This document shows, in pieces, positions 1-64,000 of a stretch of DNA of 64,000 bases. The number at the start of each line of letters is the position of its first letter. Within the stretch, counting starts at the first letter, position 1. The notes below the pieces were generated by a model. It ran no database searches and was not told the origin of the DNA. It saw nothing but the letters and a program-made list of their open reading frames with translations. This stretch comes from Candidatus Methanomethylicia archaeon. GTDB lineage: Archaea > Thermoproteota > Methanomethylicia > Nezhaarchaeales > B40-G2. The stretch lies in contig JAPDJI010000025.1 of the NCBI GenBank assembly GCA_029259155.1, forward strand, positions 1-64,000, written 5' to 3'. The position numbers and the translations under genes are program-made.

Positions 1-21
1 GCCTAGCTAGACGACGGGCCC
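1..21 (-). tRNA. 5' end of a tRNA, truncated by the window edge (tRNA-Val-like start)
   Basis: Reverse complement reads GGGCCCGTCGTCTAGCTAGGC, a typical archaeal tRNA acceptor stem plus D-arm start resembling crenarchaeal tRNA-Val. A TATA-like CTTATAG lies ~25 nt upstream. The anticodon is outside the window. Confidence 0.7.
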
Positions 22-105
22 ATTTTCGGAAGGGCTTAAGCCTCTATAAGAGCTTTTACGTCGATCTTCAACTCCTCAAAGATTAAATAAGCTCCTCTAT
101 GTTAG

Positions 106-345
106 GTGTATGGAGGAGCAGGTATCTTGGCTTTGAGCCGTGATAAATGTGTTTTATGTGGAAAAGAGGCTGTCAGGTCACTTGCAGCCCCTAAAGTGGC
201 TGAAGCCTTTGGTAGCCTTGGTAATCTTAAACTTCCTCTCAAAGGGAGAGTAGGCTTGTGCAAGGAACATTACAGGCTTTACAAGAAGAAGGTGAAGGCT
301 GAGAGGGAGACCAGCCTGGCGCGGATGAAGGATCTCTATAGTTGA
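106..345 (+). CDS. Small basic putative Zn-binding protein, coupled to polB1
   Basis: CVLC...LCKEHY motif, Lys-rich C-terminus, stop overlaps the polB ORF start. True start may be slightly downstream. Confidence 0.7.
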   Translation: MYGGAGILALSRDKCVLCGKEAVRSLAAPKVAEAFGSLGNLKLPLKGRVGLCKEHYRLYKKKVKAERETSLARMKDLYS

Positions 346-2951
346 GGTGTCAATCCTTGGGCGTGGAAGAGTACCTTGAGGAGGAGGCGATGTATTCAGA
401 GGAAGAGGAGCTCGAAGAGCTTGAAGGAATCATCGAGGAGACGGTGTTTGAGGCTGAGACGCCTAGGAATACTGATGTATGCTATGCTTTATCGGTATCG
501 TATAGCGGTAAGGCTGGCAAGGCCCTAGTTAAACTCTATGATCCTTCTAAGGGCTGTATTTACTTCTGGTACGACAATACAGGACATAAACCGTATTGCT
601 TAACCAACGTTCCTCTCGACGCCATCAAGAGGGCTCCTCGCATTGTTACCCACGAGGGCTTTGATCATGTAGAGGTTGTGGAGAAGTATGACCCGTTAAC
701 GGACTCCAAGGTTCCTATGACTAAAGTGGTAGCTAAAGACCCTCTCTCCATAGGCGGTAAGCCTCGTAAATCGCTGAGAGACCTGCTTCCAGCGTGCTGG
801 GAGGCTCATATTAAGTATCATAACTGCTACATCTACGATAGAGGCATTATACCTGGTATGCCCTATAGAGTAGTTGAAGGGGAGCTTAAACCTGTAGGTT
901 TAGACTTAGAAGGTGGTGAAGAGGTTAAAGCTCTCTTTAGTAATGAGGCTGAAGAAGTTAAAGAGGCTTTGAATCAATGGTTACCTCTTCTACTTTACCC
1001 AGCCCCTGACATCAGGAGGGTGGCTTTAGACATAGAGGTTTATTCTCCCATGCCTGATAGGGTTCCTGACCCCAGGGAAGCAGAGTACGAGGTGATATGT
1101 CTAGCCTTTTCGGGGTCTGATGGTTTAAGGAAAGTGCTTATGTTACGCCGTGAAGGTGTAGAGGAAGGTAAGGACTGGCCTGAAGGGGTGGAGATAGAGT
1201 TCTATGGAGATGAGAGGAAGATGCTGGCCGAGGCCTTTAAGCAGATATCGTCCTACCCTGTCCTGCTCACCTTTAACGGTGATGGCTTCGACCTTAGGTA
1301 TCTCTGTCACCGAGCACGTAGATTAGGCTTCCGTAAAGAAGAGATACCTATCTTGCTAACTAAGGACGCCGCACTTTTACCTGTAGGAGTACACGTTGAT
1401 CTGTACCGCTTCTTCCATAACAAGTCGGTGCAGGTTTATGCCTTCGGCAATAGATATAGGGAGGTCACCCTTGATGCCATAGCTGAAGCGCTTATAGGTT
1501 ACACAAAGATACCGTTATCTAAATCTGTCTCAGAGCTTTCATACAGTGAGCTTGCCTCCTACTGTTTCAGGGACGCGGACATTGTGCTCAAGTTAACCTC
1601 TTTCCAAGACGACCTATTGATGAAGCTTCTTCTACTATTCATGAGGCTCTCAAAGCTATCATTAGAAGACGTAAGCAGGCTTGGCATTTCAGGCTGGATT
1701 AAAAACATGTTATACTTTGAGCATCGCAGAAGAGGCTACCTCATACCTAGACCTGAGGACATTGTCGGAACTAAAGGGCAAGCTGTGACCAGAGCCTTAA
1801 TTAAAGGTAAGAAGTATCTAGGGGCTATCGTACTGGAGCCAAAGCCAGGCGTATACTTTAACGTGCTGGTCCTTGACTTCACTTCTCTATATCCAAGCAT
1901 CGTTAAAACTAGGAACCTTTCCTACGAGGTCATCAACTGTCCTCATGAAGAATGTAAATCCAACGTAATTCCAGGAACCTCGCACTGGGTTTGTTTAAAG
2001 CGTAGAGGCTTAACCTCCTTAGTAATAGGGCTTCTCCGTGATATTAGGGCCTACTGGTTTAAGCCCAAGTCTAAGGATAAATCTTTGCCACCTGGGATTA
2101 GGAGTTGGTATGGTGTGGTGGATAGGAGCCTCAAAGTTATTCTTAATGCCAGCTACGGTGTGATGGGTGCCGAATCGTTCCCATTATATTGTCCACCTGT
2201 GGCTGAAAGCACTACAGCAGTGGGGCGCTATATAATAACCAAGACCATAGAGAAGGCGCAGGAGCTAGGGATGAAGGTAATTTACGGCGACACCGATAGC
2301 ATCTTCGTCTATGAACCCAGCACAGACCAAGTTGAGAAGCTCGTCGACTGGTCTGAGGATGAACTCAAGATAGACCTGGATGTCGATAAGAAGTATAGGT
2401 ACGTAGCTTTTCCTAGTTTAAAGAAAAACTATGTCGGAGTGCTGGAGGATGGCACTGTGGATATCAAGGGGATGATCGGTAAGAAACGCAACACACCTGA
2501 CTTCCTCAAAGAAGCTTTCTCCGAAATGATCAAGCTCCTCAGCCATGTAGGTAGTCAAGGAGACTTCGAAGAAGCGAAAAAAGCAGTTAGGGACATAGTC
2601 CAGGAATGTTACTCGAAGCTTAAATCCAAGAAGTATTCGCTCGATGAGTTAGCCTTTAGGGTGATGCTATCTAAGCCCGTAAAGGGTTACGTTAAAACTA
2701 CGCCTCAACACGTTAAAGCCGCTAAACTATTGATGAGTCACGGTAGGGAGGTTAAAGCTGGAGATATCATAGCTTTCGTTAAGACGAAGGACTCCCTAAG
2801 CGTGAAGCCCATACAGCTGGCACGTATAGACGAGATTGACGTCGACAAGTATGTAGGGCACATCAGAACTACTTTTGAGCAGGTGCTCGAAGCGTTGGGC
2901 GTAAACTTCGATGAAGTGTTGGGTGTAAAGAAGCTTGAATGGTTCTTTTAA
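342..2951 (+). CDS. polB1: Family B DNA polymerase, PolB1 type
   Basis: Exo motifs DIEV and FNGDGFD, polymerase motifs DFTSLYPSI, KVILNASYG and YGDTDS, plus the PolB1-like N-terminal YFWYDNTGHKPYC and an acidic N-terminus. Confidence 0.95.
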   Translation: MRCQSLGVEEYLEEEAMYSEEEELEELEGIIEETVFEAETPRNTDVCYALSVSYSGKAGKALVKLYDPSKGCIYFWYDNTGHKPYCLTNVPLDAIKRAPRIVTHEGFDHVEVVEKYDPLTDSKVPMTKVVAKDPLSIGGKPRKSLRDLLPACWEAHIKYHNCYIYDRGIIPGMPYRVVEGELKPVGLDLEGGEEVKALFSNEAEEVKEALNQWLPLLLYPAPDIRRVALDIEVYSPMPDRVPDPREAEYEVICLAFSGSDGLRKVLMLRREGVEEGKDWPEGVEIEFYGDERKMLAEAFKQISSYPVLLTFNGDGFDLRYLCHRARRLGFRKEEIPILLTKDAALLPVGVHVDLYRFFHNKSVQVYAFGNRYREVTLDAIAEALIGYTKIPLSKSVSELSYSELASYCFRDADIVLKLTSFQDDLLMKLLLLFMRLSKLSLEDVSRLGISGWIKNMLYFEHRRRGYLIPRPEDIVGTKGQAVTRALIKGKKYLGAIVLEPKPGVYFNVLVLDFTSLYPSIVKTRNLSYEVINCPHEECKSNVIPGTSHWVCLKRRGLTSLVIGLLRDIRAYWFKPKSKDKSLPPGIRSWYGVVDRSLKVILNASYGVMGAESFPLYCPPVAESTTAVGRYIITKTIEKAQELGMKVIYGDTDSIFVYEPSTDQVEKLVDWSEDELKIDLDVDKKYRYVAFPSLKKNYVGVLEDGTVDIKGMIGKKRNTPDFLKEAFSEMIKLLSHVGSQGDFEEAKKAVRDIVQECYSKLKSKKYSLDELAFRVMLSKPVKGYVKTTPQHVKAAKLLMSHGREVKAGDIIAFVKTKDSLSVKPIQLARIDEIDVDKYVGHIRTTFEQVLEALGVNFDEVLGVKKLEWFF

Positions 2952-3361
2952 TCCTCCTCTCCCGTCATCTCAGCGGTGGCGTTGGAAGCTAACTCCTTGA
3001 TGTCTTCAGCTTGCTCCTCATTTACGTATGGAGCTACCACATAGACTTCTTTGTCTACGTAATCTTCTCCTCTCCATTCATTATTGAAGGAGATCACATA
3101 GATGGGTATACGTACTTCAGCTTCACTACCTGATAACCTCCTAAGATCATACTTTGAGTATTCTTCATACTGCTCCTTGGTTAAGGGTAGCTTAACCTGC
3201 ATGGTATACCTGTCGCGCATCACTATGAAATCTGAGGTCTCCATGTCCCAAAGCCTAAGCGCTTCCTCCACTACCTCCCTTACTTTTGTTTTCAATTCTC
3301 CCTCCGCTATGCTTACCTCTTCTAGTTTGCCTTGTTTAGAGCGGGCTACGATGATCTTCAA
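2948..3361 (-). CDS. Conserved archaeal hypothetical protein (DUF2286-like)
   Basis: 137 aa ORF with W..ETSDFIV and IPIYVISF.N.W patterns as recalled for this crenarchaeal family. Confidence 0.65.
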   Translation of the reverse strand: MKIIVARSKQGKLEEVSIAEGELKTKVREVVEEALRLWDMETSDFIVMRDRYTMQVKLPLTKEQYEEYSKYDLRRLSGSEAEVRIPIYVISFNNEWRGEDYVDKEVYVVAPYVNEEQAEDIKELASNATAEMTGEED

Positions 3362-3672
3362 CTGCCTTCCCTCACCGCTTCTACTATTGTTTTAACCGCC
3401 GCCTCCACATCAGGTTTACCATCAGGTGTTAGGGGTATCCTAGTCAACACGTGTTTGATGATGCCTCCTTCTAGCTCTACGAAGACTTGAGGTATGTCAA
3501 CTCCTCCATACTCGTCCTTAACACCATGCTGTGTGAGAAAGTCCCAGTCCTCTTTACGTTCCTCTAGTTCTATCCCTATCTCTTTAGAAGCTTCTTGGCA
3601 AGCTTTACGCGCTAAGGAGCTAGTTTTTTCCCAATCAGCCGAGACAAGTATGATTTTTAGGGCTTTAGTCAT
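3358..3672 (-). CDS. Thioredoxin/glutaredoxin-fold-like protein without CxxC
   Basis: GVKDEYGGVDIPQVF resembles the cis-Pro loop of the Trx fold. ATG at 3672 follows a GGAGGA SD. Confidence 0.6.
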   Translation of the reverse strand: MTKALKIILVSADWEKTSSLARKACQEASKEIGIELEERKEDWDFLTQHGVKDEYGGVDIPQVFVELEGGIIKHVLTRIPLTPDGKPDVEAAVKTIVEAVREGS

Positions 3673-3691
3673 GAAAGATCCTCCTACCAAT

Positions 3692-3753
3692 GACTCAAGT
3701 GTAGCGGCCTCTTCATTGGCCTCGCCTCAGCGCTATGTCCCTGCTTCATCGTC
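3692..3753 (-). ncRNA. C/D-box methylation guide sRNA
   Basis: GAC-GATGAA(C)-GCAGGGACATAGCG-CTGA(D')-GGCGAGGCC-AATGAA(C')-GAGGCCGCTACAC-TTGA(D)-GTC with a GAC/GTC terminal stem. TATA-like CTTAATA ~25 nt upstream. Guides are complementary to conserved 16S and tRNA sequences. Confidence 0.75.
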
Positions 3754-3832
3754 GACTAGTCTTTTACGAAAAGCTCCTATTAAGCTTTGGGTTAGTGATA
3801 AATCAAATATACCTGGCTGACCACCTATAGCT

Positions 3833-3893
3833 GGGCGATGAACGGAAGGAACCCGGGTTCTGATGGATGATGTACCTAGACCGGTGGGAGCCC
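3833..3893 (+). ncRNA. Possible second C/D-box sRNA, divergent from the first
   Basis: GGGC/GCCC terminal stem, C-like CGATGAA, D' CTGA (3860-3863), C'-like GGATGAT, but a degenerate D (GGGA). AT-rich TATA-like box near 3800-3811. Confidence 0.4.
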
Positions 3894-4394
3894 TTAGTTC
3901 GTTTGCTTCCAGCCAAAGGGGTTTATGCTCTCATAGTGATGATACCCTTAAGCTTGACCTTCAAGGCAGGGGGGCTTAAAGAAGTTTCACTTAGCGAGGG
4001 CTTGTATATCTACGTAGGTTCAGCTTTAGGTCAAGGTCTTCTTCCGCGTAGAGTAGCTAGACATCTTTCCTTCTTCAAGAAGCTTAGATGGCACGTTGAT
4101 TACCTCTTGACGTTAAGGTGCGTTAAGGTCGTTGGCGTAGTAGCCTCCTATGTTCATGAGAAACTCGAGTGTGATTTAGTGCGTAAACTTTTATTGAAGG
4201 GCTTCAAACCTACAGTTCGCGGTTTTGGATCGAGCGACTGCAGATGTTATTCCCATCTACTGCTCTCTCCTTCACAGGAGGTGAAGCCAACAACTCTTCT
4301 GGTCGAAGAAGCTATCAGGGAGTTAGGAGCTGAACCCATGAGCGTGTTTTTAGAGAATTTGAAGAAAACTCAGTATCTGAAGAGTTATGAATGA
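3867..4394 (+). CDS. GIY-YIG (DUF123) family nuclease
   Basis: KGVYAL...YIYVGSA, RVARH, WHVDYL, GFGSSDCRCYSHL. True start is probably the TTG near 3903. Confidence 0.85.
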   Translation: MMYLDRWEPLVRLLPAKGVYALIVMIPLSLTFKAGGLKEVSLSEGLYIYVGSALGQGLLPRRVARHLSFFKKLRWHVDYLLTLRCVKVVGVVASYVHEKLECDLVRKLLLKGFKPTVRGFGSSDCRCYSHLLLSPSQEVKPTTLLVEEAIRELGAEPMSVFLENLKKTQYLKSYE

Positions 4395-5132
4395 GACTAG
4401 GTCGCCTATGAATAAGGCCATCGCCAGGCCAATCATCATGTAGGCTAGTAACGGTAGAGCTGGAGCCACCCAAACCTCCCCGGTTAGTTCACTTTTCTTT
4501 TCTTCGCTTAACCCGAAGTCCTCCTTCTCGCTGCTAAAGAACAGTTTGAGCCTCCTTTTTTCTCCACGCATAGTCTCCATGATGAACACATGGCTTCTCT
4601 CAGAAAGCTTCGACGCATCGACCTTGAACCCTATGAATAAGGCTATTGCTTTTCTAGGGAATGTTTCCTCCTCTAGCCCTTGAAAGAGGGGTTTACCCCT
4701 AGCCTTGTAGAGGAGGTTTCTTAAAAGCACGTAGATAGCGGTGGAGGCAGCTAAAACTACTGTGTTACTGAATATGGAGAGCGAGAATATAGGCTGCTGT
4801 AGTCCCATTAGCGGCTGAGACATCCATGGATGAAGCTTAGGGTAGGCTGGTAGAGCTATTCCTAGGCACCATAAGGCTTCGGCGTCGGCTCCTCCAAACA
4901 GGCCTACGTAAAACGCCGCCAGCCCGATTATGAAGCAAAGTCCTAATGATAGGACTAGAAGAAGTAGAGGAAGCCGCCCCCACGCTACTTCCATGATGGT
5001 TATAGGAGCAGTAAAGGCAGCCATAATTACCCATACTTTATCACTAACCTCCCTTGTCTTGATGTCGCTCCACGAAGCATAACTAAGACATGCAACGCAG
5101 ATCAGCAGCTTTACTGTAGAGGTCCACTCCAT
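4350..5132 (-). CDS. Prepilin/pre-archaellin peptidase (A24, FlaK/PibD-like)
   Basis: Multi-TM protein with YASWSDIKTREV, GGAD and the C-terminal VWVAPALP motif. ATG 5132 preferred over 5189. Confidence 0.88.
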   Translation of the reverse strand: MEWTSTVKLLICVACLSYASWSDIKTREVSDKVWVIMAAFTAPITIMEVAWGRLPLLLLVLSLGLCFIIGLAAFYVGLFGGADAEALWCLGIALPAYPKLHPWMSQPLMGLQQPIFSLSIFSNTVVLAASTAIYVLLRNLLYKARGKPLFQGLEEETFPRKAIALFIGFKVDASKLSERSHVFIMETMRGEKRRLKLFFSSEKEDFGLSEEKKSELTGEVWVAPALPLLAYMMIGLAMALFIGDLVSFITLQILSFLQIL

Positions 5133-5207
5133 GAAGCTAGCACCGGCCCAAACACTTATACGAGAGGTGTTAGGAGCACCTAATAGCATTTCAGGTGGTG
5201 CAGTAGA

Positions 5208-5372
5208 GTGCCTGAGTTTAAGGGCTCTGGAAGGTTGATTAGATGTCCTAGGTGCGGCTTCACCTTCGATATCACTTATGCTAGGACTTTTGCTTGTAGA
5301 GGCTGTCCCTCTGCTGTTGGCGGCTGTGGCTATATGCGCTGTCCTTCATGTGGCTATGAGTGGCCGCTCTAG
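5208..5372 (+). CDS. 54-aa Cys-rich metal-binding microprotein (not in ORF track)
   Basis: GTG start after a GGTGGTG SD. Translates MPEFKGSGRLIRCPRCGFTFDITYARTFACRGCPSAVGGCGYMRCPSCGYEWPL. Fills the intergenic gap and its stop overlaps the convergent gene's stop. Confidence 0.8.
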   Translation: MPEFKGSGRLIRCPRCGFTFDITYARTFACRGCPSAVGGCGYMRCPSCGYEWPL

Positions 5373-6292
5373 CTCGCCTTAAGGATCTTAAGTCTCCTTT
5401 CTCCTTCCTCTCTCGTAATGGGAAAGTCTGGCCCCACGTGTTCAACCTTAATAGAGGCTATGGCTGAAGCGAAGAGCGCGGCTTCAAGCAGGTTTTTTCC
5501 ACGTATCCTGCTGTATATAAAGGCGCCAGCATAGACATCGCCAGCTCCTGTAGGATCTAAAGCCGCAGTCTTAAAGGCAGGTATCCTGTACAGCTTTCCT
5601 TCCCCGAGCACTATAGATCCCCTCTCAGCCATGGTTACTATACCTACTTTAGCTCCCCATTTGACCAACTCTTTTACAGCGTCTTCAGGCTCTAACCCTG
5701 TCATCACGGCGGCTTCGGCCTCGTTAGGCTTCACGTAGTCGCATAACTTAACAGCTTCTCGGAGAGCCTCTTCGTTGCGTACATGTTCTATCCTGCCGTG
5801 TTTACTAATCTTCCTCACTAAGCCTTGAGGATCTAAGAAGACTTCAGCTACTCCTCGTTTTTTAATTAGCTTTATGAGGTCCAAGTCCACCTCCTGGAGG
5901 ATGGGCCCTATCAAGACGAACCTTGCCTCAAGAAAGCTTAACGGTATGTCAGAGGGCTCTATCTTTCCAGCGATCCCTATCACATCAAGCACTCTATCTC
6001 TGAGGTTTGAGCTGTAAGTGAGTTTAAAGCCCCCTGTCTCTTTAGAAAGCTTTACGTAAAGCTTGTTGATCCCCAGCCTAGCTAGGTCTGAGAGTAGCTT
6101 GTGTTCATAATCTTTGCCTACGCAGCCTACTAAGGCTATATTGGTTAAGCCTAGTCTTCTAGCTGTTATAGCAGCATTAACGCTGCAGCCTGAAAGCACC
6201 CTTTCTCCAGTCTTAACATAGGGCGTCTCTATGATGTCATAGACTGGGTTTCCGATACATAACAAGTCGTACATACCGCGTTTTCCTCTCAA
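5369..6292 (-). CDS. PfkB/ribokinase-family carbohydrate kinase
   Basis: SGCSVNAA, KPNEAEA and the DPTGAGDVYAGAF anion-hole motif. Confidence 0.9.
   Translation of the reverse strand: MRGKRGMYDLLCIGNPVYDIIETPYVKTGERVLSGCSVNAAITARRLGLTNIALVGCVGKDYEHKLLSDLARLGINKLYVKLSKETGGFKLTYSSNLRDRVLDVIGIAGKIEPSDIPLSFLEARFVLIGPILQEVDLDLIKLIKKRGVAEVFLDPQGLVRKISKHGRIEHVRNEEALREAVKLCDYVKPNEAEAAVMTGLEPEDAVKELVKWGAKVGIVTMAERGSIVLGEGKLYRIPAFKTAALDPTGAGDVYAGAFIYSRIRGKNLLEAALFASAIASIKVEHVGPDFPITREEGERRLKILKAS
5529..5583. repeat. 55-bp perfect inverted repeat, copy 1 (copy 2 at 8385-8439)
   Basis: Reverse complement is identical to 8385-8439 (TACCTGCCTTTAAG...GATGTCTATGC). Confidence 0.9.
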
Positions 6293-6870
6293 GCATTGGT
6301 TATTCTCTGGGCGTGCTTAAGCCTTTGTATCACAGTCAGATGTGACAGTAACCCCACTAGGATGACAGCATAATTGAGGGCTTCAAGGATAACGAAGTTG
6401 AGCAAGGCCCCAACCATGATGATCAGGAATTTTTCCTGCCTCTCCATTAGCCCTACAGAACAGCATCCTTCACCCATGGCTGCTTCGGCTGCTGCACGAG
6501 TATAGCTGGCCATTATCATGCCGAAGAGAGCGAAGAGCCCCCAAAACCAGTTCACGAAGCCTCCAGCTATTAAGCCTAATAGCACAGCATACTCTACGTA
6601 TCTGTCTACCACCCTATCTAGGATACCTCCAAACTTGGTTGTTTTTCCTGAAGCCCTTGCTAAGGCTCCATCAAGCATGTCTATCAAGCCTACAGTTATC
6701 ATCAACACCAGGCCGTAGAGTAGGAAACCTTTGTAGAGAACATAACAACAAAACGCAGCAAGAGCTAAGCCGATTAAGGTTACCAGGTTAGGGGGTATAT
6801 TGAGCCTAGCTAATGCTTCTCCTAGGGGTTCAAGGGCTTTCTCGTAGCGCTGTCGAAGTCTTCCGAACAA
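6289..6870 (-). CDS. pgsA: CDP-alcohol phosphatidyltransferase (archaetidylinositol-phosphate synthase-like)
   Basis: PNLVT and the DMLDGALAR...GGILDRVVD signature. Confidence 0.88.
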   Translation of the reverse strand: MFGRLRQRYEKALEPLGEALARLNIPPNLVTLIGLALAAFCCYVLYKGFLLYGLVLMITVGLIDMLDGALARASGKTTKFGGILDRVVDRYVEYAVLLGLIAGGFVNWFWGLFALFGMIMASYTRAAAEAAMGEGCCSVGLMERQEKFLIIMVGALLNFVILEALNYAVILVGLLSHLTVIQRLKHAQRITNA

Positions 6871-7206
6871 CTATCCTTCCCCAAATAGCCTCCTCAACGT
6901 CTCTTTCAAAAACTCCTCAGCTCTCTTAAATAGTTCCTCGCCTTTCTTCGTAACACGGTAGTACTTCCTCCATAGAGAGCCTGGAAGCCCGCCTTTATAC
7001 TCGCTCTCCAAAAGTCCCTCTCTTTCCATTCGATAAAGAACAGTGTATATGGTTATTCTTGCTGGAGAGAAGCCGAACCTGGCTTCGAACTCCTTGGCTA
7101 CTTCATAGCCATACATAGGCCTCTCTAGTAGCATCTTTACAATGTATAGCCATAATACCTCTAGGGTTAGCTTCTTCGTGAGCCTTTCGTAAGCCATGCG
7201 GAGCAC
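6871..7206 (-). CDS. PadR-family transcriptional regulator
   Basis: PMYGYEV, IYTVLYRMEREGLL, RKYYRVTKKG. Confidence 0.9.
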   Translation of the reverse strand: MLRMAYERLTKKLTLEVLWLYIVKMLLERPMYGYEVAKEFEARFGFSPARITIYTVLYRMEREGLLESEYKGGLPGSLWRKYYRVTKKGEELFKRAEEFLKETLRRLFGEG

Positions 7207-7211
7207 CAGGG

Positions 7212-7496
7212 CTAGCGGCGAGCCGACGTCCTACGCTCTTCCCTAGCCCTAACTTTCCTTACTCCTTGATAAACAGCGCAGCTTACACAGAGGGTTTTAG
7301 TTACATAGCTTCTGGCTATAATGGCTCCTTTCTTCTCGAGTTCTTTTCTAAGCTGAGGGTCAACGATGCTTACAGGCCTTGTTATCCTTATTGCCTTGCC
7401 CCTGGGGATAGGCCTTCCACAGCCGTCGCAGTAAAGTATAGAGTCCCTCCCCTTGGCTCCTTTACTCCTACCTCGACTCTTACGTTTCTTAGGCAC
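7212..7496 (-). CDS. rps26e: 30S ribosomal protein S26e
   Basis: MPKKRKSRGRSKG, CDGCGR.IPR.KAI, CVSCAV...KVR. Confidence 0.95.
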   Translation of the reverse strand: MPKKRKSRGRSKGAKGRDSILYCDGCGRPIPRGKAIRITRPVSIVDPQLRKELEKKGAIIARSYVTKTLCVSCAVYQGVRKVRAREERRTSARR

Positions 7497-7681
7497 TTAT
7501 ACCGCCTTCCACGGTCTCTACGCGTAAAAGGATCTCCCTCATTTTATCCTTTACTCATCCATAACCTTTGATCTAAAAAGCTTTAGCTTTGAGGCACCGT
7601 TTCATCAAGCTTGAGTTGTCTCTACCTAAACTTCCTTGGAAGGCCTGTTAGGTCTTAATAGCTTATTTGTAGAGTAATAAA

Positions 7682-8617
7682 ATGCCCTTACGGGAGGGTT
7701 TCTCCATAGCACGCTTTGACGTGGAAGTGGTTGGACATTTAACCCTTGACTACATTAAGACGCCACGAAGCACTGTTAATGAGGTCTTGGGGGGCACTCC
7801 AACATATGTAGGTTTTTCTTTAAGTCGGCTAGGCTTTAAGGTGGGCGTGATATCAACTATTGGACATGACTTTAGCGAGCCCCACGTCCTCTGCTTAGCT
7901 AAAGACATGGAGCTATCGAAGGTTAAAAGGAGCTTTAAACCTACTACTAGGTTCCAGATCAGTTATTTTGATCATGGTAGAGAGCTTAGGCTTCTCGCTC
8001 TTTGTGAACCTATAGATGAAAGTACTTTAACGTCCTTGAATGAGGCTGAGGCTATTTTCATAGGCACTGTGGCGGGAGAAGTGGATTTAAAGACTCTTGA
8101 GAAGGTGAGTTGCCTTGACTTATACAAGACGCTTAGCCTACAGGGTTTTCTTAGGAGCTTTAGACCTAATGGATACGTGGAGCTGAGGACTGAAGATAGG
8201 CTCCTCCCCCTCCTAGGTAGGTTTAACTTAATTTGTGGTTCAAGCGAAGAAATGATGATAGAGCTGGGTGCTAGTAACCTGAAGCAAGCTCTTTCCAGAG
8301 CTTTAAAGTTAGGTGGAGGCGTGGCGGTTGCTACCATGGGTCATGAAGGATCCATGGTAGCCTACCAAGGGGGTTTCCTAAGAGTACCTGCCTTTAAGAC
8401 TGCGGCTTTAGATCCTACAGGAGCTGGCGATGTCTATGCCGGTGTATTAGCCAATTACTTGAGTAGAGGTGAAGATATTAAGTGGGCAGCTTGCGTAGCT
8501 GCCTCGGCTGCCTCCTTCGTAGTGGAAGGATTAGGTCCTTCAAGGTTTGGCTCTAAGCGTGAGGTAGAGGTGCGCGCTTCAGCTATGCTTGAGAAGGTTG
8601 TTTTTCAGCCGTTTTAG
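7682..8617 (+). CDS. PfkB/ribokinase-family carbohydrate kinase (second paralogue)
   Basis: VGHLTLD, LGGTPTY, DPTGAGDVYAG. Confidence 0.88.
   Translation: MPLREGFSIARFDVEVVGHLTLDYIKTPRSTVNEVLGGTPTYVGFSLSRLGFKVGVISTIGHDFSEPHVLCLAKDMELSKVKRSFKPTTRFQISYFDHGRELRLLALCEPIDESTLTSLNEAEAIFIGTVAGEVDLKTLEKVSCLDLYKTLSLQGFLRSFRPNGYVELRTEDRLLPLLGRFNLICGSSEEMMIELGASNLKQALSRALKLGGGVAVATMGHEGSMVAYQGGFLRVPAFKTAALDPTGAGDVYAGVLANYLSRGEDIKWAACVAASAASFVVEGLGPSRFGSKREVEVRASAMLEKVVFQPF
8385..8439. repeat. 55-bp perfect inverted repeat, copy 2
   Basis: Identical to the reverse complement of 5529-5583. Confidence 0.9.
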
Positions 8618-9377
8618 CCTCACCTTTATAGATAATCTTAGCTACTGCTACGGCTAGGCAGTATAGTGCTATGATGGGTGCAGCCAGCATTATCATGGTA
8701 AAGCCGGAAACGTCAGGGGTGATTAAGGCCGATATTATGAAAATAGCTAGCACCGTCTCTCTCCAATGGGAGGTTAAAGCTTCAGGAGTTATTACGCCTA
8801 CCTTAACAAGTAGGGTTGTGATGACCGGGAAGGTAAAGGTAAGCCCTACAGCTAGCATCACTATGACGGTGAAGGAGAGGAAGTCGTCGACCGAGAAGAA
8901 GGGACTAGCACCTACCATATAGGCGAACCTTATTAGAAACTTGTAGGTCCAAGGTAGGAGAAGGAAGTAAGCGAAGAGCACACCCAGTACAAAGAGCCCT
9001 GTGAAGGAAGCCGTAAACCATGTTAAGTGCCTTTTTTCATGGGGATATAGGGCTGGGGCAACATACTTGTATATTTCATAGGATACCACGGGCGAAGCCA
9101 TGAGGAAACCTATGAGGAAGGACAGGTAAAAATAGGTCATGATGACGCCTGTCCAGGAACTGGCCATTAATACGACACCCTCTGGAAGTAGGTCTACTTC
9201 GATCTTCTGTATGAGATAGGAGACTAAAGTTTCATAGCTTGGGTTGATGCGTGCTGGGATTATTGATGCGATAGCCATCCCTATGACAATGGCTATAAGC
9301 GCTCTTCTAGCCCGTATGAGCAGCTCCTCTAGGTGTTCCTGGAACCTTTTCCCTTCTTCTAGCTCCTCATTACTCAT
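8583..9377 (-). CDS. tatC: Twin-arginine translocase subunit TatC
   Basis: EHLEEL..R, YVAPALYPHEK, ALITPD, multiple TM helices. Confidence 0.93.
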   Translation of the reverse strand: MSNEELEEGKRFQEHLEELLIRARRALIAIVIGMAIASIIPARINPSYETLVSYLIQKIEVDLLPEGVVLMASSWTGVIMTYFYLSFLIGFLMASPVVSYEIYKYVAPALYPHEKRHLTWFTASFTGLFVLGVLFAYFLLLPWTYKFLIRFAYMVGASPFFSVDDFLSFTVIVMLAVGLTFTFPVITTLLVKVGVITPEALTSHWRETVLAIFIISALITPDVSGFTMIMLAAPIIALYCLAVAVAKIIYKGEAKTAEKQPSQA

Positions 9378-9389
9378 AGTGAGCTATGC

Positions 9390-9698
9390 CTACTGCTTTT
9401 CCTTTTCCTTATTTAGAAGATCTATGATCTCTTTGACCAGTTCTTCTCTGCTTTTACCTTCGGTGGATATGTTTAGCGCTTTGGCCAGACGAGTTACCTT
9501 GTCCTCATCAGCTTCTTTTAGGATCTTCTCCTGCTCCTCCCTTGAAGCTTTCCTAAACTCTCTAACTGCTTCTCCCATCCCTCTTGCTAGTTCTGGTAGT
9601 TTCTTAGCTCCAAACAGTATTAGTATGATTAGAAATATGATTAACCATTCATAGCCTCCGAAAGTTGGGAGGAAGCCTAGATCTATGGTAAAGGTCAA
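9390..9698 (-). CDS. tatA: Twin-arginine translocase TatA/E
   Basis: TM helix followed by FGAKKLPELARGMGEAVREFRK. Confidence 0.92.
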   Translation of the reverse strand: MTFTIDLGFLPTFGGYEWLIIFLIILILFGAKKLPELARGMGEAVREFRKASREEQEKILKEADEDKVTRLAKALNISTEGKSREELVKEIIDLLNKEKEKQ

Positions 9699-9739
9699 TT
9701 AGCCCACCTTTGCCATGAAGCTACAAAACTCTCTCGCTT

Positions 9740-10033
9740 TTAGCTTTTCTCCCCTATTTTACGTCTAGCTTTTTCTATGATTGCCTTGGCAAGTTCTTCT
9801 CTACCCTTACCTTCGACCTCTACTCCTAGCTCTTTGGCTACTTTGGTAAGCAGCTCATCGTCCTTCCTGACCGTTTTTGTCTCAACTGGGATAGGGTTTG
9901 AAGCTTTCCTAAACTCTCTAACTGCTTCACCGAGGGTTCTGGCTATTTCAGGTATCTTCTTCGGCCCGAAGAGCAACAAAGCTATGAAAAACACTACTAT
10001 TATTTCAAGCCCTCCAAGCATAGCCAGGCCCAC
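9740..10033 (-). CDS. tatA: Twin-arginine translocase TatA/B (second copy)
   Basis: LLFGPKKIPEIARTLGEAVREFRK. Shares 31 identical nt with the other tatA. Confidence 0.9.
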   Translation of the reverse strand: MGLAMLGGLEIIVVFFIALLLFGPKKIPEIARTLGEAVREFRKASNPIPVETKTVRKDDELLTKVAKELGVEVEGKGREELAKAIIEKARRKIGEKS

Positions 10034-10109
10034 CTCAAGGATGCCACTAACCCATATAAAGGTGTGTCGGAGGTTAACTATGCCAACCTAAGTAGGGAAG
10101 GATGGGGAC

Positions 10110-10967
10110 ATGTATCTTAGCGAGCTCCTAGGAGAACGTCTAGGCGAGTTAGCTTCAGAGAGGCTTGAAGTTTTCGAGCATAGAATGCTGGAGGAGCTTC
10201 GAAAATTAACTCCGACCTCCTTTTACGACCCCTTGGTTTACGCTGTAAGGGGAGGTAAGAGAATTAGGCCGCTTATCCTTCTCTTTGCCTCGGAGATCTT
10301 AGGTCCTCCTCCCTTAGACCCTTACCCTGCAGCTATAGCCGTGGAGTTGTTACACTGTGAGTCGCTCATTCACGACGATATCATCGATAAGGAGACCTCG
10401 AGGAGAGGATTAGAACCCTTCTACCTAAAGTTTGGCCCTGTGCTTAGCATGCTGAGTGCAGACTTCGTGTTAGGTTTATCCCTCAACTTCCTTTCAAGGT
10501 ATAAGAGATCTCTCTTGATGAGGGCTATAGCTAACGAGTTATCTAGATCCGTGATGGAGATGTGCGAAGGCGAGCTTCTTGAAAATGAGCTTCTAAACAG
10601 CGGGAAAGCTGGGTGGAGGTACTACTTAAAGGTGGTCAGGTTGAAGACAGCCCCCCTTTTTAGGGCCTCGGCGAAATTAGGCGGCCTCATCGCTACTAAG
10701 GGTAGGCGGAGCGAAGTGGTTAAGGCTTTAACGAAGTATGGTTTACTCGTAGGCATAGCTTATCAATTAAGGGATGACGTGCTTGATGCTGAGAAGGGTG
10801 AAGATTTAGCGCTCCGTCTATCGTCTCTTGACAACGTAGAACGTATCCAGCGTCTATCTCGTAGCTTAGTAGAGAAGGCTAAGATGGAGCTGAGAAGGTT
10901 CAGCTCATCCCCTGCCAGGGAAGTATTGGAGAGAATAGCTGAAATTATGGTGGAGCGAGAGATCTAA
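10110..10967 (+). CDS. Polyprenyl diphosphate synthase
   Basis: GGKRIRP, LIHDDIID, KTAPLF, YQLRDDVLD. Confidence 0.9.
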   Translation: MYLSELLGERLGELASERLEVFEHRMLEELRKLTPTSFYDPLVYAVRGGKRIRPLILLFASEILGPPPLDPYPAAIAVELLHCESLIHDDIIDKETSRRGLEPFYLKFGPVLSMLSADFVLGLSLNFLSRYKRSLLMRAIANELSRSVMEMCEGELLENELLNSGKAGWRYYLKVVRLKTAPLFRASAKLGGLIATKGRRSEVVKALTKYGLLVGIAYQLRDDVLDAEKGEDLALRLSSLDNVERIQRLSRSLVEKAKMELRRFSSSPAREVLERIAEIMVEREI

Positions 10968-10980
10968 GCTTTCCATAGCT

Positions 10981-12411
10981 CTAATAAGTCTTAGCGAGCC
11001 TCACATAGTAGGAAGCGTTTTCACCGCATACTACACATTTGCCTTCAACCTTCTCGTCTAGGGGTGTTCCCAGCACCCTTCCTTGGACTTCGCTCTCTAG
11101 TTTAAGTCCGCAATCATCTGAACCACACCAAGCTACGTGGATGATCCCTTCCTGCTTAGCTACGAGCTCCTTTGCTTCCTCAAGCGTGTTCACGTAGATG
11201 AGGTGTTCTCTAAACTCCCTCCATGAACGTTCGCTTAGACTTCTTTCTATTTCCTTGAATAGCTCTTTAACCTTCACTTCCAACTCTTCCACAGGGTGCC
11301 TCGTCCTTTCTAAGGTATCCCTCCTCGAGAGAGTTACTGTTCCACCCTCTAGGTCTTTAGGTCCTATCTCAACCCTTACGGGAACCCCCTTTAGCTCCCA
11401 GAAGTAGAACTTTTCTCCAGGTGTCACGTCGTCTCTATCGTCAAGCTTCACTCGTACCCCTACTTCCTTTAGCGTTTCGTAGAGCTTCCTTGAAGCTTCA
11501 TAGACTTCCCGTTCTTTGCCTTTATAAGGGATGGGAACTATAACCACCTGTATAGGAGCTACTTTAGGTGGTAGCAGAAGGCCGTGGTCGTCTCCATGGA
11601 TGGAGATCAACGCAGCTATCACTCTTTCAGATACACCGTAGCTGGTGGTGTAGACGTAGTCTCTACTTCCATCGGGTTTAAGGAACTCCACCTCGAAAGG
11701 CTTTGAGAAGTTTTGTCCTAGATTATGCACAGTCCCTATTTGAAGGGTCCTTCCCTCAGGCATGAGGGTGTCGAAAGAGATGGTGTATACTGCTCCAGCG
11801 AACTTATCCCATACAGGCCTCTTCGAAATGACGTAGGGGATGCTCAACTCGTCGAAAAACTTCCTATAGATCTCGATAGCCTCCTTTACCTGACGCTCTG
11901 CATCCTCGTACGTGGCGTGAGCTGTATGGGCCTCCTTAAACATGGTTACCTCGCGTACTCTTATCATGGGGTGGGTGGCCTTAGTCTCGTACCTAAAAAC
12001 GCTTACGACCTGGTACACTTTCTTGGGTAGGTCTGTGTGAGACTGTATCCAGAGCTTAAACATGGGCATGATCACAGTCTCGCTGGTTGGCCTAAGCGCC
12101 AGCTTTTCTTCGAGCTCCGTTTCTCCTCCTTTAGTGACCCAGAATACCTCCTTCTCAAAGCTCCTTATGTGCTCTCCTTCCTTGGCTAAGAGGCTTTGAG
12201 GGATGAGCAAGGGGAAAAGACACTCTTCATGTCCCGTCGCGTCTAGGAGGGACTTTATGATGTTTAATACGTTGTTCCTTAGCTTAAAACCGTAGCCTGG
12301 CCATACACCGCAGCCCTTAACTAATACTCGGTAGTCGTAGACCTCAGCCATCAAAGTGACGTCCCTAAACCACCTGGTGTAGTCGGTTCGCTTACGTTGG
12401 GCTTTAAGCAT
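10981..12411 (-). CDS. proS: Proline--tRNA ligase (archaeal/eukaryal type)
   Basis: ALRPTSE, FRYETK..PMIRVRE, KFAGA, GVSERVI and the C-terminal Zn-binding domain ending AKTY. Confidence 0.97.
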   Translation of the reverse strand: MLKAQRKRTDYTRWFRDVTLMAEVYDYRVLVKGCGVWPGYGFKLRNNVLNIIKSLLDATGHEECLFPLLIPQSLLAKEGEHIRSFEKEVFWVTKGGETELEEKLALRPTSETVIMPMFKLWIQSHTDLPKKVYQVVSVFRYETKATHPMIRVREVTMFKEAHTAHATYEDAERQVKEAIEIYRKFFDELSIPYVISKRPVWDKFAGAVYTISFDTLMPEGRTLQIGTVHNLGQNFSKPFEVEFLKPDGSRDYVYTTSYGVSERVIAALISIHGDDHGLLLPPKVAPIQVVIVPIPYKGKEREVYEASRKLYETLKEVGVRVKLDDRDDVTPGEKFYFWELKGVPVRVEIGPKDLEGGTVTLSRRDTLERTRHPVEELEVKVKELFKEIERSLSERSWREFREHLIYVNTLEEAKELVAKQEGIIHVAWCGSDDCGLKLESEVQGRVLGTPLDEKVEGKCVVCGENASYYVRLAKTY

Positions 12412-12468
12412 GGCCTGTCCCCATGCTTAAAGTAGGAGGACAATTTAGATTTAACGGGGCCATGCGCC

Positions 12469-14235
12469 TTGCTTGAGGAGGCACTTAAGGCTTCTCTAGG
12501 CCTCGAGAAAGCTGACCTAATAATCGAAGACTGTAAGCTAGTAAATGTAGCCACGGGCGAGATTTATGAAGCCTCGATAGCCATAAAAGGCGAGGTAGTG
12601 GTGGGCGTAGGAGACGTTAAGGAGCTTGAGGGAAATAACACAGAGGTTATAGAAGCTCATGGCTTATATGCGGCTCCTGGCTTTATAGACGGTCATGTAC
12701 ATGTAGAGAGCTCTCACTTAACCTTGACAGGCTTTGCCGAGGCCGTACTACCTCACGGAACCACCTCTGCTGTAATAGATCCTCACGAGATGGCTAACGT
12801 CCTAGGCGTTGAAGGTGTACAAGCGATGATAAATGAGGCTCGACAGCTCCTCTTTAAGGCTTACTTCATGACCCCTAGCTGTGTGCCTTCTGCGCCTGGC
12901 CTAGAAACTTCAGGCGCGGAGCTAGGGCTTAGGGAGGTGGGACATCTTTTAGACCATGAAGAGGTTTTAGGCTTAGCTGAAGTCATGAACTATCCAGGTG
13001 TCTTAACAAGGGATAGGGGAGTACTAGGGAAGATTGAGCTAGCTATTAGCAAAGGCAAGCTCGTGGACGGACACTGCCCTGGCTTACGTGGAAGAAAGCT
13101 CTCTGCCTACATAGTGGCTGGGCCTAGGTCTGACCATGAATCTCTCGATGGTGAAGAAGCGGTGGAGAAGCTTAGGCAGGGGATGTGGGTGATGGTGAGG
13201 GAAGGCTCAAGCTCCAAGAACCTTGAACCTATTCTACGGGAAATACTTAGGCAAGGCCTAGATCTACGAAGGATTATGATAGTGACTGACGACGTAGAGC
13301 CGAGAGACCTTATCCAAGGACACTTAGACGTGGTGTTGAGGAAGGCAGTGAAGCTTGGTTTAGAGCCTCTTGAAGCTATTAGGATGGTCACTCTAAACCC
13401 GTCTACCTACTTTGCTTTAGAAAGGCAGGCAGGCCTAGTAGCTCCAGGCTGGAAGGCTGACGTGGTGCTGATAGAGGACTTGGAGAAGGTAAAAGTGCGC
13501 TACACCATAGTTAACGGCGTGACTGTAGCCGCAAATAGTAAGATGCAGGTCAAGCTTGGTGGGTATAGATATCCTGAAAGCTTCCATGTAACAGTGAAGC
13601 TTCCTCCACTCCTTGATCCTCATATCTTCGCTGTCAAGGCGCCTATAAGTAAAGGTGTCGCGATTGTTAGGGTAATGGTCGTGAAAGACGGTAGTTTAGT
13701 CACAGAGGCTTCGACAACTACATTAGAAGTGAAGGAGGGCCTTGTAAAACCTGACCCTTATCGTGATGTTTTACAAGCAGCGGTAGTGGAGAGACATGGA
13801 AAATCGGGTAGAGTTGGTCTAGGCTTCGTGTCAGGATTTAGTTTGAAGAAGGGTGCTATAGCCTCCTCTTATGCTCACGACTCACACAACATAGTAGTGG
13901 TGGGTGCTTCATGGACCGACATGGCTCTTGCTGTGAACAAGGTCGTGGATATGCAGGGAGGTTATGCTGTTGCGGTTGATGGGAGGGTCGAGGCTGAGGT
14001 CAAGTTGGAGGTGGCTGGTTTGATGAGTTATGATGCACCTTTAAAAGTGGCTGAAGCCTTTTCAAGAGTACAGGAAGCCCTAGAACGTTTAGGCTGTAGG
14101 TTGACTTCACCTCTTCAAACCCTTTCGTTCATATCTTTACCAGTCATCCCTAAGCTGAAGTTGACCGATAGGGGGCTAGTGGACGTGGAGTCTTTCTCGT
14201 TAATTGATCCGCTGGTAAGTGTAGAAGTTAACTAA
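12469..14235 (+). CDS. ade: Adenine deaminase
   Basis: PGFIDGHVHVESS, DPHEMANV, EVMNYPG, DGHCPG, SDHE, AHDSHN. Confidence 0.95.
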   Translation: MLEEALKASLGLEKADLIIEDCKLVNVATGEIYEASIAIKGEVVVGVGDVKELEGNNTEVIEAHGLYAAPGFIDGHVHVESSHLTLTGFAEAVLPHGTTSAVIDPHEMANVLGVEGVQAMINEARQLLFKAYFMTPSCVPSAPGLETSGAELGLREVGHLLDHEEVLGLAEVMNYPGVLTRDRGVLGKIELAISKGKLVDGHCPGLRGRKLSAYIVAGPRSDHESLDGEEAVEKLRQGMWVMVREGSSSKNLEPILREILRQGLDLRRIMIVTDDVEPRDLIQGHLDVVLRKAVKLGLEPLEAIRMVTLNPSTYFALERQAGLVAPGWKADVVLIEDLEKVKVRYTIVNGVTVAANSKMQVKLGGYRYPESFHVTVKLPPLLDPHIFAVKAPISKGVAIVRVMVVKDGSLVTEASTTTLEVKEGLVKPDPYRDVLQAAVVERHGKSGRVGLGFVSGFSLKKGAIASSYAHDSHNIVVVGASWTDMALAVNKVVDMQGGYAVAVDGRVEAEVKLEVAGLMSYDAPLKVAEAFSRVQEALERLGCRLTSPLQTLSFISLPVIPKLKLTDRGLVDVESFSLIDPLVSVEVN

Positions 14236-14318
14236 ACCTCACCATGGAAAATTCGCGATGAACGAGCATTAGCTCCCATAGTTTCACTTTGGTTTATCTC
14301 AGAAAAAGATGTTGTAAG

Positions 14319-15128
14319 CTATCCTTCATTCTTGGTAGCCTTCAATGCTTGTTTTCTCTTTGTTTTAAAGGCTACTAGCCCTCCAACAACAGCCAACCCT
14401 GCAGCTAAGAGAAGCCCTCCGCTTGACTTCGACATTTCGCTTGTTTCATGGATAACCGATGCAACTTCAGAAACTTCTCGGACTGCTTCAACCTCTGCGT
14501 ATGACCTTTTCTCAACGTTAGGTAGACCTAATTGCTCCGGTGGGGCCGTTAACACCATTATAACACAGGTCCCACCAGCTTCCTCGAGCCCATATAGGTA
14601 GCCGCCTATCTCATTTGCTCTCGCCTGTGCTGTGCGAACGATTTCTTCTCTTTCCCCGAACATTAAAGCTCCTGTTGGACATGTATGGACGCATGCAGGC
14701 TCATAGCCTACAGACTGTCTATCAATACACATAGTGCATTTCCGCGTACCAACTCCTCGCTCAAACTTTGGTACGTGGAAAGGACATACATTAACACACA
14801 TTAAACATCCTACACACCGCTCAGAATGTGTCACTACTGCTCCTGTTTCGGGATCTCTCTCTATTGCCCTAACAGGGCAGATTGCAACACATACAGGATC
14901 TAGGCAATGCATACACCGAAATGACACGAAGTGAAGTTTGAAGCTTTCGTCTCCCTCGATACCCACGTATTTAATGACATTCCATGTACTCGCAGTGAGT
15001 TCCTGCGTGTTCTTGTAGTCTGAGCCTTCAGTATACTCGGCCTCGAGCTCATTCCATCTCTTACACGCAACCTGACAAGCTCTGCAACCTATACACTTTG
15101 AGGCATCATACAGGATTGCATTAACCAA
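14319..15128 (-). CDS. 4x[4Fe-4S] electron-transfer subunit (PsrB/FdnH-like) with C-terminal membrane anchor
   Basis: CIGCRACQVAC, CMHC..P.C...CP, CVGCLMC...CP, KCTMC...PACV..CPTGA and a hydrophobic C-tail. Confidence 0.88.
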   Translation of the reverse strand: MVNAILYDASKCIGCRACQVACKRWNELEAEYTEGSDYKNTQELTASTWNVIKYVGIEGDESFKLHFVSFRCMHCLDPVCVAICPVRAIERDPETGAVVTHSERCVGCLMCVNVCPFHVPKFERGVGTRKCTMCIDRQSVGYEPACVHTCPTGALMFGEREEIVRTAQARANEIGGYLYGLEEAGGTCVIMVLTAPPEQLGLPNVEKRSYAEVEAVREVSEVASVIHETSEMSKSSGGLLLAAGLAVVGGLVAFKTKRKQALKATKNEG

Positions 15129-15269
15129 GCTCTTTTAACCCCCAAGGGGTTACATCGGACCCCCTTTACTTGACTCGGTATTTAAGATTTATGCTGGTCT
15201 AGTTCTAAGACCATCAAGCTTCATAAAAGCTTAAATATCCTTAACTTACGCTGAGCCAACAGAGCTGCA

Positions 15270-17522
15270 ATGTCGCTCCGATTGAGTAGGCGTAACTTTT
15301 TGAAGCTTGCGGCGTCTGGTCTGCTATTGGGCTTAGCTCCTAAGGCTCTAGAGCCCATCAGTGCAGAGGCAGGAAACTACTACTATGAAAAGATGTTCAG
15401 TTCCTCTCTTCGTTACGGAGTCTGCGGTATCTGTGGCTCTTCGTGTGCCTTAAAGGCGTATGTTGAAGGGGACTATTTCATAAGGGATTTAGAGGGTAAC
15501 CCTGATGACTTGCAGAGCCAAGGCAAGCTTTGTGCTAAGGGAAATGCAGGCATCCAGTATGCTTATGACCCTGATAGGCTCAAGTACCCCATGAAGAGAA
15601 CAAACCCAGAGAAAGGCATAGATGTTGATCCTGGCTGGGTGAGAATAACCTGGGATGAGGCGCTAGACCTCATAGCCAATAAATTCAACGAGATTAAAGA
15701 AACCTATGGTGGGCAAGCTATAATATTCATGGCGCATCCCGGCGAAAGCATGGCCTGGATGATGAGATTAGCACGTGCAGTAGGAAGCCCTAACTACATT
15801 AATCACCTGGATACCTGTGTTATCACGAACGTCTTAGTCAGGAAGTATACGATGTTCATTCCCACTTTCTGCTGCGACCTGGAAAACTCACGGTATATCT
15901 TATGCTTTGGTTGGGATCAGCCAGCTAAAGGGAAGATAGTCTATTCTCATCGTTTCATAAGGGCAAAGGATGAAGGAGCTAAAGTGGTGGTTCTTAACCC
16001 AATGTATACACCAACGACCTCTAAAGCTGATGAATGGATCTCTATCAAGCCAGGCACAGACCTCGCCTTTGCCTTGGCCATGATCAACGTGATAATAAAC
16101 GATAACCTATACGACGAGGAATACGTAACTTCCTACACGAACTTCCCAGCTTACGAAAATGAGATAAGGTCATGGGTGGCCCAATACACGCCAGAGTGGG
16201 CTGAGTCCATAACCGAGGTACCTGCAGAGACCATTAGGAGAATAGCCACTGAGTTTGCTACTACTAAGCCGTCGGTAGCTTTAACCCATAAGAGGGACCC
16301 CGCAGGTCCTTCCTACACTAATAGTTGGCGCCTCTCCCATGCTATAGTAATACTAAATGCTCTTGTGGGAAGTATTGATAACACCGGAGGGATAGTTTAC
16401 CCGAGAACCTTCCCGGTGCGCAACGTAAATCAGCTCTATCAACCTCCACCTACTCCTACAGTGACCGAAAAGATAGACGGCAAGGATAAACTCCCTCTAC
16501 TCAATCCCCTTAACCATGGAATATTCTCTACTCTTGCTAATGGGATCCTAAACGATCAGCCATACCCAGTGAAAGCTGCATTGATAAGAGGATACAACGT
16601 CCTCTCCTTCCCGAACCCTAATAAGATCATCGAAGCCTTCAAGAAGCTCGAATTCATCGCAGTGATAGACATAATACCTAGCGAGATGGCCATGCTGGCT
16701 GACGTCGTATTGCCTGAGGCCACTTATTGGGAGGTTAAAGGAATCTCGTCGCGCACGTATAATGGTCTTCACCCTCAGCTTGCCATCCGGGAACAGGTTA
16801 TAAAGCCTATGTATGAGGTCAGGAGCCTTGGCTGGATATGCATTGAACTAGGCAAGAGACTAGCACCAGAGTATTTCGACTTTACACCTGATGAGCTATT
16901 GAATGAGCAAGTTAGGGGGACAGGGTTAGCTAACTCCTTTGAAGAGCTCGTCCAAAAAGCGACCAACGGACTCGTTAGTAGCGGTGAGTTCGTACCTCTC
17001 GAAAAGCTTCAAGCACTTACAAGCGGAGGACTAAAGATACAGATATACTGTGAAAACTTTGCTGCCCATGGTTACGACCCTCTACCGTCCTGGGAACCTA
17101 AGCGGGAGACCCCAACATTAGAGTACCCCTACTACCTGCTGGTAACTCGCCCAGCAGTCCATAGGCATGGTAAGACTACGAACATACCATGGTTACATGA
17201 AATTTGCCCGGAGAACCATGTATTAATACATCCCGATGAGGCAGCCAGGTTAGGGATAGAGGATGATGAGTGGGTCTACGTGGAATCGAGGTACGGCAGG
17301 ATTAAGCTCAAAGCACTACGTTACGCAGGTATCAGGCGTGACTGTGTATGTGTAGCTCATGGTTTTGGCCACTGGTCTAGACAGCTCAGCTTAGCTTATG
17401 GATGGGGCGCTAATGACGGAGACCTAATCCCCGACCAGACCATAGACGAACTGTTGGCCAGGAAGGATCCAACAGGCGCTGCACCTATGAGTGATGTCTG
17501 CGTCAAAGTGTACAGAGCATAA
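15270..17522 (+). CDS. Tat-exported DMSO-reductase-family molybdopterin oxidoreductase (PsrA/PhsA/SreA-like)
   Basis: SRRNFLK Tat motif, CGICGSSC...C [4Fe-4S], RLKYPMKR, likely Cys Mo ligand in HLDTC, ADVVLPE, C-terminal bis-MGD-binding domain. Confidence 0.88.
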   Translation: MSLRLSRRNFLKLAASGLLLGLAPKALEPISAEAGNYYYEKMFSSSLRYGVCGICGSSCALKAYVEGDYFIRDLEGNPDDLQSQGKLCAKGNAGIQYAYDPDRLKYPMKRTNPEKGIDVDPGWVRITWDEALDLIANKFNEIKETYGGQAIIFMAHPGESMAWMMRLARAVGSPNYINHLDTCVITNVLVRKYTMFIPTFCCDLENSRYILCFGWDQPAKGKIVYSHRFIRAKDEGAKVVVLNPMYTPTTSKADEWISIKPGTDLAFALAMINVIINDNLYDEEYVTSYTNFPAYENEIRSWVAQYTPEWAESITEVPAETIRRIATEFATTKPSVALTHKRDPAGPSYTNSWRLSHAIVILNALVGSIDNTGGIVYPRTFPVRNVNQLYQPPPTPTVTEKIDGKDKLPLLNPLNHGIFSTLANGILNDQPYPVKAALIRGYNVLSFPNPNKIIEAFKKLEFIAVIDIIPSEMAMLADVVLPEATYWEVKGISSRTYNGLHPQLAIREQVIKPMYEVRSLGWICIELGKRLAPEYFDFTPDELLNEQVRGTGLANSFEELVQKATNGLVSSGEFVPLEKLQALTSGGLKIQIYCENFAAHGYDPLPSWEPKRETPTLEYPYYLLVTRPAVHRHGKTTNIPWLHEICPENHVLIHPDEAARLGIEDDEWVYVESRYGRIKLKALRYAGIRRDCVCVAHGFGHWSRQLSLAYGWGANDGDLIPDQTIDELLARKDPTGAAPMSDVCVKVYRA

Positions 17523-17541
17523 AGGAGCTTGCATATTTTCT

Positions 17542-18204
17542 ATGATAAACTTAAAACATTTTTTGGCAGCACGCGCAAACCTTTACGCAATTCTTGCTCT
17601 ATGTTTTCATTATCCTGATGTAAACTTTACAAGGGCTTTGGTTAAAGGAGAAGTAATCAAAGTTCTCGAAGAGTCTGTAGATAGTCTCGGTGAAGATTAT
17701 TCCTCTCTGAAGGATGGGATAAACCTCGTCAAGAACTATATAAAGAAGTACAAGGACAAGGATATTGAGGAAGTCTGGAAAGCCCTAGCTGTTGAATATA
17801 CTAGAATTTTTATTGACTCGAAACATGTTCCTTGTCCTCCATACGAATCGTTCTACGTGAACGGCGGCTATGTGATGCAGCAGTCGACGAAGGAGGTTCT
17901 TAGGTCTTACCTGAGCTCTGGCTTTAAGTTATCAGACAACTTTAAGGACCTGCCAGATCACATCGCTGTTGAGCTAGAGTTTGTCTCTCTTTCAATCCGC
18001 AAATGCCTCGAGTTGCCGGAAACATCAACGATAAAGGAACTTGAAGACTGCGTAGAGAATGCTAGAACTTTTATAAAAGAACACCTTGCTAGATGGGTCT
18101 CTTCATTTTACAAGAGGGTCCATGAATTTAGTAGATGCGACTTTTTCAAGGGAGCAGCTCTTCTACTAAAAGAGTTTATCTCCATAGAATCACGTTTACT
18201 TTAG
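17542..18204 (+). CDS. TorD/DmsD-family redox enzyme maturation chaperone
   Basis: EYTRIF, PPYESFY, LPDHIAVELEF, EHL.RW. ATG 17542 preferred as start. Confidence 0.9.
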   Translation: MINLKHFLAARANLYAILALCFHYPDVNFTRALVKGEVIKVLEESVDSLGEDYSSLKDGINLVKNYIKKYKDKDIEEVWKALAVEYTRIFIDSKHVPCPPYESFYVNGGYVMQQSTKEVLRSYLSSGFKLSDNFKDLPDHIAVELEFVSLSIRKCLELPETSTIKELEDCVENARTFIKEHLARWVSSFYKRVHEFSRCDFFKGAALLLKEFISIESRLL

Positions 18205-18330
18205 GTGATCTATGGATCACTTCATTGATCATTAATTTCTACAGTTATAGATGACGGGTACGACATAGCGCCCTTCGTCATGGACCTTAACCAGTCATCA
18301 ACATGAACCTCCAATTCTCCTTCGTTTTTG

Positions 18331-18347
18331 CGAAACGCTTATTAAAG
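18331..18347 (+). promoter_or_regulatory. BRE/TATA promoter of the hydrogenase operon
   Basis: CGAAACGCTTATTAAAG ~30 nt before the ATG at 18378. 16/17 identical to 21575-21591. Confidence 0.65.
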
Positions 18348-18377
18348 TAGGTATTGGCCCTAGTAAAACGATCGAAC

Positions 18378-19535
18378 ATGAGGCTGTCTAGGCGCGAGTT
18401 CCTCAAAACAGTGACCTTACTTGGTGCAGCGGCTGCCATAGAACTGTATAAACCAGAGATTGTCCAAGCGCTTGAATCCGCAGCTAGTGGCGAGATACCG
18501 GTAGCCTGGGTGCAAGGCGCAGGCTGTACAGGCTGTACGATCTCTCTCATACAGAGCAGCGACCCTGACCTCGTTGAAGCTCTAACATGGTTTAGGCTTA
18601 ACCTAAGCTTCCACCCAACCATTATGGTAGAGCCTCAACACGACCCTGAAGGAGCCCTCAAGAAGTTAGAGGAGTTTCCTGAAGGAGGAGTTTTAATACT
18701 TGAAGGAGCCATTCCTCAAGGCAACTACTGCATGGTAGGCGAGAAGGAAGGGCAACCAGTTACCCTTGAGGAGTGGATGGAGGAGCTCGGCAGTAAGGCA
18801 AGCGTAGCCCTTGCCTTTGGTACCTGCGCTGCTTTCGGCGGCATACCTGCAGGGTACCCCAACCCTACTGGTTGCCGTGGCCTCAAGGACTTCTTCGATG
18901 AAAAAGGGATCACTACACCCGTCATAAATATTTCAGGCTGCCCGCCTCATCCAGACTGGATGCTACTAACAATAGCGCTGGTAGCGCTTGGCCACGCTGA
19001 CTGGGTATTAGATAGTCTCGATGAGTATAATAGGCCAAGCTGGTTCTACCCAGACTACATCCATAACCTATGCCCAAGGAGGCAATACTTCGATAACCTT
19101 GAGATAGCTGAACATCCCGGCGACTGGGAGACTAAGTGTCTATGGAGGATCGGATGCCGCGGACCCGTAACCAAGGCAGACTGCCCCATTAGGCTTTGGA
19201 ACAATGGCACGAACTTCTGCATCTCTGCCAATGCACCCTGCATCGGGTGCGTAAACCCAGACTTCCCGGGCAAAGAAGCTAACCCCAAGGGCTTCTATGA
19301 ACACTTAGCCAACCCTAACGTAGGGGAGCCAAAGGTATTCAGCGCCCCCTTCACCGTGGATCTCAAGACCCTATCATACAGGGACACAGTGGCCTCAACG
19401 GGACGAGCATTCGCGCTAACTGCCATAGATAAAATAGCTCTAGCAGCCATGGGCCTAGGAGCAGCCACCGTCCTCTTGAAAGGTCGTGTTCAGCACAAGG
19501 AAAGCAGGAAGAAGGAGGTGAATGAGAATGCCTGA
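18378..19535 (+). CDS. Group 1 [NiFe]-hydrogenase small subunit (Tat signal, C-terminal anchor)
   Basis: SRREFLK, CTGC, GTCAAFGG, GCPPHP, HNLCPR, CL.RIGCRGP, CIGC and a C-terminal hydrophobic helix. Confidence 0.95.
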   Translation: MRLSRREFLKTVTLLGAAAAIELYKPEIVQALESAASGEIPVAWVQGAGCTGCTISLIQSSDPDLVEALTWFRLNLSFHPTIMVEPQHDPEGALKKLEEFPEGGVLILEGAIPQGNYCMVGEKEGQPVTLEEWMEELGSKASVALAFGTCAAFGGIPAGYPNPTGCRGLKDFFDEKGITTPVINISGCPPHPDWMLLTIALVALGHADWVLDSLDEYNRPSWFYPDYIHNLCPRRQYFDNLEIAEHPGDWETKCLWRIGCRGPVTKADCPIRLWNNGTNFCISANAPCIGCVNPDFPGKEANPKGFYEHLANPNVGEPKVFSAPFTVDLKTLSYRDTVASTGRAFALTAIDKIALAAMGLGAATVLLKGRVQHKESRKKEVNENA

Positions 19536-21051
19536 GGTCGTAATAGATCCTATGAGTAGGATCGAAGGACACATGGCCATTAAATTAATGGTAGAGGACG
19601 GCCAGGTCGTGGATGCATGGTCCATGGGCATGCTATGGAGAGGCTTAGAGCGAGTGGTCCTCAATAGAGACCCGAGAGACGCCCCGATAATACTCTCACG
19701 TATATGCGGCGTGTGCCACGGCGTCCATCGCCAAACATCAATCCTTGCCATCGAACATGCCTGTATGGGTGAAGATTACCACCCTCCTGACAACGCAATC
19801 AGGATAAGGAACATCATCGAAGGTATTCAGGAGATATGGGATCACGCCGCTCACCTAACAGTCCTAGCTGGCCCTGACTATGCGGTCTACGGCCTAGCCG
19901 GTAAATACTGTCCCGGCTTACGTCAGCCACCATGGGCTCCTCCTACCTCTACTGAAACAGCTACATCCTCGGCTCCATGCTTAGAGATCGACATAAACAG
20001 GTACTACAGCCTACTCCATAATGTCATCCTGCCTGTACAGAAGCTTTGCCACGAGGCCATGGCTATCTTTGGCGGCAAGGTTCCCCACCACATGACAGCC
20101 TTGCCTGGTGGAGTAACAGTTACGCCCAGCCCAGCTGACTTGGCGTTAGCGTACGCTAAGATGAGAGAAGTTAAGAACATCATAGAGGAGGTCTACAACT
20201 ATGTATGGGGCACCTTCGTACCCCACCTCTTAGACGAGCACCCGGACGTCGTTGAAGCGATCACCAATATAGGCGTAGGCGTCAAAAACTTCCTTGCCTA
20301 CGGCGTCTGTCCAGTTCCGGAGAACAATTACGCAAAGTTCCTAGATGGCGGCGTCATCATAAACGGCGACAGGTATAGCATTGACTTAAACGAAATCGAA
20401 GAACAGGTCAAGTACTCCTGGTACACGGACAGCAGCGGTGGTAAGCCCTCGCAGGAGCCTCCGCCGGAGCCTTATTATGGTAAATCCGGAGCTTACTCAT
20501 GGATTAAAGCTCCAAGATATATGGGCGAGCCCTGTGAAGTAGGCCCCTTAGCCAGAATGCTAGTCAACAACAAATACACCCCTATCTCAAACCAAGGAGC
20601 CTCACTACTCGACAGAGTATTAGCAAGGCTGGAAGAGGCTAAACTCTACGCTGAGAACATATTAGACTGGATTCTAAGCGTAAAGCCAGGACAGCCAGTA
20701 TATGACACCGACTTCGAGCTGAGAGATGGAGAAGGCTTCGGGACCTGGGAGCCACCCAGAGGCGCGCTACTACACTACATCAGGATAAGAGATGGAAAGA
20801 CCGCGGCGTATCAATGCGTGGTACCTACCACTTGGAACGCCTCTCCGCGCGACGTCAACGGGAAGAAGGGACCCATTGAGACCGCCCTGATCGGTACCCC
20901 AGTACCCTACGACGAGGAAGCAGGGCATTATGACGTGATTAACGCGGTTAGGATCGTTAGGTCGTTCGATCCCTGCTTAGCCTGCGCCATACACCTAATA
21001 ACGCCTAAAGGTGAAGCCTTAAGAGTACCTGTTACACCACTCTTACCATAG
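19522..21051 (+). CDS. Group 1 [NiFe]-hydrogenase large subunit
   Basis: DPMSRIEGH, L1 RICGVC, L2 RSFDPCLACAIH followed by a cleavable C-terminal extension. Confidence 0.96.
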   Translation: MRMPEVVIDPMSRIEGHMAIKLMVEDGQVVDAWSMGMLWRGLERVVLNRDPRDAPIILSRICGVCHGVHRQTSILAIEHACMGEDYHPPDNAIRIRNIIEGIQEIWDHAAHLTVLAGPDYAVYGLAGKYCPGLRQPPWAPPTSTETATSSAPCLEIDINRYYSLLHNVILPVQKLCHEAMAIFGGKVPHHMTALPGGVTVTPSPADLALAYAKMREVKNIIEEVYNYVWGTFVPHLLDEHPDVVEAITNIGVGVKNFLAYGVCPVPENNYAKFLDGGVIINGDRYSIDLNEIEEQVKYSWYTDSSGGKPSQEPPPEPYYGKSGAYSWIKAPRYMGEPCEVGPLARMLVNNKYTPISNQGASLLDRVLARLEEAKLYAENILDWILSVKPGQPVYDTDFELRDGEGFGTWEPPRGALLHYIRIRDGKTAAYQCVVPTTWNASPRDVNGKKGPIETALIGTPVPYDEEAGHYDVINAVRIVRSFDPCLACAIHLITPKGEALRVPVTPLLP

Positions 21052-21061
21052 CGAGTAAAGA

Positions 21062-21517
21062 TTGTCGAAAAAGACAGCTGTGATAGGCTTAGGCAACACG
21101 CTGATGGCTGATGAAGGTGTAGGCGTAAAGGTGGTTAAGGAGCTTAAAAAACAAGCCTTGCCACCTAATGTGGAGGTTTACGAAGCTGGAACTCCTGGAC
21201 TTTTTTTAATTTCTTTAATTGAAGGTTTTGATAAAGTCATTTTGGTGGATGCAGTAGAGCTGAAGGGTCCTCCTGGGACGATCTATCGTCTTAGTTTCGA
21301 GGAAGGGCTTTTCGAGACTTCTAGCCCGACTTCAATGCACGAGATTGACGCTATAACTGCCTTGAAGATAGCTAAACATACAGGGAAGCTTCCACGAGAA
21401 GTGGTTATAGTGGGCATAGAGCCTAAGGTAGTGGAATTAGGGGAGGGTCTCTCTCCTGAGGTTGAGGCCGCTATACCTAAGGCCGTTAAACTCTTGCTCA
21501 ACGAGCTAAAAACGTAA
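21062..21517 (+). CDS. Hydrogenase maturation endopeptidase
   Basis: GLGNTLMADEGVG, VDAV, SMHE. Confidence 0.93.
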   Translation: MSKKTAVIGLGNTLMADEGVGVKVVKELKKQALPPNVEVYEAGTPGLFLISLIEGFDKVILVDAVELKGPPGTIYRLSFEEGLFETSSPTSMHEIDAITALKIAKHTGKLPREVVIVGIEPKVVELGEGLSPEVEAAIPKAVKLLLNELKT

Positions 21518-21574
21518 CCAATAGATAGCATTGCAGGCTTCAATACTCTAAGAGAGCTACCTTATTTGGCTGTC

Positions 21575-21591
21575 CGAAACACTTATTAAAG
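21575..21591 (+). promoter_or_regulatory. BRE/TATA promoter of the HybA/NrfD pair
   Basis: CGAAACACTTATTAAAG, near-identical to 18331-18347. Confidence 0.6.
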
Positions 21592-21646
21592 CCAATCAAC
21601 GACCACTGTCGCGCTAGCATGAGGCTTCCTGTTGGAGGCTGGAACA

Positions 21647-22588
21647 ATGACTAATGTGGAAAGGAGGCTAACGAGAAGAGATTTCCTTAAAGTATTCGGT
21701 GGGGGTGTCGCGGCTTCATTCATGGGCCTTTCCTCTCCTCAAATGTCTAGCTCAGGAACCTCTAGCGCCTCGGAGACGTATGCTATGCTATACGATAACA
21801 CAAAGTGTATAGGGTGCAATGCCTGTGTAGTGGCATGCAGGTTATGGAATGGAAGATTAGGTGGACGTTTTCCTTTCCTCTTGGAGGACAGGATTGGCCC
21901 TCAGGAACCTCCGGAGGAACCTAAGATCGATGAACATCACTTCCTAGTCATAGTTCCCCACCCTGAGCTTAGACACCAGGATGGTAGAGGAGTGTTTCAG
22001 CGAAGATCATGTATGCATTGTGTTGAGCCGCCGTGTCTATACGTCTGTCCTACAAATGCCATCTACCAATATAAGGGGATAAACCTAACTGACTATGACC
22101 GATGTTTCGGCTGCCAGTACTGCGTTATAGCTTGTCCTTATAAGGCCAGGGTGTTCTATGAAGGTGAAGGATGGGGTGTTCCAGTTAAGTGCTGGTTCTG
22201 CCTTGATAGGCTCGAACAGGGCCTATATCCTGCATGCGTAAGCGTATGTCCCGTGGGTGCGCTTGACTTTGGCACTCGCGATGAAATGGTTGCTAAGGCT
22301 TATGCAAGATGCGATGAGCTTAGAGCTGAAGGTAGGGAAGCTTACATCTGGGGGGCCGGTGAGGAGCATGGTACCAACGTGATCTTTGTCTCAGATGTAC
22401 CGTTCGAAGAGCTAGGCTTGCCTGAACCTGAGATGAGGGTACCTGCACCAGAGGCCTACCCGAAGCTATTCTTAGAACGTGGAGGCCTAGCCACCTTCGG
22501 AGGCGCAGCGCTTATATTCTTGAGCTTCGCACTGTGGCGCAGATCTAGAATAATTAAAGCTAAGGTTAAGGAGATCCCGAGGGGTTGA
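21647..22588 (+). CDS. Tat-exported 4x[4Fe-4S] protein (HybA/NrfC-like) with C-terminal anchor
   Basis: TRRDFLK, four ferredoxin Cys motifs, C-terminal TM. ATG 21647 follows GGAGG. Confidence 0.9.
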   Translation: MTNVERRLTRRDFLKVFGGGVAASFMGLSSPQMSSSGTSSASETYAMLYDNTKCIGCNACVVACRLWNGRLGGRFPFLLEDRIGPQEPPEEPKIDEHHFLVIVPHPELRHQDGRGVFQRRSCMHCVEPPCLYVCPTNAIYQYKGINLTDYDRCFGCQYCVIACPYKARVFYEGEGWGVPVKCWFCLDRLEQGLYPACVSVCPVGALDFGTRDEMVAKAYARCDELRAEGREAYIWGAGEEHGTNVIFVSDVPFEELGLPEPEMRVPAPEAYPKLFLERGGLATFGGAALIFLSFALWRRSRIIKAKVKEIPRG

Positions 22589-23547
22589 TCGAGATGATCG
22601 AGCTTTTATCGGAGGAACTACCTTGGGGCTTAACTATCGCTTTAGCTCTCTACTTTGGAGGACTGGGCGGAGGCTCCTTCATAGTAGCTGCAGTCACTAG
22701 CTTCATTTCAGGCGAGGAATTCAGGGATATTATGAAGTTCGGTGCCTATATAGGACTGATAGCAACAGCCTTATGCGGCACCTTCCTTGCTCTCCACGCT
22801 GGACATCCTGAACGACTGCTATACATGTATAGTAACCCCATATCTATGATAACCTTCGGCACCTGCGTAATATCTTCGATACTACCGATAGGGCTAATTT
22901 ATGCCACCTTCCTGCCGCCAGACTCTCTACCGTGGTTGAAGTCGTTCTTACCGTGGTCCGTGTACGTTAAGCCAAGGAAGTTCTTCGAGCTACTGCTATT
23001 CATACTTGGCTCAGGCCTAGCTGGCTACACAGGTTTCGTGTTAGGTATAGCATGGGCACAGCCTTTCTGGGAGACTCCGTTGATAACTGTGTTGTTCTAT
23101 GTTTCCGGCGTGTCCACAGCTTTAATGGCCATAGGCCTATGCATAGCTATTCTTCGTTTAGTGCAGGTTACCGAGGAATCCAAGAAGCTCTTCGTAGAAA
23201 TGATGCATAGGCTCGACGTAGCCGACGGCTACATGTTACTCATAGAGCTGGGCGCTGCTATGCTATACTTATACATCATGTTCAACAACCCATCAGAAAT
23301 TGCACGCGAATCTGCAGCCATACTGGCCTTCGGGGAACTAGCTCCTCTATTCTGGGGAGGCTTCATATTCCTCGGCTTAATAATACCTATCATGCTAGTA
23401 GTGCTATTAGCGTGGAAAGGCAGGACGGCTGCCTTCATAAGGCTTTACGCTCCGTTGATGATAGTCGCTGCGCTATGCGTACTAATCGGAGGAGCCTTTA
23501 TGAGATACTGCTTCCTAGTTGCTGGACAGCTACCAGTGGTAGGCTAA
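22585..23547 (+). CDS. NrfD/PsrC-family integral membrane subunit
   Basis: PWGLTIALALYFGGLGGG, HAGHPER, about 8 TM helices, GGAFMRY near the C-terminus. Confidence 0.88.
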   Translation: MIEMIELLSEELPWGLTIALALYFGGLGGGSFIVAAVTSFISGEEFRDIMKFGAYIGLIATALCGTFLALHAGHPERLLYMYSNPISMITFGTCVISSILPIGLIYATFLPPDSLPWLKSFLPWSVYVKPRKFFELLLFILGSGLAGYTGFVLGIAWAQPFWETPLITVLFYVSGVSTALMAIGLCIAILRLVQVTEESKKLFVEMMHRLDVADGYMLLIELGAAMLYLYIMFNNPSEIARESAAILAFGELAPLFWGGFIFLGLIIPIMLVVLLAWKGRTAAFIRLYAPLMIVAALCVLIGGAFMRYCFLVAGQLPVVG

Positions 23548-23599
23548 AAACAGGTAATGCATTTTTTGTTGTTTAGATATCCAGTTTCTTCGTTTCTCC

Positions 23600-23893
23600 T
23601 TAAGCCCTTGTAACTATGACCTTATCACCAACTCTAAAGTTACCGTCTAGAAGCCTATCTTTAGCTAACCTTATGATTCCTTGTCCTTCATCCTCGGGAG
23701 GGAGTTCATCCACAGTGGCTATGGTGTAGGTTCCTCTAACGGACCAAAAGCTGGCAGTTATCTCTATTTTATCACCTTTCTTTACCCCGAGGTAATCCAT
23801 GGTCTTTTTATCTAGCCTTGCGATGCCTTGATCTCCTTCAAGCGGTGCCTTTATAACAAGTTTAGCCTTATACGGCATAGCCTCACCCAACAC
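23600..23893 (-). CDS. Stand-alone double-psi beta-barrel protein (CDC48/VAT N-domain-like)
   Basis: Duplicated GIARLD..TM..LGV..GD.IEI / GIIRL....L...F.VGD.V.V pattern. Confidence 0.7.
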   Translation of the reverse strand: MLGEAMPYKAKLVIKAPLEGDQGIARLDKKTMDYLGVKKGDKIEITASFWSVRGTYTIATVDELPPEDEGQGIIRLAKDRLLDGNFRVGDKVIVTRA

Positions 23894-23949
23894 ATTGGAT
23901 TATTGAAAGGATTTATAAGCTTTAATAGTGTCTATGTAGGTTCATAGCT

Positions 23950-24540
23950 TTAAGTGCTGTCTTCTTCTTTCTTTTCTTCAGCCATCCTAGGCAGCTTCTC
24001 ATAGATCATGTCGTGTCTTATCTTCATCTCCTTCAAGAGCACTTGATAAATCTCTAGAAGTCTATCTATTTGGTCTATCCATCTTCTAAGCTTGTATCCA
24101 CTTTCAGGACTTTCAGGGATACGTACCATGTAGTCTTCAGTTATATATTTGAAGCCGAACCGTTCATAGAACTTCTCCAACTCCTTTTCATAACCTTCTT
24201 CAGGTGATGGCATGAGAGCTATAATGGTGTCTAGCTCACTTGTTATACTGCTTAGTAATGCGGATCCTACCCCTTTACCTCTATAAGGCCTAGCAACCTC
24301 GATAGCTTCTATTGCCTTAGCTCCCGGAAGAGCTGGCCAGTCTGATATTATAGCGAAGCCTACTACTTCGTCGTTCTCGACAGCCAACCACACGTCTAAA
24401 CCTTCTCTAAGCCTATCTCTAAGCAGCTGTTTAAGCTCTGCCTTTCCCTTTTCATCGTGAGAGGAAATCCACCTAGTAAACCCTGACGATATCTTAAGCT
24501 TGTCTATATCCTCTAAGGTGGCTTTACGTACTGTGACCAT
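23950..24540 (-). CDS. GNAT acetyltransferase with C-terminal helical extension
   Basis: VRKATLED, EVARPYRGKGVGSALL (acetyl-CoA loop), FYERFGF. Confidence 0.85.
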   Translation of the reverse strand: MVTVRKATLEDIDKLKISSGFTRWISSHDEKGKAELKQLLRDRLREGLDVWLAVENDEVVGFAIISDWPALPGAKAIEAIEVARPYRGKGVGSALLSSITSELDTIIALMPSPEEGYEKELEKFYERFGFKYITEDYMVRIPESPESGYKLRRWIDQIDRLLEIYQVLLKEMKIRHDMIYEKLPRMAEEKKEEDST

Positions 24541-24586
24541 GAGTATTCGAACCTTTCTTTCACCCTTCCTTGCTTAATGGCCACAC

Positions 24587-24922
24587 TTAAAGTTTAAAGG
24601 CTCTCCTCTGGTCAGCTCTCTTCTTCAACTCCCTGAGGGAGCCTTCGTAGTTCTCGAGTATGTGGTTTATCTGCTCAATCCAGGTTTTTGCCTTATCGCG
24701 TCCTCTAGGGGGTTTTGGGATGAGCCTGCTTGGCATGAACTCAAGGTCAAGCCTCTCGCTGAAGGCCTTCAACTCTCTTTCGTAACCTTCTCTTAACTTC
24801 TTTACATACACCTTGGCTAGCTGCGACCTTAACTTTTCGAAATTCTTCCTAACCAAGTCTTTTAATCTTGGCTCTCTTAATTCAAGGATTATTTCATCCT
24901 CACACGTCAGGATAGATAGCAT
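24587..24922 (-). CDS. Hypothetical protein similar to the C-terminal half of the adjacent GNAT
   Basis: EGYERELKAFSER...WIEQINHILENY aligns with EGYEKELEKFYER...WIDQIDRLLEIY. Confidence 0.7.
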   Translation of the reverse strand: MLSILTCEDEIILELREPRLKDLVRKNFEKLRSQLAKVYVKKLREGYERELKAFSERLDLEFMPSRLIPKPPRGRDKAKTWIEQINHILENYEGSLRELKKRADQRRAFKL

Positions 24923-24982
24923 AACTTCCCTGAAAATTTCCTTTAGAGCGTCTACCGTCTCCGACGTGAAGAGCTTCCTCCC

Positions 24983-25960
24983 TTAAGTTATGTACTCGAA
25001 GAAGTCAGTGTGTTTAAAAGTGACTAGAGGCCAACCATAAATTTCCTTAGCTATCAATATGACACCTTGTGGAGGAACAGCGCCCTTTTCGGTTATTATA
25101 AGGTCAATGTATTCAGGAGGAGTTACGTCGTATGTAGGGTTAGCTACGAAGATGCCAAGTCTCTGTATCTCTTCTTGAGGCAGTACCCATGAAGGGTCGC
25201 CTCTTTCATAGCTAGCTTCCTCGGCAAAGGCTACTTCAGCTGTGATCTTCTGGGTATTGGCAGCCACATAAACCTTAACTCTATGTTCCCTTGCTGCTAA
25301 GGCTACGGCTCCCGTACCCACCTTGCCTACTATGCAACCGTTAGGACAGATGGCAGTGGCTCCTAATACCACCTTATGTACTCTTCTGATGTAGTAATAG
25401 TGAGCAGAATCTATGATCAGGGTGGTGGGTAGGCCTAGATCAGCTAGGGCCATAGCTAAAATTCTTCCTTGGAAATCTGGCCTCGCTTCAGTAACCATCA
25501 CTTGTATTTTCTTGCCTTCTTCCTTGGCTTTCGCGAGTATAGATAATACTGTGGTACTCGCACCGTGGGTTAAGATGACGTCTCCGTCCTCAATATACCT
25601 GGCCCCTACCTCGCCTATCTTGTCTATGGCTGACCTCATGGACTTGTTAAACTCCATAGCTTTCAAAGTTACCAGTTTCTTGAGCTCTGTAACGCTGAGG
25701 CCTTTGTCTATGCCCTGCCTAACCTCGTTAATCAGATAACGAGAAGCATTAGCTAACAATATTAACCTAGGTCTTTCCTTAAGGAAGAGGGCTAAGTACT
25801 CTGTTATTTCATGTTCAAAGTCTTCAGGGCGCTTAGCTTTCATGTAGACAGTGGAGGAAGCTATGGCGTCGAGGCACTCCATGGTTATCTTGGTTTCGCC
25901 AATGATCTTGCCGCTTCTGAGTCCTTGGAGTACTTTTTCAATCGGTGGGTTATAAGTCAT
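24983..25960 (-). CDS. eIF-2B alpha/beta/delta / ribose-1,5-bisphosphate isomerase family protein (catalytic residues altered)
   Basis: RP motif, GDVILTHGAS, EARP..QG, GKVGT, NPTYDVTPPEYIDLIITEKG. Confidence 0.85.
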   Translation of the reverse strand: MTYNPPIEKVLQGLRSGKIIGETKITMECLDAIASSTVYMKAKRPEDFEHEITEYLALFLKERPRLILLANASRYLINEVRQGIDKGLSVTELKKLVTLKAMEFNKSMRSAIDKIGEVGARYIEDGDVILTHGASTTVLSILAKAKEEGKKIQVMVTEARPDFQGRILAMALADLGLPTTLIIDSAHYYYIRRVHKVVLGATAICPNGCIVGKVGTGAVALAAREHRVKVYVAANTQKITAEVAFAEEASYERGDPSWVLPQEEIQRLGIFVANPTYDVTPPEYIDLIITEKGAVPPQGVILIAKEIYGWPLVTFKHTDFFEYIT

Positions 25961-26056
25961 AAGATCACCAAGGCCTATAAGCTAGCCTTGTTAACTAAGC
26001 CTCTACGACATACTTATACGTTATTCCTAAACATCTACCATAAATATGATTTTTAA

Positions 26057-26995
26057 TTAGTTCAATAGAATTGTAATTAAGAAACCCAAGGCTAAAAGCG
26101 CCTTTACTCCAAACAAGTGTAGGAAGGAAGCCTTAATGCAAGGTACAAGCCTCCTCCCTTCCTCATACCTATATCTGGCTTCATAGACTTTCCACACAGC
26201 AATGGGAAAGAAGACCAGGCCTACAAGGCAGGTATACGGTAAAAGTCCTAGCCATACTTCAAGTACTAAGATAGTGGCGCTGACGATTACCGGATATAAA
26301 GCCACCCTAGCGGCTTTCTCCCTTCCAAGGTATCCTGCTAGGGTAAGCTTACCGGCCTGCTTATCGGCGTAGTAGTCGGGGATTTCGCCTAATAGCCTTG
26401 GAGCTAAGGGTGCTATAAGCGCTGGTATACAGGCTACGAGTGGCTCCATAGCAAAGCTGCCCAGCTGGATGTAGGAGGTGGCTAGCACTATAAGAAAGGT
26501 GAAGTTAAATGGCATTAAGAACTCTGGAACTCCGTAGACTCTATATGAAAGCTTCAAGGGAGGGGCTACGTAGAAGGCTCCTGTAAAGGCAGCTATGAGT
26601 CCTATAGCTAAGAGCGGCCATAGACCTGTCAGGAAGACTAGGTATAGGCCAAGTACTCCTGCGATGGTAAAGGAGACGATCGACATGACTAATAGCGTGG
26701 AAGGTGATATGAGCCCCATCACTGTTGGTTTTCCTCCTCCTGTCCACTTAGTTGCGTCTTCATGGCTAACTAGCGTGTCTACCCCACTCACATAGTCGGC
26801 ATAATCGTTTATGAAGAAGGAGCCGAAGGAAATCAACATCACCACAATTAACGTTAATGTCGCTAACACCCCGTCGAAGACCCCATAATAATAATAAGTG
26901 GAAGCTAGCCCCAGCGCGACTCCTGCTACTGGGCTCCAAGCATGCCTTAAGTTGAGGATGTCTATCAACTTGATCAGAGGTTTAGGCTGTGCCAT
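26057..26995 (-). CDS. UbiA-superfamily prenyltransferase, MenA-like
   Basis: NDYADYVSGVD, YVAPPLKLSYR, EIPDYYADKQAGKLTL, multi-TM. Confidence 0.85.
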   Translation of the reverse strand: MAQPKPLIKLIDILNLRHAWSPVAGVALGLASTYYYYGVFDGVLATLTLIVVMLISFGSFFINDYADYVSGVDTLVSHEDATKWTGGGKPTVMGLISPSTLLVMSIVSFTIAGVLGLYLVFLTGLWPLLAIGLIAAFTGAFYVAPPLKLSYRVYGVPEFLMPFNFTFLIVLATSYIQLGSFAMEPLVACIPALIAPLAPRLLGEIPDYYADKQAGKLTLAGYLGREKAARVALYPVIVSATILVLEVWLGLLPYTCLVGLVFFPIAVWKVYEARYRYEEGRRLVPCIKASFLHLFGVKALLALGFLITILLN

Positions 26996-28407
26996 AATGT
27001 ATCCACCTTTCTACTAATCTCCTCGTCCATCTTCAGTTCTTCTGGCAGCTCCCTTTCTACTTCTTCCTTCAACTTTTTGGTGGCATCTATGCCAACCTTA
27101 GATCCTAGCCCTATACGAGGGGCTGAGTGGTCTAATGCGTCAAGTGGTGTTTCTTTCAACACTAGCATGTCTCTTGCAGGGTCAACGCGCGTTGCTATGG
27201 CCCATAGCACCTCGCCTAAATCATGAACGTTTACGTCCTCGTCCACGACTACTAGGACCTTAACCAAGGAGAAGGACTCAAGGCCCCACAGACCCATCAT
27301 GATTCTCTTTGCGTGGCCTGGGTACCTCTTTCTCATAGAGACTATGCAGAGGCCATGGAAGCAGGCTTCAGGAGGAAAGTTGATGTCGACGACCTCGGGA
27401 AGTACAGTCCGTAATAGGGGGAGCGTTAAGCGTTGGAAAACCCTCTGGAGCACCGCTCCTTCATTCGGAGGTTTTCCTTCAACCCAAGCCGGATAAATGG
27501 GTTCTTCCCTCATGGTCATGCAGTTTACCCTAAACACATGGCATGGCTGAGGAGGCGAATAGTACCCTGTATGATCACCGAAGGGTCCTTCAAGCCTTGT
27601 TTCAGTGGGATCGACGTAACCTTCCAAGACTATCTCAGCTCCTGCAGGAACCTCGAGGTCAACTGTTTCGCACTTAACAAGCTTGATGGGTGAGCCTTTT
27701 AGAAGCCCGGCCACCATCACTTCATTTATTCCTTGTGGTAAGGGCATTGAGGCTGCGAGGATCAACGCTGGGTCTCCTCCAAGAGCCACTGCCACCTCTA
27801 AGGGTTTCTTCTTCTTCCATAGATGGAGCGCTCCGTGTTTATGTATCTGCCAGTGCATGCCCGTAGTAGTGTCATCAAATATCTGCATCCTGTAGATACC
27901 TACGTTGCGGGTTCCTTCCTCAGGGTCTTTAGTGAATACGAGAGGTAGTGTTATGAAGCGTCCTGCCTCTTTAGGCCAGCATTTTAGAGCCGGTAGCTTA
28001 CTTAACTTAACCTTCTCTCCTCTCAAGACCACTTCCTTACAAGGCGCGTTCCTAACCAACTTGGGCCTCGTTGCTTTAACGGCTCTCAAGGCTTGGAATA
28101 TGGCTTTTAAGCTAGGCTTCCTTGCTACCTTGAGGAGGTCGCTCATCCTGCTCGTGACGTCCTCCACTTTCTCAGCTCTCAAGGCTAAAAGTACTCTTTC
28201 CTCTGTCCCGAAGAGGTTGGTTAAGACAGGGATATCAAACCCTTCAACCTGCTCGAAGAGAAGGGCTGGTCCTCCAGCTTTAAACACCCTCCTCACGATC
28301 TCAGCTATTTCAAGCTCCACCTTTACCTTAGCCTGAACCCTCCTCAACATTCCTCTTTCTTCGAGAACTCTTATGAACCCTCTCAGGTCATCAAACATAG
28401 TTCTCAC
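26974..28407 (-). CDS. ubiD: UbiD-family (prFMN) decarboxylase, menaquinone-pathway type
   Basis: RNVGIYRMQ, GMHWQIHK, EGPFGDHTGYY, LDHS, KVGIDAT. Confidence 0.9.
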   Translation of the reverse strand: MRTMFDDLRGFIRVLEERGMLRRVQAKVKVELEIAEIVRRVFKAGGPALLFEQVEGFDIPVLTNLFGTEERVLLALRAEKVEDVTSRMSDLLKVARKPSLKAIFQALRAVKATRPKLVRNAPCKEVVLRGEKVKLSKLPALKCWPKEAGRFITLPLVFTKDPEEGTRNVGIYRMQIFDDTTTGMHWQIHKHGALHLWKKKKPLEVAVALGGDPALILAASMPLPQGINEVMVAGLLKGSPIKLVKCETVDLEVPAGAEIVLEGYVDPTETRLEGPFGDHTGYYSPPQPCHVFRVNCMTMREEPIYPAWVEGKPPNEGAVLQRVFQRLTLPLLRTVLPEVVDINFPPEACFHGLCIVSMRKRYPGHAKRIMMGLWGLESFSLVKVLVVVDEDVNVHDLGEVLWAIATRVDPARDMLVLKETPLDALDHSAPRIGLGSKVGIDATKKLKEEVERELPEELKMDEEISRKVDTLWHSLNL

Positions 28408-28463
28408 GCGCTAAAATACCCTTAAAAACTGGGCTAAAAAGGGCTTTAAGGGGTTGGTGGAGG

Positions 28464-29453
28464 GTGAGGGCTTACCTGGCAGTATTAATGGTTGTTGCAG
28501 TGCTCATGGCTGCAACAGCTTACTACCTGTTATCATCCTCTCCTCCACGCACTAACTTAACTTTGGTGATCCCTCCTTTCACTGCTGAGTATATGGCAAC
28601 CTACGCTTTGGAGACAGGTATCGTCAGTTCAAGCAATCTTACCATAACAGTCCAGCACACCTTACAGTTCAATGAGATCTTAATGGACCTTCAGGCCGAC
28701 ATAGGCTTCATGTCTACCGAAGCGTTTGCTAAGGCTTATGAGATGGAGAGGCCCTTGAAGATATTAGGTACAGCTGTAATTCAAGGCAATGAGGAGGGTA
28801 ATGCTCTTCTCTTCGTAAGGTTAGATTCGGAGATTACCGATCCATCTGAGCTTAAAGGTCGGAGGATAGGGGTGCCTACGCCTAGAGGATTAAAGAGCAG
28901 CAATCTTATACTCTTGGACGTATTAGAGCGACGTTTTAACCTTTCATTATCGCTAGAGAGCGATCTCATCATCGATAAACCGTTGCCTCAGCTTCCAGCT
29001 TTACTTGATGCTGGGGAAGTGGACGCCGTGCTTGTTATAGGTGACGTGGCGGCTCAGATGAGCCTAAGCCCCGATAAATACCGGTTAATATGCGACGTAT
29101 CGGAGGAGTTTAGGCGGCTCTATGGTGAGTACCCTGTAGTGGCTGTATTGGTTGTTAAAGCTGATCTACTCGAGGAGAATCCAGACTTGGTAAGGGAGGC
29201 TTTAAGGTTGCTTAACGAATCGTTGAGCTATAGCTTAATCCATCGTGATGAAGCGTTAGAGTGGGCTTTAACTCAACGAGAAGGTGTGGAGCTTGAGGCT
29301 GCGCAAAAATCCCTTGAGCAATATTGCATAAGGTATGGTCTAACAGAGGACGACAAGATGGTCATAGGGAAGCTCTTTGAACTAGCCTATTCGAGAGGTT
29401 TAATAAGCGTCCTCCCCGACCCCCTAGAGGTTTTCGTGAGTTTAGAGCCATGA
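28464..29453 (+). CDS. ABC transporter substrate-binding protein (NitT/TauT / MqnA-MqnD-SBP-like)
   Basis: N-terminal anchor, LKGRRIGVP, LDAGEVDAV. First gene of the ABC trio. Confidence 0.8.
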   Translation: MRAYLAVLMVVAVLMAATAYYLLSSSPPRTNLTLVIPPFTAEYMATYALETGIVSSSNLTITVQHTLQFNEILMDLQADIGFMSTEAFAKAYEMERPLKILGTAVIQGNEEGNALLFVRLDSEITDPSELKGRRIGVPTPRGLKSSNLILLDVLERRFNLSLSLESDLIIDKPLPQLPALLDAGEVDAVLVIGDVAAQMSLSPDKYRLICDVSEEFRRLYGEYPVVAVLVVKADLLEENPDLVREALRLLNESLSYSLIHRDEALEWALTQREGVELEAAQKSLEQYCIRYGLTEDDKMVIGKLFELAYSRGLISVLPDPLEVFVSLEP

Positions 29454-30202
29454 ACCTTAAGGAGATAGCTAGGCTCCTGGCCGCTTTCCTTACAGTCTTA
29501 GCTGTTTGGCTCTTAGCTGCTAGCCTCGTGAATAGCTATCTCTTTCCTAGCCCTCTCCAGGTTGCTGACCCTTTCCTCGAGATGATTATGAAGCCTAGTA
29601 CTTGGTTTCATGTAGCAGCTACCTTCAACAGGGTATTGCTTGGAGTTGCCTTAGGCTCTCTTCTTGGCTTGGTTTTAGGCATAGCTCCTCGCTATAGCTC
29701 CACGGCTTCTTTCGTGGTGGAATCGGTCATCCAACCAGTCTTGGAGTCTGTACCAGCATTATGTTGGGCACTGATCTTTGCAGCTCTCTTTGGCCTTTCC
29801 GGTACAGCTCCCGTCTTTGTCGTGGCAGCTGCTATAATCCCCTTCTTCACCATAAACCTATGGGAAGGTGTCAAGGAACTTGACGAAAGCCTCGTAGAGA
29901 TGGCCTACGCCTACACTAGGAATAAGTTGAGGGTGTTTAAGGCCGTGATATTGCCAATGTTATATCCCTATCTTTTCGCTGCTCTACGAACTTCCTTCGA
30001 GGTGGCTTGGAAGGTGGTAGTGTTAGGCGAGGTCTTCGGTGCTGTGAACGGTATAGGATACATGCTCTGGCTGTCTTTCAGTAGCTACTCTATAGATCGC
30101 ATGTTTGCGTGGGTTCTATTCTGTGCAGCCATAATAGCTTTCTTTGAATACGTGGTCTTTAACCTCATTGATAAGAGGCTCATAAGGAGGTGGCGTAGGT
30201 GA
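29450..30202 (+). CDS. NitT/TauT ABC permease
   Basis: FPSP..V, EAA-like loop EMA.AY..., [11 protein letters not shown]. Confidence 0.9.
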
Positions 30203-30945
30203 AATACGCCATAACCATAAGCGACTTGAAAAAAAGCTACGGTAACCTCCTAGTCTTAGATGGGATTTCCTTTAACGTAAAGAATAGTGAATTTTGTTGC
30301 GTGCTTGGTCCCTCAGGTTGCGGCAAGACGACCTTGCTAAAGATACTTGCCAAGCTCACTTCCTTCGACGGAGGCTCGGTTGACGTGCAAGGCTCTAACG
30401 TGAAGGAAGATGATGGTTTTCTCTCATCCATAAGCGTGGTCTTCCAAGAACCTAGGCTCTTACGTTGGAGGACCGTTAGGGAGAATGTTAGGCTGTCAGT
30501 GGAGCTCAGGAAAGGTAAGGTAGAGGCCGAGGACGAAGAGCTTGTGGATAGCTGCTTAAGGATGGTGGGTCTTCAAGCATACTCTAACGCTTATCCACAT
30601 GAACTTAGTGGGGGTATGAAGCAAAGGGTAGCTTTAGCTAGGGCCTTAGCGGTTAAGCCTAAGATACTGCTCATGGATGAACCTTTAACAGGCTTAGATG
30701 TACGAACACGTAAGGAGCTTCAAGAGGAGATTCTCAAGGTGTGGAGTGAAGAAAACCTAACAATACTTTTCGTCACCCACGATCCTAAAGAAGCCATATA
30801 TTTAGCTGAAAGGATCGTCGTGTTTTCCGATAAGCCGACTAGGGTGAAGGATATAATAGATGTGGACATACCTAGGCCTAGAGATCTAAGCAGCTCAGAG
30901 GCTTTGGCCTTGGAGAGATATATCTATAACTGCTTCTACGCATAG
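30199..30945 (+). CDS. NitT/TauT ABC ATP-binding protein
   Basis: [28 protein letters not shown]. Confidence 0.95.
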
Positions 30946-30956
30946 CGCTTAGACGT

Positions 30957-32051
30957 TTATCTAGGCCTAGCACTTTCGCGATGTGCTTCTGAATATATGT
31001 TGATGATCTGGCTAGCTACGCTGTCCCATGCATACTCCTTTAAGGCCTTAAGCCTAGCATTGACCGAAAGCCTCTTACGGAGGACGGGGTCTTGGAGAAG
31101 GGCTATGACGGCCTCGGCCAGCTTTTTAGGTGAGTTAGGCTTGACGAGCAGACCGCTTACTTCGTTGTCTACCACCTCCTTCAAGCCTCCGACCTCCGAA
31201 GCTACCACCGGTGTTCCAGAGGCCATGGATTCAATGGCTACTATCCCGAACCCCTCACCGTAGAGAGTGGGTACCACGGTGAGCCATGCACGTCGATAGA
31301 ACTCAGCTTTAACTTCATCGGACACGTTGCCTCTAAACTCTACGTAGCCACGTAGCTTTAGACTGGAGGCGAGGGCTTTAAAGAAGGGCTCCATGTAACC
31401 ACTGCCCGCGATTACCAGTTTTGCTTCACGCTCCTCCTTAATTACCTTCTTAAAGGCATGCAGTAACACATGAATGCCTTTACGATATATGAGCCTACCG
31501 ACGTAAAGAACAAGGGGATCAGAAGGCTCCCTGTGTGAGGGTCTATACTTATTGGTGTCGACGGCATTAGGTATAATCACTCTCCTAACCCTTTTATTGA
31601 CAAGGGCGGCCATGAGATGGTCTACTGCCCTGCTTACCGAAATCATAACTTGGGCCTTTGATAAAAGTAGTCGATGAGGCATCAATGCGTAGAGGTATCT
31701 GACAGGATCGTACTCATAGCCGGGCAATGCGCTGTGGCTGGTGACAACGCCCGGTATGTTTAACTGACTTCCGATAGCGAGCAGCAACGGAGGTAACCAG
31801 TTGAAGGAGTAATGAGCATGAATTAAGTCAGGTGCCTCTTGCTTGATAAAGTCACGTAGCTTAAAGGTGTCGAGCGATACTTTCAAGCACTTTAGGCGTG
31901 GAGCATTGACAAGACTCTTCTCTTGCCTCCTCCTATAAGCCACTGAGACCTCAAAGCCTTTCTCTTCAAGCCTCTCAGCTAATCCCCTTATGTGCTCCTC
32001 CACTCCCCCGATGATTAAAGGGTATCTCTCGCTCACAAGCAGTATCTTCAT
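30957..32051 (-). CDS. Glycosyltransferase family 4 (GT-B)
   Basis: GGVEEH, IHAH, YVGRL..RKG, EGFGIVAIESMASG. Confidence 0.92.
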   Translation of the reverse strand: MKILLVSERYPLIIGGVEEHIRGLAERLEEKGFEVSVAYRRRQEKSLVNAPRLKCLKVSLDTFKLRDFIKQEAPDLIHAHYSFNWLPPLLLAIGSQLNIPGVVTSHSALPGYEYDPVRYLYALMPHRLLLSKAQVMISVSRAVDHLMAALVNKRVRRVIIPNAVDTNKYRPSHREPSDPLVLYVGRLIYRKGIHVLLHAFKKVIKEEREAKLVIAGSGYMEPFFKALASSLKLRGYVEFRGNVSDEVKAEFYRRAWLTVVPTLYGEGFGIVAIESMASGTPVVASEVGGLKEVVDNEVSGLLVKPNSPKKLAEAVIALLQDPVLRKRLSVNARLKALKEYAWDSVASQIINIYSEAHRESARPR

Positions 32052-32200
32052 GTCATCTTAAGGAACTGAAGAACTCTCCTATAAGAGTCAATTAAGGAGT
32101 TTGTTGATAGTCTCTGAGGCTTAAAGCTGAAGTTCTTTTGGCATTGTTTTGTTTCTTAAAAGAAAAGCTATATATTAAGCCATATGGCTGCCTCTAGCCG

Positions 32201-33313
32201 GTGCTTATGGGCTGCCTCGAGGGACATCTGCCTATTATACTAGGCGGAGATGTAAAGGAATTTGCTTGGGAAGTGACCAACAAGTGTAACTTAAGGTGTA
32301 AGCATTGCTACCTTAACGATGTTGGATCTGAACCTGAGAATGCTCTCTCTAAAGAAGAAGGCTTAGCTTTGTTGGAAGAGATGGCTAAGCTAGGCCCTAA
32401 AGATGTAATGGTTGTGTTTGAAGGCGGAGAGCCCGTTCTATGTCCCTATATCTACGATTACATAGAATATGCCTCTAGACTTGGAATGAGGCCTGTCATG
32501 ACCAGTAATGGTACGTTGATTGACTTGGAGGTTGCTAGGAAGCTTAAGCAAGCTGGCCTCGTAGGTATTTCTATTAGCATCGATGGAGCTACACAAGAAG
32601 TAAACGATGGTATTAGAGGAGTAGGATCCTACAAGAAGGCCTTAGAAGGGTTAAAGGCGTGTAAAGAAGTCGGCATACACTGGAACATAGCGTTCGTGGT
32701 TAACAAATATAACGTCGACCAAGTCCCAGCTATAATAGAGTTAGCCAAGAAACTTTCAAAGCGAAGCCCAAATGACCCCATAACGAGCCCTCCAGGCGTC
32801 TTCCTTTTCCATTATATCCCCTTGGGTAATGGCGCCAAAAATATGCCCGATGCGGAGTTAAGTAAGGAAGAATACTTGGGTTTGCTGGACTATATTTTCA
32901 AGTATAAGGTGCAACATGAAGGTAGGCTTTGGATAAGACCTGAATGCATGCCTCAGTACTGGCCTTTCATAATAGAGGAGTATGAAGTAGAATTCGAACA
33001 GGACTTCACAGCAGATATGATAAGAATGTGTCAAGCCGGTATAAGGCATTGCTGCGTAACAGTGACCGGAGAAGTAACACCATGCCCCTACGTGAGGACC
33101 AGTGCAGGTAACGTGAGGGATGGAGGCTTCCTTAAGATTTGGAGGGACGCGGAGCTCTTTAAGAAGCTTAGAAACCCTCGCAGCTTTCTAAGGGAGCCTT
33201 GTAGGTCTTGCAAATATCTAGAAGTATGTGGTGGATGTAGAGGTAGGGCAGAAGCGCACTTTGGAGACTGCTTTGAAAAAGATCCTTCATGTCCTATTAC
33301 CCCTAAACCATAG
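32201..33313 (+). CDS. Radical SAM/SPASM protein (NirJ/AhbC-AhbD-like)
   Basis: CNLRCKHC, GGEP, and SPASM cysteines CQAG...PCP...CRSC..LEVCGGCRGRA...DPSC. Confidence 0.85.
   Translation: MLMGCLEGHLPIILGGDVKEFAWEVTNKCNLRCKHCYLNDVGSEPENALSKEEGLALLEEMAKLGPKDVMVVFEGGEPVLCPYIYDYIEYASRLGMRPVMTSNGTLIDLEVARKLKQAGLVGISISIDGATQEVNDGIRGVGSYKKALEGLKACKEVGIHWNIAFVVNKYNVDQVPAIIELAKKLSKRSPNDPITSPPGVFLFHYIPLGNGAKNMPDAELSKEEYLGLLDYIFKYKVQHEGRLWIRPECMPQYWPFIIEEYEVEFEQDFTADMIRMCQAGIRHCCVTVTGEVTPCPYVRTSAGNVRDGGFLKIWRDAELFKKLRNPRSFLREPCRSCKYLEVCGGCRGRAEAHFGDCFEKDPSCPITPKP
32507..32561 (+). repeat. 55-bp perfect direct repeat, copy 1 (copy 2 at 33635-33689)
   Basis: AATGGTACGTTGATTGAC...GCTGGCCTCG is identical in both radical SAM genes. 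A second identical 22-mer follows at 32571-32592 and 33699-33720. Confidence 0.9.
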
Positions 33314-33319
33314 ATCTGA

Positions 33320-34414
33320 ATGACCATGAACTTACCTGAGTTACTACACCCTGACAACGTGGAAGATGGCTGTCTAGGGCATTCAGCAGGCGAGCTCGTA
33401 TGGAACGTCACGTACTCTTGTAACCTTCGTTGCATGCATTGTTATTTACCATCATCTTCTAAACGATCTGAATTGAGCCTCGAAGAGGGCCTAAAACTCA
33501 TAGATGAGGTAAGAGCGATCTTTGGGGCAGGCTCTCAACTAGTCTTAAGCGGAGGAGAACCTCTCCTTAGACCTGACGTTTATGAATTGGTGGAGTATGC
33601 CTCTAGCTTGGGTCTTCGTGTAGCCTTAGCGAGCAATGGTACGTTGATTGACTTGGAGGTTGCTAGGAAGCTTAAGCAAGCTGGCCTCGACGAGCTCGCT
33701 ATTAGCATCGATGGAGCTACTAAGACAAGCCATGATCATATTAGGGGCGTACAAGGAGCCTTCGATGCAGCTATACAAGGAGCTCTCAACGCTAAGAAGA
33801 CTGGATTAAGCCTACAGCTCCACTTTACGTTGATGGAAAGTAACGTTAATGAGCTTCCTTCATTAATAGAATTGGCTGAACACCTTCAAGCTAGAAGGCT
33901 TTTCATCTTCGACCTTATACCGACTGGTAGAGGTGCTTTTCTTAAACCTCATGGTTTAGATCCTTTAGCTCTCTTTGACTACCTTTTCAAAGAACAGCGT
34001 AGGTTTAAGGTATGGCTTAAACCGCAGTGCTACCCATACTTCTGGGTCTATTTACTGAGCAAAGCTGGTGACCTAGGAGTTGATGAAGAAGTTCTTAAAG
34101 GATACTTTAAGGGATGTTTAGCGGGCAGGTCCATGGTAAGGGTTTCCCCTGATGGAGAAGTTACTCCATGCCCCTTCCTTCCTGTATCGGTTGGAAACGT
34201 TAAGAAAGATAGGCTTAGCTATCTATGGAGATCTTCAAAAGTCTTTGAAGAATTGAGGAGTAGGGATAAGTTTAGAGATGCATGTGGTGGATGCGTGCTT
34301 AAAGAAGTATGTGGTGGATGTAGGGCTAAAGCCTACGCCCTGCTCAATGATTATTTAGCTGAAGATCCTTCATGCCCTTATGCCCATGCGCCGTCATCCA
34401 TGTCCAGGGCCTAG
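33320..34414 (+). CDS. Radical SAM/SPASM protein (NirJ/AhbC-AhbD-like), second paralogue
   Basis: CNLRCMHC, SGGEPLLR, GCLAG, PCPF, CGGC..KEVCGGCRAKA, DPSC. Confidence 0.85.
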   Translation: MTMNLPELLHPDNVEDGCLGHSAGELVWNVTYSCNLRCMHCYLPSSSKRSELSLEEGLKLIDEVRAIFGAGSQLVLSGGEPLLRPDVYELVEYASSLGLRVALASNGTLIDLEVARKLKQAGLDELAISIDGATKTSHDHIRGVQGAFDAAIQGALNAKKTGLSLQLHFTLMESNVNELPSLIELAEHLQARRLFIFDLIPTGRGAFLKPHGLDPLALFDYLFKEQRRFKVWLKPQCYPYFWVYLLSKAGDLGVDEEVLKGYFKGCLAGRSMVRVSPDGEVTPCPFLPVSVGNVKKDRLSYLWRSSKVFEELRSRDKFRDACGGCVLKEVCGGCRAKAYALLNDYLAEDPSCPYAHAPSSMSRA

Positions 34415-34843
34415 TTTGCTGTCTAAGCCCTTAACTGTGACTATTCTTCTATCAAACGGTTTAGCTGGCTCTGCCATCTTTAATGGACTATAGATTAACT
34501 CTTCTTTGGTATAGGCTGCTATCTCGTATTCTTGGGTGTGTTCAAGTGCAGCTCGAGGACAGTATTCGACGCAGAAGCCACAGAAGCAGCATCTACCATA
34601 GTCTAGCTGGGGGTACTTCCTTCCTTCATGTTCAACTAACGTAATCGCCCTATTAGGACATATATAGCTGCATACGCCACAACCTATGCATTTATCCATG
34701 TTAAGCTTAATCCTACCTCTATAGCGCTCAGCGGGTTGAAGTATTTCGAAAGGATACTTGACGGTGAAGGTTCTCTTAAATGCGTGGACCAAGGCCATGT
34801 ATAGGGGTCTTAGATACGAAGACATACCTCTCACCTCAGACAA
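34394..34843 (-). CDS. nuoI: Complex I-like subunit I
   Basis: CIGCGVCSYICP and CCFCGFCVEYCP. Start may be the ATG at 34825. Confidence 0.92.
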   Translation of the reverse strand: MSEVRGMSSYLRPLYMALVHAFKRTFTVKYPFEILQPAERYRGRIKLNMDKCIGCGVCSYICPNRAITLVEHEGRKYPQLDYGRCCFCGFCVEYCPRAALEHTQEYEIAAYTKEELIYSPLKMAEPAKPFDRRIVTVKGLDSKLGPGHG

Positions 34844-35945
34844 CTATCACCTTCAATACATAGACGAGGACTATAGCTATGAACACTTGGACCAGCGCTA
34901 AGGGGATCAGTTTCCTCCAACCTGCATCGAGTAGTTGATCTATTCTCAACCTAGGCCAAGTCGACCTCCCTATCATAAAGAACATCGACAGTATGCCCAT
35001 CTTTATCAGGAGCCAAACCAACGGATGTAGGCCTGGTCCATGCCATCCGCCTAGGAATAAGATGCTAGTTAAGAAGGAGGCGATAGCAACATCTACGTAC
35101 TCCGACATCATTATTAACCCATACTCCATCCCCGTATACTCGGTCCATGGCCCAAACACTATTTCCTGTTCAGCAACTATTATGTCAAGGGGCCTACGGC
35201 AAATCTCAGCCATCGTGGAGATGAAGAAGACTATGAAGCCTAGGAAGCAAGGAACTATAAACCACATGTTAGCTTGGCTTTCTACTATCTTGGCCAGGTC
35301 GAAGGAGCCCGCTAAGATCACCACGCTAGCCATGGATAGCATGAGAGGCACTTCGTAGGCCAAGAGTTGGAAGGCTGCTCTCATGGCCCCCATCATGGTG
35401 TACTTGTTATTGGAAGCCCAACCAGCCATTATCATGATGAAAGGCCTAAGCGAGAAGAGCGCTAAGATGATGAGCAGGCTGTACTCTGAGTAATAGATTG
35501 TCCAGTATTCTCCTGGGCCGACGGGGAAGAATGGTATGAAGGCTAGGGTGATCATGGATAGTGACATTATCAGTACTGGGGCTAGATGGTAGAAGAATTT
35601 GTGCGACCTTTCAGGGGTGACTATCTCCTTGCCTAGAAGCTTTATACCGTCAGCCACTAGCTGAAAGAGACCGAAGATAGGTCCCACATGGTAAGGCCCT
35701 ATCCTTAAATGTATCCTAGCATGTAGCTTACGTTCTCCCCACACAGCTAGCATGGCGTAGAGCATGATGAAAGCTAGACCAGGGAAGACGAGGAGCTTGA
35801 GAGAGAGTTCAACGGCAAACTCCATGAACTCTGAGGTTTGCATGAACTCGATTAATACATCAAAAGGAGGAGGTAGTACCGGTAGAGGTATCGGGGGTAG
35901 GCCTGGGATGTTTGGTAAGGTTGGTAGAGATATGGGGAGGTTCAC
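34836..35945 (-). CDS. nuoH: Complex I-like subunit H
   Basis: ERKL.AR...RIGP, ADGIKLLGKE, GWASNNKY, AEQEIV.G..TEY, PRLRIDQ. Confidence 0.93.
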   Translation of the reverse strand: MNLPISLPTLPNIPGLPPIPLPVLPPPFDVLIEFMQTSEFMEFAVELSLKLLVFPGLAFIMLYAMLAVWGERKLHARIHLRIGPYHVGPIFGLFQLVADGIKLLGKEIVTPERSHKFFYHLAPVLIMSLSMITLAFIPFFPVGPGEYWTIYYSEYSLLIILALFSLRPFIMIMAGWASNNKYTMMGAMRAAFQLLAYEVPLMLSMASVVILAGSFDLAKIVESQANMWFIVPCFLGFIVFFISTMAEICRRPLDIIVAEQEIVFGPWTEYTGMEYGLIMMSEYVDVAIASFLTSILFLGGWHGPGLHPLVWLLIKMGILSMFFMIGRSTWPRLRIDQLLDAGWRKLIPLALVQVFIAIVLVYVLKVIVV

Positions 35946-35959
35946 GTCACATACACCTC

Positions 35960-37036
35960 CTACCTATCTACGTCTAAGAGAAGGATGTCGAGGCTATAGT
36001 AAATTACAGGTATGTCACCCATAGGTATGTCTCTACAAAGGTATACCAACCCAGCCAAGTTCCTGAAGGAAGGTGCGCTTATCTTTAGCCTGTAGGGCTT
36101 ATTGGTACCTGAGCCCACGATATATACTCCCAGCTCTCCTCTACCGCTTTCAATTCTGGTATAGGTTTCTCCTCGAGGTAGCATGGGCGGTGTCTTGCAT
36201 CGAATAGGGCCTTCAGGCAAATCTTTGAGGGCCTGCTTGATTATCTTTATGCTCTGGGCGATCTCATAGAACCTCACTAAGGCCCTAGCATACGAATCTC
36301 CTTCTTTTTCCACTACCACTTCGAAGTCAAGTTTATCGTAAGCCTCATAAGGGTCATCTCTCCTCACATCGAAGTCTACGCCTGAGGCTCTAAGGTTTGG
36401 CCCTGTAATCCCTAGCTCTATGGCATCTTGCTTGCTCAATACGCCTACTCCCATTGTCCTATCTTGAAAAGTCTTATTCTGGAATAACATCTTGTAGTAG
36501 TCCCATATACGTCTCTCCAAGTAGTTCAATACATCATAGGCCTTTTCCTTAAATCCTTTGGGTATGTCTGCCCTCACTCCTCCAGGAATTATGTAGGTGT
36601 GAGTCACTCTAGCTCCTGACAGCCTCTCTAAGAGATCTAAGATGAGTTCACGGTCGTTTGCGGACCACACGGTCATGGTTTCAAAGCCGCCGGTCATCGA
36701 CAGCAAGGCCTGAGCGTAAAGGTGGCTCATGATTCTACTCAGTTCAGCTGCTATTACCCTGAGGTATTTCGCCCTCTCAGGAACTTCTATCCCCATTAAG
36801 GCTTCTACAGCTCTCACGTAACCTAACGCAAAATTGGAGGCATCAAAGTCGCAAGCCCTCTCTATTACTGGGACGTACTGAATGAAGTTCCTGTACTCTG
36901 CTATCTTTTCAAGCCCTCTATGAGTATATCCCACGTCGGCTTCAGTGTTAAGTACTATATCACCATCCACGTCTAGGTAAAGTGTGAGGTGACCGCTCAT
37001 TGGGTGCTGTATTCCCCAAGCTACCCTAATCGGCAA
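35960..37036 (-). CDS. nuoD: Complex I-like subunit D (no NiFe CxxC pairs)
   Basis: QHP, GYTHRGLEK, ELSRI.SHL, GPNLRASG, ESGRGELG, C-terminal DVDR. Confidence 0.9.
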   Translation of the reverse strand: MPIRVAWGIQHPMSGHLTLYLDVDGDIVLNTEADVGYTHRGLEKIAEYRNFIQYVPVIERACDFDASNFALGYVRAVEALMGIEVPERAKYLRVIAAELSRIMSHLYAQALLSMTGGFETMTVWSANDRELILDLLERLSGARVTHTYIIPGGVRADIPKGFKEKAYDVLNYLERRIWDYYKMLFQNKTFQDRTMGVGVLSKQDAIELGITGPNLRASGVDFDVRRDDPYEAYDKLDFEVVVEKEGDSYARALVRFYEIAQSIKIIKQALKDLPEGPIRCKTPPMLPRGETYTRIESGRGELGVYIVGSGTNKPYRLKISAPSFRNLAGLVYLCRDIPMGDIPVIYYSLDILLLDVDR

Positions 37037-37048
37037 CTTTGACTCCTC

Positions 37049-37507
37049 CTAGGACTCAGGTTTAAGCTTGAATTCTTTCCTTAGAGGATAAACTCCCTCC
37101 TCCCAGTCCTCTTGGAGGAGGAAGCGTTTGAGTTCAGGATGTCCTTCAAACTTTACCCCTAGCATCTCCCACGTCTCACGTTCATGGAAGTGGACGCCTC
37201 TCCAGATTTCTCTAAGCGAAGGCATGGAGGGCTGGCCTCTAGGTAGAGCAGTCTTCAAAGCAACAAGGCTTTTTGAATCGAGGCAACTAACATGATATAC
37301 TACTTCTACTTCTCCTCGATCTGGATAATCTACTCCACTTACAGAAAGTGGATGATTAAAGCCGTTTTCTTTTAGAAGGGTGGCAGCCTTAACCATGCCC
37401 TCAGGCTTAACTTTTATTGAAGCATATCGAGGTCGATCTATTTTTGACTCTACTAATACGTCAGATAGTTTAGTCTTGATTTCTTCGAGTAACCGCTCTA
37501 CATCCAC
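37049..37507 (-). CDS. nuoC: Complex I-like subunit C
   Basis: ERETWEMLGV.FEGHP and YPLRKEF. Confidence 0.93.
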   Translation of the reverse strand: MDVERLLEEIKTKLSDVLVESKIDRPRYASIKVKPEGMVKAATLLKENGFNHPLSVSGVDYPDRGEVEVVYHVSCLDSKSLVALKTALPRGQPSMPSLREIWRGVHFHERETWEMLGVKFEGHPELKRFLLQEDWEEGVYPLRKEFKLKPES

Positions 37508-37508
37508 T

Positions 37509-37988
37509 TTACTTTCCCTCCATGATCTTCTTCTGGAGCAACCTGAACCCCTGTAGTATCTGTTCAGGTCTAGGTGGACAGCCTGGAACGTATACGTCTA
37601 CTGGAACTACCTTGTCGACACCTTGAACTACACTGTAGCTATCCCACCAGAACCCTCCTGTGATGGCACAGTCGCCTAGAGCTATGACGTACTTAGGATC
37701 AGGCATCTGGTCATATATCATTCTTAGCCTCTTGGCCATTTTCTTGGTCACGACTCCCTCTATGATTATTAAGTCGCACTCCCTCAATGTAGGGAAGGGG
37801 ATAGCCCCTAGTCTTTCATGGTCAAACCTCGCTGCTACGAGCGACATTATCTCAGGGCAGCAACAGCCTGTCTCATAGTGGACCCACCATAAGCTCCAAG
37901 CTCTCCCCCAATTAAGCATGTCCTTGATGGGCTTCCAACAGCTAATCTTGGTTCTAATCCGTTCTATGGGTTTGAGAGACAACGCCAC
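37509..37988 (-). CDS. nuoB: Complex I-like subunit B
   Basis: TGCCCPE, QMPDPKYVIALGDCAITGG, DVYVPGCPPRPE. Confidence 0.93.
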   Translation of the reverse strand: MALSLKPIERIRTKISCWKPIKDMLNWGRAWSLWWVHYETGCCCPEIMSLVAARFDHERLGAIPFPTLRECDLIIIEGVVTKKMAKRLRMIYDQMPDPKYVIALGDCAITGGFWWDSYSVVQGVDKVVPVDVYVPGCPPRPEQILQGFRLLQKKIMEGK

Positions 37989-38379
37989 CCCTCCTACGCT
38001 TAACTACAGGTTGAAGGGTCATGATCGCCCCCATCAAAGCGAAGGCGAATGCTCCCAATATGAGTATTACTATCCATAGTTGATCAACAGGCATTGCGCT
38101 AATAGAGGGGGCAGCTAATAGGAGGATTATGGCTAAGGCCCCATATATGGCATAGATCACAGCATAAGGGTAGTACTGTATGGTGAACCGTGCCTTCGTA
38201 GGCTCGGTTGGTATCTGACCACATTCATAAGTCATGGTCTTACGAGGGTTAGGTCTTGAAGGAGAGACTATCTTAGCCAGGAGGAGGGAGGACAGGCAGA
38301 ATACGAATGCAATGATGACGTATATAGCGAGGCCTACTCCTTCTAGCACCGCCTCGCTAACCATTTCAGGCCCCTCCAC
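37954..38379 (-). CDS. nuoA: Complex I-like subunit A
   Basis: K...YECG and F.IQYY, three TM helices. Confidence 0.88.
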   Translation of the reverse strand: MEGPEMVSEAVLEGVGLAIYVIIAFVFCLSSLLLAKIVSPSRPNPRKTMTYECGQIPTEPTKARFTIQYYPYAVIYAIYGALAIILLLAAPSISAMPVDQLWIVILILGAFAFALMGAIMTLQPVVKRRRGGVVSQTHRTD

Positions 38380-38539
38380 CGTTAAGGCCTACTCTTTATA
38401 AAGCTTTTTCTAACTGATGTGCTTTTTTCATCGTCAAACCATCGAGTTGGCCCATGCCCGATCAAGGACTTCCATGGATATTAGCTAACCGCAAAATATC
38501 TAAGCCCCTACCGCTTCACGTCATAGCCGGGGGTAAACC

Positions 38540-38845
38540 ATGCGACCAAGCTTGGTTAACCGCGCACTCGTACTTTTTAGCTTAATGGTTTTAGTAGGTG
38601 TCTTTAGGACCTACCTGCCGGCCTTCGCCACTCCTTTGCTGGGGTTAGCTGGTGCACTGGGTCTTTTCGGGGCTATACTTATGTGGCTGGGTTTAACCCT
38701 AAGAACTAAGGAAGAGCTGGAGCGCCTCCCTGAGGAAGCTCAACAGATGGAAACATCAACCGGCCTCTTCGAGATACTGCTGATAATTGTAATCATCGCG
38801 GCGGCCTTAGCTATCGGCGGCGTCCTCTTACTAGCTCTGCTTTAA
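38540..38845 (+). CDS. Small 3-TM membrane protein between the two nuo arms
   Basis: GGGGG SD, ATG start, three hydrophobic segments. Confidence 0.7.
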   Translation: MRPSLVNRALVLFSLMVLVGVFRTYLPAFATPLLGLAGALGLFGAILMWLGLTLRTKEELERLPEEAQQMETSTGLFEILLIIVIIAAALAIGGVLLLALL

Positions 38846-39030
38846 TCTCCATGCCCTGAAGCTAACCGCGTGAATCATGTCGACTTTCATGTTTTCTTCT
38901 TCACGATTGCTTTACGGAACGTAGCCTCAGACTTGCAGAGGCGAAGGCTTTATATTAGGGTTAAAAACGGTAGGGGGGCTGGGACGTAGAGCATCACTCA
39001 TGGAGGCCCGCGCCTGCGGGAGGTTCCGGG

Positions 39031-39267
39031 ATGATCGAATACCTCGAAATTGCGTTGCTGGCACTCACAATAGTGTCCGCTATAGTCGCTGTGGAACATC
39101 CCAAACTCATCAGAGCTGTTGCCTCCTTTCTTATCATGAGCATACTCCTCGCTGTTATATTCCTCGTCCTTAACGCGTACTTGGCTGCTTTCTTCCAACT
39201 CCTCATCTACGCGGGGGCTGTTGTGGTGATATTCCTAGTAGCTCTACACACGGTTAAGAGGTGGTAG
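39031..39267 (+). CDS. nuoJ: Complex I-like subunit J, N-terminal part
   Basis: LNA..AAFFQLLIYAGAVVV. Confidence 0.85.
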   Translation: MIEYLEIALLALTIVSAIVAVEHPKLIRAVASFLIMSILLAVIFLVLNAYLAAFFQLLIYAGAVVVIFLVALHTVKRW

Positions 39268-39575
39268 TTGTGGGAGCTTGGGGGAAGGCTGTAGGGATCA
39301 TAGTTTCCATAGTTTTCGCTCTTATTGCTCTTTATCTTGGCTCCCTCCTAGCTTTTGGATTTACTCCATATTTACCGTCAACACCTTCGCAAGCTCCTCC
39401 TCAACAATGGTTTGCAACCTTTAGAGCTTTAGACGTGGCTTTCCTCTCCTTGGCTGTATTTGCGGCTACTGTTGGGGTTGCTGCGCTTTTCAGGTACGAA
39501 GGAGAGAGGCCTGGACCTGAAGAAGAGACCTTAGTGGAAAAGGAGGTCGAAGAGGAAGCGGAGGAGGAGGTGTAA
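39261..39575 (+). CDS. Membrane subunit (NuoJ C-terminal / MnhB-like part)
   Basis: Two TMs, FRALDV motif, acidic tail. Overlaps the nuoJ-N stop. Confidence 0.7.
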   Translation: MVVVGAWGKAVGIIVSIVFALIALYLGSLLAFGFTPYLPSTPSQAPPQQWFATFRALDVAFLSLAVFAATVGVAALFRYEGERPGPEEETLVEKEVEEEAEEEV

Positions 39576-39578
39576 GGC

Positions 39579-39896
39579 TTGGCACTACACCCTGGATGGT
39601 ACATAACCACGAGCATCATACTCTTCGCTATAGGCGTCTATTGCCTTGCTGTTAAGAGGAACATGATAAAGATAGTGATAGGACTTGAGATCATCACCTC
39701 AGCAATGCACCTTAACTTCATAGCCATGGGCTACGCGTTATCCCTGGTAGCCTTCAATCCCCTTACACAGGTCATAGTAGTGATATCTACGGGCCTAGGA
39801 GCGTGTGTGGCCACGGTCGCGCTCATGTATGTGATTAATGCTTATCGACATTATGGGAGCTTAGACGCTAGGAGGTTGAGGAGGTTAAGGTGGTAG
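39579..39896 (+). CDS. nuoK: Complex I-like subunit K
   Basis: IGVYCL..KRNMIK..IGLEI, three TMs. Confidence 0.88.
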   Translation: MALHPGWYITTSIILFAIGVYCLAVKRNMIKIVIGLEIITSAMHLNFIAMGYALSLVAFNPLTQVIVVISTGLGACVATVALMYVINAYRHYGSLDARRLRRLRW

Positions 39897-41455
39897 GAAT
39901 GTCCTTGTCAGTCCCCTTAATCCTTCAACCCCTCATCATCCTATTCCTAGGGGCAGTTCTCGTCCCCCTTGTAGACGTGGTAGGGAAAAGGGTGAACGCT
40001 GAAAAGCTGAAGGACTTCTTTGCCGTAGCTATCTTCGCCCTTGCCTTATACAAGCTATATACCCTTTACCTCGAGGTGGCAGCAGAGGGTTACGTTGAGT
40101 TTACCATCCCAGGATTCGGCCCTCCCTTTGGCTCAGCCCTTAGGGTCGACGCCCTCAGCTCCTTTATGTCGATGCTCTTTTGCGGAGTAGGGCTACTTGT
40201 AGCCATATACTCCATAAGGTACATGGAAGAGGATACAGGCTTAGACAAGTACTACGCTCTCCTGTTGGCCATGGTTGCAGGCATGGTCGGGGTTGCGTTT
40301 GCATGGGACTTCCTAACACTTTTCGTTTTCTGGGAGACCATGGCAGTGTCAGGTTACGTCCTAGTAGGTTTCAGGAAATATAGGTGGGAGCCGGTAGAGG
40401 CTGGCTTCAAATACTTAATCATGAGCACCTTCGGCTCCATACTCATGTTCTACGGGGTCTCCTTCCTCTACGGGATGACCGGCACCTTAAACTTCACATA
40501 CATGGCTGAAACTCTCCTCAGTCAAAACAACCCATACCTGTACCTAGTAATATGTATGATAGTGGCCGGCTTCGGTGTAACCGCTGCTATGGTGCCCTTC
40601 CACACATGGCTACCCGACGCCCACCCAGCCGCTCCCAGCGGGATAAGCGCGATGTTATCAGGCGTTGTAATTAAGGCGGGAGTATACGGCATGTATAGGT
40701 CTGTGTTTACCTTTTTCAACCCTGCTTTCTACAATTACGGAGCTGTACTCATGATCTTCGGCGTGCTCACACTCACCGTGGCTAACCTCATGGCTCTGCT
40801 CCAAAGAGATATCAAGAGGCTTTTCGCGTACTCTAGCATAGTCAACATAGGGTACATAATTACCGCTGCTGGCATTGCCGCCTACGCTCTAACTACCTAC
40901 TACGCTAGCTCCCCCATACTGGCCACGAGCGTGGCTGTTTTCGCTTTAGCAGGCGGTCTCTTCCATGTATTTAACCACGCCATAGGTAAAGGGCTTCTCT
41001 TCCTTTGCTCTGGCTGCTTCCTTCATGAGGCTAAAACCAGGGACCTAACCATCCTAGAGGGTATAGGTAAACGTATGCCTTGGACTGGTGTTTCCCTGTC
41101 CATAGGGCTACTAGCTCTAGCGGGTGTACCGCCCCTAAACGGGTTCTGGAGTAAGCTCTTCATAATCCTAGCTGGTCTTAGCATACCTCAAGACGGTTAT
41201 ATGGTAATTATAACGGCCATCCTCATTTTAAACGCTATATTCTCAGCTGCATATTATCTATGGGTCATGCAACGTATCATGCTCAAGTCACCCACGGAAA
41301 GGGTGGCCAAGGTGCATGAAGCCCCCTTCTCCATGGTTCTACCCATAGCTCTCTTGGCATCAATCTGCGTGGTCGTGGGAGCTTTTCCTGGCCCCGTTCT
41401 CGGCTTAGCTGATACTGCGGCTAAAAGTCTATTAAGCTTCATCATTGGGGGGTGA
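39890..41455 (+). CDS. nuoN: Antiporter-like subunit (NuoN/MrpD type)
   Basis: FVFWE, EAGFKY, PFHTWLPDAHP.AP, KRLFAYSS. Confidence 0.85.
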   Translation: MVGMSLSVPLILQPLIILFLGAVLVPLVDVVGKRVNAEKLKDFFAVAIFALALYKLYTLYLEVAAEGYVEFTIPGFGPPFGSALRVDALSSFMSMLFCGVGLLVAIYSIRYMEEDTGLDKYYALLLAMVAGMVGVAFAWDFLTLFVFWETMAVSGYVLVGFRKYRWEPVEAGFKYLIMSTFGSILMFYGVSFLYGMTGTLNFTYMAETLLSQNNPYLYLVICMIVAGFGVTAAMVPFHTWLPDAHPAAPSGISAMLSGVVIKAGVYGMYRSVFTFFNPAFYNYGAVLMIFGVLTLTVANLMALLQRDIKRLFAYSSIVNIGYIITAAGIAAYALTTYYASSPILATSVAVFALAGGLFHVFNHAIGKGLLFLCSGCFLHEAKTRDLTILEGIGKRMPWTGVSLSIGLLALAGVPPLNGFWSKLFIILAGLSIPQDGYMVIITAILILNAIFSAAYYLWVMQRIMLKSPTERVAKVHEAPFSMVLPIALLASICVVVGAFPGPVLGLADTAAKSLLSFIIGG

Positions 41456-41461
41456 ACTTGA

Positions 41462-43576
41462 ATGAGCGAGTTTATAGAAGCCTTCGTACCTCAAGCATGG
41501 CTTTGTTGGATGCTCCCTATGGCTGGAGCCTTACTGACCCCTATCTTCGCTAAGATTAACCCTAAGCTAAGAGACTACGGTGCTGTCTTCTTCTCTCTGA
41601 TGGCTGCATTAATGACGGTCTCCATGATACCTCTCATCTTCGACCCTCACGTATACTACTATCAAGTAGAATGGATTAGGCTGCCCGGGTCGCCCATACT
41701 CAGCGAGCTCAAAGCAGGGGTAATAGTGGATCCGTTGAGTATAATAGTGGCTAACGTCGTGGCGGTCATAAGCTTCCTCATAATGGTGTACTCGCTTGGC
41801 TACATGCACGGCGACCCTTCATTAACACGGTACTGGTTCTTCATGAACTTCTTCATAGGCAACATGCTCCTCTTGGTCATGTCTGACAACATACTGCAGA
41901 TGCTCTTCGGCTGGGAAGGCGTAGGTTTGTGCAGCTACGCGCTCATAGGCTTCCGCTACCAGGACTCTAAGGAAGACTGGTTTACCTTCTGGGTAGGCGA
42001 ACCCCCTGAAGTTTATCCTCCCTCACACTGCGGTATGAAGGCTTTCATAACCACTAGGGTAGGCGACGTGGCCATGTTTATAGGCGCCTTCATCATTTTA
42101 GCCTTGACAGGTACCTTAAGCTTCAAGGAACTCATGGAGTTTGTGCAAAGCACTCAGTTCCACCACGAAGTAATAGCTCACCCCGAGCTACTAAGATACT
42201 TGGTAGTAGCTGCTGTCTTTCTCTTCGGCGGCCCTATAGGGAAGTCAGCTCAGCTCCCACTGATGGAGTGGCTTCCAGACGCTATGGCTGGTCCTACGAC
42301 AGTTAGCGCCTTAATACACGCAGCGACTATGGTTAAGGCAGGAGTATACCTTGTAGGCAGAATCTTCCCCATCTTCTATGCTGCTGCCTGGATAGGAGGT
42401 CAAGCTAACGACTTAGTCACCTTCTTCTACCTGGTGGGCTGGGTAGGTGTGCTCACTGCCTTTATAGCTGGGACGCAGGCAATGGCTTCAAGCGAAATTA
42501 AGAAGGTGTGGGCATACTCCACGGTTAGCCAGATAGGCTACATGATGATGGGACTAGGCGTGGCAGGGGCAGCAGCCGAGTTCGCTATTGGTTATACTGG
42601 AGGGATCTTTCACCTAATGAGCCACGCCATGTTCAAGGCAGCGCTCTTCTTGACCGCAGGCTCTGTAATACATGCTACAGAGTCGAGGTTCTTCAGGGAC
42701 TACGGCGGCTTAAAGAAGCATATGCCCATAACCTTCTGGTGTATGGCTTTAGCTGCCTTCTCGCTTATGGGTGTACCCATATTCTTCAGCGGCTTCTGGA
42801 GCAAAGACCTCGTACTCGAAGCGTCCTTGATGGCTACTACCTCCACCTGGCCCCTATTCGTCCTAGGAGTCCTGGCTGTTTCGATAACTTGCTTCTACAC
42901 TGTAAGAGCATTAGGCTTAACTTTCTTTGGACATGAAAGCAAGCACATCCACGAGCTGGAACGCGAAGGCAAACATGTGCATGAAGCACCTAAGGTGATG
43001 TGGGTTCCTTACGCTGCCTTAGCTGTTGCAACCGTAATCTTTGGTATAGGCGGTTACTTTGTGAGTGGATGGCTTGAACAGGTCTTCCACCACCAGCTGG
43101 AGGCATGGGGATTAGGAGGTCACCTATTACACTCAGCTGAACACGCTGTCGAAACGGCTCCAGCTATGTCACATGAAATGGCGGTAATAGTGACTGCGGC
43201 GACGTCCATATCCATGCTACTCATAGGTGCGCTACCAGCTTACCACATCTACATTAAACGCAAGGTTGATCCTGAGAAACTACTCGAGCCTAGACCAGCC
43301 CTCAAAGCGCTTTGGCACTTCCTCTTCCGAAGATGGTATGTGAATACCTTCTACTACAAAGCCTTCGTTTACTCTGTAATAAGGGCAAGCGGATGGCTGT
43401 TTAGGAACATTGAGACTGCCGTAATAGACAGGTTCAACTACGCTTTAGCCGACTTATCACAAGCGATCGCTTCGAGGTTCAGGAAGACTCATACAGGCAT
43501 ATTGAACTATAACGTGATAGGCATCGTCCTAGGTTTCATACTTTTTATCGTGTTGGTAGTGTTCGTCTTCGGGTGA
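41462..43576 (+). CDS. nuoL: Antiporter-like subunit L
   Basis: GWEGVGLCSY, KSAQLPL..WLPDAMAGPTTVSALIHAATMV. Confidence 0.93.
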   Translation: MSEFIEAFVPQAWLCWMLPMAGALLTPIFAKINPKLRDYGAVFFSLMAALMTVSMIPLIFDPHVYYYQVEWIRLPGSPILSELKAGVIVDPLSIIVANVVAVISFLIMVYSLGYMHGDPSLTRYWFFMNFFIGNMLLLVMSDNILQMLFGWEGVGLCSYALIGFRYQDSKEDWFTFWVGEPPEVYPPSHCGMKAFITTRVGDVAMFIGAFIILALTGTLSFKELMEFVQSTQFHHEVIAHPELLRYLVVAAVFLFGGPIGKSAQLPLMEWLPDAMAGPTTVSALIHAATMVKAGVYLVGRIFPIFYAAAWIGGQANDLVTFFYLVGWVGVLTAFIAGTQAMASSEIKKVWAYSTVSQIGYMMMGLGVAGAAAEFAIGYTGGIFHLMSHAMFKAALFLTAGSVIHATESRFFRDYGGLKKHMPITFWCMALAAFSLMGVPIFFSGFWSKDLVLEASLMATTSTWPLFVLGVLAVSITCFYTVRALGLTFFGHESKHIHELEREGKHVHEAPKVMWVPYAALAVATVIFGIGGYFVSGWLEQVFHHQLEAWGLGGHLLHSAEHAVETAPAMSHEMAVIVTAATSISMLLIGALPAYHIYIKRKVDPEKLLEPRPALKALWHFLFRRWYVNTFYYKAFVYSVIRASGWLFRNIETAVIDRFNYALADLSQAIASRFRKTHTGILNYNVIGIVLGFILFIVLVVFVFG

Positions 43577-43582
43577 TGTAAG

Positions 43583-45112
43583 ATGATGGATACGAGCCAT
43601 ATCCTACTCCAAACGATCCTTATACCCATGGCTTTCTCGGTGATAGCTCTTGTCGCCGGTAGGGCAATGGGTAAGAACACAGGCTGGCTGGTCTTCGCGG
43701 TACTGGCTTACGTGACAGGCCTCTTAGCTTATGTGACATTGTCGCTTCCCTACATACCTGAGGGCCTCTTAAAGGCTGAGTATTACTGGGGGCCTTACAT
43801 AGGCAATTTCACCCTGATAGCTGATGGCCTCAGCGCACCCATCGCTTTAACCATAGCCCTCCTATGCGCACTGATCGCGATATATTCGATAGGATACATG
43901 GAACACGAACACCGCCTAGACGCCTACTTCTCGCTATACCTCCTATACGCGGCCGGCATGATAGGGACAGTACTTGTCACCAACTTAGCAGCCTTCTTCC
44001 TCTTCTTCGAGTTGATGCTAATACCCTCCTGGGCTATGATAGGTATCTGGGGTACTGGCCCTAAGGAGAGAATAGCTTTCAAGTACTTTATGTTCACTGA
44101 AGCTGGTGCACTATCCCTGCTAGGCGGAATCGTGGCCACCTACTTCCTTACAGGGACATTTGACGTAATGGAAATGGCCACCAAGCTTTCAGCCTACGAT
44201 GTAAACCTACTCACGGTCATAGTAGTAGCCATGTTACTAGGCCTGCTCGTTAAGATGGCAATATTCCCCCTACATACTTGGCTTCCTGACGCCCACGCAG
44301 AAGCCCCTACACCTATAAGCGCCCTATTATCTCCAGCCATGATAGGTATAGGCGGTTACGCTGTAATAAGGATAGCATACACCGCTTTCCCCATGGTAAT
44401 GGCTAACTGGCCCTTCGTAATAGGCCTAGCCACTCTCGCAGTAATAACTATGGTCTACGGAGGAGTTATGGCCTTAGCTCAGGACGATATTAAGAGGCTC
44501 CTCGCCTATTCCAGTATAAGCCAGATGGGTTACCTACTCTTCGGCATAGCTTCGATCTCAGTGTTAGGGTTAGCTGGCTCTGTGCTCTTCTACGTAAATC
44601 ACGGCTTATGTAAGGCAGTCCTCTTCATGATGTCAGGGATACTGATCCATAGTTTCCATACGAGAAGCATTAGCAAGTTCGGCGGCTTAGGACCTAAAAT
44701 GCCACTAACCGCTACAGCGTCCCTCATAGCTTTCCTAGGTTTAGCAGGGACTCCTCCCATGGTTGGTTTCTGGGGAGAGGTATTCATATTTGCAGGTTCC
44801 ATGCACACCGCATTTGCTAGCTTAGCAGGCGTGGACGTTGCGAGAGTCCTGGTAACCGCCATAGCCATCGTCGGCTCTGCTCTAACTGCGGGCTATGGGT
44901 TATGGACTATTAGGAGAGTTTTCTTCGGCCAACTGAACCCCTATGTTAAGGACGCTAAGGAGGGATCGCCGTTAATGGTGGCCCCCATCATGATATTAGC
45001 GGCATTAGCTGTCATTATCGGCGTCTACCCAACGATCATAACGGAGCCCGCGGCTTCATGGGCTTCAAGGCTAGTCGAAGTAATAGCTGCCCTTGCAAGG
45101 ACATCAATCTAA
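43583..45112 (+). CDS. nuoM: Antiporter-like subunit M
   Basis: FFELMLIP, PLHTWLPDAHAEAPT, KRLLAYSSISQMG. Confidence 0.92.
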   Translation: MMDTSHILLQTILIPMAFSVIALVAGRAMGKNTGWLVFAVLAYVTGLLAYVTLSLPYIPEGLLKAEYYWGPYIGNFTLIADGLSAPIALTIALLCALIAIYSIGYMEHEHRLDAYFSLYLLYAAGMIGTVLVTNLAAFFLFFELMLIPSWAMIGIWGTGPKERIAFKYFMFTEAGALSLLGGIVATYFLTGTFDVMEMATKLSAYDVNLLTVIVVAMLLGLLVKMAIFPLHTWLPDAHAEAPTPISALLSPAMIGIGGYAVIRIAYTAFPMVMANWPFVIGLATLAVITMVYGGVMALAQDDIKRLLAYSSISQMGYLLFGIASISVLGLAGSVLFYVNHGLCKAVLFMMSGILIHSFHTRSISKFGGLGPKMPLTATASLIAFLGLAGTPPMVGFWGEVFIFAGSMHTAFASLAGVDVARVLVTAIAIVGSALTAGYGLWTIRRVFFGQLNPYVKDAKEGSPLMVAPIMILAALAVIIGVYPTIITEPAASWASRLVEVIAALARTSI

Positions 45113-46354
45113 GAATCCTTTAAGCCCTTTTTGAACTACTTTAAATTCAAGTTTCCCGTAAACCCCGTCGTACCCCGGGATTATCCTATACCTCCCCTCT
45201 CTTACCATGATTATGGCTATAGCCACTTCCCTAGGGGCTGCTTGTATTAGTTCCTCGTAGCTGGCGTGTAGTAGTACGTTGTACTCTGAACCTAGCTTCA
45301 CAACTAAGTTTTCATATAGCTCTCCTACTACCTTGGACTGAAGAGACTTCATACCTCCAGGCTTCAAGGCAGCGGATATGACTTCGTGGAGTGGAAGTAC
45401 CTTAACGTAGTTCATGTTTTTCTCTGGTTTAAAGCCACTTGGCCTATCAGCCAGCTCCTCCACTCTATCCTCCACTCCTTTCGTTAAAGGCTTGCTGCAT
45501 ACAGGACATCTATAATTTAGTTTAGAGGCTTCAGCTGGGGAGAGGGGGCCTACACCACATTCACGATGCCCTGAGTAATGGTATTTTCCATACTCCGGCG
45601 GTACCTCGAGCGTGGCCACCTTACCTGTCCTGATGGCTTCAATTAACTCTTTGTAGCTAAGTTTACTTAGGTTAAAAATAGTGCATTCTCTACCGAGCCT
45701 CCAAGGCCATGGAGAGTGGCTATCTGAAAAGCTCAATAAAGTGAAGCGGTCGAGCCTACTTACCCTCCAGTTCATGGCTGGATCGCTACTAAGCCCTGTT
45801 TCAAGGGCATAGATGCGCTTAGCCATGTCTTCGTAGCATTCTTCAATACTATCCACTCCGCTGAAGGAACCGAAGATCGACCTCCACGGCGTCCATGCAT
45901 GGGCAGGAAACACAAGGCAGCGATCGTCAACTCCCAGTATTGTTTCTACCAGCTCTGAAGGTTTGATGGTTAGCGTAGGCCTGCCGTCACGTTCAAGGTC
46001 TCCATACCTCGATAACGCCTCACCCAGCTGCTCAGCTACCTCTAAACTAGGCATGAATATAACGTGGTGTATCCTCTTAACTCTGCCTTCATAGAGGTGG
46101 ACGGTTTCCACCTCCGCCTCGACGAGAAACAGCACATTTTCGTCAGCCCCTCTTGCTTTATAGAGGCCTGTACCGTCTACTTCTTCTAAGGCTAAGCTTA
46201 ACTGGGAGAGCCAGGCTGGATGTAGAGCATCTCCTGTACCTAATAGGTTTAAGCCCTTGATCTTGGCGAAGCCTACTAAGTCAAGGGGGTTCATCTTCTC
46301 GCTTGTAGCCCTTGAGAAGGGACTATGTAGATGTAAATCAGCGTAAACTTTCAC
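45104..46354 (-). CDS. Endonuclease Q family (PHP domain) DNA-repair nuclease
   Basis: ADLHLHSPFSRATS, GTGD, PAHAWTPW, ETGLSSD, SDSHS, GKYH..GHR.C, CPVC, PGYDGVYG. Confidence 0.9.
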   Translation of the reverse strand: MKVYADLHLHSPFSRATSEKMNPLDLVGFAKIKGLNLLGTGDALHPAWLSQLSLALEEVDGTGLYKARGADENVLFLVEAEVETVHLYEGRVKRIHHVIFMPSLEVAEQLGEALSRYGDLERDGRPTLTIKPSELVETILGVDDRCLVFPAHAWTPWRSIFGSFSGVDSIEECYEDMAKRIYALETGLSSDPAMNWRVSRLDRFTLLSFSDSHSPWPWRLGRECTIFNLSKLSYKELIEAIRTGKVATLEVPPEYGKYHYSGHRECGVGPLSPAEASKLNYRCPVCSKPLTKGVEDRVEELADRPSGFKPEKNMNYVKVLPLHEVISAALKPGGMKSLQSKVVGELYENLVVKLGSEYNVLLHASYEELIQAAPREVAIAIIMVREGRYRIIPGYDGVYGKLEFKVVQKGLKGFLD

Positions 46355-46446
46355 GTACTCCGCCTAAAGTACCTAGCGTAGCCATGAGGTTATAAGCTTA
46401 AAGGAACTAGCCAGTAGAGTTTTTCACCTGTTTCATTTGAAGGCTC

Positions 46447-47220
46447 TCAGCTCTTTATGCTTTTACGAGCAAACACCAAGTACCCGGTATGGCCTACCAT
46501 GAACGTATGAGGCCTCGTAGCGCCCACCTCAACCTTCAACTTTCTGAGGAGACATTCAATAGCCTCTATATCCACGAACCCTTCTCTCCTAAGAGCTTCC
46601 ACGGTCTTTTCTACTTGATTAATTGTTGGACTAAAACTAGCTAGGCCTCCACCTCCCTTTAACGCTTCGTAGGCATGAGGTACAACATCCCATGGGGAGG
46701 CTAGGTCCAAGACTACGGCGTCCACCTCTTTCTCCTCGATCCCTTCGGTCAGATCTTTATTCTTGAGCTCCACGTAGTCAAGCAACCCTACCCTAGCGAG
46801 GTTTTTTCTCGCCACCTCTAACACGTCGCTCCTTACTTCGTAGCTGTAAACTTTACCTGTAGGTTTAACGAAGAAAGCTAAAGCTGAAGCTAGAGCCCCA
46901 CTCCCTGTCCCTCCCTCGACTACTCTTGAACCGGCTCCTATGCCGAGCCTAAGTATTATCAACGCTATATCCTTATAGTATAGTATCTGTGTCCTCCTCG
47001 CTAGCTTAGCTATGTAGTCGTAAATCGTGGGCTTAAGAGCTATGAAAGACACCTTCAAATTACTTTCCACGCTGACCCCGTAAGGCCTGCCTATTAGCTC
47101 TCTTAGCTCCACGTAGCCTTTATGCGTGTGAAAGCTCCTATCCTCAACTTTAACTAAGTACCTTCTACGCTCATCGAGGTATAGGAGAACATCATCTCCT
47201 TGCTTAATTTCCTCCGTCAA
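46447..47220 (-). CDS. trmI: tRNA (adenine57/58-N1)-methyltransferase
   Basis: R.TQILY.KD, VEGGTGSG, LDL..PW, FSPTINQ, HTGYL. Confidence 0.93.
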   Translation of the reverse strand: MTEEIKQGDDVLLYLDERRRYLVKVEDRSFHTHKGYVELRELIGRPYGVSVESNLKVSFIALKPTIYDYIAKLARRTQILYYKDIALIILRLGIGAGSRVVEGGTGSGALASALAFFVKPTGKVYSYEVRSDVLEVARKNLARVGLLDYVELKNKDLTEGIEEKEVDAVVLDLASPWDVVPHAYEALKGGGGLASFSPTINQVEKTVEALRREGFVDIEAIECLLRKLKVEVGATRPHTFMVGHTGYLVFARKSIKS

Positions 47221-47285
47221 CTTACACTCCTCGCCTGAAGTTTAATACGAGCTCTTCCCCTTTTATGCTAGGGGGGGTTCTAAAC

Positions 47286-48395
47286 TTGAAGTTTAGAGCT
47301 GACGCACGCTTACTTAAGAGCCCTTCAGTTAAGGAAGCCTTGCTTTATGAACAGTTGAGTGGAGGTAAAGTTAGATGTAATACTTGTGCTAGGAGATGTG
47401 TAATACCTATCGGGTTTAGAGGTTTTTGTAGGACGAGAGTGAATGTGAATGGGAAGCTCTACACCATAGTTTATGGAGATTTAAATGCCGTGGAGTCTAG
47501 ACCAATAGAAAGCCTAAGGCCTTTAGGCCTAGGCCTATAAATAAAGCCTTTCTTTCACTTCTGGCCAGGCTCCACGGCCTTAACCTTCTCCACTTGGTCC
47601 TGTAATTTATACTGTTTGTGGTGTCAGAACTGGCACCTCAGCAAGGAAGAGCCTAACCCCTATCAACCAAACTATGTGTCTCCTGAAAGGCTCATATTTA
47701 TGGCTAAGAGGGCTGGCGATGAAGGCCTCTGCATCTCCTTCACTGAGCCCTTAATGCTCTTCGAGTATAGCTTGGAGGTCTTTAAGTTAGCTAGGCAGCA
47801 AGGCCTCTACAACACCTACGTGAGTAACGGCTACCTTACCTTGGAAGCTTTACGAGAACTCAAGAAGGCTGGCTTAGATGCCATAAAGATAGATGTTAAA
47901 GGAGACCGCGAAGTGTATAGACGTTTCTGTGCAGCCCCAAGCGATGAACCTGTATGGAGTACAGCTAGAGAAGCTAAGAGACTCGGGCTCCACGTAGAAA
48001 TCGTTAATTTAATGGTTACAGGCGTAAATGACCAAGAGGAGCAGGTAAGGGGGTTGGTTAGGAGACATTTAAAGGAGCTGGGGGCTTACACCCCCCTCCA
48101 CTTCACTAGGTATTACCCTGCATTCAAGTTTAATGCTCCTCCAACAAGCGTATCGAAGCTTGAAGCTGCTTATAAAGTGGCTAAGGAAGAAGGTCTACTC
48201 TATGTATATTTAGGCAACGTTCCTGGCCATCGTTATGAGAACACCTACTGCCATGAATGCGGACAGCTAATCATTAGGCGGGAAGGTTTCAAGGTATTGG
48301 AATGTAGATTGGTTAAGGATAACCGTTGTCCCAGCTGTGGAGCAGCTATCCCCATAGTGGGAAGGTATGTCTCAAAGCCCTGGCGCTTCCTTTAA
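47286..48395 (+). CDS. AmmeMemoRadiSam-type radical SAM enzyme, intron-interrupted: join(47286..47510,47541..48395), ~359 aa
   Basis: Exon 1 has C..C.RRC.I..G.RGFC.TR.N..G ending ESRPIE. Exon 2 starts IKPFFHFWPG and continues SCNLYCLWCQN (CxxxCxxC), EP, SNGY, PLHFTRYYP, YVYLGNV, TYCHECG, CPSCG. Both parts are in the same frame. Confidence 0.88.
47511..47540 (+). other. 30-nt bulge-helix-bulge (BHB) mRNA intron
   Basis: Central helix ATAG(47505-08)/CTAT(47535-38), 3-nt bulges AAA(47509-11) and AAA(47539-41), intron stem GCCTA-A-GGCC-TTTA-GGCC-TAGGC. Cutting after the 2nd bulge nt removes the in-frame TAA and restores PIE-IKP. Confidence 0.85.
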
Positions 48396-48598
48396 GTTTT
48401 AGAGAGTACAAGGGCTTTAAGCTCCTCTAACATCCTCTCCAGCTTTTCCAAGCGCTTAGCTACCTCATCCAGCCTTTTACCTAAGGAGATAAGGAGCGGT
48501 AAGACCTCATTCATCCACGGTGGAGCTAGCGGTGATAGCTGGGGAGGTAAGTTCTCCAATCTACGCCTAATCAGTTCGCTTACATCTTCTCTTGACAT
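48392..48598 (-). CDS. Small coiled-coil hypothetical protein
   Basis: 68 aa, heptad-like LDEVAKRLEKLERMLEELK. Fills the gap at the end of the operon. Confidence 0.6.
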   Translation of the reverse strand: MSREDVSELIRRRLENLPPQLSPLAPPWMNEVLPLLISLGKRLDEVAKRLEKLERMLEELKALVLSKT

Positions 48599-48628
48599 CT
48601 TAAACGACTAAGGGGAAAGGTGTCTTTT

Positions 48629-49477
48629 TTACTTTATCAAGGGTTTAATGATGTTTAACGCCCTCGCAAGATCCTTAAACTTTGCAGGTTTCCTCTTGCC
48701 TGCCCAGTGAACCTCAAGCAATATCATGCTACAGCCAGCCTCCTTCAGCAGGGAAAGGTCTTTCTTGACGTCAGCTGAGCCTGTGCCTGGCAGGAGGTGG
48801 TCTTGGAAGCTGTGGTCTTCAGCTGCGTAGTCGTGAAGGTGACCTACAAGCACCTTACCTTTAAAGGTCTTTACCCACTCCTCTAGGTCTACAGCCTCTT
48901 CTTTAAACAGGTCCATACCCCTATGCTCCACGGTCCAGCGGGCATAGGCTACGTGGCCTACGTCAAGACATAGCTTGACTCCTTCTATCTCTACCATCGG
49001 CTTAAGCATGCTTGGTACACCAAATAGAGGGTCTGGGTTATTTTCAACCGTGATTTCGATTCCAAGCTGCCTAGCTTTCTCGGCTATGTGTTTAATGGAG
49101 CGTACCGCGGCTTCTTCCAGGGCTTTCCTCACTCCTTCAATGGTCCAAGCTTCCCTTGAAGCAACATGAAGGTTAAAGTAGAGGGGGCTTAACTTCGATG
49201 CGAACTCAAGACACTCATCAAATAGTTTAAGCGCGGCCTCTCTTAGTATTGGTCTTGGGCTAGCTAATGATACATCTCTCCATGGAGCATGGATCGCTAG
49301 CTCTACTCCGTATTTAGCTTTCGCTTCCTTAATCTCCTCCAACGTCTTCCCTCTGAGTTTTTCGGGCCATGGATAGTCGAGAGAAATTTCCACATAGTCA
49401 AAACCGTACTCATTGGCTTTATTTATTGCCTTAACCACTGATCCTGCTCTTGGCCATACTGGTAGTGCTATCAACAT
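48629..49477 (-). CDS. Sugar phosphate isomerase/epimerase (xylose isomerase-like TIM barrel)
   Basis: HAPW, VEN, LDVGH, HLHD, DHL..G.G, LEV metal ligands. Confidence 0.85.
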   Translation of the reverse strand: MLIALPVWPRAGSVVKAINKANEYGFDYVEISLDYPWPEKLRGKTLEEIKEAKAKYGVELAIHAPWRDVSLASPRPILREAALKLFDECLEFASKLSPLYFNLHVASREAWTIEGVRKALEEAAVRSIKHIAEKARQLGIEITVENNPDPLFGVPSMLKPMVEIEGVKLCLDVGHVAYARWTVEHRGMDLFKEEAVDLEEWVKTFKGKVLVGHLHDYAAEDHSFQDHLLPGTGSADVKKDLSLLKEAGCSMILLEVHWAGKRKPAKFKDLARALNIIKPLIK

Positions 49478-49488
49478 TTCATGTCCAC

Positions 49489-50571
49489 CTAGAGCGTGAT
49501 TAAGCGGTAAATGGTCTCACCGACTCCCAGCTCTTTAGCTATCTCTAAGTGTCTTCGAGGGTCTGTGCCATTTACTTTGGCTAAGAAGTTAGGCGGCTTA
49601 GCTTCGTGCCATGAATGTACCGCTGCAGCCTCTATAAGGTCTAAAGCTGCAGCGTCTATTGCTACGGGGTCTAAGGAGGCTAGGACCCCTACATCAGGTA
49701 TTAGGGGCCTACCGGCTGGAGTCGCGCAGTCGCATAAGGGCGTTACGTCTTGGACGAAGCTTAGTATAGCTATCCTATCTTTAAATTGTTTTAGTACAGC
49801 ATAGGCTGCGTGTGCCAAGTAGACCTGGAACCTTTCCTTTCCTTCTTCTGGCCAACTCCATGCTCCGTTGGGACAGGTAAAGAGGCAGGTATTGCAATAC
49901 ATGCATTTCGAGGGGTCCCTGACAGCTTTACCATCCTCAACCTTTAATGCTTGAAAGGGACAAGACTCTGCGCAGATACCGCATCCGTCGCATTTTTCAG
50001 CGTCGAAGACTAAGCCGCAGGCAGCGTGTTGAGCTGCCTTCGACCTCTTAGTGACGCATCCCATAGCGGCGTGTTTGAGGGCTCCTCCAAAACCTGCTAG
50101 GAGGTGTCCTTTAGCGTGTACAATTAGTAGAAGAGAATCAGCCTTTGCTATGGCTGAGGCTATCTCTACTTCATTTAAGCTGCAGCCCTCTATGGATTTA
50201 TCAATCTTTACTTTGACCCCTGCGTAGCCATTTGGGGCATCCCCCACCACGAAGGGGGCGCCTAGCTTCTCGGTGAAGCCGTGGAGCTCTGCAGTACGGT
50301 AACAGTCTTCTACGGTGAACCTATGTTTAGGGTATAGCGTCGTGGTCTCAACGATAAATGGCTCTCCTCCTATCTCCTTTACTAACTCCACAGCTCTATG
50401 GACTAAGATTGGTCTTAGGTACGTTATATTTCCTCTTTCACCAATATGGACCTTGACAGCTACTTTACCTTTCAGGGCCTTCGCGAACCCTGCTTTCTCA
50501 AAAAGCTCTCTTAGCCCTTCCAATACGTCAGTATCCTTGGAGTAGTCAAGGAAGTAAACTTCGGGGATCAA
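49489..50571 (-). CDS. DUF362-family Fe-S protein with 2x[4Fe-4S] ferredoxin domain
   Basis: KVHIGE.GN, HAKGH..AGFGGALK, CDGCGICAESCP, CMYCNTC...CP, CDC, DPVAID. Confidence 0.85.
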   Translation of the reverse strand: MIPEVYFLDYSKDTDVLEGLRELFEKAGFAKALKGKVAVKVHIGERGNITYLRPILVHRAVELVKEIGGEPFIVETTTLYPKHRFTVEDCYRTAELHGFTEKLGAPFVVGDAPNGYAGVKVKIDKSIEGCSLNEVEIASAIAKADSLLLIVHAKGHLLAGFGGALKHAAMGCVTKRSKAAQHAACGLVFDAEKCDGCGICAESCPFQALKVEDGKAVRDPSKCMYCNTCLFTCPNGAWSWPEEGKERFQVYLAHAAYAVLKQFKDRIAILSFVQDVTPLCDCATPAGRPLIPDVGVLASLDPVAIDAAALDLIEAAAVHSWHEAKPPNFLAKVNGTDPRRHLEIAKELGVGETIYRLITL

Positions 50572-50638
50572 GGCTAGCCATCCTCATCGCTACAGCTAAA
50601 AGTCAACCTAAATATAAACGATTTGAGGTTCACCTGGG

Positions 50639-51394
50639 TTGAGCTTCGCAGAGCTCATGTCCAAGTCTAAATCTAGAATAATCCTCGCTCTCGACCTGAC
50701 TGGGCCCTCACTGCTGGATAGAGCCTTAAAGATACTCGATGAAGTTTATCCTTACGTATCAGCCGTCAAGGTGAACCGCCACCTATCAGTGCCTCTGAAC
50801 ATAGAGGAGCTTTCCAAGCTGGTCCATGCTATACATGATCGAGGCCTCCTCGCCATTATGGATTGCAAGATAAACGACGTAGGAAGCACCAATAAAGTGA
50901 TGGCTGAGCTTTTCTTCCATGCTGGTTTCGATGCTTTAACTGCAAGTCCCTTTACTGGGTGGAAGGAGGGTCTTGAGCCTGTATTCAACCTAGCTAAAGA
51001 TAATAGTAGAGGAATTCTCGTCCTTGTTTACATGAGCCATGAAGGGGCCTCCGAAAACTACGAGAGGTTAGTGTTGGATAGATCTTCAATATCCTATAAG
51101 AGGATGTATGAGATATTTGCTGAGAAGGCCCTACTGTGGAGAGCTGACGGAGCAATAGTGGGCGCTACTCGCCCACGAATCTTGGCTGAAGTAAAACGTC
51201 TCTTAAAAGGTAAGATACCGATATACTCGCCCGGCATCATAGTTCAGGGAGGTAGTATTGAGGTTTCATTGAAGGCTGGAGCCGACTACCTGATAGTCGG
51301 AAGGGCTATTGTGGAGGCTCCGAATCCGAGCCAAGTCGCCGCTAATCTTAATAGGCTGGTGGAGGAGACGCTAGCCCGCTTACGTGGAGGGTGA
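50639..51394 (+). CDS. pyrF: Orotidine-5'-phosphate decarboxylase
   Basis: ILALD, K, DCKINDV..T, VGAT, SPGI..QGG, IVGRAI. Confidence 0.93.
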   Translation: MSFAELMSKSKSRIILALDLTGPSLLDRALKILDEVYPYVSAVKVNRHLSVPLNIEELSKLVHAIHDRGLLAIMDCKINDVGSTNKVMAELFFHAGFDALTASPFTGWKEGLEPVFNLAKDNSRGILVLVYMSHEGASENYERLVLDRSSISYKRMYEIFAEKALLWRADGAIVGATRPRILAEVKRLLKGKIPIYSPGIIVQGGSIEVSLKAGADYLIVGRAIVEAPNPSQVAANLNRLVEETLARLRGG

Positions 51395-51397
51395 CTT

Positions 51398-51823
51398 ATG
51401 GAGAAGGTGGAACGCTCATCTCTCATAGATATCAGGTCTTTCGAGGGAGGGCAGGCTCATCACCACTTCCTCACCGAGGCTTTAAAGCAGAGGTTAGAGA
51501 TCATAAAACACCTTACAGCTCGAGACGTTGAGGAAGTGGCGAAGGAGCTGGGAGCTCATTTAGTGGACCTTAAAATAGACGACGCTACGGAGTGGGCATT
51601 AAAGATCTCTCCCTTCCGAGGATTCGATATCTTTTTCGTCCTCCAACGATACTCACCTGAATTTGAAGATAGCCTTCTAGCCTTCTACAATAGGGAAGCT
51701 CCTAGCATAGGTGTGCCAGCTGAAGACGCCTCCGATTTTACCGTGCTTTATGCTAATGCTATCATATATGCTGCTAAGAGAGTGTTGGATAAGGAGCTTC
51801 CTAGGCTTTCAAGATACCTATAA
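51398..51823 (+). CDS. Hypothetical protein (DUF3786-like)
   Basis: 141 aa ORF in the pyrF-etf operon with EF...L.F...AED patterns. Confidence 0.6.
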   Translation: MEKVERSSLIDIRSFEGGQAHHHFLTEALKQRLEIIKHLTARDVEEVAKELGAHLVDLKIDDATEWALKISPFRGFDIFFVLQRYSPEFEDSLLAFYNREAPSIGVPAEDASDFTVLYANAIIYAAKRVLDKELPRLSRYL

Positions 51824-51835
51824 GGGGGTGTCTAA

Positions 51836-52624
51836 ATGGATCTAGTGGTATGCGTTAAAAGAGTAGCTGAACACGCTGAAGCCGAGTTTGAGGTTGATGA
51901 AACAGGGAAGAAACTAAAGGCAAAAGGAGCAGCCTACGACATAAATGAATGGGATGATTATGCGTTAGAGGAAGCCTTAAGGCTCAAGGAGGCCTTGGGG
52001 GGTAGATTAACAGCAGTAACCGTGGGTGACGAGGATAGCGAAGAAGTATTGAGGAAATGTTTGGCGAAAGGAGCTGACGAAGCGATTAGGGTAGATGTTC
52101 CAACTGAAGAAATGGACGCCTACGCAGTGGCGAAGGTGTTACACCGTGTTCTGAAGAAGCTCAACTTTGACCTCGTCTTGATGGGTGCTCAAGCCTCTGA
52201 CGATGGTTATGCCCAGGTAGGCCCCATATTAGCTTTCCTCTTAGGGGTTCCTCACGCCACTTTGGTTAAGAAAGTGGAGGTTTTAGAAGAATGGATTAGG
52301 GTGCATAGAGAGCTTGAAGGTGGAGCTGAGGAGGTAGTTGAATTACGTGTTCCAGCTTTACTCACGATACAGACAGGCATCAATGAGCCCAGGTACGTAT
52401 CCATTATGGGTCTTAGAAGAGCCTCTAAAAAACCATTAAAGGTCCTATCGCCAGGAGAGCTCGAACTGACTTCTGAAGACGTGGGCAGGGAAGGGTCTTG
52501 GGCTAGGCTAGTACGATATGAGATCCCACGCGTTGAAAGACGGGCCTTAATCATTGAAGGCCCCGCTGAGAAGGCTGCTTCATTCATCTTTAACCTATTG
52601 AAGGAGAGGGGGGTCACGGCTTGA
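51836..52624 (+). CDS. etfB: Electron transfer flavoprotein beta subunit
   Basis: VCVKRV, INEWDDYALEEALRL, GAQASD, INEPRY. Confidence 0.95.
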   Translation: MDLVVCVKRVAEHAEAEFEVDETGKKLKAKGAAYDINEWDDYALEEALRLKEALGGRLTAVTVGDEDSEEVLRKCLAKGADEAIRVDVPTEEMDAYAVAKVLHRVLKKLNFDLVLMGAQASDDGYAQVGPILAFLLGVPHATLVKKVEVLEEWIRVHRELEGGAEEVVELRVPALLTIQTGINEPRYVSIMGLRRASKKPLKVLSPGELELTSEDVGREGSWARLVRYEIPRVERRALIIEGPAEKAASFIFNLLKERGVTA

Positions 52625-53580
52625 ACCCTGAGCTACTGGCACTAGCTGAGCATAGAGAAGGTGAGCTTAGAGAGGTCACCTTTGAATTAGCGGGGCTAGC
52701 GAGAAAACTTGAACTTAAAGCCACCTGTGTTCTACTAGGTTTCAAGGCTCAATCCATGGCTGAGAAGCTGGCATCATACTTTGATGAGGTGTTTTACGTA
52801 GAACACGACCTCCTCAAGCATTTCAACTCTGACCTCTATCAACCTCTTCTAGCTAAGTTGACGAAGGAGCGTAGACCTAAGCTGGTAGCTATGGGTCACA
52901 CCTCCATAGGCATGGAGCTGGCCCCCAGTTTAGCTGCTGAGCTAGGCTGTCCTCTGATAACCGACGTTCTGGACGTTCAACTTAATGGAGAGAAGCTGTT
53001 AGCTAGGAGGCAGATATATGGGGGTAAGGTGGAGGCTTTAATGGAGCTTAAGGAGTCTCCATGCCATATGATCACTATGAGGCCAGGAGTGTTACGCCAG
53101 CCTGAACCTAAAGGTCAAGGCAAAGTAACCAAAGTTGACATGGAGTTAAAGGAGTCGCTGCGTAAAAAAGTTGTAGGCTACGTAGAGCCTCCGGTAGCCG
53201 AGGTTGACATAACTAAAGCTGACGTCATAGTTAGCATAGGTCGAGGCATCAGGGATGCAGGCAACATACCTGCTGTCGAAGAGTTAGCTCGCATGTTGGG
53301 TGGAGTACTAGCTTGTTCTAGGCCAGTAGTGGATAAAGGATGGCTTCCTAAGGATAGACAAGTCGGTAATTCAGGTAAGACCGTGAAGCCTAAACTTTAC
53401 CTAGCGCTCGGCATTAGCGGGGCTTTTCAGCACGTGGTAGGAATGAAAAACTCTGACCTAATCATAGCAGTGAACAAGGACCCTAATGCACCGATTTTTA
53501 ATGTGGCCCACTACGGCATAGTGGACGACCTAATGAAGGTGGTAGAGGCCTTAAAGAACCTGCTTAAGGCTAGGAGCTAG
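52621..53580 (+). CDS. etfA: Electron transfer flavoprotein alpha subunit
   Basis: SRPVVD.GW, QVGNSGKTVKP, GISGAFQH, AVNKDPNAPIF. Confidence 0.95.
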   Translation: MNPELLALAEHREGELREVTFELAGLARKLELKATCVLLGFKAQSMAEKLASYFDEVFYVEHDLLKHFNSDLYQPLLAKLTKERRPKLVAMGHTSIGMELAPSLAAELGCPLITDVLDVQLNGEKLLARRQIYGGKVEALMELKESPCHMITMRPGVLRQPEPKGQGKVTKVDMELKESLRKKVVGYVEPPVAEVDITKADVIVSIGRGIRDAGNIPAVEELARMLGGVLACSRPVVDKGWLPKDRQVGNSGKTVKPKLYLALGISGAFQHVVGMKNSDLIIAVNKDPNAPIFNVAHYGIVDDLMKVVEALKNLLKARS

Positions 53581-54682
53581 GAAGAGCTTGTGCCAATAGT
53601 TCAGCTACATCCATGACTCTAAGTTTATCTTCTAACCCAGCCGTCTTCACCCCGTCCTCTAGGTTAGCTAAGCAGAAGGGACAAGCAGTTGCGAGGATAG
53701 ATGCTCCTGTAGAGGATGCTTCGACTACTCTAACTTCAGCTAATCTTCTGCCAGGTGGTCCTTCAAACCACATCCTTCCTCCACCCCCTTCACAGCATAG
53801 ACTCCTCGACCTGGAACGCTCCATCTCAACAAGTTTGACCCCGCGTATAGCTTTCAGAAGCTTACGTGGCTCCTCGTATACTCCGCTACGTCTACCTAAG
53901 TAACATGGGTCATGGTAGGTGACCACCACGTCAGCTAAGCCCTTGAGCTTAAGTAAACCCTCGTCTAAGAGGCGGGCTAAGAATTGCGTATAATGAAGCA
54001 CCTCAGCCTTAAGCCCAAGATACCTGTTCTTAAAGGCATAGTAGCAATGGGGGGAAGTGGTAATGATTGTTTCTACGCCTTCTCCCATGTTTGCTTTATT
54101 CGTTTCCATGAGTTCCTCGAAAAGCCCAAGTTCACCTATATTGTATACCTCATTTCCGCAGCAGACCTCGTCCTCGCCCAGAAACGCTGGTTCAACGCCG
54201 GCGGCTTTAAGTACCTTGACCAGGGCTCTAGCAGCTTCTTGAGCCCTAGGGTCATAGGCTGATGCGCAACAAGTGAATAAGAGAATCTTGGAATCTTCGA
54301 GCTCTAAAAGCCTCTTGATACCTAGGCCTGAGGCCCACTCCCCACGTTTAACCCTACTCTTACCCCAAGGGTTACCTTGTTTGAATGTGTTTTCAAGGCT
54401 GTCTCTAAGTGTAGGCGGTATTTTTCCGGCCTCCACACGCTCCGACCTTAACTCAATGATAAGGTCGAGGGGCTTAGTACCTCTAGGGCACCTGTAAACG
54501 CATAGGTAACAGGTTGTACAGTCCCATAGTTCATCGCCTACCTCAAGGCTTTTAGTCATAAGTGACGCTGTTATTCGCCTAACGTTGAGCGTAGACCTCG
54601 TACTTAAAGGACAGCTACCTACACATACTCCGCACTGCATGCAGGCTAATAATTCATGCCTGCTTAACGCCTCCAACTTCAT
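53570..54682 (-). CDS. HdrD/GlpC-like Fe-S oxidoreductase (ferredoxin plus two CCG domains)
   Basis: CMQCGVCVGSCP, CTTCYLC...CP, CCG, YHDPCYLGR, CCEGGGG, ACPFC. Confidence 0.88.
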   Translation of the reverse strand: MKLEALSRHELLACMQCGVCVGSCPLSTRSTLNVRRITASLMTKSLEVGDELWDCTTCYLCVYRCPRGTKPLDLIIELRSERVEAGKIPPTLRDSLENTFKQGNPWGKSRVKRGEWASGLGIKRLLELEDSKILLFTCCASAYDPRAQEAARALVKVLKAAGVEPAFLGEDEVCCGNEVYNIGELGLFEELMETNKANMGEGVETIITTSPHCYYAFKNRYLGLKAEVLHYTQFLARLLDEGLLKLKGLADVVVTYHDPCYLGRRSGVYEEPRKLLKAIRGVKLVEMERSRSRSLCCEGGGGRMWFEGPPGRRLAEVRVVEASSTGASILATACPFCLANLEDGVKTAGLEDKLRVMDVAELLAQALPSS

Positions 54683-57036
54683 CGCGCCTCCATTGCTCTA
54701 CTTAGCCTAACTCTTTCCTCAGCCCCTAAGGGACCTAGGTCCCTGACCATGGAGGTATGCGTGCGCAGTATGTCGGCTATCTTTCTATAGGCAGGTAACT
54801 CGATAAGGCTATAGTAGACCCGCGTCGACTCCACGCCAGCTTCCTCTAGGCTAGCGAGGGCTTCTTCAAACCTCCATCTGAATGCTTCATCCACCCATTT
54901 CTGCCCCTCTATAACCACTATTCCATCGGCTCCAAGCATGAAGGCTTTGAGAAGTAAGTCTCTTCCTAAGATAGCTGAGGAAGGTATAGCTATTGGCAAG
55001 GTTTCAGCAGGATAATTAACTCTGTCTAATCCTAAGAAGTCAAGCCCTGTGTAGGCAATGTTCTTCTCCACGAAAGCGACGATAACTACATCGCCTTCTC
55101 TCTTTTCAGCTAGCAATCCTTTAAGTTGAGCTTCTAGCTGTCTACGCGTATAGTTCTTAAAGTCTATGGCGCTTTTCGGGCAAGCTGGGATGCAGGCGCC
55201 ACACCCTATACATGAGACCACCTTAACCGCTGCTTTTCCTTCCTTCAACTCTATCGCAGCAATAGGGCAAACCTCCATACAAGCGCCGCATCCATCGCAA
55301 TGCTCCCAGTAAACCCATGGTTTTTCTGGACTTGAGATCACAACCCCTCTCCTGAGAAAGGTATCTACGCGAGACGAGGCAGCCAAGGCATCAGCAACGC
55401 TATCTCGTACATCTCTAGGTCCTAAAGCACAGCCACAAGCATAGATGCCGGCTCTAAGTAGATCAACTGGACCCAGTTTCGGGTGTTTCTCCTGTATGAA
55501 GCCATCCTCACCTATAGGCAGTGATACTTTATCAGCTAGTTGACGTAGTCCTGAAGGTGGGATCATGGGAGTAGCCAGAGCCACTAAGTCGAATTCCTCC
55601 TCCATCACTTTTCCGAGTAGTGTGTTTTCAGCTCTTACAAGGAGACCATGTTCTCCACGCCTAATCTCAGCTACCCTACCCCTCACGAATACTACGCCAC
55701 TCTCTTGAGCCTTAACGTAGAGCTCCTCATAGCCTTTCCCTGCAGCTCTAATATCAGTATAAAATATCCATACTTCAACTCCAAACTGTTCTCTGAGCAG
55801 TACGGCCTGCTTTAATGAGTACATGCAGCATACCTTGCTGCAGTAAGGCACGTATCTATTCCTATCCCTAGAGCCGGCACATAGCACAATGGCTATTTTC
55901 TTAACCTCGCTCTGGTCGCTAAATTTCCTTAATAACCCCTTTGTTGGGCCGAAGAGGGAAGTCAAGCGTTCAAGCTCCATCATAGTTATTACGTCAGGGT
56001 ACTGGCCATAGCCATAATCCTCGAGAAGCTTAGCGTCGAGGAGCTCATAGCCTACCGCTACCACGACCCCTCCAACCTTAAGCTCCAGCTGGCTTTCTTC
56101 TTCGTCTAGTCGTATAGCGTCACGTGGACACTTCTCTATACAGGCGCCGCAGCGAGTACAGGCAGAGAAGTCGATGACATAAGCATAAGGTACTGCTTGA
56201 GGAAAGGGTACATAGATAGCTTTCCTCTTGCTTCTATTTTCATTGTATTCATCGTCAACCTCAACGGGACAAGCTTTACTACATATACCGCAACCAGCAC
56301 ACTTGGATACGTCCACTCCTCGAGGTTTAACTTTCACCTTAACCGTATAGTTACCCGGATATCCTTCGATATTTTCAACTTCGCTTAACGTGAGCAGCGT
56401 TATGTTAGGGTGTCTACTCACCTCAGCCATCTTAGGTGTTAGTATGCACTGCGCACAGTCGAGGGTGGGGAAGACCTTAGTCAACTTGGCCATGTTTCCT
56501 CCTATCGATGGGCCCTTCTCGACCAAGTAGACTTTATAGCCCTTGTCGGCGAGCTCTAGAGAACAGGTTATCCCAGCTATACCTCCTCCGATCACGAGCA
56601 CTTCCTGTCTACAAGGCTCCTCCACGGGTTCGAGAGGCTCGAGCTCCAGGCATCTTTCATAGCCTCCCTTAAGTAGCCTTAGAGCTTTCTTCGTAGCGGC
56701 CTCTTTATCGTCAGCGTGGACCCATGAGCATTGTTCCCTTATATTGACGAACTCTAACATGTAAGGGTTAAGGCCTGCCCTGCGCATAGCGTCATGAAAA
56801 GTGGAGAGATGCATCCTAGGCGTACAACAAGCTACAACTACTCTATCGAGGCCACGTGACTTAATAGCTTCTACAAGCCTATCTTGAGAAGGCTTGGAGC
56901 ATAGATAATCTTCGACCCTCGCAACAACTACGTAACTCCACTTAGAAGCCTTCTCCCGCAAATGATCGCAATCGACAGTATCGCTTATGTTACCTCCACA
57001 TCTACATATAAATACGCCCACCTTCGGTTGGGGCAA
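54679..57036 (-). CDS. hdrA: HdrA-like flavoprotein fused to ferredoxin and MvhD-like domains
   Basis: GVFICRCGGNI, NIREQCSWVH, GGGIAG, K.FPTLDC, CAGSRD, YCSKVCCMY and a C-terminal MvhD-like AF..GADG. Confidence 0.9.
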   Translation of the reverse strand: MPQPKVGVFICRCGGNISDTVDCDHLREKASKWSYVVVARVEDYLCSKPSQDRLVEAIKSRGLDRVVVACCTPRMHLSTFHDAMRRAGLNPYMLEFVNIREQCSWVHADDKEAATKKALRLLKGGYERCLELEPLEPVEEPCRQEVLVIGGGIAGITCSLELADKGYKVYLVEKGPSIGGNMAKLTKVFPTLDCAQCILTPKMAEVSRHPNITLLTLSEVENIEGYPGNYTVKVKVKPRGVDVSKCAGCGICSKACPVEVDDEYNENRSKRKAIYVPFPQAVPYAYVIDFSACTRCGACIEKCPRDAIRLDEEESQLELKVGGVVVAVGYELLDAKLLEDYGYGQYPDVITMMELERLTSLFGPTKGLLRKFSDQSEVKKIAIVLCAGSRDRNRYVPYCSKVCCMYSLKQAVLLREQFGVEVWIFYTDIRAAGKGYEELYVKAQESGVVFVRGRVAEIRRGEHGLLVRAENTLLGKVMEEEFDLVALATPMIPPSGLRQLADKVSLPIGEDGFIQEKHPKLGPVDLLRAGIYACGCALGPRDVRDSVADALAASSRVDTFLRRGVVISSPEKPWVYWEHCDGCGACMEVCPIAAIELKEGKAAVKVVSCIGCGACIPACPKSAIDFKNYTRRQLEAQLKGLLAEKREGDVVIVAFVEKNIAYTGLDFLGLDRVNYPAETLPIAIPSSAILGRDLLLKAFMLGADGIVVIEGQKWVDEAFRWRFEEALASLEEAGVESTRVYYSLIELPAYRKIADILRTHTSMVRDLGPLGAEERVRLSRAMEAR

Positions 57037-57070
57037 GGAAACCCTTCACGCGGTAGAGTGTTAAGATTAT

Positions 57071-58477
57071 TTAAGCGATTGGGCGTTTTGCTGAGTACGT
57101 CACTAAACGTGAAATGGCTGAGACCGCTAAATCTACTGTTGGATAGACGGGCACTTTAACTTCCAGCAGTTTTCTTCCAGCTTTCTGATAGTCTTCGTAG
57201 AATAGTCTCGGTTGCATGACCACGAATATCGGTTTACCGTAGCGTTGCTTAACGCGGCATACCACGTCGGTAAGCTCATGGAAGCGTTGTGCTCCTCGGT
57301 ATAATGAAGGCCACTCCATGCTTTGAAGAATTAGGAGCCCATCAATGTTAGGGTCTTCTATCAGGAAAGATAGTATCTCTAAGTAGGTTTCTGGGTCCAG
57401 GGCAGCTAATTGAATATCCACAGGGTTTCTTATGCTGGACCCGTACCTAGGAACTATTTTTTCAAGCTTCTTCAAGGTCTCTCCAGAGGGTCTAGGGAGG
57501 CTTAAGCCATGCTTACTACAGGCGTCAGCTGTTGATACGGCCTCCCCTCCACTTATTGAAACGACTGCCAGCCTTCCCCCGCTAATTTTTGGGATTAATG
57601 AGAATGTGAGGGACGTGTAGGCGGTGTCTTCTAGGCTATAAGCCTGGATGGCTTGACCCTGCTTTAAGGCTACCCTCCACAGGGTCCAAGACCCTGCCAT
57701 AGCTAACGTATGAGTCGATACCGCCTCTGCCCCTTCCTCCGTCACCCCTCCTTTCCATACAATAACTGGTTTCTTGGCCGTGGTTTTCTTTAGAGAGCTT
57801 ATGAGCTGTCTTCCGTCCTTAACTCCTTCCACGTAGGTTGCTATCACGTGGGTCTCAGGGTCTTCGCCGAAGGCCTCGATTAGCTCAGGTAAGTCTACAT
57901 CAACCGCATTGCCATAACTTACAATAGCACTAAACTTAAGTCCTATAGATGCTCCTAGCCACCCCATGGCTGCAGCGTGTCCCCCGCTCTGAGCCAGAAA
58001 GGCTACATTTCCAGCTTCCTTAGGGAAGCCGTGGGCAAAGCATAGTCCAGAGCTAGGCCTGTAGATGCCTAAGCAATTTGGTCCTATCACCCTAAACTTC
58101 CAGCGTTTAACTGCCTCAACTATAGCTCTACTTATTCCCCTATCACCCGTCGGTGAGAGGATGTCGGAGTCAGAGGTGAAGATAATGATGGCTTTCACAC
58201 CTTTAACGCCACACTCTTCCAATACCTCTGCTACTGCTTCTCTAGGCACGGCTATGAACGCTAAGTCTACTGCTTCCTCTATCTCGCTTACCTTATGGTA
58301 TACCTTGAACCCCAAGATCTCGCTTTCCTTTGGATTTACGAGGTAGAGGCGGCCATGATAACCATACTCGAGGAGGGTTCTAACGTAGTGGTTGATGTAA
58401 TCGTCTTCTCTTTTAGATACTCCGATTATAGCCATGGAGCGGGGCGATAGAAACAAGCTCCAGGGTGCCTTACCCAA
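57071..58477 (-). CDS. Acyl-CoA synthetase (NDP-forming) alpha-subunit-like CoA-binding protein
   Basis: PRSMAIIG.S, IGPNCLG, QSGG, SYGN, YVEG, KGG.T..G..AV.THT..MAG, NPVD. Confidence 0.88.
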   Translation of the reverse strand: MGKAPWSLFLSPRSMAIIGVSKREDDYINHYVRTLLEYGYHGRLYLVNPKESEILGFKVYHKVSEIEEAVDLAFIAVPREAVAEVLEECGVKGVKAIIIFTSDSDILSPTGDRGISRAIVEAVKRWKFRVIGPNCLGIYRPSSGLCFAHGFPKEAGNVAFLAQSGGHAAAMGWLGASIGLKFSAIVSYGNAVDVDLPELIEAFGEDPETHVIATYVEGVKDGRQLISSLKKTTAKKPVIVWKGGVTEEGAEAVSTHTLAMAGSWTLWRVALKQGQAIQAYSLEDTAYTSLTFSLIPKISGGRLAVVSISGGEAVSTADACSKHGLSLPRPSGETLKKLEKIVPRYGSSIRNPVDIQLAALDPETYLEILSFLIEDPNIDGLLILQSMEWPSLYRGAQRFHELTDVVCRVKQRYGKPIFVVMQPRLFYEDYQKAGRKLLEVKVPVYPTVDLAVSAISRLVTYSAKRPIA

Positions 58478-58563
58478 TGTTCTTTCCTCCTCTGCGAGGT
58501 AGGATGAAAGCTTTTTATAGGCTCAGTTATTTTATAGCTATAAAATATTATGTGGTGGTGGAT

Positions 58564-59634
58564 ATGGGCAAGATAAGAGTAGCAGTAGCAGGTGTAGGTA
58601 ACTGCTGCTCTGCCCTTATCCAAGGCATATATTACTATAGGGGTGCTCCTGACGACTCAGATATACCGGGACTCCTCTACCCTAACTTTGGAGGCTACAG
58701 GGTCGAGGATATAGAGTTCGTGGCTGCTTTTGACGTAAACGCGGAGAAGGTAGGCAAAGACCTCTCTGAAGCTATCTTCGCTTACCCCAATAACACCAGA
58801 AGGTTCGCAGAAGTCCCTCGGCTAGGAGTCACTGTCATGAATGCTCCGGTAATGGATGGAATAGGCAGGTATCTGAAGGATATAATTAAGCTATCCGATG
58901 AACCGCCTGCCGACGTGGCTCAAGTGCTTAAGGACACCAAAGCTGACATCTTGGTAAACTACCTTCCCGTGGGCTCTGAAGAAGCAGTCAGATGGTATGC
59001 TGCGCAAGCGCTCGAAGCAGGATGTGCTTTCGTTAACTGCATGCCGGTGTTCATAGCTTCCGACCCAGTGTGGGCTAAGAAATTCGAGGATCGAAGAATT
59101 CCTGTGGCAGGCGACGATATACAAAGCCAGCTAGGAGCTACGGTCTTGCATAAAACCATAGTCAAGCTCTTAGAGGAGCGCGGTGTTAGGATCGAAGAAA
59201 CCTACCAGCTCAACGTAGGTGGCGATACAGACTTCCTTAACATGTTAGAGCGTGAGCGTCTAGCCTCTAAGGAAGTCAGCAAGACTATGGCGGTCCAGAA
59301 GATGGCTGGCCATGAGTTCCCTGTGAAAATAGGGCCTAGTGACTACATACCGTTTCTAGAGAATAGAAAGATATGCTACATATGGATTAGAGGGAAACAC
59401 TTCGGCGATACCCCCATTAGCATCGACGTAAAGCTCTCAGTGTGGGATGCTCCAAACTCAGCGGGTGTGGTCATAGATGTGATAAGAGCAGTGAAGATAG
59501 CTTTGGACAGAGGCGTGGGTGGTCCCTTAACCAGCATTTCAGCCTGGGGCTTTAAGCACCCGCCAGTACATGCCCCAGCCTCCGTCGCTAGGCAATGGGT
59601 AGAGGAGTTCATAAAAGGAGCAAGAGAACGATAG
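58564..59634 (+). CDS. ino1: myo-inositol-1-phosphate synthase
   Basis: GVGNCCSALIQG, NYLPVGSE, GDDIQSQLGAT, QLNVGG.TDF.NM, D.PNSAG. ATG 58564 follows GGTGGTGG. Confidence 0.94.
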   Translation: MGKIRVAVAGVGNCCSALIQGIYYYRGAPDDSDIPGLLYPNFGGYRVEDIEFVAAFDVNAEKVGKDLSEAIFAYPNNTRRFAEVPRLGVTVMNAPVMDGIGRYLKDIIKLSDEPPADVAQVLKDTKADILVNYLPVGSEEAVRWYAAQALEAGCAFVNCMPVFIASDPVWAKKFEDRRIPVAGDDIQSQLGATVLHKTIVKLLEERGVRIEETYQLNVGGDTDFLNMLERERLASKEVSKTMAVQKMAGHEFPVKIGPSDYIPFLENRKICYIWIRGKHFGDTPISIDVKLSVWDAPNSAGVVIDVIRAVKIALDRGVGGPLTSISAWGFKHPPVHAPASVARQWVEEFIKGARER

Positions 59635-59639
59635 TAAAA

Positions 59640-60377
59640 CTACTCAGAAATAGGGCCTTCCACCACTATGCCCTCTCCTCTAACGATCCTAAACTTATAA
59701 AGCACTGGATCAACAGCAGTCCACCTCATTTTTCTTACACATAAGGTTCTATAAACTTCATTACCTTTTCTAAGTATCCCTAACGTTATGATGCCTGAGG
59801 CTAAGAATTCCTCTACGCCGAATCTACTCAAAGTATTTGACCCTGTAGGTACCTCTGAGACGATCAATGTTGTACATCCAAGCTCGCGCTCGATTGCCAG
59901 CACCAACTCTCTAATATACTCCCTTGTAAAGGGGAGGTCTTCCTCCTTTGTTAGTAGAGGAGCTATAGGGTCTATGACCAGCCTAGTAGCTCCTATCCTC
60001 ATCATCTCCTGTCTAATACCTACGATGACTGAACCGACAGCTGCCTCAATATACTTCTTCTTAAACTTCTCGGCAAAGCCTGGTACTATCTGAGTTATAG
60101 ACAAAAGGTTCTTCTCAAGCAGACTGCTTACATCCCAGCCGAAGCCTTCAGCTCCCCGAATCACGTTTTCCCTATCCTCATCAATGGCCATGTAAATACC
60201 TCTCTCCCCTATCTTCACTCCATGGAGGAGAAACTGAAGGGAGAATATGGTTTTTCCAGTTCCCGTCTCGCCTGCGATGAGGTGGGTTCTACTTTTCAAT
60301 AGTCCTCCTTCAATGAGTTCGTCGAGCCCAGGTATACCTGTAGGGGTACGTTGAATAGTTCTCGTAGGAGTTATCAA
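59640..60377 (-). CDS. KaiC/RadA-like (RecA superfamily) ATPase
   Basis: TGIPGLDELIEGG, GETGTGKT, RLVIDPI, KMR. Confidence 0.9.
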   Translation of the reverse strand: MITPTRTIQRTPTGIPGLDELIEGGLLKSRTHLIAGETGTGKTIFSLQFLLHGVKIGERGIYMAIDEDRENVIRGAEGFGWDVSSLLEKNLLSITQIVPGFAEKFKKKYIEAAVGSVIVGIRQEMMRIGATRLVIDPIAPLLTKEEDLPFTREYIRELVLAIERELGCTTLIVSEVPTGSNTLSRFGVEEFLASGIITLGILRKGNEVYRTLCVRKMRWTAVDPVLYKFRIVRGEGIVVEGPISE

Positions 60378-60379
60378 AA

Positions 60380-60565
60380 CTAAACCTCCTCTAATCTAAG
60401 CTCTCTAGACTTTGCTCCTCGAATAGTCCATAACTCTCTTTGAAGTAGATCACGTATAGCTATCCTTATAGCTTCGCTTCTAGAAGGAAATAGCCCAGCC
60501 TCAATGAGTCTATTAAGTTCTTCAAGATAAGCTTTAGGCACTTTAACTGTTATCACCCTCAACAT
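60380..60565 (-). CDS. Ribbon-helix-helix (CopG) regulator
   Basis: ITVKVP...L..LI..G.FPSRSEAIR.AIRDLL. Confidence 0.88.
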   Translation of the reverse strand: MLRVITVKVPKAYLEELNRLIEAGLFPSRSEAIRIAIRDLLQRELWTIRGAKSRELRLEEV

Positions 60566-60654
60566 TAACCCTCCTCTGATCTAGACACTTTGTAAAAACC
60601 TTTAAACAATCTCTTTATAAAGGTAGTGTTTTTCAACACCTTCCCTTACAATTA

Positions 60655-61731
60655 TTAAAAGGTTCGTTCTATTAAGAAGTCTGCGAGCTCCTCGAAGAAG
60701 ACCATGGAATGCTTCGTTAAGCTAGGTTCAGCTTCTCTCAGCTTCTCTTTGGCCAGCTTCACGAGATCTTGAGCGAGTTGACGGGCGTAGCTCAAAGCTC
60801 CTGTACTTTCCACGATGTTCCTAGCCTCCTCAACTTCTTCTCTTGTAAGGTCTGCTTTACCTAATAGCTTTCTGAGCCTGTTTCTATTTGTTTCATCGGC
60901 TAGCTCCAGAGCCTTAATGACGAGTAGCGTCATCTTACCTTCTCTAATATCACTTCCTACGGGTTTCCCTATTTCTTCTTCTTCGCCAAAGAGGCCTATG
61001 ATGTCGTCCTGGATCTGGAAGCCCTGAGCTGAAAGAACAGCGTAGCTGCTTAAGGCTTTTAATTGGCTATCAGTGGCTCCACCTAGTGTCGCACCTATCA
61101 AAATGGCTTTCTCGAAGAGAGCTGCAGTCTTCAACCTAACCATTTCTAGGTACTCCTTCTCCTCAACTTGTTCACTTAAGGGTAGATAAGTATCTAGGAG
61201 TACGCCGTCTATGAGTTGCTGGTAGGCCTCAACATAGAGCTTAAGCGCCTTAACTAACAGTTTCTCATCAAATCTTGCATAGGCTAGGGCCTTAAACCCT
61301 AGGTTAAATAAGATATCTCCTCCAAGTATCCCCAGGCTTAAGCCGAAATGCTCTGAGTCTCCTGAGGCTTTAACCGCTCTATGCCAATCTCTATACTTGG
61401 CATGGAAGGTTGGTCCTCCTCTCCTAAGTTCGTCTCTATCGATTATGTCGTCGTGTATGAGACTTGAGTTGTGGAGTAGCTCAACGCATATGGAGGCGTC
61501 TATCGATGCCTGTTCGTCACTGCCTCCTACACCTCTATAAGCCATTACTAGGGCGATGGGTCTAAGCCTCTTCCCTCCTCTAAGGAGGTACTCCTTTAAG
61601 TTAGCGTAGTACTCTTCATGAAACCTGCTTAGCTCTCTCGCCTGTGCAAGCTCCTTTCTTAAGAACCTCTCCAATGCTTCTTCAACTTTTGGGCTGTAGA
61701 GAGCTATGGTTTCCTTAAGCAAAGCTTTCAC
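60655..61731 (-). CDS. Geranylgeranyl diphosphate synthase (IdsA-like)
   Basis: GGKRLRP, LIHDDIID, KTA, FQIQDDI, GKPVGSDIREGK.T. Confidence 0.92.
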   Translation of the reverse strand: MKALLKETIALYSPKVEEALERFLRKELAQARELSRFHEEYYANLKEYLLRGGKRLRPIALVMAYRGVGGSDEQASIDASICVELLHNSSLIHDDIIDRDELRRGGPTFHAKYRDWHRAVKASGDSEHFGLSLGILGGDILFNLGFKALAYARFDEKLLVKALKLYVEAYQQLIDGVLLDTYLPLSEQVEEKEYLEMVRLKTAALFEKAILIGATLGGATDSQLKALSSYAVLSAQGFQIQDDIIGLFGEEEEIGKPVGSDIREGKMTLLVIKALELADETNRNRLRKLLGKADLTREEVEEARNIVESTGALSYARQLAQDLVKLAKEKLREAEPSLTKHSMVFFEELADFLIERTF

Positions 61732-61783
61732 CGAGAAAACCGTTAAACCTTATACGCTAAAAAGCCTAGCTGGGGGCCGAGTT

Positions 61784-62539
61784 TTGAGTAAAGTGGAGGT
61801 TTACGGGCTTAAGGTTAAGGAGGAGATTAAACCTGGCTTCGACCTAGCTGAGGCCATAGTTAGAGAAGCTGAGCGCCAAGCTGGAGGTTTAAAGGACGGC
61901 GACGTTGTGGTAGTAACCTCTAAGGTTGTATCTAAAGCTGAAGGTAGACTGGCCTCGTTAAATACGGTTAAGCCCTCACCCTTCGCTGAAAGGTTAGCTG
62001 CTTCTCTAGGCAAACCTGCTGAAGTGGTCGAGCTTGTTTTACGTGAAGCTTCACGTATTGTCAGGATGGGCAAGCGGGTCTTGATCACTGAGGATTTAAG
62101 AGGATGGATAAGCGCTAATTCAGGTGTAGATGTATCTAATGCCCCACCTGGCTACGCTATTCTTCTTCCAATAGACCCAGACGCTTCTGCGAGAAAACTT
62201 AGAGACGCCTTGTCAAAAGCTACTGGTAAGGAAGTGGCGGTCATAGTATCTGATACGCAGGGTAGACCCTTCAGGAAAGGACAGGTGGATGTAGCAGTGG
62301 GTCTGGCTGGGCTAAAACCGATATGGGATAGGAAGGGGGAGAAGGATCTTTACGGGTATTCCTTAAGGATAAAGGAGATAGCTTTAGCTGACGAGCTGGC
62401 TTCTGCGGCCGAGCTGGTGATTGGTCAGGCGGCTGAAGCCACACCTGTTGCTATCATAAGAGGGGTTAGCTATGAGAAGGACGAGAAAGCCGAGGCGAAA
62501 GACATTCAAAGACCTAGGCCTGAGGATCTTTTCGCTTAA
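61784..62539 (+). CDS. cofE: Coenzyme F420-0:L-glutamate ligase
   Basis: [38 protein letters not shown] 61784 follows a GGGGG SD. Confidence 0.92.
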
Positions 62540-62610
62540 AGGAGTCGGAGGTAAACTATTTATTTTACCCTAACAAGAGGGGTAGCGCTGCGAACAAGGA
62601 GGTAAACAAC

Positions 62611-62931
62611 ATGAGCAAGGAGGCAGAGGCTTCAAAGAAGGAGAAGGCCGCCAGGCCCATAGGAGAGAACGTAGTCCTGGTGGGGAACAAGCCAACCATG
62701 AACTATGTGCTGGCCACAGTCATTCAGTTCAACCAGGGAGCCGACAAGGTGATAGTTAAGGCTAGAGGGAGAGCTATATCCAAGGCGGTCGACACTGCTC
62801 AGATCGTTCAACTACGATTCTTACAGGACCAGGTAGAGGTCAAGGACGTCAAGATAGGCACTGAGAGAGTTGGCGAGTACGGGCAAGAGAGAAACGTGTC
62901 TACCATCGAGATCCTGCTAGCCAGGAAGTAG
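62611..62931 (+). CDS. albA: DNA/RNA-binding protein Alba
   Basis: [30 protein letters not shown]. Confidence 0.96.
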
Positions 62932-62962
62932 GCGGCCTCAACGCTACATCATTTTTCCCTCT

Positions 62963-64000
62963 TTATAGTTCTCTGAACCCTAAGTTTAGGAGCTCCGCTA
63001 TCTCCCTTAGCTCTTCCATAACATCACCATAAACCATCAATAAGTGCCCTCCTACTAATTTACTTAACAGCTCAACTGGCTCCTCCACCTCCACCTCTGC
63101 TTGGGTCCTGCAGAACCCTTCCTTCTTCAGGAATGACGCCTTCATGTAACCTTTGAAAGCTACTATCTCCTTCAATCCTTTATCTACATTAAAAAGCGTG
63201 ACAGCCCCTCTTTTCAACTCCACATCCAGACCTGCTGGAAGCCCGCTTTCAAAATGTGGAAGGACGTCTATCCGTCTCTCGGCCATGGAGGCTGGCGCTG
63301 TACAGTGTGCTATTAGCAAAGTCCTACCGGTGTATGATGAGACGTTGGACATGAAGAACTCTCTCTTAAGTAGTTTACGTGTCAAGACGCTTGCAGCTAT
63401 GGACTGAATTTCTCCTTCACATACAGCTACGTAGCCTTCATCGCTTAATAAAGACATAGTAAGGCAGGGCGTGGAGCCTATCTTGCTCAGTAAATTGAAG
63501 CAGTTGAAGGTGAAGCCGTCGGCCCCTCTAGCTTCAAGTAGACTTTTGGTAGCCAAATACAACCTGATAGCCTTTGTTAAGCTCGTGTCTTTTATTGCCA
63601 TCGAGGCTCTCAACCGTTTCTCCATCGTCTCCACCTCCTCTTCACCTACCTTTATGATGGCTTCCTCCAAGTCCTTGTATGGTACTTCCTCGATTTCCAC
63701 GTTAAACATCTCGGCGAGTCTTTCTGGACTGGCTTCTTTAAGGTCAGCTCTCGCTGCCAGTCCCCCGAAGGATAGAATCTTAGCTTTACTTTCTTCTCTG
63801 AGGGATTTAGCTTTCTCCAAGAATCTTCTGACTTCTTCTGCGTAGCCCTCTCTAACCATTACTATCTTTGCCATGGCTTGCTCCCTCAAGAGAGCATTGG
63901 CTTCAAGAGCTGAAGGGAGGGCGTTATGGCGGGGCGATGCTATGAAAATTAAAGGCTTAGCTACATCTTGCAGGATTTTCGCAGCTGATTTAGAAGTCCC
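62963..64000 (-). CDS. L-fucose isomerase-like protein, 5'-partial
   Basis: Frame is open to the window edge (GTSKS...HNALPSALE). Motifs CF.L...TPCL, CEGE, AHCT.P, HFESG, CRTQ, GHL. Confidence 0.75.
   Translation of the reverse strand, partial: GTSKSAAKILQDVAKPLIFIASPRHNALPSALEANALLREQAMAKIVMVREGYAEEVRRFLEKAKSLREESKAKILSFGGLAARADLKEASPERLAEMFNVEIEEVPYKDLEEAIIKVGEEEVETMEKRLRASMAIKDTSLTKAIRLYLATKSLLEARGADGFTFNCFNLLSKIGSTPCLTMSLLSDEGYVAVCEGEIQSIAASVLTRKLLKREFFMSNVSSYTGRTLLIAHCTAPASMAERRIDVLPHFESGLPAGLDVELKRGAVTLFNVDKGLKEIVAFKGYMKASFLKKEGFCRTQAEVEVEEPVELLSKLVGGHLLMVYGDVMEELREIAELLNLGFREL

What the first reader, a model, noticed from the sequence alone, without database searches (positions are those of the whole stretch)
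47490..47558. Bulge-helix-bulge intron inside a protein-coding gene (AmmeMemoRadiSam radical SAM enzyme)
Seen: the two ORF-track pieces (47265-47540 and 47616-48395) are in the same frame. A 30-nt insert AGCCTAAGGCCTTTAGGCCTAGGCCTATAA ending in TAA sits inside the conserved PIE-xKP motif just before CxxxCxxC. It folds into a BHB: exon ATAG pairs with intron CTAT (4-bp central helix), each followed by a 3-nt AAA bulge, closed by the intron hairpin GCCTA/TAGGC plus GGCC/GGCC with a TTTA loop. The outer exon-exon helix is relaxed: A47504-T47542, with possible distal GTGGAG(47490-95)/TTTCAC(47553-58) pairing. Cutting after the second nt of each bulge gives exactly CCA ATA GAA|ATA AAG CCT (P-I-E-I-K-P) and a ~359 aa ORF. 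Established: EndA cleaves BHB motifs this way and RtcB ligates; the well-known archaeal mRNA example is the crenarchaeal cbf5 intron. Inference: this is a spliced mRNA in a different gene, so production of this enzyme depends on the tRNA-splicing machinery, because unspliced mRNA stops before the Fe-S motif. The gene is divergent from trmI and the family is suspected of nucleic-acid modification, so a feedback switch like that proposed for cbf5 is conceivable. Automated pipelines would call this a pseudogene.
Basis: partly seen in the sequence, partly recalled or inferred. Interest (0 to 1): 0.93.

Follow-up and report, generated by a model that had tools for sequence, protein, structure and literature searches.

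The report
Splicing-type intron inside archaeal enzyme gene
A 30-base insert that breaks a radical SAM enzyme gene in this archaeon has the shape of the introns that the tRNA-splicing enzymes remove, is kept that way in related genomes, and is one of at least five such interrupted protein genes here, a kind so far confirmed for only one archaeal gene.

Summary
Bases 47511-47540 interrupt a TIGR04337 radical SAM gene between PIE and IKP and fold as a relaxed bulge-helix-bulge (BHB) motif.

No RNA data could be obtained, so the support is comparative:
- All 4 genomes of the window's family carry an insert at this codon, of 29, 30, 30 and 31 nt. Six metagenome contigs carry it too.
- The inner stem covaries (5 of 9 pairs change on both sides).
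- Both exons are under purifying selection (dN/dS 0.05-0.21).
- Removing the insert at the standard bulge positions gives PIE|IKP, as in intronless orthologues.
- The genome encodes two EndA subunits and RtcB.

A second BHB intron sits 2 nt downstream in the same gene family. It occurs in three other families of the phylum, and an exon wobble base there covaries with the intron.

A scan of the window's genome found four more BHB-interrupted genes: cbf5 (the known case), aIF5B, ribosomal protein uS5 and a second radical SAM gene.

Reviews read here name only cbf5 and one 5'-UTR case. I rate this a new member of a known kind, of high interest. Splicing itself remains unverified.

The parts
47265..47510 (+). 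Exon 1 (82 codons from ATG 47265), ending ...SRPIE
   Evidence: Matches TIGR04337 profile positions 4-57. The frame is open and ends in PIE in all 4 genomes of the family.
47505..47508 (+). Central BHB helix, 5' strand (ATAG, exonic)
   Evidence: Pairs with 47535-47538. Invariant in 7 of 7 distinct family sequences.
47509..47511 (+). 5' bulge (AAA). Inferred cut after 47510.
   Evidence: Read from the sequence. The cut position is inferred from the BHB rule. That rule reproduces contiguous profile positions in cbf5, aIF5B and uS5 and the boundaries of one tRNA-Ala intron.
47511..47540 (+). Intron, 30 nt, with an in-frame TAA at 47538-47540
   Evidence: Absent from intronless orthologues, which read PIEIKP without a break. 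Single copy in the genome.
47512..47534 (+). Inner intron hairpin (5 bp, bulged A47517, 4 bp, loop TTTA)
   Evidence: Folds at -10.8 to -14.8 kcal/mol in all variants. 5 of 9 pairs change on both sides.
47535..47538 (+). Central BHB helix, 3' strand (CTAT, intronic)
47539..47541 (+). 3' bulge (AAA). Inferred cut after 47540.
   Evidence: The bulge is A(A/G)A in the family variants.
47541..48395 (+). Exon 2 (284 codons plus stop), starting IKPFFHFWPGS
   Evidence: Matches TIGR04337 profile positions 60-336. dN/dS is 0.057-0.137 for the pairs in which synonymous change (dS) is not saturated.
47601..47624 (+). CxxxCxxC radical SAM cluster motif (CNLYCLWC)
   Evidence: Translation. Pfam Radical_SAM, 76.9 bits. 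The first possible restart codon, TTG 47616, lies inside the motif.
46447..47220 (-). Divergent neighbour gene, TrmI/GCD14-type methyltransferase
   Evidence: PF08704, 167.3 bits.

Best explanation
Bases 47511-47540 are an archaeal BHB intron in the pre-mRNA of a radical SAM enzyme gene.

Proposed mechanism (inferred):
- The transcript folds so that exon bases ATAG pair with intron bases CTAT.
- This 4-bp helix is flanked by two 3-nt bulges and closed by the intron hairpin. That is a relaxed HBh' motif with almost no outer helix.
- The two-subunit splicing endonuclease EndA cuts after the second base of each bulge, after 47510 and after 47540.
- RtcB joins the exons to give ...PIE|IKP... and a 366-aa enzyme. 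The 30-nt intron is released, probably as a circle.
- Unspliced RNA stops at TAA 47538-47540, before the Fe-S motif.

Shown here: the motif, its conservation and covariation, the intact exons under selection, and the presence of the enzyme genes.

Inferred only: the cleavage, the ligation and the exact cut sites.
For: **Same-site insert across relatives**
- All 4 of 4 genomes of the family have an insert at this codon, of 30, 30, 29 and 31 nt.
- 6 of 80 metagenome loci carry the same type of insert, and 73 of the 80 are uninterrupted.
- Lengths that are not multiples of 3 rule out a tolerated peptide insert.

**Distribution**
- Of 25 genomes in the class with an orthologue (62 genomes searched), only these 4 have open frames that cover exon 2 alone. 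The other 21 have frames of at least 341 aa.
- Intronless orthologues read ESRPIEIKPFFHFWPGS.

**Covariation** (7 distinct sequences)
- 95.9% of cells are paired.
- 5 of 9 inner-stem pairs change on both sides.
- 0 of 500 shuffles reach the covariation score.
- Slid controls reach at most 46.9% paired.

**Selection on the exons**
- Proportions of nonsynonymous differences (pN) are 0.03-0.26, far below those of synonymous differences (pS, 0.15-0.89), in 21 of 21 pairs for each exon.
- dN/dS is 0.05-0.21 wherever dS is not saturated.

**Profile continuity**
- The exons match TIGR04337 positions 4-57 and 60-336.

**Machinery**
- Two EndA genes are present. One has Tyr, His and Lys where I recall the catalytic triad (read by eye), and the other is beta-like. 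RtcB is also present.

**The same rule works elsewhere in this genome**
- It restores contiguous profile positions in cbf5 (3-66, then 68-322), aIF5B (5-44, then 45-592) and uS5 (6-66, then 67-207).

**A second intron in the same gene family**
- A second intron type lies 2 nt downstream in the PIEKKP branch, in 11 genomes of 3 other families plus 1 metagenome contig. All 12 splice to NPIEKKP.
- In those 12, the exon wobble base of the Ile codon covaries with the intron base it pairs with: C-G in 6 and A-T in 6.
Against: - There is no RNA evidence of any kind.
- The outer helix is a single A-U pair. The motif is therefore relaxed, and depends on a broad-specificity EndA, which I could not test.
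- The 81-nt fold is not more stable than shuffles (z -0.82) and lacks the central helix.
- In the window's family the central helix never varies, so it is supported there only by geometry.
- All genomes are metagenome assemblies.
- In archaea, where translation can begin on nascent transcripts (general knowledge, not tested here), ribosomes could reach the TAA before splicing.
- The rule of cutting after the second bulge base is recalled. My check against the genome's own tRNAs matched exactly for only 1 of 11 ARAGORN introns, and with a shift of 2 for another.
Confidence: 0.88

Rival explanations
1. The gene is a pseudogene or split gene. A palindromic insert broke it, the RNA is never repaired, and the pieces are inert or act as two separate polypeptides.
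For: As DNA, the gene reads as two ORFs of 91 and 259 aa. There is no RNA evidence for splicing.
Against: - Both exons stay open and under strong purifying selection across lineages whose synonymous sites are nearly saturated.
- The insert keeps one exact geometry while its stem sequence changes by compensatory substitutions.
- Exon 2 has no start codon before TTG 47616, which lies inside CxxxCxxC, so a separate C-terminal protein would lack two cluster cysteines.
- The intron-bearing rows form two clades in the gene tree, of 7 and 12 rows, which points to long retention.
Confidence: 0.05
2. Ribosomes skip the insert by programmed translational bypassing or frameshifting, without any RNA splicing.
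For: The insert is a short hairpin-forming element inside an ORF, flanked by similar A-rich words.
Against: - A take-off at ATA 47505-47507 and landing at ATA 47541-47543 would give PIKP, not the conserved PIEIKP.
- No stop codon follows the would-be take-off codon.
- Insert lengths of 20-31 nt and several different flanks all fit the BHB cut rule exactly.
- The same motif interrupts four other genes whose flanking codons are unrelated.
Confidence: 0.02
3. The hairpin is a conserved structural or regulatory element that is not an EndA substrate (for example a protein-binding or attenuation hairpin), and the gene product is made some other way or not at all.
For: Only the hairpin part shows covariation within the window's family. 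No Rfam family matches it.
Against: - This does not explain why excision at the bulge positions restores the frame and the motif in all 19 distinct sequences used as intron-bearing rows of the gene tree.
- It does not explain why the 4-bp helix with two 3-nt bulges is kept.
- It does not explain why the exon wobble base covaries with the intron in the second intron type.
Confidence: 0.04

Closest known systems
cbf5 pre-mRNA intron of Crenarchaeota (Watanabe 2002 and Yoshinari 2006, cited but not read; Yokobori 2009, PMC2738675, abstract and passages read)
   Same: A short BHB-type, relaxed intron inside an ORF. The hosts have two-subunit EndA. Removal restores a conserved motif. Distribution is patchy, with gain and loss.
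   Different: The gene and the site differ: here a TIGR04337 radical SAM gene, just upstream of CxxxCxxC. The lineage also differs: one relative's record title reads Candidatus Nezhaarchaeales. cbf5 splicing was confirmed experimentally and this case was not. This genome also has the cbf5 intron.
HVO_1309 5'-UTR BHB intron of Haloferax volcanii (Schwarz 2020, PMC7714728, passages read; review PMC10485636, passages read)
   Same: An mRNA cut by the tRNA-splicing endonuclease at a BHB motif.
   Different: That intron lies in the 5' UTR and does not interrupt the reading frame. Its host has a homodimeric EndA with strict specificity. Here the ORF is broken, and translation of unspliced RNA terminates.
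Archaeal tRNA introns at canonical and non-canonical positions (review PMC6379350, passages read)
   Same: Same motif definition (two 3-nt bulges separated by a 4-bp helix, with relaxed hBH and HBh' forms) and the same presumed enzymes. ARAGORN flags 14 of 42 tRNA genes in this genome as intron-bearing, some of them spurious.
   Different: The substrate is a protein-coding transcript. No tRNA body is available to aid recognition.
Unconventional HAC1/XBP1 mRNA splicing in eukaryotes (recalled; XBP-1 and RtcB are mentioned in the abstract of PMC8718801, seen in the listing)
   Same: Spliceosome-independent excision of a short intron from an mRNA, ligation by an RtcB-type ligase in animals, and a change of reading frame that controls which protein is made.
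   Different: The endonuclease is Ire1, the recognition motif differs, and that system is known to be regulated by stress. No regulation is shown here.

Membership tests
Archaeal BHB intron (EndA substrate) | A 4-bp central helix flanked by two 3-nt bulges on opposite strands | tested here: met
   47505-08 pairs with 47535-38, with bulges at 47509-11 and 47539-41. The local 40-nt minimum-energy fold has this form. The definition is taken from PMC6379350.
Archaeal BHB intron (EndA substrate) | Both flanking helices present (the strict hBHBh' form) | tested here: not met
   The inner helix is 5 + 4 bp, but the outer helix is one A-U pair. The motif therefore fits only the relaxed HBh' form.
Archaeal BHB intron (EndA substrate) | Structure kept by compensatory change across relatives | tested here: met
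   5 of 9 inner pairs change on both sides and 0 of 500 shuffles reach the score. The central helix covaries in the second intron type, C-G in 6 and A-T in 6.
Archaeal BHB intron (EndA substrate) | Excision at the bulges restores a functional sequence | tested here: met
   Excision gives PIE|IKP as in intronless orthologues. The exons match TIGR04337 positions 4-57 and 60-336.
Archaeal BHB intron (EndA substrate) | Host encodes a splicing endonuclease able to cut relaxed motifs, and an RNA ligase | tested here: inconclusive
   Two EndA-family genes (183 aa, and a beta-like one of 209 aa) and RtcB are present. Broad specificity and the Crenarchaea-specific loop were not tested.
Archaeal BHB intron (EndA substrate) | Cleavage and exon ligation observed in RNA | not testable with these tools
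   No RNA run was listed, so no reads could be laid.
AmmeMemoRadiSam system radical SAM enzyme (TIGR04337) | Profile score above the curated cut-off | tested here: met
   223.4 bits against a cut-off of 220, with the insert read through as 10 extra residues.
AmmeMemoRadiSam system radical SAM enzyme (TIGR04337) | CxxxCxxC cluster motif | tested here: met
   CNLYCLWC at 47601-47624. Pfam Radical_SAM, 76.9 bits.
AmmeMemoRadiSam system radical SAM enzyme (TIGR04337) | Partner genes AMMECR1 and Memo (named in the family title) lie beside the gene | tested here: not met
   AMMECR1 is at C1:117847-118392 and Memo at C2:17806-18624, on other contigs. The ORFs listed beside the gene gave other or no families. 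The genome has two further paralogues on C15 and C5. That adjacency defines the system is my reading of the family name.
Programmed translational bypass (T4 gene 60 type; features recalled) | Matching take-off and landing codons that reproduce the conserved protein, with a stop just after take-off | tested here: not met
   An ATA-to-ATA hop would give PIKP instead of PIEIKP, and no stop follows the take-off codon.

The most novel reading that the evidence does not exclude
BHB introns in mRNAs are a regular, vertically inherited feature of core genes in parts of the Thermoproteota, not a cbf5 curiosity.

In this one genome they sit in aIF5B, ribosomal protein uS5, Cbf5 and two radical SAM enzymes. 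One reading is that they form a set of genes whose expression is gated by EndA/RtcB activity. That would couple synthesis of the translation apparatus and of certain Fe-S enzymes to RNA-processing capacity.

Two independent gains 2 nt apart in the same radical SAM gene, and a further intron just upstream of CxxxCxxC in another radical SAM gene, would then reflect selection for that gate rather than chance.

The presence of the introns is shown here. The gating is not.
Probability: 0.2. Interest if true: 0.9.

Novelty: new member of a known kind. Interest (0 to 1): 0.8.

Why it matters
**State of the literature.** Reviews read here say that only cbf5 (inside an ORF) and HVO_1309 (in a 5' UTR) are known archaeal mRNA substrates of the splicing endonuclease, and that more probably remain to be found (PMC7714728 of 2020 and PMC10485636 of 2023, passages read). 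Yokobori 2009 notes that splicing was confirmed for no gene other than cbf5.

**What this adds.** The finding gives concrete, testable new cases. One is a radical SAM gene with two intron types across four families. In the same genome there are also aIF5B, uS5 and a second radical SAM gene. These introns are conserved over many genomes, with covariation.

**Practical consequences.**
- Annotation pipelines would probably call these genes broken or split. That matters for universal translation genes such as aIF5B and uS5, and for metabolic reconstructions of uncultured Thermoproteota.
- The old question of why archaea keep introns in protein genes becomes experimentally approachable. A relative of this group is listed as cultivated (PMC12700198, search listing only).

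Tried and rejected
**RNA evidence.** The look-up of sequencing runs listed no RNA holder, so read laying could not be used.

**Paralogues.** Ten hits showed 'stops inside'. All ten (eight fetched, plus L026 and L030 already held) turned out to be alignments overrunning the N-terminus or other non-introns. None has an insert at the PIE-KP site. The '1 TAG' hit inside the window, at 32156-32713, is likewise an overrun next to two intact radical SAM/SPASM genes.

**Thermodynamics.** The 81-nt fold is not significant (z -0.82), so energy alone does not single out the site.

**Rfam.** There were no matches in the window at gathering scores, and none at E up to 1 in 47400-47650.

**Dispersed repeat.** The 30-nt insert is single copy in the genome. 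The next best matches are 18 nt or shorter.

**Genome-wide BHB scan.** The scan is very noisy.
- It gave 109,931 raw motif hits, of which 2,903 join open frames. Filtered lists had 136, 224 and 119 entries.
- Most entries are ordinary gene boundaries.
- I followed up only those whose junction peptide looked like a conserved motif. Five held up. Others may have been missed or wrongly dismissed by eye.

**Positive control on tRNA introns.** Of 11 ARAGORN introns within the scan's length range, one (tRNA-Ala) matched my cut rule exactly and one matched with a shift of 2. The rest gave no strict motif, or only motifs at inconsistent boundaries. ARAGORN boundaries are not based on the BHB motif, so this is a weak control.

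**Unresolved or inconsistent items.**
- L282 (G125) gave no motif match with my pattern and was not resolved.
- The automatic BHB fit disagreed with the homology gap for L231 (aIF5B) and L268 (cbf5).

**Errors of mine.**
- Note 3 gave 17 of 30 for uS5. The recount is 14 of 30, corrected in note 5.
- In the gene tree, the single junction residue of the 12 rows with the second intron type was taken from the unspliced frame (R or I instead of K).

**Literature.** Eight searches found no report of BHB introns in radical SAM, aIF5B or uS5 genes. Earlier predictions of introns in other Sulfolobus genes and in a rudivirus (Brugger 2006 and Peng 2004, cited in PMC2738675) could not be read. Supplementary files were not consulted.

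Full report
**The observation**

The window is contig C7 of a 1.55-Mb assembly in 47 contigs. Bases 47265-48395 (+) hold a radical SAM gene. On the DNA it reads as two same-frame ORFs, 47265-47540 and 47616-48395.

Read through with TAA=X, the product scores 223.4 bits against TIGR04337, the AmmeMemoRadiSam radical SAM enzyme, whose cut-off is 220. It also scores 76.9 bits against Pfam Radical_SAM.

The 30 nt at 47511-47540 sit between codons for PIE and IKP, about 20 codons before CNLYCLWC.
- ATAG (47505-08) can pair with CTAT (47535-38).
- Each is followed by AAA.
- The intron between them forms a 5 + 4 bp hairpin with one bulged A.
- The outer helix is a single A-U pair.

The local 40-nt minimum-energy fold is exactly this structure, at -15.6 kcal/mol. 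An 81-nt fold is not unusual against shuffles (z -0.82) and omits the 4-bp helix.

**Comparative test in the window's own family**

Orthologues were sought in 40 relatives, in the family, in the class (62 genomes), in named genome records (50 loci) and in metagenome contigs (80 loci).
- All 4 of 4 genomes of the family have an insert at the same codon, of 30, 30, 29 and 31 nt.
- In the two genomes with 29 and 31 nt, exon 1 and exon 2 lie in different DNA frames. Every exon 1 frame is nevertheless open and ends in PIE, and every exon 2 starts with IKP.
- Six of the 80 metagenome loci carry the same type of insert, with three further stem variants. 73 of the 80 are uninterrupted.
- Among 25 class genomes with an orthologue, only the 4 family members have frames that cover exon 2 alone. 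The other 21 have frames of 341 aa or more.
- Intronless orthologues read ESRPIEIKPFFHFWPGS, which is the predicted spliced product.
- One relative's record title reads Candidatus Nezhaarchaeales. Intronless orthologues include Culexmicrobium and Methanomethylicota records.

**Structure and selection**

On an alignment of the 7 distinct intron sequences, the proposed structure was tested:
- 95.9% of cells are paired.
- 5 of the 9 inner-stem pairs show changes on both sides.
- 0 of 500 shuffles reach the covariation score.
- Sliding the partners drops pairing to 46.9% or less.
- The four unpaired cells come from the bulged-A register of two sequences.
- The central helix and the single outer pair never vary here, so they are neither supported nor contradicted within this family.

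Selection was tested:
- Proportions of nonsynonymous differences (pN) are far below those of synonymous differences (pS) in 21 of 21 pairs, for exon 1 (last 55 codons) and for exon 2 (286 codons).
- Where synonymous change (dS) is not saturated, dN/dS is 0.05-0.21.

The exons match TIGR04337 positions 4-57 and 60-336. The insert is single copy in the genome and matches no Rfam family.

In a scan of the whole genome, a 4-bp helix plus an inner stem of at least 5 bp fits a given position and length at a rate of about 1e-4. The site, by contrast, is fixed independently by protein homology.

**A second intron type in the same gene**

Metagenome locus L141 belongs to the PIEKKP branch of the family. 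It has a 29-nt insert with a textbook local fold (-19.7 kcal/mol) that splices to PIEKKP. The cut lies 2 nt downstream of the window's site.

I then searched 401 genomes of the phylum with L141's exon 2, and 63 gave a match. Of the 20 loci stored, 12 are interrupted (one of them the window's own), 7 are contiguous and 1 (L282) is unresolved.

The 11 new interrupted genomes belong to three other families (2, 3 and 6 genomes). Their introns are 20-30 nt long. All 12 sequences of this type (the 11 genomes plus L141) splice to NPIEKKP and give open frames of 329-424 aa.

In these 12 sequences the first pair of the central helix covaries. The Ile codon ends in C where the intron has G (6 sequences), and ends in A where the intron has T (6 sequences). 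This is direct support for the exon-intron helix.

A tree of 70 proteins needs two changes of intron state. One is a clade of 7 rows holding the window's family and its metagenome relatives (SH-aLRT 91). The other is a clade of 12 rows with the second type (SH-aLRT 90). The simplest reading is two gains close together, each inherited since.

**The machinery and other interrupted genes in the same genome**

The genome has two EndA-family genes:
- One of 183 aa has Tyr, His and Lys where I recall the catalytic triad. This is read by eye from the translation.
- One of 209 aa is beta-like and lacks the His.

It also has one RtcB gene. According to a review read in passages (PMC6379350), only the two-subunit and epsilon2 enzymes efficiently remove relaxed motifs.

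A BHB scan of the genome, combined with a test for rescued open frames, was noisy. It nevertheless yielded four more cases in which removing the intron by the same cut rule restores a conserved protein:
- **cbf5.** A 23-nt intron. The exons match NF003280 positions 3-66 and 68-322, with the split codon between them.
- **aIF5B.** A 29-nt intron with a 6-bp outer helix. The exons match NF003078 positions 5-44 and 45-592.
- **uS5.** A 28-nt intron. The exons match NF003125 positions 6-66 and 67-207.
- **A second radical SAM gene.** A 23-nt intron restores ...WYGG|IATADC..., just before CPLKCVFC.

Among relatives, the intron is present at the same site in:
- 26 of 30 loci for cbf5,
- 21 of 30 for aIF5B,
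- 14 of 30 for uS5,
- 2 of 27 for the second radical SAM gene.

Stems differ between genomes.

**What it is and what is known**

The best explanation is a BHB intron removed from the pre-mRNA by EndA and RtcB.

Rivals:
- **Decayed or split gene.** This conflicts with the selection data, the covariation and the lack of a usable restart codon.
- **Translational bypass.** This would not reproduce PIEIKP.
- **A hairpin with another role.** This does not explain the exact restoration of frame and motif in 19 distinct sequences.

The kind is known. The cbf5 intron is the one confirmed ORF case, and HVO_1309 is a 5'-UTR case (PMC7714728 and PMC10485636, passages read). Yokobori 2009 states that no other gene was confirmed, and cites earlier predictions that I could not read. 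A circular-RNA survey of Sulfolobus confirmed no new mRNA intron (PMC3326292). Eight literature searches found no report of introns in radical SAM, aIF5B or uS5 genes.

**Limits**
- No RNA evidence was obtainable.
- All sequences come from metagenome assemblies.
- The cut positions rest on a recalled rule. It is checked here by profile continuity in three genes and by one tRNA-Ala intron.
- Any regulatory meaning is untested.

Noticed in passing
G000:C2:13183-13211, minus strand (L188:2183-2211): A 29-nt full hBHBh' intron with a 6-bp outer helix lies in the aIF5B/IF-2 gene. The exons match NF003078 positions 5-44 and 45-592. An insert is present at the same site in 21 of 30 relatives' loci, including some in a different family, with varied stems.
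   Followed up: partly
G000:C13:32002-32029, plus strand (L187:1002-1029): A 28-nt BHB intron lies in the ribosomal protein uS5 gene. The exons match NF003125 positions 6-66 and 67-207. It is present in 14 of 30 relatives' loci (two families of the order, 22-34 nt) and absent from the other 16.
   Followed up: partly
G000:C2:28850-28872, minus strand (L189:1350-1372): The known kind of cbf5 intron is present here too: 23 nt, phase 1, between GHGGTL and DPKVTG. It is found in 26 of 30 relatives' loci (19-29 nt).
   Followed up: partly
G000:C3:38302-38324, plus strand (L300:802-824): A 23-nt BHB insert lies in a second, unrelated radical SAM gene, about 6 codons before its CxxxCxxC motif. Only this genome and one genome of a neighbouring family (26 nt) have it. 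The other 25 of 27 orthologous loci are uninterrupted, including the three closest relatives.
   Followed up: partly
L141:1171-1199, and loci L280, L281, L283-L290, L294: A second BHB intron type occurs in the PIEKKP branch of the same enzyme family, 2 nt downstream of the window's site. It is found in three other families of the phylum. The exon wobble base covaries with the intron.
   Followed up: yes
window 47511-47540 and G000:C3:38302-38324: Both radical SAM introns lie within about 20 codons upstream of the Fe-S cluster motif. Whether that is chance, an insertion preference or selection is unexplained.
   Followed up: no
gene tree: The window family's enzyme groups with Chloroflexota sequences (starred branch, 96) rather than with the other genomes of its own order. 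This suggests a transfer in one direction or the other.
   Followed up: no
G118:C5:50152-50913 and G069:C66:6536-7297: Two genomes of one family show 621-aa open frames around the radical SAM match, which begins only at query residue 19. This may be a fused form.
   Followed up: no
L095 (a Spirochaetaceae MAG record): A bacterial homologue has in-frame stops at and near the PIE-KP motif with no insert. It looks like ordinary decay.
   Followed up: no
window 45104-46354, minus strand: A 416-aa ORF next to the TrmI-like gene has no Pfam match at E of 0.001 or below.
   Followed up: no
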